A stretch of DNA of 62,690 bases, filler included, from Choristocarpus tenellus KU-1152 (lineage: Eukaryota; Protista; Phaeophyceae): the NCBI GenBank assembly GCA_964200185.2. It is 10 parts of 10 records of this genome, joined end to end, with 100 filler letters (N's around TTAATTAATTAA, not from the genome) between each part and the next. Parts side by side here need not be neighbours in the genome. Positions count along the whole stretch, not along the records: positions 1 to 6,718 come from CAXNAD020007494.1; 9 more parts are not named here. One strand, written 5' to 3'. The position numbers and the translations under genes were made by a program. Shown one piece after another: positions 1-62,690 of the stretch (within the stretch, counting starts at the first letter, position 1; the number at the start of each line of letters is the position of its first letter). Under the pieces are notes generated by a model. That model was given only the letters and a program-made list of their open reading frames with translations. It was not told where the DNA came from and did not search any database.

Positions 1-3000
1 CCCCCGGCGAAAACAACTCTACGAAACTGGCAGCAAGGCGTAAAGTCCCTTTGACCAGAGTCCTTCGAGGTACTGAAGGAAGTCTGTGAGACCTCGTCAC
101 CACAGGTTGACCGCAACGTAGTCACACTAAACTATCTGAGAAGCGAGGAGTTTGCCGGCTTCACTTCTCTCAAGCAGGGGCTATGCATCCATCTGCTTGC
201 TAGGCAAGTCAAAACTCCACTGTGTTTTATCGTGTAGACAGCAGTAAGCGCAATTTGTGCAGGTTGCAGCACATTGCACAGGAATGTGAAATAAGTGTCT
301 CGTGCGATGAAGAAGGTAGTCGGCCATTGTTGTGTCGAACGAAAATCCCTTCGTAGTATTCTGGGAATTCTACAAACAGTGTGTGTTTCCTGTGTATGTG
401 CGCTCTCGTCTTTTAGGAAGTATGACAATCGATCCATGAATATTTGCTGCAGTGGCGACCCTTTCCTCTTCATAACCTGCGCATCGTTCTCGTTGACGTC
501 CTTCATGGCAATTCTATTTTAGCAGGTACAAGTCGTTCTACAGGAAGGTTCCTACGGCGAGGGACCACAAGGACATCGAATCGGCCGTGCACATGTCTGA
601 GATGGTTATCTCACGCACCAGGCAGATTGTGCCCAAGGAGAAGTGGACACCAGAGCTCCAAAGGTTGGTAAATGGTGCAGTTGCAGCGGTTATCTTTTTT
701 TGCCTTTTCCGTATCTCCTGTTCACCCATACGTCGCCATGCGCCCCTCAATTGTAAAGTATACTCTCAGCGTCTTTTTCTGCACTGCACTTATTGATTGA
801 TGCAAAACCGCTCTGAATTCCGGATGTTACATGAATGATGCATGGGCCGCCAGAGAAATGGACAGGCTCGCATACGAGAAGTGCAGTATGCACGACCTCT
901 GGGTCAAGCCCCACTACGAGGAGAGGAAGAAGGAGGTGGCCCAACTTTTGCAGAAGGTTTCATCTGGCGACCAACAGGCGGGGCCCGTCCGCCAACTGAG
1001 GGCAAACATCGCCACGGTAGTCGGAATGAAACCTCTGCAAAGGGTCAGAGCCGTGAGTGTGCCTCCTGTGTTCGTAATTACAGCTGAAATGGCTTGTACC
1101 GAAAAAAATAGTTGATGCTTGGTAGGATTGGTGGTGGGCCTTCGTCATCATCATGAGCGACAGAGTTGCCTTCCCTGCAACAAACGTTGCTGTTTTGTCA
1201 GTTCTAGTCTTTCGTTGCTAATAGCGGGAACAGCCAATCGTTTCCTTCAACTGTAGATAACGATCTTGGTCAATCTCCATCTCGTTTCTGCCTCCAACAT
1301 GCGTCACTGAAAAAACCTACATACAGACTGGCGTCCTCGACATGGACTTATTTTAAACTATTTCGCCCCACAAGCCGCCTCCATCAAACACGTTCACCAC
1401 ATCAACCATATCGTTTGCTCTGTTCACTCCTCCATGCTGTTGTACTTCCATTACACTATCACATTTTTGACGTCACCATCGTCCCCTCCTCTCCTCAATA
1501 ACGTCCTCCGCCGTGTCCACCACTACATTTTCGAGAAGGACTCGACTCTACGCGCTTACCTCACCGCCTGGGATGGGAAATACCAGGATGTACTCAACCA
1601 GGTCAACCTCCACCAGGTTCACAGCGGGCGGGGCTGTGATGTCGGCGGCGCAGAAGTTGAGAGCAACAACGGATCGGGATCAGATGGCTGTAAGAAAGAA
1701 GACGAGGGAGGGCGCGAACACCAAGGAGGGGACGAAGAGGAGGGAGGGAACGGACTGCCAGACAGGGAGGATACGGGCGAAGGGGGTTCTGTCAGCAGTG
1801 TTCCTGGTGCGGAAGTAGAACAAAACGGCCATGGAGGGTGGAACGCAGGCGTTTGCCTTACTGAATGCAATCCTCCACCTACGTCTCGGTGAGTGATGTA
1901 GTTGTAACGGTGCACACGAGGATGGAGTGTAATTAATGGCGTAAGATTGGTTTCCATCCAATCCCCCAAACAGATAGATACGTTGTATCTTTTCAGTGGC
2001 GCACGCCATTGAACCGATGGTATGTTGAGGGGTCCCTCTATGTGTGACGCTGCGGTTGCTGTCCCCACGTCTCTTTATTTGCCACTGTCCGATTGTGTGT
2101 TAATGCATGTACATCACCGACTGTTGTATCTCACCTGTACTACTTTGTGCTGTTTAGCGCGGCCAATTTCGTGGTCCTTCGTAACCGTGGATCCCCCGCG
2201 TTGCGTTGTTGCGCCCAAATAATGATCTAGAAAAATACTATCCTGTCTGTTTAACGCTCTGATTCGATGACACGCGCGATAGGTATTCATGCCCAAAGGG
2301 CTCCATCACGCATATGGGCGAATGTGCCTATGTGGAGATTATAGAGGACGAGATGCACAAGGATCGATTATGTATCAATTGCCCCATGGAACAGGAGGGC
2401 AGTGAAGGGTCTGGATCGGTGGGGAACGAAGCGGCGGGTCGGGGCAGGGGCAGGGGCAGGGGCAGGGGCATGGGTAAGGCTCACGCAAGGAGCACAGGCG
2501 GGTCACCCACGACGCAAAGCCTTTTACGTCCCCCCTCACGCAGCGAAACGGCGGACATGGAGAAGTGCATGTGGGTCTCGGCATGGTTGCACATTATACA
2601 GACATACAAGTCGTCTCTGCGTGTTTATTTTCGCGTTGGTTTGCACATAGGTCTTGGCTGCTTGTACATCATGTGGATTGCTCGTCCTTTGTGCCAAGGA
2701 TGTGTCGTTTTTTTGGAGGTTTCCATGGGCCATGGAACTTAGTGTTTTGACGTCTACCCTCCTTCCATGAGATGTATCTGACGAGTCTGGTGTTGTGGAG
2801 GGTACGGCTTGACATTTTGGAGATGCCGTGGAAATATTGTCAGGACCTCACTTAATGAAAAGATTGCCTGCACCGTAGCTTACTACGCTGTCCTTCTTGT
2901 CGTGCTGTCTGTCTACTGTGTCGTGTGTCATGATGTCCAAGCAGGAGTGAAAACACCGCACTACACGACCTTCGCCCTCTCAACCCCACGGTACCCTTAG

Positions 3001-6000
3001 ACCACCTGAAAGAGTTCGCCTTCCGCAATGCGCCAAAGCTCGCCATAGTGTCCATTGCCGCCGAGTCAAGACTCCTCAATGACGAAGAGGCGACCAACAC
3101 ACACTTGCGCCAGGTGCTTAAGTGCTTTGCGGGTGAAGATACATCCTCAGGGCACCCTCGCGCTCATTGTGCCCCACCTGTGGATGGCGTAATTACACCA
3201 CCTAGGCAGTGAGTTGCAGAGTTCGCAAGCACTGGAATACGGGGTATATTGCAGGAGACTGTTGCGATCCGCCATGGTGGTTATCATTCCGTCCGTGGCC
3301 CATCGAATATTATGCGGCCGTTCAGGAGATGCGGATTAGGTCGTGTGTCTTTCTTTTCACTTTCCCCATGTTATTTTATGTCCTTCGTACCTTCTACTTC
3401 CTTTTGTGCCGCTTGCTCTTTCCCCCGGGTCCTTCGTAGTTCTTTGTTTCATTGTACGCGAATCGCATGCTGGTGTTACTTGTCTTCACTACATTATTTT
3501 TGCCATATTTTCTTCTATTATTACTTAATTTCCTATTGTTTGCATTTTTTGCATTTGTTATTTGCCTTGTATTCCACACTCATTGTACTATTATAATGTT
3601 AGTGGTATGAGATTTCGTGAATCCCTATGATAACTACTTGTGTGATGTCACTGTCAAGTTTGATGCATGCTGGACCCACGCACTCGCTCCTGCATTCTAT
3701 TCATTCAGAGGCTCTTATGGCGTCAAAGGTGGGCTTGATTGTGGAGGATCATCCCCTAAGCCTAATATACAAGACGAGGGGGGGGGGGCGCCCTCAATTG
3801 GTTACTGATAACCATCTCAGATGTTGACAGGACATTATTATTCTCGTGCACAACGATGGGACAATGCTAACATGCAATAAGCGAGTCACGGTCGACGACA
3901 TCTTTGGCCATGGGCGTGATGCATCTCCTCCGGTACTCCAAACCATGTTGGACGTCGAGTACGAAGGTGCTGCAACGGACATCCCCATGAGGGCCCTCCA
4001 CTTCCTCGTTAATAGGTTCGTTAATAACGTCATACACACCCTTCTTCACAGAAGCAGCGATTTTTTTTTGTATAGGTGTAGTAGATCGTTAAACAGTAAC
4101 AGAACGAGCTGGGTGACGGTTCAGGGGCGTCGAACCATCCCACGAGTTTGTTTCCCCGAATCGGTACGTTAAGCGTCGAACCGCACCAAGAGTGTGTTGC
4201 CCTGTATTGAATGTTACTCATACATTGTGATATGATGAATCCGTGCGCAATACAATATACTCCATAGGGATTAATTGACGAATTGCCCTCCTATGATAGG
4301 TATACGAATGCTGGGGACACCGTCGTCTCCTACAGCACAGAGAGGCACAACGTGGTGGAGACGGCCCTTGAACGGAGCAGGAGGGTGGAGGTGTTCGTGT
4401 CCAACGCGGCGTCAAAGGACGAGGTGAAAGAGACGATGGACACGTCCTTCGGCCAAGCCTACAATGACGGCAAGTGGAAAATAAGAAGGGTGTACTGAAT
4501 TTTTTTTCCATTGCTTTCCAACTTGTTGTCTGTCTTGGTTCGCTATGGATAGGTCTCGGGCGTGCAATTGTACTAGTGATGTTTCCTTGTAGATGTTTAC
4601 ACGTTGCTAACAGGGTGCATGCAGTTACCCACACCACCGCTGGAAATCGCGAGTCCCCAAGACTTTGGTGTGAGCGTCGATACTTCGTATTGTCCTCCTT
4701 CCCCACACGAACAAAAAAAAAACGTGCTGCAGTACACCACAATATCTTTAACCAACGCCGGAATAACCCATACATATGTGGCGAAACCTTATCGCATGGC
4801 TAATCCACTTCGCTGCCACATTGTTGGGCTGTCACATGTACACACATGATGTTCCAGGTATCCACGTCTCTTGTTCAAGAACGCGTGATAGGCCCTTCCT
4901 GCCTGCAGGAAGCCTTGGGGCAGACCCTCGTCCCAACGGAGACGCAGCGATGTTTTGCTGAGGCCGTCAATCCTCAGGGAAAGGCAATGGGACGCGATGA
5001 GGCGACAATTTTCGTTGCGATGACAGTGGCAACAGGCTTCAACTACCAGATCGAGGTGAATGTGGTATAGAATGCACTAACTTACGTATTTTGTGAAGAA
5101 CGAACGGCAGAGTTTAGTTACCGGCACCCAGAATACACTCTTTTTTTTTATTCCCAAGTCCTAACCTACCTAATGCGGCACCCAAATACGTCGCGTAGAA
5201 AACTGCTGGCCTAGCAGGTAAGTATTGGATCGGTAGTGTGTTCGACTTTTTTCCACAATAATGGTTGCCGTTTATGCACCACCTCCTTCAGACGATATTA
5301 CTTCCAAATCACAAACATTCATGAATTGCCATACTCTGCCCCCCCCCCCAGCACCCCTCGACCCCACCCAACCCCACCGCCGTCTTTGCCTTCCACAATA
5401 TTCAGCCGCGTACAAGCTCGTCCTCGAATCTCGCGGAAATGGTCTTATTCCCGCTTGAAGGGAAAGACTACAAAGTCGGCGGAAATGACCTCCCTGCATG
5501 GGGTGATCTCGAAGTGTGCAACTCTCGATCAGAGGCCTTCAGTTCGACCTCTCTTGAAGACCAAGAAGAACAGTACATTCGTCTGCTTCATGTGGCCAAT
5601 AACAGACAACTCAAGCGCATGCTTTCGCCTGGAATGGAGGTGTGTGGGCCAGGCGCAGAGCTCTACTTGCGCGTGACAGCCACTTGCCCTCTCTACTACA
5701 TGCGTTGGACCGAGAAGGCAGACAACGCCAACATTGAATTCCCGTGAAAAGTGCCGCAGAGCGGAAGCCGTCAACAGGTACCCCTCCCCTTCTCCCAGGT
5801 TGGCCCCGGGCAGATGTTCGTCACGCCCGTGGTTGGGAGATTGTGCAAACCTCGGGCAAAGAATGACACCAGATCACCATTCAACGCACTCCCGGGTCTT
5901 AGGGTAATGCGTTCTCGAGGGTTCAAAGTGGTGGATTCGGACTCTGAATTGACGCCAATGACCACTAGAAAGCGCAAGTGTCCCTCTTCCCGCACGGGTG

Positions 6001-6448
6001 GAAAGGGGAAAGGTCACAAGGTATGGAGGGGCACCGGTGATTCTGCCATGGAAGACGACCCGGACTATGTCAGCAACACGGAGGAAGACAAGGAGGAAGA
6101 AGAGAATGGTAAAGAGTATAATAGAGAGGAGGATGAAGGAGATGACGAATAGGAGTAAGAAGATAATCGGGACGGAGGGCGGGAAGGAGGGGGGAGGGGG
6201 GGAGAGGCGGGCAGGCGCACACGTTCGCAAAGTAATGATTGACCAACGGCAAACAGAGAATACGTGAGTGTTTTTGTTGATGATATCTCGTTTGTCCAAT
6301 AGTTAGTTCAAGGAGGTTGTTCGTGTGTCTCTTGAACTCCCGGGAACATGCTTACCAGAGTCGGCGCCCATTATTGCTTCAGGTGACGTGCAGAATTTCG
6401 CGAGGTGGCAGAGGGAAGAGGGGTACAACGAATGAGCAGCAAATTTAA
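1..6448 (+). pseudogene. Copy 1 of a repeated multi-exon gene: PHD-like finger / RG-rich linker / beta-class DNA amino-methyltransferase-like fold / SET-like domain / acidic tail; 5' end lies outside the window
   Basis: Phase-compatible exons read by hand: ~1202-1888, 2209-2570 (PHD-like), 2945-3208, 3709-4015, 4300-4480 (MTase-like: ...KIHPQG...TDIPMRALHFLVNR|YTNAGDTVVSYS...ALERSRRVEVF), 4858-5055, 5406-6263 (SET-like plus acidic), 6383-6448. Upstream coding-like pieces at 1-105, ~526-663 and ~815-1052 are less certain. Disabled by in-frame stops (e.g. TGA 52-54, 3825-3827, 5745-5747), frameshifts, a mutated acceptor (2206-2208) and a mutated donor (4481). Confidence 0.7.
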
Positions 6449-6718
6449 AAACCTGATGTTTTATTTTATTTTATGTGACGCAAGTTTTTTTTACTATATT
6501 TTAGCCCTGGACTGTGGTGGCCTTATTCTCCCTCTCCCTGCTCTTCTCTTGCGATGGATTACAAGTCCAACAACTTGCACGAGAAAATAGATAAATGCGG
6601 ATCGGCGGATCGGACAGGCAGGGTGGGGGGGGGGGGGGGGGGGGGGGGGCACCACAACAAAAGGAGGGGGGGGGGGGGGGGGGGAGGGGGAGGGGGGGGG
6701 GGCGGGGCGGGGTCAAAA

Positions 6719-6818
6719 NNNNNNNNNNNNNNNNNNNNNNNNNNNNNNNNNNNNNNNNNNNNTTAATTAATTAANNNNNNNNNNNNNNNNNNNNNNNNNN
6801 NNNNNNNNNNNNNNNNNN
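6719..6818. other. Artificial contig spacer 44N-TTAATTAATTAA-44N; identical spacers at 13582-13681, 16573-16672, 22844-22943, 37316-37415, 40948-41047, 44259-44358, 55104-55203 and 59259-59358; a 10-N gap at 11069-11078
   Basis: Fixed 100-bp length with a palindromic six-frame stop linker. Confidence 0.98.
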
Positions 6819-8178
6819 AAATGGACAGCCGCCACCCCCCCCAGATACTTTGAGCCTTGACATTAAATGAGGAACAAGAAGCAACAAACAAGACAGGATG
6901 TAACGCACACATAAGAAGAGACTGTACTGTTCACAATAATGAATGACCTTCAAACACCCAACAGTAGTAGTGGTAGAATATCAGGAATCAAAAACCAACT
7001 CCATCCAAACTGCTAGAAACCTACGCACTACTGGTAATTACATCGTATCTAAGATCAAACTGAAACATACGAAACGCACACAGCTGAGATCTGTACATCG
7101 TTTTTCGTCTGTGAATAGCAAACGGGTGTAAGTGTATTATTGAAGGATCGCCATTTGGTTGGTTGCATATTCTACTCTTAACCATTGAACAACATTACAA
7201 TTATCGTTGTCCCCCTCTCCATCGTTGTTATTGAAATCAAAGTTCTGAATGGAGAGGATTTGAGACTTCCAATTTCGCGATTAATTGACTGGGTTATTGG
7301 GGAAGGGGCGAGAAAATTGGTGTCCTGGTAGGGTGGTGATATGTCCCTGCCTCCCGACATCAAGGTGACACCCACACAGCCACCACACACAATCTAAATT
7401 TATTGAATCGGTAGTACATGTCTACACACGTCATCATGCTCGATACCAAGAGAAACCTTTTTGGAGGCGTGTACACACAGATGATGCGCACAATTGATAG
7501 AATAATACATAAAATAATATTCGGTTCCAGTTAATCGCGATATAATTGATGAATCCTATATTTATCGGTGCCGATTCACAACTCTGATATATTTCCATTT
7601 TGGCGTTGATGTTGTGAGGCACAGTCAATCAGTCCGTATTGGCGGAGTACCACTGTCGTGATGCATGGTCCGAATAATCACCAATGATAGAGAAATGTGC
7701 ATGCAGTACACTTATGTGTATGCTGGTATGTGGATTGGACTGAGACCAGGTTCTAACTAGGAATGTCCGTCGCATATATATTCCATTGATTGTTATTTGT
7801 ATGAAGGAATTCCGCGCGGAATCGCCGAATACAAGGAACACACGCTCATACGATTTTCACATATATATATATATTGAACTTTGAAAGATTGAAGAGATCC
7901 AACGTCTCGAACAAATTATATATGGAAATTTGAGAGGGGGACGAGGACAGCTGTTGGTAGTGGAAAAGTCAACATTGAACGATTAAAAACAAATATAGAT
8001 GTCTCGACTATACTAAACTCAAGTAATCTTTATGGCAGAATGCCTCCTTGTATGAACTTTGTAGTTTCAAACCAACCTCACCAGCTTCCCCCCCTCCCTC
8101 TACCCCTATCACTCCTTTGTTCTCGTTGTATCCACGACACATACACCAAGCATCTTACATATTCCCAGTACATCAAAG

Positions 8179-9435
8179 ATGATGAAGTCTATCACCTTTT
8201 TCTGCGCTCTCTTTGCCACAGCCTCTGCCAACTCTGCTGCTGGCCCTACTTTCACAATCGATGTGTCCGACACGAGCTTGTCTCAGGGTGTAGGTGAGCG
8301 ATAATCGTATCTTATGTCGCATCGAAGGCCGTAAGCTTGTTCAGCTTATTTGCTTGCCACAAATCCATTCCCCTGTATCTTATTGGTATCTAGATCAGGT
8401 ACTGCAACCTAGCAGCCAATTTTCAACCTGTCTTCGCTTGGTTGAAGTAGAGAAACCCTACATCGCCTTTGCCCACATTCCAGTCTCCGACGAAGATGTG
8501 TTCTGTCTATAGTCGATCATGTCTATTGTGATGCTTCTGAAATGTGTTTATTTGTTTTGATTGCTTGAACAGGCTCGCTCAACCTCGAGGGTGAGTACTC
8601 TCGGGAGATCGTGGACAATGTGGATGCAGGAGTGGTCTACAAGTACAACAGGTGATCATGTTTCTTTTCATGTGTGCTGTGATAGCATTTTCGGTTCGAA
8701 GCTAGAGTGCGATATCAAAGTTCAGAAATGCAATGCATGATTCAGCTGAGCGCGTGAAACACATAAATCGATATCATCGATAACTTGACAAACCATGCGC
8801 TCAATTCTGTCCCTGATCTTCGCTGCTTCCATCTTCGAAACAACAGCAACCGTGGCCTACCAACCAGCCTCTGGCTTAGCACCACCCAGGACATGGGAGA
8901 TGACACCTCGGCAAAGATCCGCGCTGAGATGGATGTAGAGTCAAAGAGCACTGTGATCGACTGTGTCGTGGAGAAAGGTGATGACTCGGTCGCTGTAGAC
9001 TTCGACACTACCGACAACCAGCTAGGCCCTGTCCGTATCAAGAAGTCCTTGGACATGAACGGCAGGAAGGTGATGGTGCAGCCCAAGGTTGACCTCCAGG
9101 CTAAGACAGGGGAGCTTGTTCTGAATGCCGAGCTTGATGGCGACACCACCATCGCTGAGCTTACCATCAACCAGCAGGATGAGTCTGCCGTTTTGGAGGT
9201 GTCGCACAAGCTCGATGACATCAACACTGTGTCCCCCAAGATGGACCTCAAATCGGGCGACATCTCTGTCCGCCTCAACCGCGACCTTGGGGAGGGAGCC
9301 TCAGTGGAAGTGACTGCTGACAAGACGAATGTGGACTGGGAGTATTCTGAGGGCAAGTGGTCTGTCAATGGCAACATCCCCCTTGAAGACTCTGGATCTT
9401 CTGCTATCTCTTTCAAGCGCAGCATCACCCTTTAG
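8179..9435 (+). CDS. Signal-peptide-bearing predicted beta-barrel (porin-like) protein, 260 aa, 3 exons (8179-8293, 8573-8651, 8847-9435)
   Basis: ATG, canonical GT-AG introns with matching phases, 783 nt total, TAG stop. N-terminus MMKSITFFCALFATASA is a typical signal peptide. The rest is short amphipathic strands separated by D/G/N turns and ends GKWSVNGNIPLEDSGSSAISFKRSITL. Gene structure is solid; the function is inferred. Confidence 0.85.
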
Positions 9436-10100
9436 ACGAAATTGTCTTTTCAATTGTTGGGTTTGATGTGACTACTTGAAAACTAGAGACTTTGCAGCAC
9501 TGCCTTTCACTGATTGACTAAATTTGTTGGGGGACAATTGAAATGTGACATAATCGTCTGGCTGCCAAGTCTTCCGATTGTGGTTTAACAAGAGATACAA
9601 AATTTGTAGTAGGTATGCAGTTGTCTGAATTGTATAGATAAGACATTATTTTTTGGAGAACCATCATAGATAAGGAGATAAACTAAATACTGAATTATAA
9701 ACCATCTTCTTGGCGAGTTATTCCCCCAGCCACCACTCCCATATTTTGAAGAGATTTGAATATTGTGACCAACCACATCCGATCATGTCTTCAAGTTGAG
9801 TCCTTGATATGAAGACTGAAATTAAGATGGGAGATGGTACTACATGCAGCGACTTGCAGTCTAATGACCCAGCACATCGGAAAGTACAGTAAGTGCTTCT
9901 GGATCTGTTAGCTAAAGCAATCAAGGGATGTTTTTTGGTGTTTTCAGGCCTCTTGATTAAACTTAGTTTGCGGTGTTCGCACACAATGTTATAAGCCAGG
10001 ATCGTGAAACTCTTACTTACCATCGGTACCCATCCCATATGACCCTGTATGAAGAAGCTCAGGTCCTTTTCTCGTCACCAGTTGAGTGGGCTTACATTAT

Positions 10101-11068
10101 CCATCCGATCTATGCAACCAAATCACCCAATAAATGTGGAAAAAATTGGACCCAAATGTACAGCCACCACCACCCCCCACTTTGAGCCAACACCTCCAGC
10201 ACAACATCAATGGTGTCCCAAACTAGTCTATGAAGTTGCACATGTCCACTCATGTTCACACGAAATCAAGTTCAGTCGTGAGCACACACTACTAGTAACA
10301 CGTAGATAATGCCATCAGTCCCAAGGAGGATATCTAAGGCGAGGCCCTATATTCCTATCACAAACGTTAGCGAAGTCAATGTGTTCGTTGACTGTACTGC
10401 CACCTTTACATGGTGAGGTGCTGGCTATTTGTTAGTCCCCTTAGCTAGCATGCAAAATGCTCATCAGGTGCTTGGATCCATTCATTACACACCTACCTGC
10501 CTGTATCACCTGATTGAGTATTCTGCGAATTAGCTCTACTCTTCAGGTGGGATCCTGAAACATCACCTTCAAGTAATTTCGTGACATGCACACCTTTCTT
10601 GCAAGAACTATACATATTAATCACACTTCATAAGTCGAAAATAGTTGGTAGGCACGTTAGCACGGTGAGTCCCCGAAACTGATGTTTTTGAGCTCTAAAA
10701 TGCACCATCGTTTTAGCTAGTGTGACAGATTTTCACGCTCACAAAAAAATCTCAAGAAGAGCCTCGCCTTAGGTATGTTTTTAGAGGCGCTTTTTGCAAC
10801 GGTGGTGATGGGTACACTCACTAGGTATTTTTTTGCCTATCCAATGGATGAAGTCGTATTGTAGACATAGGTGTCATACATCGTAGCAAGTTGCGTTCGC
10901 CTGTCAGATTGTGTCATCTACCGTATGGAAGGTTTCTTTGTTTTAAACCACGCTAAAATTGTTCTTGACGGAGCTCAAAGTATCTGGGGGGTGGTGGTGG
11001 CTGTTCATTTGGATCCAATTTTTTCCATGTCGCATTTTTTGGGTGATTTGGTTGCATACGTCTGATGG
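10101..11068. repeat. Two oppositely oriented ends (10101-10188 and ~10972-11068) of a second repeat family with terminus (G/A)GCTCAAAGTATCTGGGGG
   Basis: About 90 bp of reverse-complement similarity between the two segments. The same terminus recurs at 6819-6856, ~13499-13528, ~22818-22843 and 37416-37439. Confidence 0.75.
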
Positions 11069-12610
11069 NNNNNNNNNNCTTTTTCCTGGTTTTGCCCCAA
11101 AAGGATCCCTGAAGTAGATCCCCCCCCCCCCCCCCCCCCCAATGATTCTTAGGGTCACGGATATGCTGGTATTGACATGTTTTGTACGGGGGACTCCTCA
11201 TCAAGAGTAACCTGAAGATGGTGACCACCCCTGAACTATTATTCGTCTTGAGGGAGGATATCATTTGACTGGGCGTACGCATATCATGGCAGGTATGATA
11301 TATTACATACGAATCTTGCGCATTGTCACTATTACTGAGTGAAGATAGTCGAGACGTACACGAGCTTGCATTTTAAGGATGGGAGCAAGCCATCATTTTG
11401 TTCAATTGCATGTAGAATATTCGCTGAACTATGGTGTCACTTTGTGTGTAGAAAGGGGGAATAACAATTTTTCGTACCCTATTGTGCACATAAAACAATG
11501 AATTAGACTGTATCGCACAGGGTAAGAAAGATAAGTTAAACTGCAAAATGGGCTAGACCTGCCAACCTTTCCATTGGTTTGACTCATTAAATGATATTAC
11601 CACTTTATACATTTTTTTTAGAGTATAACGCACCCCTAAAAATGTGTACTATCCCCACATGGGAAACACTGAGAGACAAAGATGTCAGGTGATGGACCAT
11701 TCGATCGCTCGGTGGGCAGAAAAGGGTGTTTTGTAGGTCCTAGACCGCTGGGAATGTCTTCCCAAAATCGTGGAGATCTCTGTATGTGTTTTGCATTCTA
11801 CACGTACGTGTGATGCGTTCCACTCCAGGAAGGGGAAACATCCACACCAACACACGACACCAAGGCGACGAACCGAAAATAAACGCCTGCAAACTTTAAG
11901 CCTGTAGGGTTCTGAGTCACGAGGTGGCAATGACTCTCAGGATCACATGTGGTATATTTTGACGCGATCATTGGTATCAAACGGAGTGCATCAACACAAA
12001 GCCAGATCCACTCCTGTAAGGAGCTCACTCAATTTTTGGACGCAGCACCTGGTCAGGCAGGACCTGCGACCTCACACACAGGACCATGCTTCTACAATCA
12101 CAGGAGGGGGAGGAGGAGGTAAGGTCCAATTTCTGGTGTTTTCAGAGTGTATCGGTAACAAATATCGTATTAGAAAATATGGTGCTATGCACCAATCCGA
12201 TATATACGTCAGACAAGGGTAAAATCTGTCTCTCTCTTTCAACGAGGCAGTCAAGGGTCATAGTAGCTGTCACCGAACATCTTTACTGATAGAAAATATG
12301 TGGACCTATACCTACTACTACAATTTCTGTCGTGATGGCGTTAATGTGGGCTTAAGAATGTACATGGTAAATTTGCAATTTTCCAATTTATTGTATCATA
12401 CGATTTACCTTTTTGGTGGGTGAATAGATCCAGTTGATACAGGAGGAAATCGACCACAACACACAAACATTCAACAACTTAATTGAGTGAAAGTTGGTTG
12501 AGGTCATACTCACTAAACTGCTAACAAAGCTACATCTTACACAGCCTCCGCGAGTACTCTCCGCCGTAGGCTGTAGTCTGTACTCCAAAAGACGATACAT
12601 TGTAGCCGTA

Positions 12611-13315
12611 ATGAAAGCTATGAAGAATGGCAAGAGTGTCTCGGTTACTCCCTTCCAAAAGAGGGTTTACGACACAATTAGGTGAGGAAACGTGCACACT
12701 CATGGGATGGGAAGGTCCCTGTTTGCAAACTCTTTTCCATAAACACGTTGTGCTCCACCCTCGGCCAGTTGTATTCCCAAGGGCAAAGTCTCAACCTACG
12801 GTGGTCTGGCGAAGGCTCTTGGCTCATGTCCCAGAGCGGTTGGCGGGGCGCTCAGGGTAAGAAGCCATCTGTCGTACTGAAAATTTACTTTATTAGGCAT
12901 TCTCAACGATTGTCGTTTCGTTGATCTAACCGCTTCAGGTGCGTACTTATTGCCCCTTCTCATTGCACAGAGGAATCCCTTCGCTCCAGTGGTGCCTTGT
13001 CATCGTATCGTCAGTGCTGATCTTACTATAGGCGGTTTCAGGTGAGTTAGATGTCTATAATGTGTTGCAGTCCATCGAATCAATCCGATGTTGCTCCAAT
13101 ACTATTGAACGGTGATTATTTTTGTCTACAAAATAGTGGGCCCTACAATATCGTTTTCCCTTTTTCGAGTTTGAGGAAGAGAATGTCGTGCACTAGTAAG
13201 TGTAATATCCTTTCCTTGTGCTGTGGCTCTCAGTGGAAGCATTGGCGACTGTGCTGATACTAGGAGGAAGCGAACAATTTTGGAGGGAGAAGGAATTTTG
13301 TTTAGCGGCAACAAG
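12611..13315 (+). CDS. MGMT: O6-methylguanine-DNA methyltransferase (C-terminal/ogt-type domain); exons 12611-12681, 12769-12856, 12971-13041, 13234-13315; last exon not located before the gap
   Basis: Spliced product ...TPFQKRVYDTISCIPKGKVSTYGGLAKALGSCPRAVGGALRRNPFAPVVPCHRIVSADLTIGGFSG...RKRTILEGEG contains the hallmark IP.G.V.TYG, RAVG HTH and PCHR active-site motifs. All splice phases agree. Confidence 0.93.
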
Positions 13316-14019
13316 GTGAGGATGCACGCATCTTCTCAATACCTCACGAAGTAATAGCTGCCTAGATATGTATCATAGGTGTGGTATTCGACTCTTGCTG
13401 CACCTCCGCACAACCTACTTGTTGTGGTTGTGGAGATGCGCATTAAGGGGGGTTTGATTGCAATCATGGTCTTGACAAGGATTTTGAGTATTTTTTTTCA
13501 GCCAAAGTATCTGGGAGGGGGGGGGGGGACTTAATCAAGGGGTTCTTTTTGGTCAAAAAAATGAAGGGGTATTAAAAGAATNNNNNNNNNNNNNNNNNNN
13601 NNNNNNNNNNNNNNNNNNNNNNNNNTTAATTAATTAANNNNNNNNNNNNNNNNNNNNNNNNNNNNNNNNNNNNNNNNNNNNCGTTTTCGCAAAACAACCA
13701 TCCTCATAGTCCTGCACCATCCTCAATTTTGAGAAAGACCTGTTCATAGGTCTGGGACCCTTTAGAACAAAGTGAATTTAAACAATTGGTCTGATATCTG
13801 TATGTTTGCTTCATCAAAGTGAAGCTTTTTGTGTCGCAGAAGGACCTATCTCATTTTGGGGAGGGGTGGTATGGAGTGCCACTTGATTTTTTTTTCTGCA
13901 ATTTATGGGTCCCCACAAAGAAATCGCTGTGCCTGGCTGGTTGAGTGGGTAACTGGCTGGGTACACTGGGGTTGTCACACTGTGAATCAAAGAAAGGATG
14001 GTGAGTAGTGTGATCTCAT

Positions 14020-14570
14020 CACAAATGTACAGTTAGGATATTTCGACGTAAGTACCAGATGTTTTTTCTGATCTCTTCAAATAGCTGCTGAGTTGATTGG
14101 AGGAGTCATATGAAGCTGAAGTAACTGAGATGGGGGGTTGCTTTGGTAGCATTGAGTTTGAAGAACTTGTCAACGTTTTAAAAACGATGTCATCCGAAAA
14201 AGAAAAATGGTGCGGATGATGAGCCGAAGTAAACGAGATGTACACAGGTTTTGGCCGTTTTGAATCTTAATAAGCCAATCTTTCCATCATCACTTTTGCA
14301 AATTACCCTTATTTCTTGAGGGGTCCAATAGCATAATGTTGGAATGTATACTGCATGGGTTTGGAGTGCATCTCCTGGTCGCTAAGGCTTAGCCAAGCTA
14401 TCTCCAACTCGTGTCCTCGCAAAAATGTCTGACGTGTTGGAATATACTGCGCAAGTTTCATAAACATCACTGGGATATTGTCAGAGACAACGGAACATTT
14501 CCTGGGCCAATGGAATATTATACAACTCAATAGGGATGTTATTGAACCATTGTAGAATGAGTGGGGTATT
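14020..14570 (-). pseudogene. Decayed coding segment of unknown family
   Basis: After a cccag acceptor, one frame runs ~180 codons (NTPLILQWFNNIPIELYNIPLAQEMFRCL*QYPSDVY...LFEEIRKNIWYLRRNIL) with a few isolated TGA/TAG/TAA stops. Protein-like composition, no recognised motif. Confidence 0.3.
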
Positions 14571-15190
14571 CTGGGGACAAAGCAAATATTCCAGAGATGA
14601 ATAGAAGTGGAACGAAAGAAAAGAGATAGTTCTGCAACAAACGTATGTTCTGGAAAGGGGACATGATTCCCCCACCCCACCCCCTTTGTTATGGTCCTCA
14701 CTTCCAAACATCCAATCTTGAGTCTTCCCACACCATGATAAATAATACGAAGGATACATAAGAACACACCCTGCTGAGTGATAAACGTAGTTACAAAAGG
14801 GAGGAAGTCCGTGTGAGGAAGAAAGAGACATAAACTCAAACACGATAGTGGTGCCACCTTGAAGATGTGACCAACCATCAAGTGGCAGATATCTGGAAGG
14901 AGGAAGTCATACGTGTTACCTTGGCACTTCACGGCAATACCTTTCTATCCCTTTCTCTGTCCCTCAAGACCATGTGTCCCCTCCTCACCCCCAGGGCCTG
15001 TACATGTACCCCATCGCCTCCACCAGCACTTCCATCGTCATCATGATTGCTATTGCCATCCATGTACACGTCACGGTCGTTAATCCCCTCTGCTCCAATG
15101 TCACCCATTCCTCACAGTGATAGTATATAGATATCTGTTCTCTTAAATATGCAGTATCAAGGTTGAGCTTAATTGCGTCTCGGTGTCATA

Positions 15191-15447
15191 GAGCCAAAAC
15201 ACTTAAGAGGGTAGGGCCACGTCCGTTTGGGATAATAAATCCAATGTTGTGATTTTGATTAATTTTGGCTGTCGTGTTTGTTAGCAAGTGTCAATATCCT
15301 TGCTCCGGACACACCTTTCGTAGTCGTATACATTTTAAGTAACTGTGTTCACACAAAAAACCGAAAAGGACATAATAAACCCGTGGGAAGTCAAGCCCTG
15401 AACAAACAAACAGGGCAAAACTCCTACACTCTTGAATGCTTTGACAC
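15191..15447. mobile_element. Degenerate copy of the Sola2-like MITE
   Basis: Starts GAGCCAAAACACTTAAGAGGGTA, is collinear with 56985-57245 and ends TACACTCTTGAATGCTTTGACAC. TSD eroded. Confidence 0.8.
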
Positions 15448-15851
15448 ACAACATGCAGTGTGTAGGCATGTATGTATGCATGTATGTATGTAGTAGTAGT
15501 ATTGCTGGGTTGGAGGAGGATGGCTGAGGTGCTACCAGTCGTAGTACCTGTAGTGTATGCAGTGGCAGTAGTGATAGTGGTAGAGGTAGGTCAAGCACAA
15601 GTAAACCATATATCACGAAGAGGAGCCTCCAAACTGATTGAAATTACAATTGCAATTTCTTGTGTAGGAAGTCTCAGAATTATGACTATGCTTCAGTACT
15701 ACTGGTCGCTCCGTGGTTGTGAAAGCTGTTGTGTATGGTTCGACAATGATGGAGGAAATATTATGTAGTGATTCATTGAAGGGTTTAGGAAGTGTAAATT
15801 ACGGAGTAGTATAATAATTGACGGAGGTATTGTTTTTATCGTGTCCATCCA

Positions 15852-16140
15852 TCAAATTTCTGAATACAGAACGCAGAATTCTGCTTTGCGCACAGAGCGT
15901 GAGGACAGGAGATTGGATGCTAGATTAGGGAAAAGGGTGACAGACTCCAAAGAAACGTATACCCACTCACGATTACCTACTTTGAACTTGATGTCAAGCA
16001 CAATGTGTTCTTCAATAATAGGTGATGATATGCCATCAGACACTGACATTTGGCGGCCATCACGACATGGTCTAAGGTTGTACACGTTGGTTGGGTCATT
16101 GATCACACTATGGCAAGCCCCCGAATCAAAGCATCATCGT
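15852..16140 (-). mobile_element. Ty1/Copia aspartic protease remnant
   Basis: CFDSGACHSVINDPTNVYNLRPC...MSVSDG...VSLESVTLFPNLASNLLS matches the Copia pattern DSGA(S)HHM...V.DG...L..V..VP.L..NLLS. Confidence 0.75.
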
Positions 16141-16751
16141 CTCCGAACCAGACACACTTGTTACAAAACGCTCCACAAGTTTACCATGATGGGATATTCG
16201 CCTCCAATCCATAAGAATGCATGTGGACAATGAACCTCGTACAAGGTTCCATGATGCACAAGCCGTAAAGTATGTTGGGTCTCTTACTTCAATTATTCAC
16301 TCCATAAGTATCATCGGAGTATAAAAAGGAATTGGTCAACGATGTCTCATCTCAATGGGGGATCTTATTGACTACATACTAAAAAAATAGTCAAGAAGTA
16401 CAACGATATAAAAGCTAGGACTTCGAGGTCATAATGGTGTTTATGAAACCGCCAACAAGACATATTGCATGTAACACGCCCCGCTGGCTCAGGGGGGGGG
16501 GGGGGGGGGGCAACCCCAGGGGGTCCTTTCGGGCCTGACGGGGGGAGGGAAAATAAACTTTTCTACCCAGCCNNNNNNNNNNNNNNNNNNNNNNNNNNNN
16601 NNNNNNNNNNNNNNNNTTAATTAATTAANNNNNNNNNNNNNNNNNNNNNNNNNNNNNNNNNNNNNNNNNNNNCCCCTCTCCCCCCTCCCAAAATTTCTTA
16701 TCCACTTCCAACAGCAAAGTGCTTCCCCCCCCCCCCCAATCATCCCATTAC

Positions 16752-19700
16752 GTGCTATTCCAGTTGTGAACACCACACTCAAGCGGGATGATGATGTTGT
16801 GCAGATTGGGGTACTTCGAACAGAGGGTCCTGTAACTGAGCCTGACGCAAGACCCACACCAAAACCAGCCGGTGAGTTTTATCAGTTTTAGAATGCACCA
16901 TTTTTCAACTGTTGTTTTTCTAAACAGGCTGTTGGTCGCATTTTGGTTGTGTGAGATTGTGTTGCCTCTCAAAAGCCTTAGTAGTGAACACCATCAGTCC
17001 CTTCTACAATACGCCCATTTAGTTACTTCTGAGTCCCTATCCATGTCTCACGAGAGGGTGTCTATGGCGAGGTATATAAAGCGCAGGTTGCGCTGTTCTC
17101 TTCCCATTTTTCCAACTAACCCATTTTGCAAGGTTGTTTTGGCCTTAGCAACTTAGGAACTATCATGGCAATCCCAACTTGGCTCACAAGTGTGTACCAT
17201 CTTCAATATCCCTGGCATGTGTGGGAGAGGTGGTTGGCTTGGTTGGTTGAGATCCCGCTTGGTATAGTGGTGTGGCCCTGGTCATACCCCTAGAGGTGTT
17301 GCTACAGGGGTGGATGGCATGCCGGTTACTCCCATGTCCCCTCCTCCCATGCATGTGTTCACTTGGGTACCAAAGGGGTAGCCAGTCGAGTGTTTTGATG
17401 GGATGGATACCTAGGGTTAGGGTTAGACTAGTCGCAACAATCTAGGGACAATCAGTTCACCTCCAACCCCTGGGAGGTCTTTTGAGCTCCATCGCTGTAG
17501 AAAAACCATGTGGGAAAAACAAACTGCACGAAAAGAACATTTGAAATGAGTTTTTATTTTGCTGTGCCGCCCCTGCTGCCATTCTGCATCCTATGCCCCC
17601 CCCCCCCCATGTAACTGGTGATGTTTCCTGGGCAAAGCACAGGCCGTCAAGGTATGGTGTGAGGTGTGTGAGGTGATAAGGAAAGAACAGTCGAGATTCT
17701 CCAGCAGAAGATATGAAAGGAAGTGGTGACTGCCAGACCTATTTTTTTGCTTCTCTAGTGATGAGAAATGTGTTCTGCTTGCTGTGGTTGGGAGTTGCAG
17801 GGAAGAGGGGCGTCTGACTCGGTAGGGTTAGGGATAAGTGACACAGCATTGTGATGTATGTGTGTATGCAGCATCCACCCTTTAGCGACCTTCGTGAGGT
17901 CATCATTGCTGTAGTGGGCGGAAGATAGGGATCCCAATACTAGGTACAAAATATTTGCACCACAAGTTGACTGAACTCCTCTGTATTCAACCCTCCCTCA
18001 ACCGAGTTGAGAGTAATAGGTGTTGAGTACAATGTCGAGGTGAAAACTCTGCCCCATCCAAATGAACCATGCTCTGGTGTGGTCAGAGGTTACATGTCAC
18101 AGGTCTGATATCACTTGTGTTGTGGGTTCAACCCTCCCTCTCCTTGTTTTCTTATTACAGGCATACTTAGTATTCCAGGGGGGGGGTTGCCGTTCACTGG
18201 CCCCCGCCAGGGGCATTGCATTGGAGCCTTCAAAGTGGGTTGGGGTTTTTTTTCGTTTTTTTTGCAGGGTTGTTAGGAACTCTTTACATTCCGGCCCCTC
18301 ACGTTTGATGTCCCTTGAAGAATGATAGATGGTAGCAGTATTGATGATTGAGGATTGAAGTCAGTTTTTTAGAGTAATGGGTGCCATTCGCCTATTGCAA
18401 TTGCTATTGACTAGGAGATTGGTCTGTGGGCTGGGTGTAACGTGAATGTTTTTACATGATGCTAAGAATTGTGTTTGGGGTATCTACGGCCAAAAGGACC
18501 ATCAATATGGGTGTCCTTTGTAAATCAATTCAATCATGCTTACAGTTGCTACAGAAGTAGGAGTATTATCTCGAGTGCCTGCGCTCTGTCTGTATGTAGG
18601 TGGTTTTCAAGAGCACTCTGTAGTAGGGGTTAAAATGCAAGACGGCCAAAGCCTGGATATCTCTTGTTTACTTTGACTCTCTTTGATGCACAAAATGACA
18701 GTGTTCAGAACTTCCTTTCCCAGGACCTCTTGGCAAAATTCCTTGTTGTTGCTCTCCAGGTAGCCTTCAATCTATGTGTGTCCCTTTTTTGAAGCTCCAT
18801 TAAACTTGGGAGCACCCTGATTCGACTCCGCCAAGGAATCAGACTGTATCTGGTGAATGCTCCCAATGCAGATTTGATGCCAGAAGAAATGAAATTTCCA
18901 ATGATCTGTATTCTTCAGATGAGTGTGTCTGTAGTGTTGCATGTTTTGGTTCCTACTCTTCACTCATTTGATATTGGGTCTCCGTGTAGCGACTCGTAAT
19001 GGGTTGCTATTACAAATGCAGCGGTCACACATACATGCAAACAAGACATAGCCATTAGTACTTGAGTAGCCTAGGTAAATTCCTTTTCGACAAAAAAGGG
19101 TACCTATATGTTGAGACTTCAACATGCAATGTACAATCACCCGACTATGTTATTACACTGTATCATTGATGTGTTAGAATATTGACATAGCTTGGGTATC
19201 GCACTCACTCCAAGCACTTGATTGGGTCAATATTCGCCAGGATGTTACACTTGGTATGGCTCTCGTCACTGTGGTTGGTCAGCCTCTTCGTAATGTTGAC
19301 CCCCTTGATACCTCCCGTCCTCTTGTGCAGTTTTCAGTATGCTTGGCCTAGACTCAGCTCTTGTGGAAAGAGGCTGAGGTAGGCAAGGTCAGTGCTGCGG
19401 TGTTGTCAGACTCCTGAGAATATGTATGTATGTATGTATGTGTGTGTGTTGTGTGTCTGACGTAATTCGACAGTGTAGGTGGGAACCTCCCTTTTTTTCT
19501 GCAGTCTGTTCCAGTTGGGAACCATGGCCTGGACCCAGGTTCTCTCTCTGTCTGCTACCATGACATAACCTCTGAGAACTTGGAGAGACCTTCCTATGCT
19601 GTCTTGGTGCTGAGGTGCGACCACGGCATTGCTCTTCCCTCAGGAGAGTCACTTCTGTTGCTGCTGTGTTTGCTCTAAGAAAATCGGAATACTCGATGCT

Positions 19701-21765
19701 AGGGCACATAGCAGTATGGATGCAGGGCAACGAAATTTGACCCAAGGTTCTCGTTCAGATCTGTAAGGTAGTTTCATGTCCCCTTTTGTTGCCAAAAATT
19801 GGTTGGAAAATATTTTTCTTCACTATGTTCCATTAGTACACTAAAAAGTAGATGCTGTATGCTACTACTCTGGAGTTGTATGTTGCTGGACTGAACGAAG
19901 TACAACATGAATGCTGCGTAACAATTCAAATTCAGGTATCAAGGATAAATATCATGTACCCACCTGAACTCAGACTGCGGAGGGAGCTGACAGAGGGGTA
20001 ATCTCAGTTATGTTGTGTTTTACAACCGGCCTCGCACTTTAAGACTGTTGCCAACCTCCCCCCCATTTCCAGGAGGACAGTACACACAGCCTATGAGGAG
20101 TGCCACTGAACAAAGGGTGACCTAATTCCAAGGAGTCAATAAATACAGCCTGTGCACTATGCTATCCTTTGGCTTGCTATCAAATCTCTCTGCAGGGGTA
20201 TATTATATATATACTGAATGTATATTATATATATACTGAATGCCGAATAAATAATTTATTGAGGTGGGCAAAATTCCAACTTTCCTCCTTGAGGTCATTC
20301 ATGATGTTCTACAAATGGCTGGTTTTAGTGAGTGATGAACTCCACAAGTAGTCCCTGAGTTGGTACACAACGCAGACAGGACAGGATAACTATCTTTGTC
20401 CTGCTGCGTATTGACAGAGTCTCAACAACAATTAATTATGCCGTAATTTCTCCGACAATGCAGGGACTAGTAGGTAGGTGTTAACAATTGATGCATCTGG
20501 TACATGAAATTTGATTGACGGCTTCTGGCACTACTTGATAATGTGTCACCATAATTACTATAAAAAAATACATAATTTATATTATGTGTACCTAAGTGGC
20601 GTAAGAAGTTGGAAATAATAAGTTGTTTGCCTCGCTACATATAATTACTTGGTATCTTCTACTACTGCCAATAATACTATTATGATATAGTATCTTCTCC
20701 TAAGTGTAGTAGTAAGTTGGTAGGAAGTACAACTATATATAGTTTGTAACAGTATATGTAGTTGACCGTGTTGTGCAGCAGAAGAAGAATCTTCAGCAGG
20801 CCTTGATAGGAAGGGGTAGTTTCGAGTCAGCACTACCATAAATAGTAATATTTCCAGCACAGGAGGAGGTACGATGAAGAAATATTTGCTAAGTGGGGGA
20901 ACGACACACAACCATACATTGATATTTCTCGTCAACTCCACTGAATATTTTATTACAACAACGAAACCCAGGGACTTCATACTTTTCGTCTAAGTATTAG
21001 TATGATATTATAGTCGTTGATAGTAAAAGGGGACACGTCTTGGTAAGGAGAATGTCAAGGGGTACAGGAGAAATGGGTCACACTGTATCATGCACTAGTT
21101 AAAGGGCAAGGAAGGGTCATCGTTCTGTAAGATTTGGTTGTCGGTTTACCACGGTTGCTACGACTGAAATACTAGAGGGATGGGGGATGCCACGGTGAAT
21201 GTTGCAAGAAATGGTCAGGCAAGGACAGCAGTAGTATCTGGTCGAAGATTCACCATCATTCTTTTTTTGTTATGATACGACGATAATTGTTGGGCAAGGG
21301 ACCTTTGTTCTTGATCATCATCTAGCGTTTGACCAGGATATAGCAAAGTCCAAGAAGGAACTCAATTGTGTGGGCTAGGGGAGAGTGAATAACAGGGCCG
21401 AGGATGATGGGCTTTTGTTGTGGTAGAGGTCATGTATTGCAGATATAATACAGGTTATATTATTATGGATGTGGGGGGGAGTGTGGAGAAGATACCACAA
21501 ACAAATAAGGCGTTCTCCGCAACTCTTTCATATTCCCGTAGATCTTTAGTAGCAATGTTAATAAAACGAAAACACCAACCAAAAGTACAACGTCGTCGTA
21601 GATTGTAAGTTCTGTTGATGGTGTTCGAGTTCTTTTCCGCATAATTGAGCCGCATTTCCGTGAAACGCCTATTTTTTCTGTAACCGCTCGCAGACAAACG
21701 CCCCCTTCCTGCCCTAACATTTTTTTGATGAATGCCTTGGTTGAGCGTATCCTCAAGTAGCGCAT
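16752..21765 (-). CDS. Putative Golgi type II membrane sulfotransferase, 5' part; exons 21765-21496, 17939-17879, 16841-16752; remainder lost at the gap
   Basis: Phase-compatible GT-AG joins give a basic N-terminus, one TM segment (VVLLVGVFVLLTLLL), a P/S/T-rich stem, then SRLSVVFTTGIA(R), which resembles the start of the 5'-PSB loop (..vG.pRSGST) of sulfotransferases. The diagnostic SGS/T is not visible. An alternative open frame exists, and ATG 21840 is an alternative start. Confidence 0.5.
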
Positions 21766-21840
21766 CGCTGCGACGAGCAACCTTTCCAAGCTAGTCAAAG
21801 TACCTCTACCCCTCTCTCTCCTTGGTAATAAAACGACCAT

Positions 21841-22472
21841 TACTTCGACTGTGACGTCAACCCTTCACAGCACATCTCACAAGATCGGATAGGTCATTTT
21901 CACCACAAACAGGACCTGATCGGATCATTACCTGTGAGCAATTGCCACCCTACCCATTATAGTTCACGCCGTTAGAGGAACAGCAAATGTCGTCAATGAC
22001 TACGAGGGGTACGAATTCTGCAGGGAAGGAGAGTGAAGTGTATATGGAGGGAAGGCAGGCCCCACTGAGCAATCTTGGGGGCTTACATCCCATGCATCGT
22101 GAGAGGGTGGAAAAGGTGATTCCACAGCCCAAAAAGGAGCGAGTTTCCGAGTGGTGAGTAAGTCCATAGTGGGATATATCTGACACATGTGTACCTAAGT
22201 TGGTTAGGAAGGTCAACGGCGAAAGCCAGGTTATTTCTGGTTTTGGGAAAGCAATTTCAATGAGGAGGAGTGACTTTCGTGGGGGACTGGGGGTCGGAAA
22301 TTCCCCCAAGAGTTCCGTTGCCTATCACTCCCTACGTAATCACTGGCGCAGATAACTCGCGTCCATTGCTCACACTACCAACTTTCATAAGCTGCAGCAC
22401 AACTATTTCAGGTAGTTCCTCCCAAATGCAATGATGTAACATTTGCACTCCCTTGGGTTCTACAAGCCACCC
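21841..22472. promoter_or_regulatory. Probable bidirectional promoter region
   Basis: About 0.6-0.7 kb between divergent starts of the minus-strand membrane-protein gene and the Myb gene. Contains a TGACGTCA (CRE-like) palindrome at ~21853-21860. Confidence 0.4.
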
Positions 22473-22768
22473 ATGAAGTTTCTCGCAAATGATGACTCCA
22501 TATCAGTCCAGTAAGTCAGATGCCAATCGGGTAGTAAGGGGTGTCTACCCATGTCGCTTCGGCTTATTCGCGGTATTCAACCCTTATCACTATCTCTTTC
22601 CGTGCAGTCGCCGAATTTGGACGGATGAAGATGATGCAGCAATCACTGAGCTCGTGGTGAAGCACGGCACAGGCAGTTGGTCTGTCATACAGGAACGTCT
22701 CTTCCTAGACTACGGTATTCAGGGCCGATCTGGGAAGCAGTGCCGCGAGCGGTGGCACAACCATCTCG
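22473..22768 (+). CDS. Myb-family (R2R3/c-Myb-like) transcription factor, 5' part; exons 22473-22510 and 22608-22768
   Basis: MKFLANDDSISVH|RRIWTDEDDAAITELVVKHGTGSWSVIQERL...GRSGKQCRERWHNHL is a canonical Myb repeat. A donor GTGAG follows; the contig ends at 22843. Confidence 0.9.
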
Positions 22769-23869
22769 GTGAGGCAGTGCACATACCGCCATTTTCTTCT
22801 CTCATAGATGGAGTACAGGATCAAAGTATCTGGGGAGGGGGGGNNNNNNNNNNNNNNNNNNNNNNNNNNNNNNNNNNNNNNNNNNNNTTAATTAATTAAN
22901 NNNNNNNNNNNNNNNNNNNNNNNNNNNNNNNNNNNNNNNNNNNGGGGGGGGTGGGGGGGGGGGGGGGGGGGGGGATGCTATTGCACCATCTCAGCCAAAC
23001 AAAACACATACACCCCCAAAACTAACCCCAACTCTTAGCCAATGACAACATAATTATTTGATTTATTATTCACAATTTTATAACCTGAGGGGTCCCAGAC
23101 CAATAGTCAAGAGGGAGTCAAAAGAAGGCAATATGCACTGGTTGAAAGTACAAGTACTTCAGAAGACAAAAAGGGTTAGGGTTAGGGTCAGGGTTAGGGA
23201 AAAAGCAGTCGAAGAAGTGACCAGTGCACTGTGCTCTTGTCATGTCCTATTTCATCTTAAGAGTAGGAGTAGGTGAGTGGGGAGATTGACTTGCTTAGAG
23301 TAAAGGCACAGGGCGCATCAAGGTATCCGTCGAGGTCAGAGAGGCAGCCTTTCACATGGCACGGACTAACAACCTTTCAACACAATAGTGGTAGGTGGTA
23401 CAACACCTGTGCATGGCTCAAGCAACAGTGAGTATGTTTCAGCGGAGGAGAATGCCTTAATTTGCATTCCATCTAGTGCATACACCCTTGAGGAGAGCAT
23501 GTTCCACTTGAGAACCTTGCACTATGTGCGATTTCCAGCGTCTAGGTAGTTGAACAGCAGGTTGGGCATTACCTGTGAGTGGACCACGATTTTATCCATA
23601 GAACACCTACGTGAACGCACGAAGTGCACGCTCAAGGCAATATCTACAAACTCAACCACTCTGCCTACCCATTATTGCAACAATTAACATTCAGATCAGT
23701 CTGAGGGGTCTCAAACCAGCAGCCAAAAAGTAGCCCGAGGAGAAGCAATAACGAAGTACCCTAATGGACACTAAAGAAACAGTAAAAACCAAGAAAATTA
23801 ATAGAGAACACTCGATCTAGCGAAGAGGAGTACCCAAGACCCAGATACTACTCACTAGTACCCAATACC

Positions 23870-24487
23870 TGGGACAGATCATGGGTGAGCCAAAATCCAA
23901 GCCAAAACAGATGGAAGGGACTATTAACATTGGGGATATCGTCTGGGACTTGAAATTATTGCCCTGACCGAGATATTTCGCGATCTAATTTCAGTTGTCG
24001 GTATCCCCAATGCTATTATAAAAAGCAAGGCAAGGTATCATCACATCTTGTTGAAGGCTACTCACTCAACCTTCAAACGCGTCACACAGGAGTGAAGTAC
24101 TACGGCTGCAAATTTCGGCCGCAAACTATTCATCCATCAGGTCAATGGGATTCGATCTTCTTTAGAAGCTGATTTGGTCTCGTGGAGAACGGGAGGAGAG
24201 GTGAAGGCACTGTAATCGCCTTGTGTATCCAATATTCTTGGTCAGTGTCACCTTGACAAAACGCGTTTGGGAGGTTTGTTACCCTCCTCGAAAGGTGTTG
24301 GGATGAAGTTCTATCTTACCTTCTTCGTCGCATCCCTTCCATCTCCCGCGGACCTCCCCTTGCTTTCACGAACACCCCCATCGCTTCTTGCACCTTTGAG
24401 TGTTCCAAATCCCAAGTCTCGCGCGAAGTTAGCATTGATGCGGACGTTCTCTCTTCTCTTCCGCAAAATTTCAGGGGTGCCTACCAT
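23870..24487 (-). pseudogene. Spliced gene fragment of unknown function with in-frame stops
   Basis: Exon 24487-24320 MVGTPEILRKRRENVRINANFARDLGFG...ATKK|GTAAG, then two phase-0 candidate exons (~24178-24071, ~24012-23869), each with one stop compatible with C>T. Confidence 0.35.
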
Positions 24488-24606
24488 TGTTGTACCTCAA
24501 ATAGACAACCTTAGAGACGAGAAATCAACAAATTTTCAGTCCGTCAAGGGGTGAGAATACCCCACCCAACACACGACCTGAAGTATGAGATACACGACCA
24601 AGAATG

Positions 24607-26907
24607 GTAGTGAGTTCAAAAATTATTTCAAAAAACCAAGATGGTACATCGACTCAACGTACTGCTAAATCTATTTTGGAGTGATTTGATAGTTGATATG
24701 ATATTGAAAATAAAGAGTTGATATTGATACCGATATGATATGCTAAGAAAATGGTTTAAAATCAGGACCCCTTTTTCACCCCTTTTTCAAACTCTGACAA
24801 TATTTCTTTGTAGGGGAACTGCAGTGCCTGATAACTTGTGGAAGAAATGAACGGGTAGGTTCGAGGTTCTTTCGAGTGGGTGCAACTAACTGACAAAAGT
24901 TCACTCTAGGGAGTATAAAATTCACATTGTCATAGATTAGTTGATATTTTCACTTTCTCACGATGAATATTTTACTAGGTGGTGTTAATATAAACGATGA
25001 TCATGCTCGAGAGTTGTTTGAGAATTAGTGGATACATATCCACTTCTGTGCGTCAATATTTCTCAATTATACTTCAGCATGTCATCATAACAGATGAGGG
25101 TGGGACAAATGCATCAGACAATGCACTTGACTATGCAAGCAAATCCGACAGCGACAATAAAGAGTATGATACAGAAGGAGACGTGGGAGACAATGACAAA
25201 GTCAATTCTGGAGTTGAAGTATTGGCTGCGAATTTTCCCCCCAATACGAAGTAAGGTCCAGAGTATGAAACTTCTTTCGCAGGTCTCAGTAGACGTTTCA
25301 AGCTGAGGGCCAACTGCCTTGTGGAGAAATGCGACCTCTAGGGGGGAGAGACCTATGATGATGATGATGAGAGCAACGAGCAATTTAGCATCACATCAGC
25401 TACACAAGAAGGCGACCAAGAACTCACAGCAGCTGGTGCCCTTCATTAGAGATGGAGGTGGGGAAGTGCCCACAAGAGGGCATGGCTGGATATTACGTAC
25501 TAGGATAAATTGCAATACCAACTGGAGGTATAAAGTGACAGGTAACCACTGGATTTGTACATGGTAGAGGAGCTTCGTGGTCCCCCTCAGACGGTGGAAG
25601 GTGAATGAGGAGGTGGTTTTTTAAGAGACATGAGTAAGTTGTGACACATAAGTTGATTGCCTGCACATGCCACAATTCAGCTCCATCTGAACGAATGTTT
25701 TCCTCTGCTTGCAACAGTCACTCTCAAATGAGTCAAAAAAGCCAGGAGGTAGGCACAGTTGCATTTGAAGCATCTCGAGAAAGAAAGGGAAACATTTTCT
25801 ACAATTGTAGGCAGACCCTTTCCAGAATTGTGGTGTCACGTTTTTGTGTGTGGAAAGGGGGAATATCAATTTTGAGTACACTAATATGTATATGAAGCAA
25901 TGAAATAGAGTGTATTGCATAGGGTCAGGAAGATGGCATAGAATGCAAAGGGATCCAAACCAACTGCCTCTCAACTGGTTTTGTTCAAAATCAACCATCT
26001 CTCTGGGGATATTGTTGATGACGCTATTGTGGTGCTGCCCTCTTGTGCGGATGACTTTGCTGCCCGAGTGTGGAAGGGGTTAGGTAGCAGGAAATCATAG
26101 TGATGGACACAAGCGTAGCACCCGCCCTACAGTGTGTTCTTGCCACCTCTTCTGGTTGGACCTATATCTACATGGATGGGCTTAGGGCAGAGTGGTACAT
26201 GGTGTGTGTTGTATTCTCTTTTTTAGCACATGTTTGCCTTCCTCGTGTAACCCCAGACATTTCACTGATTGTAGGTCCCAGGTAGGTGATATTACTTCAT
26301 GTGTATGTTGTACATTATCCGAAAAAATACCAATAATACATGTTTTTCGACACACTTAACCCACCTCTAGTACTCGTATGAGAAGTGATAGAAGTTATTC
26401 CATGTATTCCATGAAAGCCCATACAACATTGAGTCAAATCAATTGAGAGGTAGCCAGGGTGGCACTTTAAGGATCCTGAGAAAGGGCAGAAAGATGCCGG
26501 TTTCTACTATCATTGTAGAATTATCCTTTGCTTAATTGTGATCTCACTTTGTGTTCGGAACGGGGAACATCAATTTTACTTGCACTACACTGGACATAAG
26601 GAAATGAAGTAGAGTGCATTGCACAGGGTGAGAAAGATGGCCTAGAATGCGAAAGGGTCCTAACCTGCTTACCACACAATTAGTTTGGTTCATTTCTTGT
26701 GGTGAATGGAGAATGAGAGGGGACGAAATTCCATTATTTGTGACCTTTAATATCAAACCAATATTAAGTCAATATCAAGTATCAAACAAGTATTTTCGCA
26801 TGATATTTTTGATATATGAAATTGGCACATCAAATATATTCATTTCTCCACCTTTTTGATATATCATACAGCAAAAAAATGATATTTGTATTTGAAACTC
26901 ATCCCTA
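24607..26907 (+). mobile_element. Internally deleted, decayed hAT transposon remnant
   Basis: KLIACTCHNSAPSERMFSSAC at ~25650-25712 matches the hAT C-terminal dimerisation motif (S.PSER.FS). Right end TTTGAAACTCATCCCTA (a TAGGGATG-type hAT terminus) has an imperfect left counterpart GTAGTGAGTTCAAA and GATAT/ATATC-rich subterminal regions on both sides. TSD not resolved. Confidence 0.5.
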
Positions 26908-29412
26908 ATCACACTTTGAGCTTAAATATTGTTATACTCCACCTCTGAAATAGTGGGGTAGATATTATATAAAACGTGTGACAGACACACTTACACAAAA
27001 CACTAGTATTTTTAACTATAGTTGAGAAGGTCCGCATCAAAGGAGGGTATAGAGTATTGCATTGTGACATCAACGTGCTACATTCCCAAACTATCTTCAG
27101 GGGAAATCAAGGTGCCATCGATTCTGTTACATAGCCTCTCCTCAATACCCACAGGACCAGCATCCTGCGCGAGATCAGTCTGTAGTCCATCGTAAAGAGG
27201 AGTTTTCAAGGTGTGAATAGAATGACCAGGTGGTTTGCATGTGCTATGTACTCTTGGTGTGGGCTTGTACACACCAGGGTGACAAGCCTATTTCGTTGTC
27301 TTCATTTTGTTTGTCATCATGCGTGAAGTATTACCTCGGTGAATACATACCAACTCACTCCCTGACGAAAATCCTTGTTTTGTCGTAGGTAGAGGATTTG
27401 ACAACACTTTTTGTTGCGAGATCTTGACCTCGGTTGGGTGTCTCTCCCTTCGCCCGTCTCTCAGGCCACGCATCTAGTTACTTCATTGATTTTCAGAGAG
27501 CTTGAGATGCGGAGGTTTTATTTTATAATCGACACTTCACCTGACTTGCATTCATCCATGGACTCTCTTATGTGTCACCTTTGAGTCAAGCCAGATGCAT
27601 CTTCCGCCACAAAAGTGGGGATATTTTGCAGTCCTTCTGTCACCCGAATGAACTAGAGCACTCTTGAGCTTTAATCATTATCCCTCCTTAGTGTCTCCCA
27701 TTTTTCATGCTGCTATAGGACTAAGGTTGGGGAAGGATTGGCTGTCCTTTCGATTAGTCCCTTCCATAGTCAAAATTTTGAGACTTTGTGTGTTCACCGC
27801 TATTTTTCCACGATTGGGCTAACTACCAGACTTATTTCCAGGACTAGGTTCATATTTGGCACATATAACTTTCTCGCTACATCCAAGTGTTACCTTTCTT
27901 TTTTACTCCCTTAATCTCTAAGACATGTGTATTCTCTCTTCACGTGCATTCCGTATTATCAAACAAACCTGCTTTGGGTTTCTCGTTTTTTTTGCCGTTA
28001 TCCAGAACAAAGAGTAAACACGCAACACATATACAACCATTGGCATCCGTGTTATATACCCTCCTGCATTATTGTCATGATGTGTGTCTACTTCAGCCCC
28101 AACCCTAACCTTCGCTAAGTCCCCCACCCTGCCCTTACCATGAGACAAACACTTCTATTATATATATGTATATATAGAGATACATCCTCACTCTGAATGT
28201 GCTGGTCCATCACCCCCAACCCAACCCCAGACTTTCAATCAACCCCAAAAAATAAAGTTCTACCCTAAAACCTTTTTCCTCTCTTAAGGTTGTATGTGTT
28301 GTATCATCTCTAGGCCGACTGGATCGCCTCTCCAGGTGAGAAACCATCCCATTCTCCCCCACACCAACTGATCTTGTTGTTGTCCAGGTCACCTTTTGGC
28401 TGGGTAAACTCTTGACATCCCATTGCTTGGAAGATCAGCCTTCATTGTTGTCGTTCATTAGACCCCGCCTCTACCTTTGCTTCCCTTGGAGGGAGAGGAA
28501 AGGTTGGCAGGGGAAGAGAGTGAGGACGAAGTACGGTGGAGGAGTGTTTGGCCAGGTGTTTTGTCCACAATGTCAGGCATACAACATCTTCTGGGAGTGT
28601 TGCGGGTGGGTTAAAGAGTGATGTGCAAACTATCTGTGTGGTACGCCTGTATCCTTGTCTTTGATATGTTTTGTGTGTGTGTTTGTGTATTGTGCACCTT
28701 GTTTGTTTTTGTGTGTTTGAGTGTGTGTGTTACTATGCTAGGGATGAATATGCCCTTAGTTTCTTTGTGCATGAGCATGTAGGTGTTGGTGCAAGTGATT
28801 TCTTGTTTCAAATGTGTCGATGTTTGAGATTGGTTGCTGTGTAGGCATGCATACATACGTAGTATTGTGTCTGTTGAGTATGCACATGTGTACTTGTTTT
28901 GTTCTATTCCTGATTTTCTATTTGCCTTGTCTTTTTGCAACATCCCTCCATCTTGCATTTGTTTCTAGGGCCTCATCTAACGCATGTTCCATACCCAGAC
29001 AATTCCTCAGTTTCACAATGGTTGAAGCAAGCTACAATCCTTCTTTGTGTCCACTTGCCTCCAATTTTATCTCTTCTCCACCCTAAGATCTCTTGACCTG
29101 CACCCACCCCACACACTGGAATTTCTCAGGCCCACTCACACCTCATCATTGACCCTAGCATAGCTGGTATCTTTGCCATGAATCAAGACAAGTATATCAG
29201 TATGACTATCAGCATGAAAAACCTATCAGAAATGACATGATGTCTCCTTCCTCCAATCCCCTCCTTCCTTCCGGTTGCCACTTGGTCCTTAGTCATTATC
29301 AATGTCATTTCCCTGTATACATTCACTTCCAACCCTAACCCTAACCTCTCCTATCCCCCCACAACCAACAAAAATATTGACCTGTGCCCTCCTCTCCCCC
29401 ACTCAATGCCAG

Positions 29413-32400
29413 AGCCGACCTGGGGTAGACCAGATCATTGTCATTCTCCACCAGCTGAATGCTAGCCTCACCATGGTGTCAGGTCATCCCAGTCAGAACT
29501 TTGTTAGTGGCGTCATTCAGACCCTAGTGCCACTACTCTCGAGCAACAATAGTGAGGTGATTGTTTGTGGGGAGGCGTAAGTGTCGCTCTCGTTGACACC
29601 CCGAAAAGGTATACCTTCCTCAATTGCCTCAGTGCACGGTTCGAATTGATCAAGTTTGCAGTTATGTTTGGTGGCATGTTTTAGTTTTTAAGAAGAAGAA
29701 AAAAACATACGCTCTGACTGACAGCCGTCCTGTGACCTTTCCTGGGACATTATTTGTCTCCTCCTGTGCCACATCTCTACCCCCCAAATAGTCGGTGGTG
29801 TCTAAGAGAATTCAGTGCTGTGAAAGAAAAGGATGGCCTGTCTCATGGTTTTTAGTTCATTAACTTTTTGTGTGCTCATTGAAGTGACAAAATGAGAGTT
29901 GAGGAACCCAGCATTCTCTCCTTTGCCACCTGCCCCTCTCTTGTGTGTTGTATGTATTCAGGTTGTTCTTATCTCTTTGCGGACCCTCATTACATGTATA
30001 GATATTTCGCCCAGGGCCACATCGGCTATGGTAGCAGGGGGTGCAGCTGGTCCAATGTGTCACAGGCTGTTGGAGATTGAAGACATGGATGTTGCTGAGG
30101 CATGTCTAAAGTGTCTTTACCTTATCTCCCAGGTGATTTTTTGTATTTTTTTTATGAGCATTTCTGGTGAAACAGGCGTAGTGTTTTGAAACTCAGTACA
30201 GTTATATGCCCATACGGTTGGAAGTCAGAGATTCTTCCCGACTGATTCATCCTATGGGCTCAATGTAAAATTTTGGGGTAATCATTCTTTTGGTGAGGAA
30301 CATGCTGTCTTGCATGCCTTGTGCCCTACCTCTCATTTTGGTATGTAGCATGCAATACAGTTAGTGTACAGGTCTAGGTTCTTTTAGGGTTAGGGCTAGG
30401 GTTAGCCGCTTGTTTTGTTTGTTCTAGTGTGTATTCTTGATGTGCAGAATTTGCTGGGACCTATATTGTTAACCCTATAACCTTATCCCTAACCCTTTGA
30501 TGACGGGGAAAATGGAATATTCTAAGACAGCTGAGAATGAGTGCAGTGAGCCTGGAATTTCCACTGCAGTAATTTATTTCGGATTGAAGGTGTTCGTAGC
30601 TTGACAAACGAGCTTTAGCTGGGTTGATATGGGCAAAAGCTTGAACATTACTCTCTCTGTGTGGGAGATAGGATTTTTGAGCAAGTCTTCATTGTTGCAT
30701 TTTGGTAAATATATGATGATCATATGACTCCCTCTGTATCAGTTATGTCAATTTTTTTGTTACATATTTCAAACCATTTTGATTTTGTGAAAGATGTGGG
30801 CAAAGTAGTTGTGTATGCTTTGTTTATTAGATTGTTTCTGCTGTGGAGCTATAGCACTCCAAAAAAACTTTTAATTGAATAGGATTTGTTGTGTGACCTA
30901 TTGTTTGAATAAGTGATGATGAACAGCAGGACAGATTGTTTGATCTTTAAAGGCAAATTCAAACATAGTCAAACGTACTGAAAATTTGTTGATATTGAGA
31001 TAAAAGACCTTGGTGTCACTGTCTATGAAAGTTAACAACAGCATGTTATACCTATGCTTAGACTTGCCCTTACGCTATTGATGATGGTGCCCAATTTGTG
31101 TCAGGTTGATGTCAGGATTAGGGCTAGGGTTTGAAAAAGAGAGCACCTCTTAAATATTGATCAATTGGGCAAGGGTTAGTGTATGTCTTTGCAACAAGGT
31201 AGGGTTAGGGTACAACATGTGCCTCGCTAACCGTGGTTCCCCCCTATGATCAGGATAATTCCCGCCCTTTATTGGAGGCAGGAGCTGCAAAGGCCTGCAT
31301 TGCATTTTTTGATTTCTTCCCATCAGAGCTGCAGCAGACAGCACTAGCCACAGTTGCTCGGCTGGTAGCTCCTGGAGTGTGCTGCATGTGTAAGCAGGAC
31401 ATGAACTACGTGATAGAGGTGAAGGAAGGCGGAACTGTTTTTGTTGTTTCTCCAGCAAGTGTTGAGTGAACCATACTACATTGTAGGAGGAACACAGTGC
31501 GTGGTTATATATATATATATATATATATCACCAATTACAGTTGGATGGATATTTTTTTGGATCACCTATTTTCTGTATCTGCTTGAAAATGTAGCAAACA
31601 TGAGCGCCAGCATCTTAGGTGGGAACATCAACCGACTCAAGGCTCTCCATTGAGGAGAGACTGTCTTTCACTGGGCATACATTTGAAAGCAGTCCTTCTG
31701 TATATGGAAATAGAAATCTCTAAAGTTAAGTAAGCAGAGAAAATTGGAGTCAAGATCGACCCCTGGTCAAATAATTTTAATTGTTCTGATTGACGCACTT
31801 CGTTTTCCTCTGTTGAGTGTGCTACTGAGTGTGATACTGAATAGTGCTAACATTGAATGTGTAAAGCGAGTTTGAAGCGACATGTTTTGTATCATATTGT
31901 TTAAAGGTTACTTTTCGCATCGTGCTTCCTATCCCCTACAGAAAAATGAACAAGTTCAATTTTGTTCAGTGGTGTCGTATGGCTATGCAAGAAAATGTAA
32001 AAAAAAAAAATGGTAGTATTTTGAGTATATCTTGTGCAAACGGCAGTTAACTTGATTGTCACACCTTCCCTCCGACCCCCATTTTTTTTATTATGAAAAT
32101 TGAGATTTTTTTTTATTATGTTGTCGTTGATCTGCGTAAGAAAGTATAGAGGTTGAGGATTGGTATCTGATGGGCTGGTTTGGGAGACAGACTCGTTGAC
32201 TTGGTTTGGGCTGGTTTAGGGTGTTGTTATGATTGTTTGGATGGGGAAAGACCCCTATTTACCTCACAGGACTTAGGTGACGGTACTACTTAATTGTGTC
32301 TATTGTGGAAATCAAACTCCGGAAGTATGTTGTCGGTTTGATGTTTTTTGTTTTTTTCCCTCCCACAAGAAAACAAAAAGTTCGAGAGTGAGGGGATGGG

Positions 32401-35400
32401 GCAGGTTGCCTTGTGAACTGCATCCGGTGCTTACTGTGACATACTGGCCATTCTCTTGGTGTATCTATCTCTCTCTCTATATATATATATGTATATGTTG
32501 CCTTCGAGAGGATTGTTCTTCGCCTGGTCTCTGAGCTCAGGCAGAGCTTTTTTTTTGTGCAGTTCATGTGAGGATACACATTGCGCATTTACCAAGACAC
32601 GCTTTGACTTTATGTGAATTTCCTACACCATCTTTTGGTGTACATTGGGTTACGCCTTAGGGTTAGGGTTAGGGTTATGAAGCATCTGATCTCCATCTTC
32701 TATCCAATTCACCGTGTTCTGCTTTACAGCTTTTCCTGTTGAACCGTATTTTAATAATTGTGAATGGAGTACCGTATTTTTAATGTACAATATCCTTTCC
32801 ACTTACCCACACCATTTCCTACCACACCCCTATCTCAAATGACGTTCCCTCTTGCCAATGCCTCCCAATGGCTTTTTCTCCAGATCCTGCCATTTCTTCG
32901 AGACTGCTTAAAGAAGGCCCCAAATACTGCTTTAGGTGCCAGGGGGGGCTGGCAGGGCAGTGGTGGTGATGTTCACAGCACCACTGGAGGTGCACCTGGA
33001 GGAGGCAATATAGCTCAAGCTGCAAGCCTTTGCCTTGAACGCCTCCTCTCTTCATTCTGTCAACCCCAAGGAGGTGGCGCATCGAGTGCCTGTGGTGCCA
33101 CAGTATCAAATATGTCATCCACCTCAAGAGCGAGGTCATTCATGGTGGGTACAGCAACAGAGGCACGAAATGGGATGAAATCAGGGACGAGGACACGAAG
33201 GACAGCCGCTGGAGGCATCTGGGAGACTGTTCCTGGGGGGAGTGACACAGGTGCAAGTAGAGTTACAAAGGTGAGGGCAAGATTGAAAGCCCGGGGTCAT
33301 GGTGGTACTACACGGAGAAAAGAGGTAGTTGAGAGTGACAGGGATGTCCCTGGCAAGGGTGCTGGAGATGTGTATGATGATGGTGATGATGGTGATGATG
33401 GAGAGGGGAAGGGTGGAAAGAGGGGGTTGTTTTGGACTGGGAAAGAGTTGGTGTCAGGGGCAGGGGCTGGGGGGGGCGTGGAGGACGTGAGAGGGAAGGG
33501 CAAGGGCATTTCCTCTCTCAGACGTGGCAATTGTAGGGAGATGTCCAAGGTTGGTCAGAGCAAAGGGAAAGGAAAGGGTAAGGCCAAGACCAATGCTAAA
33601 ATGGAGGTGGAGGTGGAGTTGGAGGTGGAGGTGGATGTTACAGGACAGAAAGAATCTGGGCTGGGGGCGGGGCAGGAGCAGGGACTTCATGATGGGAGTG
33701 GAGGAGAAGAGATAGAAGACCTAGTAGTCCTCAGCTCTGTCAATGGTACTACTGCTGCTCCTGCTGTGACAGAGAGGATGGAGCAATCGTGGTCCGTGTC
33801 TTTGAAGGCAGGAGCTCGGGATGCAGCTGTTCGCCACTTGTATAGGCTGCTCCATCCTCTGAAAGAGGACATGGAGAGGTTACGTGGTGGGAATTTTGGA
33901 GATGCTAGCGCAGGGGCGAGGGCAGAGAGAGGGACTGGAGAAGACCCAGGTGCAGGAGCCAAGGCAGGGGGTGCTGAGCAGCTTGATGGAAGAGTCGTCA
34001 GGGGGTACGGCCAAAGGCGTCAGAATTGGCAGGTGTGGTGTAGTGATTAGGTAACAGCATAGCCCCCTTCATGGATGTATGGGGAGTTGACAAAGGGATG
34101 TATATCCCCATGTTTTTTTCCACTAGGGGATTCAAAATGATTAAAATGAAATCGGTTTGTTTTCCATATAGAAGGACAAAGGATTATCAGTGTGATTTCA
34201 AGCATTATCCAAAATTGTACCATTATTGCCTGGAACCCAGGGATACACCCCTAGGCATCTACTGTTTTAAACTTGTATCCCCTTTCACTATTCTGTGACC
34301 CATATAGTAGTACCTGTTTCTGACCTAAGACCCACAAAGTGTAACTCATGAAGACCTACTTGGGGAGTATCTATGCTGTAGAAACACGTCCCCAAATTTC
34401 CAAAATTGCTTCAATATCTAACCCTAACCCTATATATTATTCTGATAGGCTTTGTATTTTTTGCCGTAGTTGAATTGAAGGGAAGTGGTTGAGAATTCAT
34501 CCATGTGGGAAATGAGAAGATCATTACTTGTTCGGGCAATATCGTACTGATTTCAGTTAATGTGACAGGGAAGAGTCAGTGAGGAGGTACTAAGGTACAA
34601 GAAGTCATCTGATAACAGCCCATATGACAGAACCACCCTCACCTATCTTGCAACCTTAATAACCTGTAATGGATTTCATACCTCATGCATCGCTACCACT
34701 ATGTAGAGATCCTGCTTGGAAGTTTGTTACCAAGATATGCTCTTGTAGAAAGAGGCGCCAAGGAGGTAGTCCAAGCCTGTCAACAACACAAGTCAATTCT
34801 CACGCCCCGTGAAGTACTCATACCCCCTTTAGTATGATACGTGGGGGGGGGGGGTATACCTTCTTTTAACCAGTGCTCTAGATATGTTTGTCTTTGGTAA
34901 ATACTTGCCTACATGAAGGTGCATAATTTGTGCTATGGTGTAGGAGATTTCTGATGGGAATGTATAGTCCTGTTCTTGGAGAAGTGGTATTGCCCAGGTA
35001 TTAAAATGACACCTTGATTAGGTTTGTGACTTTCTGTTATCCTTTTGTCTCCCCCCTACTACCCAATGAAGGCCCCACTACATCTTGCGCATGGAGTCAT
35101 ACCTTTTTTTTGCACCACTACCATTAATTTATCCAACTGTATTCAGATATTCTTTTTTTGTAATTTTGGGAAGGCGAGGGCCAGTCGTAGGAAGCAAATA
35201 ATACCTTCATATTTTTTCTTCAATAATATGCTATGTACAATATTATCTCCCCCTCCACTACCCAATGCAGGTCACACTGTGTATTCAATATGATATCGTG
35301 TTTGTTTTGCACCAGTACCATCCAGTGTGAGAGGGGGGTCCTTCTTACTTTTGCATCAACCGTATATCAATCATACATCAATCATATACTGCATGCGACA

Positions 35401-35632
35401 ATGTCAAGCTTTCCTTATTTCTCTTTTGGAGTACTCTGAGAGAACAAGCTGTACTCCCTTCAAGTCTCCTGCTGCCTATGCTTTTGTCCTCATTGTGCTT
35501 TGGATGTGAAATCTCTTGGCTGTTTCGGATTTTCCTGCCCCCTTCAGGTGGAGTTCATACACAAAGTAGCAGGAGGGGGGGTACTCCAGTACTGGCTTCA
35601 GACAATGCACAAAAGTGTGTCACTTTCTGCAG
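29413..35632 (+). CDS. TRIP12/Ufd4/UPL3-like HECT E3 ubiquitin ligase, N-terminal ARM-repeat region (partial); exons 29413-29556, 29962-30132, 31254-31418, 32884-34032, 35548-35632
   Basis: Phase-0 GT-AG joins give LRTLITCIDISPRATSAMVAGGAAGPMCHRLLEIEDMDVAEACLKCLYLISQDNSRPLLEAGAAKACIAFFDFFPSELQQTALATVARL, which parallels the TRIP12/UPL3 ARM signature (L..I...DVAEQ.L.AL..IS......L.AG....L..LDFF....QR.AL). The HECT domain is not seen in this contig. Confidence 0.8.
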
Positions 35633-36176
35633 GTGTATACCCCTTTCACCTCCCTCGCAGACTATTACTGCTTCCATATCCCATCCCTTCCCTACACCTA
35701 CACCTACACACTGACAAACAAGAGTGCTGTGTTGTACAATATGGTAAGATATTTGAGCTGTTCCCCCAAATTGAGTCAACTTTCGACAATGTCTTTCAAA
35801 GGTATACCTTTAGGTAAACTCTATTTCATTTTGGTGTGTTCCTTCTCATAAAGATGTGGACCAAAAGGACTACCGTTTTTTGGTCCGAAGTTCTTTTAAT
35901 GCATTGACCGAAGTTCATTTGTCATTCATCCCATCCGTCAACTGTAGGGATTGTTTCAACACAAGCATGCGCCTTCCCTGGATTGAATTGTCAGTGTATC
36001 TTGTGGGTGCTGGCAATTTTTTCCATGTATACTATGGAATATCCACGTGTACATGAAGGGCTCCCTTCGTATCTGATGTACATGAAGTTGATGCATGTTT
36101 TTTGCTTGGTTTTTTTAAATGTTGCCACTATTGTGCACAATAGTGCACTTTTTCCCCACTATTATCGAGTTTGACT

Positions 36177-36232
36177 GTTAGGGTTAGGGTTAGGGTTGGT
36201 GTTGGTTAAGGATTAATATTTAGGGTTAGGGT
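36177..36232 (+). repeat. Short interstitial telomere-like (TTAGGG)n; similar 2-4-unit tracts near 17412, 23172, 29331 (CCCTAA), 30385, 32657, 34417 and 61053
   Basis: Seen directly in the sequence, mostly in introns or intergenic DNA. Confidence 0.8.
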
Positions 36233-37944
36233 TTCATGCGTGGTCATCCTACTATTTGGATGCTTGTATCAGGGATTTTAATCTATTAAAATAAGAAAGC
36301 ATTTGCAACACTTACCCCATACTCCCTAACCCTAATCCTATGTCATTAAGCGTAGAGGCACCCATCTCTCCATAACACTGGCAAACGTGGTAACCAACAC
36401 ATTAGCATCAACATAGTGTCTTCACTGCTTCAAGGTGTTCCTATTTGTAATGTGTAGCGTCGGGTAGATTAAATTTGTTGGAGATCAAATTGACTACAAC
36501 ACATACACACATCTTCATTTGTCCTACCCGGTATGATTCCCACCTGTTGAGATTTAGACTTTGTAGCAGGGCAGTTGGTGTTGATGTATCGAGTCCTCTT
36601 GGGTCATTGGGAAGCAGCATTGCTCGTTGGTCTATGATTCTGTTCTACTGTCTACTTATATATTTGGATTGTACAAATGTTTAGCTCAACTGAAAAAGTG
36701 GCTACTACAATGGGATGAGAGGAGACAAGATCGTTGAATTTTCTGAACATGGGAAACACCTCTTAACATTCAGTGTTTTTTGCTGAAAAAATGCTGTGAC
36801 GGTGCTCGGCCACAGGCTGACTCGGTAGAGTGTTATTTGAGGGCCAGACCAGGTCTGTAGGAATTTTCTGTGGGACTGGGCCATAAGGTGACCTGGTAGA
36901 AAATAAATTACATAAAAGATGTCTACTTTGCAATATACTTTTTTAAATACCCCTGGTTCGGCTGAGAGAATGTATTGTTTTTGACAGGGTTTACCTGGAA
37001 AAAACGGGATTTAACTGTGGTCCGACCTGAAGCATGAAAAACTTACCCAGGTCGAGCTGGATAGAGTATCTCTTAAAGGGACCAGGCCTGGCGTTCAGAA
37101 AATGTCAAGGGTTAGGGTTGTGGGCCAGCTGGGGTAAATTCTGACCTAGTGCAAAGCCCTATCAGCATCTCTTTTTTTTTTATTCTCTTGACTGATTTCC
37201 TATTTCAACCTCAACGCCACTTTAAAGATTGGACCTTTGCTAGAACTATTGTCAATCTGACCGTTCCTTGCATTACTATACAATGAGGACCTTCCCTGTC
37301 TACCGTGAAACCCCCNNNNNNNNNNNNNNNNNNNNNNNNNNNNNNNNNNNNNNNNNNNNTTAATTAATTAANNNNNNNNNNNNNNNNNNNNNNNNNNNNN
37401 NNNNNNNNNNNNNNNCCCCCCCCCAAGATACTTTGACCCACATGATATCTCCAACAGAATAAAGTATTGAGGGTTTGTGTGCATTAGTGCAGCACATGTG
37501 ACTGGGAAAAGAATCACTACTACTGCGTGATTTTCAAATACTTCATTACTACTATATAGTAATAATAATAAATATTATTACAGCACAGGATAGCATCAAT
37601 GAATTGGACCCAAGAATGAGAGTGGCGGCCTCTGGGCCACGTAGTGAGGACTCATCCAGAAGGAGAGACGAAAGTGGACTTCTTGTGCATGGCCTCCTTC
37701 GACCGCAAAGGCGAGAGTCAAGGATATTGAAACGCCTGGCGAGTAAGCTTATCACACACCCACAAGAACAATTACTTCGAGGTGAAATAAGAACGGCACC
37801 AAAAAAAGAACAATCGGTGGGTGTGAGGTCACAACACATCTCGGATTGGTCCTTTGTTTGCAATCAGTCTTACACACACACAGGCACGGCTTCGGGGGTG
37901 CCTTCCATAGCATCTACGGGCAAGGGCTGACAAGGCTGACACAC

Positions 37945-38400
37945 ACAGGTGCCTGTAATTTCTGTGGAGCGACAGGCCTCAAGGCACACTGTTGCCCTAA
38001 ACAGGAAGAAGTGGGGTGATGGATGGCCCACGGATTATATCCTGGGAAGATTCCCAGCTTTCTGATTGGTCAAGCATTGAGAGACCATTGTGCCACCATG
38101 GCGGATAGTGGCACGACTGTCTGCCCAGATGGAGCGGTGATATCCCAATATTTGACTAAACATCCCATTCAACTCAAGGCAATGCTTGTGTGTGGTGAGG
38201 GCCTAGACTGATAAATGCGTAAGGGTTTTGTTGATTTGATTCCTGTAATTGGCACAAATCCTGCCGACTGATTGGCTTTGACCTCCAGCGTAACTGTGAA
38301 TGACCAAAGGGCTACTGGGAGGCTCAACGACACCTTCACTTCCCATGTCTTCAAACAGTGTAATGGACTAGAGGGATGGGACACGGGCGACTGTTTCTGT
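37945..38400 (+). mobile_element. LTR retrotransposon gag knuckle/protease remnant (probably Copia)
   Basis: GACNFCGATGLKAHCCPK (decayed CCHC knuckle, similar to the one at ~46010-46060), followed by ATMADSGTT. Confidence 0.5.
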
Positions 38401-41047
38401 GCCAAGGGCTGATCAGGAATTCAGCAGCAGCAGCAGCAGTAGTACGACCACCTGATCTGTATTTCCTTTTTCAAAGGGCAAAGACAGACCTGGATATGCC
38501 ACAATATCTCAGTGCCCTGTTGGTTTCAGGAATGCAATAACAAAATCTATCCTGGGTTCATCACTGGCAACTCGGAGATCTGGTTCACAATCGAGGTGCT
38601 CAAACTCAAACTACAATTGAGAAAATCAACTGATAATGGTTTGGTGTGCACAGTAGACGGCCTGGCTAATATGGATACAAGGGATACACACACTGAGGCA
38701 TATTTTACTAGCTTAGCCTATTGCCTGCTGCATGGTAGAAGGCTCAGTCCTAATCAGTCCTAATCCCTGATCGTACATAACAAGATCAAACTCACACAAT
38801 AAAAAAAATATACTCTAGCTCAAAACCCCTGACTAACAAAGGTTGAGAGAGAGAGAGAGCGACAAACTTTTCTATAGATGCAACCAGTGAACACACCAAC
38901 ACCCCCGTTGGGGTGCTTGGGAGCAACGACGAGCTCTTCACCAAGAAACAGTGGGTGTAAACTCTGCCCTGTATCACTGCTAAGGCACCACACAACTTAA
39001 TCGGAAAATTCGGGGAGGGCTCACAACTTCCTTTTGGGTAAGAGATAATCCGCACTGCAGCTTGTCCAAGATCGCACCATACTTAGCCCTTGACTAAGCG
39101 CGCTGGGCAAAGCCCTTTTTGTGTAGTGAATTAAAAAGCTGGACAAAAATAAACAAATAAATAAATCAGACATAGCAGATACAGTTTCAGATCCGGAAGA
39201 TCACCGTATTGTACCTCATATGTCTTCAGAATTACGAAATGGATATCGACAGGAGAAGAAAGCAACACATATGGTTAACACCCTTCCATCACTTGTGGTC
39301 TTTGACAGTAGTGATACAAGTACACACAGCTTCCAAGGGATCATAATCTGCCTTGTGGCTTGACAGTGCAAATTACACCGATGGCGTATGAATGCTCGGA
39401 CGAAGCAATCAATTCTGAACCCTATAACCAAGAAGTCCCCAACTCTCCTATGCATGTATGCACAAAGCAGAAGGAAAGAGGAAGTCCCTCCTTTGACCTG
39501 AACCTCTCCCTTGACCTTGGACAAAAAAGGGAACGCCGATCTGGAGCAACTGAGCCTATTTCGACAGAGAGGCTATCAATCAAGTACTTCGAAGCAGGTG
39601 TAAAGTACAGATCAAGTACTTCGAAGAGGGTTATGGCATAGTGTCCGCGGCGGAGTGAAAACCCCAGAGATTGTTCGCGGTACATACGTGGCAATAGGCA
39701 TAATACAACCTGTCAACAGTAAATATATCACAACTCCGTTACCACTCCGGGTACTAACGAGCTGTAGAACCTGGAAATTTAAAAATTATGCAGAGTAATA
39801 ATGTGAGGACGAGCTACGAAAGACATCATCACCTCATCGTAAATGATGGTCTCACACCTACAAGAACTACGATGGGGGGAAGATACTGTGAAGCATTGAC
39901 TACATCCTCAGTTGTCCTAACCCTAACGATAGCCGCCTTCTTTGAAAAGGGACAGTTCATCCTACCTTGAACATCGAACCACTTTACTGTATCAATAACA
40001 GTCCAGTCTCGGAGTCAATTCGTACCCACTTTTCCAGAAGCAAGTCCAGGAGGAACGTCGGGTGGGCGCTGCTCAGCTGACAGGCTCTGTACAGCCCCAC
40101 CCCTGAGAACCGCACTGGCACATTTTGTGGCCGAGAAGCTGACTGCTGTGTTTGCACTTGTAACTGTCACTGCTGTGTGTTTGTCTTCTGCTCAAAATAA
40201 TGGCAAGAAGTGACAGCGATCCAACTCAGAGACAGACGATTGACAGCAGAGAGTCGAAAAAAAAAATGGATTAACTTTTGTCTCTGTTCTTTTTCTTTTT
40301 TTTTAACTTAGTGTTTCTTCTTTTTCTCGATGAATGGGCGAATGAACCGAATTGGACCCAGGTATTGGTGCTGCTGCCATGCAGGAACGGATTTTTTTAA
40401 AGGTAAATCCAGCTGAATCTTCGCTTCTAGCTTCTTTTTAAAAAACAACTAACTTTTACTCCAATTTTTGCGGCTTCAACATTTCTGCACCTCTGCTTAA
40501 AAATAATAAATAAATTAGACGATGTCTTTTTGCTTGTGCTCTCATTCTATTGCGCCGTCTCATTGGTCTCGGGTCTGAGAACATTCTATGCCGCCTCTTC
40601 CTCCATGATGTCTGCAAAATGTGTGACGTATACTACCACTAGGGGTTCTGCAGTGCGCTTTCCACTATTTCAATGTGCAGTTAGCATGAGAAGTGTTAAT
40701 TGCAGAGGCAACGAATTCTTTAAGCAGATCATAACGTTATCCTTCACAGACATACCTGTATTTATATTATTATGCCCTCTGACATTTTACAGGCGTGTCC
40801 GGGGGGAAAATAAATAAAATATCATAAATGTTAAAAACACTATAAAACACTCTACGTAGGAAAAACACTAATCTATCTGTTACTCCACCACTATCAAATA
40901 CTGTACTACTACCTTCCCGTGCTTCCCATAGACCTACTCCTGCGCCCNNNNNNNNNNNNNNNNNNNNNNNNNNNNNNNNNNNNNNNNNNNNTTAATTAAT
41001 TAANNNNNNNNNNNNNNNNNNNNNNNNNNNNNNNNNNNNNNNNNNNN

Positions 41048-41403
41048 ATTTGGGGGTCAAAATCCAATGTTGCGATTTCGATGTAATTTTGGCTATCGTG
41101 TTTGTTAAGAAGTGTCAATATCCTTGTTCCCGACACACCTTTTCACAACGTATATATTCTATCTACTCCAAAATGATTTTGGAGTGGGAAAATGTCATAA
41201 CAACCCTGAGGGAAGTCAAGCCCCAAATGGACAAGCAGGGCAAAACTCGTACCCTCTAAGATACTTTCACTCTCTTGTGCTCCATCCATCAACCAACTTC
41301 AATTCCAAACATTTCTCAAGGCTGTCATAAAAACACCCATGGGAAGCAAAGCCCCAAATGGACAAACAGGCAAAAATACGTACCCTTTAAGATGCTTTCA
41401 CTC
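41048..41403. mobile_element. Sola2-like MITE copy truncated by the gap (41048-41272) plus a second partial end (~41322-41403)
   Basis: Collinear with 56985-57245. Ends TACCCTCTAAGATACTTTCACTC and TACCCTTTAAGATGCTTTCACTC. Confidence 0.85.
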
Positions 41404-42902
41404 ATGAATAAAAAGCATATTCTTGACAGGAAGAAAAGAGGAACGTAAGAATAGTCGATCCAAAAAGAGAAATACACAATCAGGGAGAAAGTGGCACTCA
41501 GTAGACAGTGGTGCGAGGAGGTTAGTGAGGAGGTTGTTACTTTATCCCAAGGGATCAGGGGTTACCCATTCCTTGTGCTTATGATGAATCATGTGGCAGT
41601 TACTGCAAGCAGCCTGCCCCACTTGCCCCTGTTATGAAACGTATGGGTGGTCATTCACAGAGGCTTCAAGGAAGAGAAGGTGCCAAGTCTGGAAACAACG
41701 CTGAACAACATCTGAACCTGGCAGCTTTGGAGTCTAACTCGCCAGAGTCTGTTACATCCCTACCTCGACTCTGTGTGCGCAAGACACCCTACCCATTTGA
41801 GCTCACTTGGTCCTTAGTGGATGATGGACCCCGAGACCTGCACCCCAGACGATGGGAGCTCTCGCTCTGATCACCCATGACAGGAACATGCCCACCTGGA
41901 AGGGGCCAATTTTCTTCAGTCACGGGGATATTGAACACCGGATGGAAAAAATTGAAAACTTGACAGGAAAAAGTGCCTTTGTAGTTTCGAGGTGCGAAAC
42001 CATGTGGATAATTAAATGATGAACAGTTTTCGTGTTGCATGGAGAATCCTCCACACACATCTTCCCTTAGATCATAGCCATGTTAGTGGCCAGGCGTAAC
42101 AGAAAAAGATAATCATTTGTAGTTTGCTTGGCTTTGATCTTGAATATTGTTCTGGTTGTTTGTTTGTTGTGTTGTTACGTTCAACTTTCCACTTTTTCTT
42201 GGTGTTGTTGGTGAGTGATGTGCAATGTGACATTGTTGTTACTCCTCTGCCTTGGCCTCCTTCTGCTACTACTTCCTGGTGATGATGAGAATACTGCTAC
42301 CCCTGTACTGCTATTAGTACGAATCCTACCACTACTATTTACTGTTGGCACTCTTGGCAATTACTGGTAACTATGATGAGTTTTTCGCTTGTCCCTACCC
42401 TCTCTTTTATAGGTGCACCGACCGTAATGAATTTCATTTTGTGCATACAGTCAGTGTACCTATATAAGAAAGGGTAGGGGCAAGCAAAAAATCCCTCTCT
42501 TATATCTCGATCCTCTCTTATTGTGTATAAGAGAGCTTTCCTCTTAAACCGAGTGATCATACGCCCTTGCCGTATGTGCTTCCCATGTGCCTTCAAGAGT
42601 AGTTACGTGTAGGTATGTATTGAACATTGCCCTCAGGGAGTCCATTTCATTGGAGCTGGGTGGTGCAGCAAGCACCACATCTACACCACCCCTCTAAAGT
42701 TTACCAGTGTCATATGTACATAGTACCGTATCCTTTGTAAATTACACTCATAATGATGTATTCACTCATATGTATAGTACACCTTCCCAGGAAAAGCATC
42801 CGCAAGCCAATAGATGACTGGACAGGTGACTCGCAGTTCAAAGCCAATGTCCCTCCAATAACCTGCCCTAGGTATTAAATTGCAATCTAGAAGGGTATTA
42901 TA

Positions 42903-44258
42903 CAGTGTAATATCAAAAACGCCACCATGGATGGATCAAACGTAGCTGCACTGCCAATGCACCTCCCATCGCACGAACTGAGTAAAACAACCTATTTGCT
43001 ATAAAAAGATCGCGACTGCCAAAAAAATCTCGAATGTCCGCTTGTTTGATCGTCCTTGCCCCGATTGCTGATCCAAGCCAGCTTTGCTTTCCGGAGAGAT
43101 CTATGGTATGAAACATAGTTCATGCTGCACTCTTCGACGGTTGTTTCTAAGCTTGCAAACTCGCCAGCTACTTGAGAGTACGGCGGTGGAGGAATCGAGA
43201 ACACGGAAGAGCCTGCTCCTTTCCTCACGGCCCCCGATGCGCTGCCCTCTCCCATAAACCCATCTTCATCTTCGTCACCCGAGCTTTCATTTTCTGACTG
43301 GTACAAGAATTTCTTGAGCAGCTGGTCTTTCATGTCCTCTAGTGTCATATTGGCCACTTCGTCGTTGTCTTTCACACCGATCCAGGCTCTTGCTGCGTTA
43401 ATGACAGCCTGAGACGGCTTTCCGCCGGGTTTGAGGTGCAGAGCGTCAAGAGCATTAGAGAGATCCTCATTGACATATAGGGACACCTTGTGTGGGACGT
43501 TACCTCTATGAGCAAAATGGTCACCTGTGATACTACAAGACACAGTACAGACATTACAGTACGACAGAAACAAGTGCAAAATTTCAAGAAATTCAAATCA
43601 TGATCTTCATCAGCAGACTGTGCATAAAGACAATTCAATCACTATCACAATAAACCTACGTTCAGACTTTCAATCCACACGCTGACCCACCTCAGTATGC
43701 TTGGCACCCCTCGTAGACTTGGCGTCAGGCTTTAGTGTCTGCGCTTTATCCATGATGGTTCTTGCCTCCTTCTTCAACTTGTAGAGGGTGCTGTGACCGA
43801 TTCCAATCTTTAGAGCAACTGCAGTTCCCGTCATGGTCTTCAAGAGTTTCAATGCTTCCTCCTTCTCTGCAAAGCTCAAGTGTTTACAATTGTGGGCGCC
43901 GTGAAGCTTGTAGGATGCGACTTTCTCCATAGATATATTCGGCGGCACCTTCCCCTTGCCCTTGTTCTTGTTATCATGGCGTTTCGACGCAATGTTATCA
44001 CTGGCTGGAGGGCTCAAAGCCTTGCGCTTGATGGGGCTCACGTACAATTTGCACACGCGTTTCATTTCGCCGGCGCCAAAAGGAACCGCGACACCGCAAA
44101 TGCCATGAAGGTAGCCACTACAACGCGACACTTATGGCATGTATAGTGTGGCAGACCAGGAGTATTACCCTGCATGTTGAAGCTTGATCCTGTTCGATTA
44201 GACTCTTCCAACTCTATCGGACAGTTACGGTAAATTATTTATGGAGTAATGGAACAAT
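42903..44258 (-). mobile_element. pogo/Tigger-like derivative lacking the DDE domain
   Basis: HKCR-CSGYLHGICG Cys/His module; CENP-B/psq-type HTH (KHLSFAEKEEALKLLK...VALKIGIGHSTLYKLKKE...STRGAKHTEV); acidic C-terminal region ending in a PIP-box-like KQADIRDFF. TA|CAGTG end at 42901-42907; the other end is in the gap. Frameshifts present. Confidence 0.7.
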
Positions 44259-44639
44259 NNNNNNNNNNNNNNNNNNNNNNNNNNNNNNNNNNNNNNNNNN
44301 NNTTAATTAATTAANNNNNNNNNNNNNNNNNNNNNNNNNNNNNNNNNNNNNNNNNNNNATGGACTTCTTTCGTTGAGTATGACAGGAAATAACACTGAAT
44401 TCACGTCGCATCATTCTTGACTGAGAGATCAATGACCTCAGTTACAACAGAATAAATACATCGGTGCTTTGCAACACCATGATTCCTCATCGCAGGTAGT
44501 CTATGCATTTTGCCTACATGTATGATGCATTCAATTCAGGTTTCAACACAACACACCAATAAAAGTGTCGCCTTATCATCCAACCTCTGTCTCCATATCC
44601 AACTCCCTTGCAATGCCTGCTACACCAGGACTTACCCTG

Positions 44640-46300
44640 CAGCGTCTTCCCTGAACTCATTCATAGTTCTCTCACTTGGACCTGATTTCACCTCCTTACA
44701 CATTGAATTATCTTCTCCTACATCTAAATAATGGAACTTCCAGTGGAGATTAGTAGACGCTGGGGACAGGTTAGTAAGAGTGTTAGCCGTATTGTGTGCC
44801 TCAGTCCACAATCCTGGTCAATTCCCCAGACCAGATACCATTTGCATCATGACCAACCCTTTTTTCGCAATTAGTGCAATGCCTGTTCCACTTTCCTTTA
44901 TAGTTGAGGACTTCCAGGCACAGTGTACTCATGCCTCGTATTGTGTTCATCCTTTTCCACTCACCAGTTCAAATAGTGCTACCCTCCTTGGCATACTTTC
45001 AAACAATCATCTCATGACGATGTCTCAGTTGGTGGTGCATTTGATGGATGTCAATATGTGTAGCGGGTTTCACTCCTCCACTCAGCTCCCTTGAGGCAGT
45101 GACATATGTCACAGCCCCAGCTGAGGCCAGCTCATCAGTTGCCACAACATCCTCCTCTGATATTGCATCCACCTCAGTCAACCTCCCAAAATTAACATCA
45201 GCTCTGGTCATCCTTGAGGCAGGCCTCTCCTCCTCAACAGTCCCCCTTGGAACAATGGCATCTCCTTCAACCGCTCCAAGGGTATGCTCACTTGTTGGTA
45301 CAACATCCTCCTCTGACCTTGTCGTCTCTTCAGATGATCCCCCTGAGACGATATCTACTCCAGTCAATATGGGGGTCAATTTGTCTATTCCTGCCTCTCC
45401 CAGGGCAAGAACTAGTCATGACACGATCCTCTCTGTCATGTCTGGTACATCCGGTTATTTCTTGTAGTTGGTCAGGAAGTGCCAGTTGGATTCCTGACTT
45501 GCTTTCAAAATAACAATCCATAATTCTTCCCAACCGTCCTCACAAACTGTAATCCAGGTCCTTCAGAAGAAGGGTTAATTGCAAAGAACCTTCCCCCTTC
45601 CAACATAATTCTCCCCCTGAATGTTTCTCAGCTTCAATCATGGACAAGAGATTGAATTTTAACCCAGGGACCAATGATAAGTTACGTAAGATGAAGTTGG
45701 AAACTTCCCATTCTGTACATGCTGCCGGGAAGATTCAACACAGACTGAAGGACGTGAAGTTAAAGTCGAAAATCACCGCTTCGCTAATTTTCTTATTTCC
45801 GACTTCGAAACCTAGACATGTTTATTTCCTGAAATAAAGTGAGTTGTTAGAATGTGAGTATGCAGGCTCTTCATAAAACTGATTCTGCCTCGTTCACAGA
45901 AGCTAGAGAGGAGCTACACCTTCTCCCTTTGCGTTTCTCCTCTTTCTCCTAGTGTTTGATCCAGAATGACTTCATCCTTGCCCAGTCACCCCAATGACTC
46001 CAGCGTGTTTGGGGCAGCTGCAAGCCTTGTACCCTGTCACTCCACAAATATAACAGGCACATGCGTAAGATCCAGAGCACAAGGAAACAACAGCAAGGCA
46101 AGAAGATTGGAAGTGTGGTCCTCCACACAGTCAGCACTACACATCCTGGTTGTATATTCTTTGCGCCACCCTGTAGTTCCACCTTATGTTCCATGAGATA
46201 TCAGTGCCCCCCACCATTGCTTTCCATACGCCTTTCTTGCTGACGTTTTCGCATCGTTGAATCATGAATCTGTTGAAAACTTGAGTTGGATATATTTTGC
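44640..46300 (-). mobile_element. Decayed Ty1/Copia retrotransposon (gag knuckle, gag-pre-integrase, integrase C-terminal part)
   Basis: In Copia order on the minus strand: ACYICGVTGYKACSCP; IDIHQMHHQLRHRHEMIV*KYAK (pre-integrase H..LGH); LVMMQMVSGLGN*PGLWTEAHNTANTLTNLSP (LWAEA..TA....N..P). Confidence 0.7.
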
Positions 46301-49300
46301 TCCTAAGTACAGGGTGGGAATGATGTCTTGATTCCGATGAAGTGCTCTGTGAAGAGACTTTGTTGATACTGCACAGTACAGTGCTAATCGTTGCTGCAGT
46401 GTAGGATAGTGGCGTATGCTATGAGTAGAGGCTAGTTACCTTGTGATGAAGGTTGCAGATGTATTCACTCTGAATATATCCCATGCAAATGTGTGCATTG
46501 ATGTACACTCTTAATACAGAGTGAGATTAAGGTGTGAAGGGGATGACACCTTTAGACTATTGAAGATGATTCAGATACTTGGGTTAAGGATTAGGTGTGA
46601 TATCATTAATAAAATGAATCAATTCTAAATCTGAGTTGAACACGTATGAGTCACATGGACGGTGGGTAACATGCTGAGTTTGTATGATGGATACAAATTA
46701 CCAATCAATGGAACAAGAGCAAGAATAGTTACGAACTTACACCATATAGAGTAATACGGTGAGATACAATCATATACAATACAGGTCTGTATACAGTAGG
46801 TGTGAACAGTCACACACTAAGGAAAGATTATTAGAGAAAACAGTCCTCACAAGGTAATGACACTGATCTGTCTGTATCTATGTATCACAACCTTGGTTTT
46901 AATACAACTGAATGAAGTGGATACTACTACTAGAGGAGTTAACAATACGTACCCCCACAAAGAAAACACATGGTATATATACGGTTGTGAAGTTTAGAAG
47001 ATAGTAGAAGAAAATAGAAGAGAGAAGAACAAGGTAGAAAAAAAATGATGGCAAAGAATAAAATCAGAGGGAGTATGATTCGGGTGACTCTGTGGCGTAA
47101 TTCACTCAGTCAAGGGTGGTGTGGTCAAGAGAATCATCGGCCAAGATGGACCAGACAGACGAAGACAAACTGTAACCGAGAGGATGAGGTTAAAGTTGGA
47201 CAAGTACAAGACTGAAAGGATATGCAGGAAAAAGTGGGGACTGAGGAAGTGGGGAGGATCACGATTTGGACGGGTTTTGGAAAAGAAACCCTTCAGAGAT
47301 AGGAGATCCACCTTCGGAAAGAGATGTTATGGGAAGACACGGAGATCTATCACTTTGCATATCCTCCACACAGTTGAACTGAAGTTCTCAGAACACAACC
47401 TCAATCAGTATAATGGTGTATGGTATATGGCAATAACAGGTATAACAACAGACAAACCTGCTTTGCACATCACCCTCCCTTCTGATCGACCTTGAAGTAA
47501 TGTAAACATTATTCAAGGTCAACCAAAAAGTGAGCTCTGGGAGCAAAATGGGAAACATGTACGGCTATTGTGCCATTTTATTACACGACTCCATTAATAC
47601 ATAATGGAGTGTAATATATAAACAAGGCATTAATGAATATCTGATCAGGGTCACATTAGCTTAAGGTTGATTGATGGTATGTGGTCAGCATATCAATCAA
47701 GCTTACGAGGTCTGCGAGTATGGGATCAGCATATCAACCAGCCTAAGGACGAGGTGAGAGATATATGTGGCCAGCATATAGGTCTCTGTTATCTCGTATA
47801 CAACAGAGGACAATCAGAATGGGGATATGAGGAGCAAATGCTATACGATGTTAATAAACGATTTGAATAACGTTTGTGATTCGACATTGCTATATGAATG
47901 TTATTTGATGATTTTGACACCATTCTGATGTGTGAAAACAACATTGCGTGTTACATGACCAAATCAATACAGCAGACGGCGAGATCAAATGTGTGCACCC
48001 ATTTTCCTTCCTCAAATTCTGACAACGATTGAGATATATTGTTCACGATGACTACAATATTTCTAGTGGACAACTCAGACGTACGATGCTGGTTGCTCAA
48101 CTCTCCTAAAACAATACAAGGTGACTGTACGGTCACTACATCATGTTGGGGGGGTCATGCCACTCTAAAAATTAAACAAATAACATGTACTCCGGAGTAT
48201 GACTCACCTGAAGTCTCCATCTCTTACGTAATGGTAGACTTGAAGCATTGTTTTTAATGGAGTTAATTATTTCATGATGATCAATAAATCAATTTAATGA
48301 AAACATAACATGATGTAATGAACAGCCATCTTTAGTGCAAGGGTGCTAATGTGCCCAGTGTTACAGTCTCTTCACCACCACATGTGTCCACTCATGCAAA
48401 CGAGGAGAGTTGAGAGAAAAAATCAACTGTATTACTACGTAGTATTAATATATCCAATCCAACAACATGTATAGTCTATTTGCAAGGATTGACAAACCTG
48501 GTAAACACGAGACGCCAAGTCAGAGCTGGCCGTGAGCAGGTTGACTGACATCTGTTACCAGTTATCTCATCTCTACACAAAACGATAGACTATACCCATC
48601 TATGACCAAATGACACAGAGGTGATTTGTCTAAACTAGATGGTCAACCTATATAAAGGATTATCATATGTGGGTACCATGAGATCTGACCAAGACACAGC
48701 AGTCTTTAAAAAAAACAAAGTACTTTTTTGGTAAGGATCTGTACCGGCTGGCACATACACACGATAATCTCTTTACGGACTTGATAGGTTACAATATTAT
48801 GGCAATGCATGATTTACAGACTATGCAAGGGTGTATGGTAACAGTAAATACGAATTCTCAAGTCAACACTGTGTGGGACGAGAATTTTACTAGTTATCCA
48901 GTCCATTTACTGCACGATAGGCTGGCTGCAATCATTTCACGACATTGTGGGATCTGTTCTATTCTTTTGTGAACATCACAAGACGGTCCATAGCCACAAA
49001 TGAAGGCAATAGATAACATTAGTGGACGAATGATGACCAGGACCAGGTCTATGTCTAACAATGTTATCAATATTGTTTAGCCAATAACAGGCTGAGAGAT
49101 TTGGTCTACATCCAGTAATGGTAATGGTTTCCCGCAAAAAAAATAATCCAGTTCATTCAAATCAGGTGTGGGAGGTTGGACTTGAGGATAGCAATGCTCC
49201 ATTCTACCCAGATCAAAAGGAAAATGGACATGGGTTTCCAGACAATACTACCCTGTATACAATGGGTGATATCTTAGAATGTACTTCATAAGGATCTCTC

Positions 49301-51326
49301 CACGGGTGAAGTAACTTCGGATTGGGCCATCAGTATTCTCATGTGGCCTATGGACTAGAACTTGATCATGAGGTACGAAAACCGGGAACACGAGACGTTA
49401 CTTGACACGCTCCTGATTTTTAATGCGTTCATGGAGGTTACGACGTGCCACTCAAATGCAAGCTGTAAATTATCTTTGGTTTACTGGATAAACTCTTCTG
49501 TAGTGACATCTGACTCAGCATTACACGAACCAAGGATAATATCAACAGGTAAACGAACTTGTCTTCCAAACAGAAGGAAAACGGGGTTTCAAGAAAATTT
49601 TCTTTGAATGCTGTGTTATGGGCTATCTGTATGAAAGGCAGTATCGATGCCCGGTTATCCTCAGCAATAAAGATATACATTCCCAGCATAGAATGCAACG
49701 TAGCATGTACTCTCTCTAGCACACGGATTTCCTTGGGGGTGATATGGTGTGGTTTTGATTTTCTTGTAACCAATGACAGACTGCCACCCTGCAACAATAC
49801 TGTTTTCAAATACGGTACCTTGATCAGAATGTAACAACTCGGGTGGGTCAAAAATTGAAAATACACGTTTTACAAGGGTACAATCAATTGTTGCAGCCTC
49901 TTTTTTGGAACAGCGCTCAGCACAACAAAACAAGTGAGGTGATCAATGGCAGACAACACATACGAGCATATCACACCATTTGCTGCTGGGGAACGTGCTT
50001 TGTACTCTACCAAATCAATAGCAACACGTTGGAATGGTCTGTCAACGGGCATATGGCCTGTGGGAAGCGTAGCTTTGTTATGAGCAATCTTACGCGTTTA
50101 ACATGCTTGACAATCACGACACCATGTACGAGTATCGATATTGAATGCTGGTCACCAATACGAGTCTCTAACCTTATCTAACGTGGGTTTGAAACCTAAG
50201 GGGCCTCCAGACAACGCACGATCATGGCAACTATGAGGTGCAAGGCGGACTTAAGAACGAGGAACGACCAACTGGTCTCTAAGCGTGCCCTTCCCACGAA
50301 GATGGCCCGGTAAATACGAACTTTACAATAAATCACTACAAAGGGAAAAATACGACATACACGTCGTCGATTCCTAATCAGGTGGTGGGGCGACGTTGGG
50401 GGACTGCAAATACCTGAAATATGGTCCGAACTCGGATCCCTGCTCCTTGCACAATTGCTCTGGGTCCACTGGAGGAAATACGGTAGTGGAATTAGTAGTA
50501 TATCGTTCACGATCACTTTGGGCAGGCATTGCTTGGTCAAGGTTAGAGGCAGATAACTCATATTCCTCTTGAACACGTGTGGTAAATGCACGACTACCGT
50601 TAGGCACGTTACGACAGGTGGGTGCCAGCATTGGAGCAACGGATTTCTCCTGTTCCTGAAAATTGAAATATGAGATAGAGTGTCACGTATGACATTTAGG
50701 TTACTAGCCTTGTTTTTGACAGTAAAGTAGTAAGTTTGAAGTGCAATAGCCCAACGAATACGCATGTCACTGGTATCCTGCATTCAATACAAGTAACACA
50801 ATGCAGCATGATCTGTAATGCAGGTAAAGTGTCTATCCCAACGATACTATCACCAATGATTGATAGCCATAACAACTCCATAACACTCTCTTAATGTAGG
50901 TGAAAGTGATGTTGGGCTTAATTCAATTTCTTCCTGAAGTACGCAATGATACCTAGGTCTTAGGATTATCGGATCGGGGTTGTGCTAAAAAAACTCCAGC
51001 ACCACTCTCACTGGCATCAACATGGACGATGAACTCTATGGTAAAGTCAGGGAATGACAAGAACCGGGGCTGCAGTGAGTATTGTTTACTTTATAAAAAT
51101 GCCATGTCCCGGTCCACTCCCCATTCTTAATCAACGTTCTGACTAATGCCTTTCTTAGTGAGTTGAACTAACGGTTCGATTACTGTGGCTAGGTTGAGTA
51201 TAAATTTACACACAAAATGAACCATACCTAGGACAGATCAAAGTTCTTTGATGGTGGTGGGTTTCGGTAATTCAGTGATGGCACGAACCCAATCTTCGCT
51301 GATACGAATCCCTTCAGACGACAATG

Positions 51327-52885
51327 CAGTTCGTGCCAAAAGTATAAGACCACCTGTAAATCGTAGAAAAAGCAAGGAGAACTAAATTATAAACAGGCAT
51401 CTTTTTATCCAGTCGAATTCATTCTACCTCTTGCCCCTCTCTGCTTGGCTGGAGATCTTGTGCAACCGTCAAAGGTGGGTAGGTACGAAACGTGTCGTGA
51501 AAGGTTGAGACAAAAGTATAAGACCAGATGAGAAAGATGGTGATAAAGTGCTATTTAATAAGATGCTTTAGCTCCTTTTCTTTCAATTACTTGGATACAA
51601 CGTTTGATCATGGATGATACCAGTTTTTCCGTAGTTTCAACCTCAATGTCGTCCCAAGCTTTCTTCGTACACTCCATCAGCTCGAAGCGTGATGAGTACT
51701 GTTTTCCATGGGCATAAACTTTGCGAGCCATGATCCCCCAGAGGTTCCCTATTGGATTGAGATTGGGGGATTTCGGTGACCACTCCAGTACATGGATATC
51801 ATGCTCCTGGAACCATTCTTTCGTCACCTTTGATATGTGGATGGGTGCATTGTCGTGCTGTAGATTGCATTCGCCACCATAAGTACGACGGGAAAAGGGC
51901 AGAAAGTACTCCGAGAGTGTCCGTATATATGCCTCTGAATCTCGGTTGCCCTCCAGGATTGCCAGTTAAGTATTACCAAAGAAGGAAAACTCAGCCCATA
52001 TCATCACCCTACCACCACCTCTCTGCTGGCTCACAAACTCCTCAGGCTCATTCCTCAGATCATGCCAGTACATTTGGAGGCTATCCGGTCCATCTAGGTT
52101 GAATTTCTTTTCGTCTGTAAATACGACATTACCCCATCCTGGCCCCCGTGAGACATTTTCCATGGCAAACCGAACCCGTACTTCCTTGTGCCGAGGTGTC
52201 AGGTCGGGGGTCGACATTCACATACTGTACACGATCGTTTCATCATCATACAGACAGTGCTGGACTGTACGTACGCTACAGTCAAGATTGAGAGCGTTTC
52301 GGAGCTCCCTAGCACTCAACTCGGTGTGTTTTGCATGCTGGACAACCTGACGACGGGCAGAAGAGGTGAGTTTGGACGGCCTTCCTGACTTGGGTGCACT
52401 TCCATACGATGATGGATGCTTCAGGAACTGTGTTACCACAGTTTTCGACCACCTAATGAGCTCCGTGATCTTCCTATGGCTCTCTCCAATCTTGTGGAGG
52501 GCCAGAATCATCCCTTTCTCCATCTTAGTGAGTTTCGACCCTCGAGGCATGACTCGGACAGTGTTGAGAAACTTGGCGCATGTAAGGCTCGTTGCCGGAA
52601 GCTAGCAGTTGAATTACATGATAAAGCACAGACTGAATTATTGTCTGCAGGGTATTGTCCACTTTATCACCATCTTTCTCATCTGGTCTTATACTTTTGT
52701 CACAACCTTTCACGACACATTTCGTACCTATCCACCTTTGACGGTTATAGAAGATCTCCAGCCAAGCAGAGAGGGGCAAGAGGTAGAATGAATTCGACTG
52801 GATGAAAAGATACCTGTTTATAATTTAGTTCGCTCCTTGCTTTTTCTACGATTTACGGGTGGTCTTACACTTTTGGCGCGGACTG
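51327..52885 (-). mobile_element. Tc1/mariner (Tc3-like, DD34E) transposon with ~225-bp IR/DR terminal inverted repeats
   Basis: TIRs 51327-51550 and 52660-52885 begin CAGT, and each carries two copies of CAAAAGT(A/G)TAAGACCA. Flanked by TA on the right and TG (mutated TA) on the left. Removing the element restores the Gypsy frame YLGHV|LSSEGIR. Confidence 0.95.
51555..52550 (-). pseudogene. Tc3-like transposase pseudogene
   Basis: MPRGSKLT..., VVFTDEKKFNLDGPD, GGGRVMIW, HDNAPIH, WSPKSPNLNPIGNLW (catalytic E replaced by G). In-frame stop at 52218-52220 and further lesions near 51966. Confidence 0.93.
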
Positions 52886-55800
52886 TACATGACCCAGATA
52901 ATGTACTTCTTTAGGTCCAAATTAGATCTTTGACGGTTTCAAGGTTAAACCTGCTGTTTGCAAGCATTGAATTGCTGCTCTAATAGATGTAAATGTCCTT
53001 CCCATGGGGGAGAACAAGCTATCAAATCATCAATGTAAACCAGCAAACGACTAAGTGGTCCAAAATTGGAAAATTCTAATGATATTATCCTTTGAAATTG
53101 CCAAGGGGCATTTGATATTCCAAACGACATCTTCTTAAAAAACACATTTGCCATTGGAAATGAATATGCAGTTTTATCAGTATCATGTTCAGCCACTGGG
53201 ATTTGTCAGTATGCACTCTGAATATCACAAACGGTGATGAATTTAGCACTACCCACGGTATCAATATGAGTCTATGTATTACGCATTGGTCAAATCTGTT
53301 AAACAAGGTGTTCATTAACAGTTGAACGGTACTCTACACAAAAACGTGGGGAGCCATCAGATTTGACAACGATGGTAACAGGACTAACCCAAGGGCTGGC
53401 ACGCTTTTCAATAATGCCTTGCTCTTCCATAGTGTTAACATACAAGTAAATCACTTGTTGAGTACGGGGGTTTGCTCTACATGTGTTCCTATCAACAGAC
53501 TTGGTACTAGGTTCTATGGGGATTTCTGCTTCAGCTAGAGTACATCTACCCAGTTCTCTTGCATTCAACGAAAATACTGATCAATAATGAGCACAGAGGT
53601 CTAAAAGTTGAGACACATGTGACTGATTGAATGTGGTACTTTTGAATGCATTTGTCTTATTGAAAGGTTGATGTAACTCCTCTCTACCTATAGTGAATGA
53701 GGCAGAATCGGAATTTAGAGCACTAACAGTGGGTGGTATTTGATTGGAAATTGGGAATAAATGACCAATCACAAGATGTTTCTTGATACGGACCCTACGT
53801 GCAGGTAGGTTTGCCAATTGAACCAATACTGATCTATTACTTACTGACCAAGTACTGAGAGTGAGAGCAGCTATGATACGATTTCATGGGTGTGTAGGTT
53901 CGTTGTTGGATCTACATCAGGTATAGAATGTATGACTGGCTCCACTACAACGGCAGTGTTAAGAGACGTGCTAGCAGCTGTGCAATATACGATGATTTCA
54001 TGACCAGCTGGTATGTAGTATTGTCTATGTACACAAAATGGTATAGGGTCAAAATCATGTTATACACTCACAACAGAACATGAAGGAGTAGTATTTGTAT
54101 CACGTACTTGTTGTGTGGGGCTCCTGGTCATGTGATGTTTTGCTGGAATGGTACACAAGCTGTTGTTGAACGAGGGGCGCTGTTCTTGCCAATCAAGGAT
54201 TGCACGTAAGGGCTGCATGACACTATTATCAAAGATAATTTTATTGGGACCAAGTTGGGGATCACTAACTTCAACGGGCAATGTGGTGTCACCATGTGTC
54301 AGTGCAAAATGAATAAATCCACGAATATGCAGTGGTGTACTTTTAGTAGTACGTAGATTAATATGGCAACATGTGGGACAGGGTGCACATCAAAACGTTT
54401 TAATTGAGGGTGATTGCGAACAAATATCTCTGAAGTTCATGGTACATCCCTTGGTGTGTCAGTGGTTAAGTCATTTTCCTCTTTTTCTTCAATGGTGCAA
54501 GATATGTGAACACTTTCTGACGAAAAAGGTATGGTTTTGGCAAGATGGTTATCATCATATAGAACTGTTAAACCAAGTTGATTATTATTGCATCAGTTTG
54601 GTTGAACTAAGGGCAAATAGAAATGCTTAGTCACATGCGTACAAGTGGTAAACAATGCCTGAGGAGCAAGTGGTGGAACTGGTGTCAATCTTTGACGCTT
54701 GCCACTCCCTGCGATGGTGTCAATGGCACCATGCTTGTTCCTGAATGGACAGGAGTCAAATCCACCTGGGCATCCCTATGGACAAGGAGTAGAGTGACCC
54801 GGGAGTGACTGTTTATCCTCACAACTACAACATCCACAAAATTTCCCTCTATGGTGTAAGTATGACCCATGAGTACCATCTGGATTGTCTAAGCACGACT
54901 GGGTCGAGAGACCTTCATGAATTGTCACCTGGCAACCAGGGTACTGGCACGCACTACACACTGCTTTGTTGTACGTCAACATCATAATGGGATCTAGCTG
55001 GGGTCTCTACATGATGTGGGAGATCCAATGGTCATGACATTGATCGATCTATCGGATGGGCTGTCTGTTCAATTTGACTCTTTCAACTCTATTGCACAGT
55101 TCCNNNNNNNNNNNNNNNNNNNNNNNNNNNNNNNNNNNNNNNNNNNNTTAATTAATTAANNNNNNNNNNNNNNNNNNNNNNNNNNNNNNNNNNNNNNNNN
55201 NNNTTGCTAATAGCGGGAATAGCCAACCGTTGCCTTCAACTCCGGGAAAGATCTTGGCCAATCTGTACCTCGTTCCTGCCTCCAACACGTGTCACTGTCG
55301 TAACCTACAGACAGGCCAGCGTCCTCGACAATGACTTCGTTCAAACTATTTCGCCCTGCAAGCCGCCTCCATTAGACGCGTTAACCACGTCAACCATATC
55401 GTTTGCTCTGCTCGATTGACATGCTAACGTTCTTCCATTACACTTTCCCATTTTTTATGTCACCATCGTCCCCTCCTCTCCTCAAGAACGTTCTCTGCCG
55501 TGTCCACCACCAGGTTCTCGAGAAGGACTCGACGCTACGCGCTTACCTCACCACCTGGGATGGGCAATACCAGGATGTCCTCAACCAGGTCAACCTTGAT
55601 CTCGTCCACAGTGGGCGGGGCTGTGATGGCAGCGGCGCTGACGTCGAGAGCAACAACAGATCAGAAGCAGATGGCGGGGGGAAAGAAGACGAGGGAGGGT
55701 ACGAACACAAAGGAGGGGACGAAGACAAGGGAGGGGACGGACTGCCAGGCAGGGAGGATACAGGCGAGGGGGGTTCTGTCGACAGCGTTCCTGATGTGGA

Positions 55801-55911
55801 AGAAGAACAAAATGGCCATGGAGGGTGGAATGCCGGCGTTTGCTGTACTGAATGCAATCCTCCACCTACGGCTCGGTGAGTAATGTAGTTCTAATGGTGC
55901 ACACGCGGATG

Positions 55912-56166
55912 GAGTGAAAGTATCTTAGAGGGTACGAGTTTTGCCCTTTTTGTCCATTTGGGGCTTCGCTTCCGATGGGGTTTTTATGGTATTTTGCTAC
56001 TCCAAAATGTTTCGGAGTAGGTAATATGTGTATGTTATGAAAAGGTGTGTCCGGAACAAGGATACTGACACTTCCTAACAAATACAACAGATAAAATTAC
56101 ATGGAAATCGCAACATTGGATTTTGACCCCCAAATTGGCGCGGCCCTACCCTCTATACTTTGACTC
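55912..56166. mobile_element. Sola2-like MITE, 255 bp, TSD GATG
   Basis: GATG|GAGTGAAAGTATCTTAGAGGGTA...TACCCTCTATACTTTGACTC|GATG. Absent at the paralogous site in copy 1 (~1921). Confidence 0.92.
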
Positions 56167-56984
56167 GATGGCGGGTAATCAATGGCGTAAGATTGGTTTT
56201 CATCCGATCGCCCGAACGGCTAACTAAGTTGTCTTGCTTCAGCAATGCATGCCACCACATCGGTGGATGTCGTGGGGTCCCTCTGTGTGTGGCGCTGCGG
56301 TCGCTACCCCCAGGTCTCTTTGTTTGCTACAGCCCGAGTGTGTTAGTGCATGTAGCAACTGACTGTTGTATCTCACCTGTAGTTCGTATTGTTTTGTGCC
56401 GCCAATTTCGTGGTCCTTCGTAGCCGTGGATCCCCGCGTTGTGTAGTTGCGCCCAGTTAATGATGTGGAAAAAATGCTGTTCTGTCTGTTTGACGCTCTC
56501 GTTCGATGCCACGCAAGGCACGTATTCCTGTCCAAGGTGCTCCATCACGCACATGGGCGAATGTGCCAACGTAGAGATTGTGGGTGACGAGAGGCACAAG
56601 GATCGATTATGTATCGATTGCCCCATAGCACAGGAGGGCAGTGAAGGGACAGGACCGATGGGGAACGCAGTGGCAGGTCGGAGCAGGGGCAAGGGTAAGG
56701 GTAAACGTAACGCAAGGAGCATGGGTAGGTCACCCAGCAGGCAAAGCCTTTTACGTCCCCCATCACGCGGCGAAGCGGCGGACATGGAGAAGTGCATGTG
56801 GGTCTTGGCGTGGTTGCACATTATACGGACATACAAGTCGTCTCTGCGTGTTCGGTTTCGCGTTGGTTTGCATGTGGGTCTCGGCTGGTTGTACATCCTG
56901 TGGATTGCTCGTCCTTTGTGTGTTCGGTATGGCGTTTTTTAGGAGGTTTCCATGGGCCATGAAACTTACCTGTTTGACGTGTCC

Positions 56985-57245
56985 GAGCCAAAGTATCTTA
57001 GAGGGTAGAGCCGTGACCATTTGGGGGTCAAAATGCAATGGTGCGATTTTGATGTAATTTTGGCTATCGTGTTTGTTGGGAAGTGTCAATATCCTTGTTG
57101 CGGACACACCTTCTCATAACATACATATTTTACGTACTCCAAAATATTTTGGAGTAGGAAAATGTCATTTAAGAAAACCCGAGGGAAGCCAAGCCCCAAA
57201 TGGACAAACAGGGCAAAACTCGTACCCTCTAAGATACTTTCACTC
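56985..57245. mobile_element. Sola2-like MITE, 261 bp, TSD GTCC, opposite orientation to 55912-56166
   Basis: GTCC|GAGCCAAAGTATCTTAGAGGGTA...TACCCTCTAAGATACTTTCACTC|GTCC. Absent at the paralogous site in copy 1 (~2752). Confidence 0.93.
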
Positions 57246-59358
57246 GTCCCCTCCTTCCACGAGATGTATCTGATGGGTCTGGCATTGTGGAGGGTACGGC
57301 ATAACATTTTGGGGATGCCGGGAAAATATTATCAGGTCCTCACTTATTGATACAATTTCCTGCACCGTTGTTTATGACGCTGTCCTTCTTGTCGTGCTAT
57401 CTGTGTACTGTGTCATGTGCCATGATGTCCAACCAGGGTTGAGAACGCTGCACTACACGACCTTCGCCCTCTCAACCCGACGCTACCCTTAGACAGCCTG
57501 AAAGACTTCGCCTTCCACAACGCGACAAAGCTTGCCATAGCGTCCATCGCCACCGAGCCAAGACTCCTCAACGACGAAGAGGCGACCAATACCCACTTGC
57601 GCCAGGTGATGAGGTACTTGCAGGTGAAGATACATCCTCAGGGCAGCATCGCGCTATTTTTGCCCCACCCGTGGGCCGTGCAATCACATCGCCTACACGG
57701 TGAGTTGCAGAGTTCGCCAGCGCTGAAATACGGGGTGTATTGCGGGAGACTATTGCAATCCGCCATGGCCGTTATCAGTCCGCCTGTGTCTCGATCGGAA
57801 ATGGTGGCGGCCGTTCAAGAGATGTGGATTCTGTCGTGTGTCTTTTATTTTCGCTTTCCCCATGTTGTTTCATCTTCTTCGTACCTTGTATTTCCTTTTG
57901 TGTATTTTGCTCTTCCCCCCCGTGTCCTTCGTAGTTCTTTGTTTGATTGTCCACAAATCGCATGCTGGTGTTACTTGTCTTCACTACATTATTTTTGCCG
58001 TCTTTCCTTCTATTTCAGAATTTCCTATTGTTTGCATTTTTGCATTTGTTATTTGGATTGCATTCCACCCTCGTTGTGCTATTATTATATTAGTGGTATG
58101 CAATTTCATGAAGCTCAACGATGCCGTACGTGTGTGCTGTCACTGTCAAGTTTGACGCATGCCAGACCCACGCGCTCCTCCCGCCTTCTCTTCATTCAGG
58201 GGCTTTTATGGCATCGAAGGTGGGCTTGGTTGTGGAAGATCATCCCCTGCTTATAATGTACAAGACGAGGGGGGGGGGCGCCCTCTCGCAGGCCCTGATA
58301 ACCATCTCAGATGCCACCAGGACATGATTCTTCTCGCCCACAACGATTGGACAGAGTTCACGTGCAACAAGCGAGTCACCATCGATGACATTTTTGGCCA
58401 CGGGAGTGATCCATCTCCTCCGGTGCTCCAAACCATGTGTGACATTGAGTATCAAGATGCTGCGACGGACATCCCCATGAGGGGCCTCCACTTCCTCGTT
58501 AATAGGTTCGTTAATTACGTCACACATGCCCTTCTTCATGGGAGCAACGACTTTTTTTGTATAGGTGTAGATCACCGTTAAACAGTAATGCAACAAGCTG
58601 GGTGATGGTTCAGGGGCGTCAAACCGTACCATGAGTGTGTTTCCCTGAATCAGTACGTTACGTGTCAAACCGCACCATGAGTGTGTTGCCCTGAATCAGT
58701 ACTTCACTCGTACATTGCCATACGATGAATCCATGCGCAATACAATGTACTCCTCTGTATAATTTTCGACTCGCCCTCCTATGATAGGTACACGAATCCT
58801 GGGGACACCGTCGTCTCCTTCAGTGCAGAGAGGCACAACGTGATGGAGGCAGCCCTTGAACGGAGTAGGAGGGTGGAGGTGTTCGTGTCCAATGCAGCAT
58901 CAAAGGACGATGTGAAAGAGAAGATGGAGACCTCCTTCGGCCGAGCCTACAAGGACGGCAAGTGGAAGGTAATAAGGAAGTGCTGGCTTTTTTTCATTTC
59001 TTTCCAACTTCTTGTCTGTCTTGGTTCACTATAGATAGGTGTCAGGCGTGCGGTTGTGGTAGTGCTGTTTCCTTGTCCATGTTTACACGTTGCTAAACAC
59101 GGTGCACGTGGTGACCCACACCACAAACGGAAATCGCGAGACCCCACGACTTTGTGCGTGAGTGTCAGTACGTCGTAATGTCTTCCTTCCCCACACGAAA
59201 AAAAAAATGTGCTGCGGTACACCTCAAGATATTGAACCAACGCTGAAATAACCCCTACNNNNNNNNNNNNNNNNNNNNNNNNNNNNNNNNNNNNNNNNNN
59301 NNTTAATTAATTAANNNNNNNNNNNNNNNNNNNNNNNNNNNNNNNNNNNNNNNNNNNN

Positions 59359-59382
59359 CACACACACCAACAGACACACACA

Positions 59383-59428
<46 letters not shown>
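59359..59428. repeat. (CA)n microsatellite; a (GT)n tract also lies at 61271-61304
   Basis: Seen directly. Confidence 0.95.
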
Positions 59429-59430
<2 letters not shown>

Positions 59431-59788
59431 GATAAAGATGGCACCTGTGCAATGCCCGTCTTTACCTGCTACAACTGATTTGGGTTCATACTGCTAGTAG
59501 GAAAGATCTCTCCTTGTTTTGTATAGTGCATACTCCTTTGTCCTTCTTGAAACATTGGTGCTTAACCTTCACATATCCCTAACCCTCCTTATACACCAAC
59601 TGCCCCTCCGTCTCGTCCCATGGTGTGCCCTATCTCGAATGCAATGGTGATTGAATTGTTTCCGCTTGTGCCCTTGTGTGTGGTGACTGTTTGTGGAAAC
59701 TGTTGGGGCATGCAAACACTGTGTGTGTGTATGTGTGTGTGTGTGTGTATGCCTGCTATTTTATCTCTTGCCTCCGTGAGTGATGTAG

Positions 59789-61266
59789 GTTGATGCAGGC
59801 TTCTTCTTGTACCTGGCTGATAAGGCTGCAAGCGCGAGCACTTCAGAGGAGAGGTATGATTGTGTGCGCACGGAGGAGTGAGAGCGTTTGTTTTGATTGA
59901 CCCCTCTCGCCTCCCGTACCAGACATCTGTTCCAGCAACGAGTTTTCACTACTGCAGCATCGAAAATTGGGACTGGGACGGGTGTGGTAGTGGCGAGTAT
60001 TGCCTCTCTGAAAAACAAAAAACAAAAAACAAAAACACGCTGTAGGACACGAGTATCTGTTTTTGTTTTTTTAAAATTACTTCGTGTGACTGCACTGTTT
60101 GTGTGTGGCATCCCATGCATTTTTATTGTTTTTGTTTTTTTTACAAATTTAGAAGAAGAAAAAAAAGGGGGTCGGAATTGTTATCAAGGTGGTCAACAGA
60201 ACGCCGGGTCCATGGATGGGAAGAGTGTGTCTCACAGTGCATTGTAGTGTGTACTTTGAACTGAGTAAGAGCAGCAATTCTTGAGTTTTTTTTTTTTTCC
60301 TTTCTCTTTCGAGCCCCCTTGGTGATGGGATGCTCTGTAATATATATATATTTTGTTTTTGGTGGTAACGCCTTCCAGAAGAGAGGTGGATGTAGTGAAT
60401 TGAACTCGATCAACCTCTCTCACTCTCTTCCGGCTGTGGTCATCATGGACTGTTGTTGCCTCAATGCACTTGTTGACAGGCTGGGGCTAGTGGCGCTAAG
60501 CGAGGAGATTATGGGGGTGCTGGAAGAGGTGGATCAGGGCAGGGCCAAATTGGTGACCAAGGGTATGAAGTGAGTCTCCATGTGTAGGATTTATGATACG
60601 CTATGTGCAAGGTCTTCCCTTTCTTTTGAGTAGGTTGATGGAGGTTGGTGTTGTTGTCTTTTCCTTCTTATTTGTGTTCACAACAACTTTCTTCAAGTGT
60701 GTTCCTTACAACTAATTGTGTTGTGCTCAAGTGTGTGTGCTATTTGGGGTTGGGTTTAGAGATGTTCAGGTGTTGAGTGTATTGCATGTAGTATTTGAGA
60801 GCAGTGCACTGGTAATAGAGATTGTTTTTAGCATACTATTAAGATCATCCTTGTGCCCTAAACACAGTCAGTCAGTTTTGCCCATATGGTCACCCTCTGT
60901 AGTCCATACAGAGTACATAATGCTTGCCACGACACAGTCTTGTGGAGGGTTCTCCTTTACAAAGGAGTTTTTAAGGTTTGAGCCTTGTGTGCTGCAGGAC
61001 ATCAAACCTCTCTGCCAACACAGAGGTGTGTGAATTGAATAGAGCAACAAAATAGGGTTAGGGTATTTAGGCCTGTGTCCTTCACCTGCCCAGTGATGGT
61101 TGATCCAGTATGTTTGGCTAAGTTTGTCGCCTCATTGGGTGGATGCCTTGAATGTTGTTGCTGTGGGTTGGGACCATTTTTTTTTTTTGTCAGAGAACTC
61201 ATCGACAGAGCAGAGGAGATGCAGAGAGCCAAGAAGGACAGGGACCTTGCTCTGGCTAAAATAAAG
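59789..61266 (+). CDS. Internal exons of an alpha-helical protein of unknown function (59789-59853, 60480-60569, 61194-61266)
   Basis: Three exons with good acceptors and donors and matching phases give VDAGFFLYLADKAASASTSEERLGLVALSEEIMGVLEEVDQGRAKLVTKGMKELIDRAEEMQRAKKDRDLALAKIK. Confidence 0.7.
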
Positions 61267-61268
61267 GT

Positions 61269-61306
<38 letters not shown>

Positions 61307-62588
61307 TGGTGCTCCTGTTACATTTTTCTTGAGCAGTGATCGCATGCGCTCTGCTCTACTCCCCTCCCCCCGCCTTCCAATTGATGAGAATGAAGTCCTT
61401 ACCTTTGCCTTTGCTGGTTTGTTGTCTGAGGGCAGGCTACAGATCCCACGTATGGCAACCAACAGTCACAGTTGCCCTTGGGCAGTGGATATCAGCCCAC
61501 CAGGGAAAATGTCACGGATTGGCAGAACAAGAAAGCTGCTGATGCACCGATTTTTGCATCTAGTATGATGGGGGACCGCAAAAGGTGGGATTTTGACTTG
61601 TCGAGGTGAAGTGGTTAGTATCGGTTAGTATCGGGGTCTTGTGTTGTTGGTGCTGTTCCATGTGCTGATGATGATGTTTGCCAAGAGGTGGGCTATCTCG
61701 AATGGTGTGCTATCTAGCGATAGGGAAGTGGGAAGCTGATGGAAAGTTGTGGTGCAAATAGAAAAAACAGAACGTTTAAGGATGATTCGAAGAGACCTGT
61801 GGCGTCTCTTTTTGTTCTTTCCGCTGTTTTTGATGGTTTTTGATGGTTTTTGATGGTTTTTGATGTATAGAGTGAAAAGGCGGTGAAGACTTGTGGTGCC
61901 TCCGTCCGTCCGTCCGTCCGTCTAGGTTGTGTTAGGGTTATAGGGTGGGCGGGGTTGGCATGATACTTGGTAAAAAAAAAAAGATCTATATATATATATA
62001 TATGTCGGTTTCTGTTTTTAAAAAAGGGAAGAAGTGTGGTTGTTACCTCCCACTTGAGGTCAGCTGAGCTTCATTGCCCCCTGAAACCGCTCAATGTTTT
62101 TTGTCTGGGTCAGGGTACACATCCTCCTTTGCAACGTAGTGTCCATCATCCCTTCTGCTGTGGTTTGATTCAGCTGTAGGACCCCAGGAAGTTGTAACAA
62201 CCACTCAGAGTTCTATTTCGTGGTGTGGAGAATTATGTTTCTGCAGAGTGGTGTTGGGAGAATAATCCTTCCACGCCATGGGAAATCCCTGTTTTGACCA
62301 GTTCATGTGTCCCATGCATGCAGAGTGGTAGTATTGCGCAGTTTGACCTCCAACTAATTTGCCGTAGTGAGCATTCATTTTTCTATGTACATTCTTGTGA
62401 GGCAAGAATACCATTCATCAGTGGGGTGGAGGTAATGTGCAGCGATCAATATGAGCAGTTAGATGGTGAGAAATAATGGGCAGGGGGCAACGAATAGGTT
62501 CATATCATGGTTGCGATGTCTTGTACTCGAACAAACTACTGTAATGTACAACTTCAAGCAGTTGCGGGCGGGCCCCTGTTGTGCCCCT

Positions 62589-62658
<70 letters not shown>

Positions 62659-62690
62659 CCCCCCCTCCCCCCGAAACCCCGAGCACCACC

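Follow-up and report, generated by a model that had tools for sequence, protein, structure and literature searches.

A probable transposon accessory gene with a predicted β-class DNA methyltransferase fold in Choristocarpus tenellus and other brown algae

The DNA analysed here (the window; 62,690 nucleotides, filler included) comes from the brown alga Choristocarpus tenellus KU-1152 (GenBank assembly GCA_964200185.2) and joins ten parts of ten records, the first of which (CAXNAD020007494.1, positions 1 to 6,718; hereafter the contig) holds the locus of interest. A preliminary description had read this locus as a repeated, spliced and mobile gene that fuses a PHD-like finger, a prokaryote-type DNA amino-methyltransferase and a SET-like domain. 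This raises the question of what the gene belongs to, and of what its product does. The contig probably comes from the interior of a giant cut-and-paste DNA transposon and covers most of the accessory gene of that transposon, and this degree of confidence applies to the explanation as a whole.

Gene structure and decay of the Choristocarpus copy

A multi-exon gene traverses the contig on the + strand (Table 1), with modules in the order helical part, acidic linker, Cys cluster, GR repeat, methyltransferase-like block, conserved C-terminal block and basic/acidic tail. The evidence for splicing comes from annotated models and GT/AG sites: two public annotated proteins, P0081 from C. tenellus (512 aa) and P0035 from Ectocarpus (829 aa), map onto the gene with common exon borders and GT/AG sites, which bears out the spliced structure and module order proposed at first. 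Two public DNA-like read sets, kept as short contigs, contained no GT..AG joints. At five other loci, conservation with the window is confined to exon blocks. Exons of the window were queried singly, and P0035 and P0081 were used for whole-domain tests. The m2 exon of a sister copy retrieved 34 homologues among 1.84 billion proteins, and 23 homologues of the conserved C-terminal block were found.

Table 1. Features of the accessory gene in the window (L numbers denote other loci, P numbers annotated proteins).
Feature	Position	Strand	Observations
N-terminal helical exon	1-204	+	Enters from upstream; in-frame stop 52-54; tblastx to L074:553-753, 34% over 67 aa; in L032:3488-3760 its frame stays open across the contig-start position
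Helical-region exon, end '...KWTPELQRLV'	521-670	+	Matches P0035 residues 207-256 and L070:7412-7555
Helical-region exon	849-1058	+	tblastx to L076:153-368, 41-52% identity; surrounding frame open over 801-1112 in the window, 672-1112 in many copies
Exon with end of helical region, then Gly/Glu/Asp-rich acidic linker	1491-1889	+	tblastx to L076:669-848 (40% over 60 aa) and to the Ectocarpus acidic exon L069:12086-12253
Exon region with Cys/His cluster, GR repeat and basic linker ending '...ADMEKCMW'	1937-2574	+	Frameshift near 2193-2262; single ORF in L004:2125-2925 and five other copies; basic linker kept in L076:1122-1235
Cys/His cluster core (within 1937-2574)	2287-2385	+	
GR repeat (within 1937-2574)	2437-2469	+	
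Methyltransferase-like exon m1	2937-3208	+	Matches L076, L075, L070, L069, P0035 550-576 and P0081 3-37; strand β4 and degenerate motif IV position ('KLAIVSIAAES', 3036-3068), then '...HPQGTLALIVPH'; frameshift near 3120-3127; TAA at 3190-3192; donor GTGAGT at 3209
m1-m2 intron	3209-3708	+	Skipped by annotated models P0081 and P0035; without cross-species conservation
Methyltransferase-like exon m2 ('...VEDHPLSLIYKTRGGGRP...FLVNR')	3709-4015	+	P0035 residues 571-693, E 1.3e-16; P0081, E 7.5e-52; stop 3825-3827; donor GT at 4016
Methyltransferase-like exon m3, degenerate motif I region ('YTNAGDTVVSYSTERHN...RRVEVFV')	4300-4480	+	Acceptor AG 4298-4299; P0081, E 6.9e-29; P0035, E 1.4e-7; alignment A6 spans six lineages
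Short linker exon ('VSTSLVQERV...NYQIE')	4858-5055	+	Acceptor AG 4856-4857; donor GT 5056; P0081 residues 191-261, E 1e-32; also L076:5069-5281
Last exon	5406-6152	+	Stop codon 6150-6152; premature stop 5745-5747; P0081, E 2.3e-125; L070:11982-12320, E 4e-23; L069:16334-16654, E 3.5e-10
Conserved C-terminal block (within last exon)	~5445-5830	+	
Basic 'RKRKCPSS', upstream of the acidic tail (within last exon)	5967-5990	+	
Element 3' UTR and subterminal part	6153-6718	+	G-rich run ~6600-6718, where the contig breaks

The repetition that was noticed at first is equally clear. The contig is one copy among hundreds that are 83-94% identical; among 504 first-look candidates in its own genome, at least 54 listed matches to the stretch show 83-94% identity. 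Homology between copies extends past both ends of the contig, and nested insertions and deletion derivatives are present among the copies. Counts of synonymous and nonsynonymous differences show no bias in any frame, indicating that the copies decay neutrally. The contig copy is a pseudogene; besides the in-frame stops and frameshifts listed in Table 1, its splice donor at 4481 reads AT, whereas the other copies have GT. It is also an incomplete gene, because the gene starts upstream of the contig, where ParB-like exons are located. At the 3' side, other copies run past window position 6635, terminate at '...GAGAGGCTGTT' and are followed by unrelated flanks, with the true element end in these copies about 0.53 kb beyond the break of the contig.

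The element that carries the gene

A complete element was found in an Ascophyllum-like genome, where it measures 17.9 kb (L071:957-18887). The Ascophyllum-like copies (L071-L073) have terminal inverted repeats of approximately 690-720 bp, and 4-bp target-site duplications (CCAT, TATT) accompany two of the three. These copies are mutually 98.5-99.6% identical, which points to recent activity. In the genome of the window, similar terminal bases were seen at the 3' end of the element. The element comprises two divergent, intron-bearing genes, namely a DDE transposase with a DUF7869 domain (E 5e-21 in L072:15327-15608) and the accessory gene; 207-bp tandem repeats adjoin the ParB-like gene, between the two. 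A search of the Choristocarpus genome for DUF7869 gave at least 150 matches above the cut-off (150 of the 150 scored, from 385 candidates), and on at least 13 contigs the domain lies about 2.4 kb upstream of the segment represented by L040:1-500, in divergent orientation. N-terminal transposase exons are common to the Ascophyllum-like element, the genome of the window and Ectocarpus.

The element matches the Sola1 type in its DDE transposase gene, terminal inverted repeats and 4-bp target-site duplications, DUF7869 being taken as the Sola1 transposase from the naming of the Ectocarpus family (PMC12477816). The family likewise matches the published Sola1-1_Ec32, as compared through its published description and the Ectocarpus homologues P0035, P0014 and P0037. 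The gene is mobile and multi-copy, as had been proposed, in the capacity of a DNA-transposon accessory gene.

Homologues with common exon borders occur in Ectocarpus, the Ascophyllum-like genome and other brown algae. A dN/dS of approximately 0.25-0.35 between lineages indicates purifying selection on the accessory protein. Such selection, together with annotation of the gene as an ordinary 'unnamed protein product' in several brown-algal genomes, would also suit a family of host chromatin genes that expanded through duplication, or else a domesticated gene, outside any transposon. This reading is very improbable, however, given that a divergent DUF7869 transposase always adjoins the gene in three genomes, that inverted repeats and target duplications bound it, and that it exists as hundreds of neutrally decaying copies with deletion derivatives and nested insertions.

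Predicted domains of the product

For the central block, the structural part of the preliminary assignment stood, whereas its sequence-profile and catalytic parts did not. All fold models are of the Ectocarpus homologue P0035, which is 32-36% identical to the window exons and has a whole-protein pLDDT of 0.49 in the Atlas. In an Atlas structure search with P0035:495-750, the best 10 of 10 rows were PF01555 (TM 0.62-0.69 over 189-213 residues), and ParB_N was also present in three of the PF01555 clusters matched. An AF2 model of the same residues (pLDDT 55.7) gave a Foldseek top 30 made up entirely of β-class DNA methyltransferases; with VIA, the top 11 matches of this model were all β-class or type III Mod methyltransferases (Z 8.4-5.9; next 4.5). 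The permuted class I fold, in which the motif IV half precedes the motif I half, was recovered in the models of P0035:495-750, which are of moderate confidence. Short m1 and m3 fragments were misplaced by MAFFT and excluded from the folding alignment, as a result of which m1 was shallowly sampled and poorly modelled. The modelling thus supports a prokaryotic β-class N4C/N6A DNA methyltransferase fold for the central block, and the region 2945-4480 has its match to class I amino-methyltransferases through the structure of the homologue, with no corresponding profile match.

Profile searches with the exons and P0035 gave no significant match. Pfam N6_N4_Mtase (PF01555) did not match the window exons, the longer ORFs of sister copies, P0035 or P0014, and a genome-wide six-frame search for the same family gave no match within the element. 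Pfam searches of all stop-free pieces from the window and sister copies returned no methyltransferase, MT-A70, PHD, SET or ParB domain. The genome-wide search with PF05063 (MT-A70) also gave no match in the element; its controls were likewise silent, and the search is hence uninformative. A family-profile search of the PDB with exon m3 gave nothing significant, and PHROGs gave no significant match on any exon or P0035, with weak hints only.

Integrated viruses are known in brown algae, and the nearest structural neighbours of the domain include phage clusters with ParB_N and N6_N4_Mtase. Both points would suit a fragment of an integrated, phaeovirus-like virus carrying a viral ParB/methyltransferase gene. 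Such an origin is hardly credible in view of the spliceosomal-type GT/AG introns at conserved positions, the 18-kb element that encodes a DDE transposase and is bounded by inverted repeats and 4-bp target duplications, and a tblastn search of the methyltransferase-like domain against 50,697 phage records, which gave no match.

The catalytic tetrapeptide (D/N/S)PP(Y/F/W/H) was absent from all coding frames and annotated models of the six lineages in which it was sought. At the motif IV position these lineages read SIAA (window), SFAA, SIAA, NPGA, DLTR and NVGA, so that the position is not even conserved between them. The string 'DPPWW' (3266-3280), earlier taken for catalytic motif IV, was rejected since it sits in the m1-m2 intron (m1 ends at 3208 and m2 starts at 3709) and does not survive in any of 21 other copies. 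In alignment A6 other sequences stand in place of the FxGxG loop ('VSYSAERHN', 'LLFGAEHNTG', 'LSVCGESNE', 'MSTSGDRDK'), and a trace of motif I is present in L070 alone ('LGIGVETTS'). The absence of a canonical motif does not in itself prove that all activity is gone.

These results bear on whether the protein marks the DNA of its own transposon as an active N6-adenine or N4-cytosine methyltransferase, as the prediction of 4mC or 6mA for the published family would have it (PMC12477816). The β-class fold, the purifying selection between lineages and the motif I trace in L070 are in its favour. Nevertheless, an active enzyme is unlikely, considering that the motif IV position has no D/N/S-P-P-aromatic sequence in six of six lineages and varies among them, that such a tetrapeptide is found nowhere in the coding frames, that the FxGxG loop is replaced, and that neither P0035 nor any of the pieces matches the PF01555 profile.

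Upstream of this domain, the Cys/His cluster has the core C-x2-C-x4-H-x3-C-x(11-17)-C-x2-C with six invariant or near-invariant ligands, and R, C, C, H, C and C are invariant in L070, L074 and L075. The pattern suggests a zinc-type cluster that is present in some lineages only, being missing from the Ectocarpus model and L076. Profile searches lent no support to its identification as a PHD finger (C4HC3): Pfam PHD gave no match on window:2263-2739 or L004:2125-2925 at E≤5, and the family profile of the cluster retrieved from the PDB insignificant rubredoxin/GATA-type knuckles and no PHD. Relative to the eight-ligand PHD spacing C-x2-C ... C-x2-C-x4-H-x2-C ... C-x2-C, the first pair is not conserved.

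The C-terminal block was previously described as SET-like. A very divergent SET domain, giving a methyltransferase and SET fusion like PAG2, would find a precedent in the N6-adenine methylase and SET accessory protein reported in Bostrychia transposons, and loose 'NS...' and 'GAELY' strings were noticed in the first reading. The evidence makes this highly doubtful: 0 of 23 homologues of the block match Pfam SET (PF00856) at E≤1, and its family profile found no SET chain and nothing significant in the PDB. The 19 places found by a genome-wide SET search include none on the contig or on contigs found to carry the element, despite its hundreds of copies. Furthermore, the SET signature positions (NHSC, ELxF/YDY) are not conserved in alignment A1, where the 'NS' position reads YTSP, YDTK and YRSR in other lineages. 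An AF2 model of the block was unusable (pLDDT 38.2), and an Atlas feature search with the C-terminal ORF gave no usable match. The wider reading of the protein as a histone reader combined with a histone methylase is unsupported by these results.

At the other end of the protein, an 'LDG(N/A)HR' motif was seen by eye upstream of the window in three lineages, and the exon concerned gave weak matches (KorB, 0.038; PHROG ParB, 0.69). Searches for the ParB/Srx N-terminal domain (PF02195) with Pfam, PDB sequences and profiles, and PHROG were not significant. Taken with the domain name used for the published accessory gene (PMC12477816), the motif and these matches suggest a ParB-like N-terminus.

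Candidate function and related systems

The full product would run from a ParB-like N-terminus through a helical region, an acidic linker and, in some lineages, the Cys/His cluster to a basic GR/K-rich linker, the methyltransferase-fold domain, a conserved C-terminal domain and a basic/acidic tail. We infer that a ParB-methyltransferase fusion of a phage or plasmid gave rise to the gene. On balance, the accessory protein is most likely a non-catalytic DNA-binding factor, because the catalytic tetrapeptide is absent and the SAM loop degenerate, yet purifying selection acts on it. It may, more tentatively, recognise the element's own DNA, for example the tandem repeats that separate the two genes or the long repeats at the termini, and once bound could aid transposition or shield the element from silencing. 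A rather speculative form of this idea is a transposon-encoded 'pseudo-methylase' DNA reader working with the ParB-like clamp: both would load on the tandem and terminal repeats of the element and recruit the transposase or block host silencing. Under the same low expectation, and less likely, an unconventional active site could produce a DNA mark in algae believed to be without DNA methylation.

In brown-algal genomes, hundreds of models labelled 'unnamed protein' are pieces of one transposon accessory gene, and to interpret them as host chromatin genes would be a mistake. The published Ectocarpus observation is hereby extended to several more brown-algal genomes, including those of Choristocarpus and the Ascophyllum-like alga. 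Since the methylase fold lacks the catalytic motif everywhere, the printed idea of self-methylation needs a direct test.

The architecture had been thought undescribed, but an accessory gene for ParB and DNA-methyltransferase domains, encoded opposite the transposase, was published in 2025 for Sola1-1_Ec32 of Ectocarpus (Genome Biol 2025, PMC12477816), and similar genes were reported in red and green algal transposons. Sola1-1_Ec32 is a giant DNA transposon (21.5 kb as reported, against 17.9 kb for the Ascophyllum-like element), the two share the opposite-strand arrangement, and the window exons are directly homologous to Ectocarpus P0035, P0014 and P0037. In contrast, the contig holds a decayed copy from a different brown alga, C. 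tenellus; its lineage has the additional Cys/His cluster that the Ectocarpus model lacks, and the catalytic motif is missing in all six lineages here, whereas methylation was predicted in the published work.

Phage and plasmid fusions of ParB_N and N6_N4_Mtase (PF02195 and PF01555) have the same order, a ParB-like domain followed by a β-class methyltransferase, and rank with the closest structural neighbours of the methyltransferase-like domain. They have intact DPPY and FxGSG motifs and are recognised by the Pfam profiles, neither of which is true of the brown-algal family; this family also differs in its introns, long acidic and basic linkers, Cys cluster and extra conserved C-terminal domain. 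The best matches of the P0035 AF2 model (Z 8.4-7.1) were bdelloid rotifer N4CMT (PDB 8s9n), M.BceJIV, CcrM, M.RsrI and M.PvuII. N4CMT is another eukaryotic recruit of bacterial β-class methyltransferases, but it is an active, chromodomain-fused host gene, while the brown-algal gene is transposon-borne and has lost the catalytic motif.

The Plavaka elements of Bostrychia encode PAG2, an N6A methylase with SET, and PAG3, a ParB with a 2OG oxygenase (bioRxiv 10.1101/2025.02.11.637652). There, too, giant algal DNA transposons carry accessory genes in which ParB-like and DNA-modification domains are combined, and in both cases tandem repeats, 207 bp long in the brown-algal family, adjoin the ParB gene. 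However, the superfamily is Plavaka/EnSpm rather than Sola1-type, the domains are encoded by two separate genes, and the SET and 2OG domains were not found in the brown-algal gene. Finally, the methyltransferase domain of DIRS1 retrotransposons and METTL14 are catalytically dead methyltransferase folds (Iyer et al., 2016, PMC4738411). They belong to the PCIF1-like and MT-A70 clades, in contrast to the β-class, PF01555-like fold predicted here, and the element types differ; in both, as apparently in brown algae, an amino-methyltransferase fold has been retained under selection after loss of the active site, and in DIRS1 this has happened inside a mobile element.

A repeated, intron-bearing gene in decay

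The window is the entire contig C7494, from an assembly of 164 Mb in 27,310 contigs, and its sequence is widely repeated there: 504 first-look candidates yielded a list of at least 54 matches, 83-94% identical. The contig opens with a run of five C's (1-5) and finishes in a G-rich run (6600-6718), in which G homopolymers are broken by a few other bases. The family's other contigs stop at the same places, which suggests assembly or sequencing failure rather than biology. Homology continues beyond both contig ends in sister copies, reaching over 6 kb on the upstream side and some 0.53 kb on the downstream side, where all copies stop at '...GAGAGGCTGTT' and the flanks are unrelated thereafter. 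The window thus represents an interior section of a far larger dispersed repeat. Differences among copies are without synonymous or nonsynonymous bias in all six frames, and thus the copies are decaying neutrally. One copy (G000:C23907:1-1990), in which window positions 2-1687 are fused straight to 6314-6616, derives from the element by internal deletion. Several copies also carry an insert of ~258 bp at differing places, sometimes in both orientations, which resembles a small non-autonomous (MITE-like) element inserted into the large transposon.

The preliminary description had proposed a repeated gene joined from several exons, and this has been confirmed by the many copies, by annotated models that map exon by exon and by GT/AG borders. 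Longer open frames on the + strand occur in other copies at sites where the window is broken. One such exon (L018:2204-2815, in a sister copy) retrieved 34 homologues in a full HMMER search of 1.84 billion proteins; these include the Ectocarpus proteins P0014, P0019 and P0035 (829 aa), whose gene models are annotated and spliced. P0035 is encoded by 11 exons at its own locus (L069) and matches successive exons of the window. P0081, an annotated Choristocarpus tenellus protein of 512 aa, is 51-83% identical to the window overall and 67-83% from the second methyltransferase-like exon (m2) onward, with GT/AG at the mapped borders save at damaged window sites. Public proteins nearly identical to the window's family bear this species name too, which makes C. 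tenellus the probable source of the genome. Conservation across species, as seen by tblastx, is confined to the exon blocks. The predicted splicing thus relies on the annotated models together with the splice signals and the conservation of exon borders. Sequence comparison with the nearest other lineage (L076) gave dN/dS of 0.25-0.35 for the window's family, indicating selection on the accessory gene between lineages. The window copy itself is dead, with the stops, frameshifts and splice damage listed in the table.

Coordinates of the element, its nested inserts, exon matches and lesions
Feature	Location	Detail
Complete element	L071:957-18887	17.9 kb
~258-bp insert sites	L032:3960-4220, 6020-6277, 7219-7478; L003:137-395; L011:4025-4283; L009:70-317	
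P0035 residues 550-576	window 3145-3225	
P0035 residues 571-693	window 3708-4046	E 1.3e-16
P0035 residues 683-743	window 4298-4480	E 1.4e-7
Blocks covered by P0081	window 3127-3208, 3709-4015, 4300-4480, 4858-5055, 5406-6149	
In-frame stops	window 52-54, 3190-3192, 3825-3827, 5745-5747	
Frameshifts	window near 2193-2262 and 3120-3127	
Mutated splice donor	window 4481	changed to AT

The complete element and its transposase

The window's gene is a transposon accessory gene. Young and complete copies of the element, 98.5-99.6% identical, are present in ENA assembly ERZ26962164, which contains proteins 98% identical to 'Ascophyllum nodosum' entries. These copies are bounded by inverted terminal repeats of ~0.7 kb, and two of the three have perfect 4-bp target duplications (CCAT and TATT). 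Duplications of this length are reported for Sola2, and those seen here are consistent with an element of the Sola type. The element comprises two divergent genes, the transposase and the accessory gene, and the former contains Pfam DUF7869 (E 5e-21). The N-terminal exons of the transposase recur in sister copies, where they lie upstream of the gene seen in the window, and beside the Ectocarpus gene. A DUF7869 search of the window's assembly gave 385 candidates, with all 150 scored matches above the cut-off, and on at least 13 contigs a match lies in opposite orientation ~2.4 kb upstream of the segment preceding the accessory gene.

The space between the two divergent genes contains tandem repeats of ~207 bp (L032:85-1261, upstream of the window start by ~2.3-3.5 kb), whose number differs from copy to copy. 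By analogy with the proposal for red-algal elements, they could be candidate binding sites for a ParB-like protein. The transposase gene has, at its 3' end, a long open frame (L072:16952-17923) with Ser/Asp-rich stretches and a '...VHWYTP...' segment, which had no Pfam match and may encode a C-terminal domain for targeting the enzyme. A second, far more divergent accessory-gene family, with 20-38% identity to the first and its own Cys cluster, occurs in the Ascophyllum-like genome (L074:5006-6893); several element lineages therefore coexist in one genome. Outside the element lie a Peptidase_C48 (Ulp1-like) gene near the Ectocarpus copy (L069:20883-24195) and an rve integrase gene beside one Ascophyllum-like copy (L073:19062-20465), both typical of other mobile elements.

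Domains of the accessory protein

Window exons were searched singly, not joined, and gave no match in Pfam; whole-domain tests were run on public proteins. Structure search with the ESM Atlas model of P0035 residues 495-750 returned 10 rows, all PF01555 N6_N4_Mtase (TM 0.62-0.69 over 189-213 residues); ParB_N is present as well in three of the matched clusters. An AF2 model of the same residues (pLDDT 55.7, pTM 0.53) was searched with Foldseek, where the best 30 matches were all beta-class DNA methyltransferases (MTases; top E 8.7e-3). In a VIA exhaustive search its best 11 belonged without exception to the beta-class or type III Mod MTases (Z 8.4-5.9), including N4CMT, M.BceJIV, CcrM, M.RsrI, M.MboIIA, M1.HpyAVI, M.PvuII and TTHA0409, and the next was an MT-A70 protein (Z 4.5). 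A beta-class DNA MTase fold is thus supported by the models.

Of the amino-MTase block first proposed, the fold stood but motif IV did not: DPPWW (3266-3280) falls within the intron between exons m1 and m2 and is kept in none of 21 copies. The catalytic motif [DNS]PP[YFWH] was absent from all coding frames examined in six lineages, which have SIAA, SFAA, SIAA, NPGA, DLTR and NVGA after strand beta-4, and motif I is degenerate too. An active methylase marking its own element's DNA, as the fold alone might suggest, seems unlikely beside this loss of motifs. Within the accessory-gene family, two strand-loop units of the MTase-like fold resemble each other, and MAFFT alignment A5 laid exon m1 ('KLAIVSIAAEP...') onto exon m3 ('GDTVVSYSAER...'); the likeness may be chance or convergence of two degenerate motifs.

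Neither the PHD-like finger nor the SET-like domain that had been read from the sequence was borne out. A C-x2-C-x4-H-x3-C...C-x2-C cluster is conserved in four lineages, but it matched no PHD profile or PHD structure, and neither the Ectocarpus model nor L076 has it. Conservation of the C-terminal block is strong (E 4e-23 to locus L070), and none of its 23 homologues matched SET. A profile search of the PDB with this block found no SET, and its AF2 model had pLDDT 38. Of the 19 places listed by the genome-wide SET search, none falls on the contig of the window, and none on any contig found to carry the element.

Proposed origin and known systems

The N-terminus hints at a ParB-like domain, and the ancestor may have been a phage or plasmid ParB-MTase fusion. 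The present protein would most likely be a non-catalytic DNA-binding factor, perhaps one that acts on repeats of its own element, in a role that would compare with the one played by second proteins in other two-gene transposons. Further eukaryotic recruits of phage ParB-locus MTases have been reviewed, and the MTase domain of DIRS1 is described there as inactive (Iyer et al., 2016; PMC4738411). In Bostrychia, Plavaka accessory genes combine N6A-methylase with SET, and ParB with 2OG-oxygenase, and tandem repeats adjoin the ParB gene (bioRxiv 10.1101/2025.02.11.637652). Sola1-1_Ec32, a 21.5-kb Ectocarpus transposon family described in 2025, carries a gene for a 1104-aa protein on the strand opposite the transposase; this protein is reported to combine a ParB-like domain with a DNA methyltransferase domain, for which 4mC or 6mA methylation is predicted (PMC12477816). 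Given these published accessory genes of Ectocarpus and Bostrychia, the window's gene adds one more member to a kind already described.
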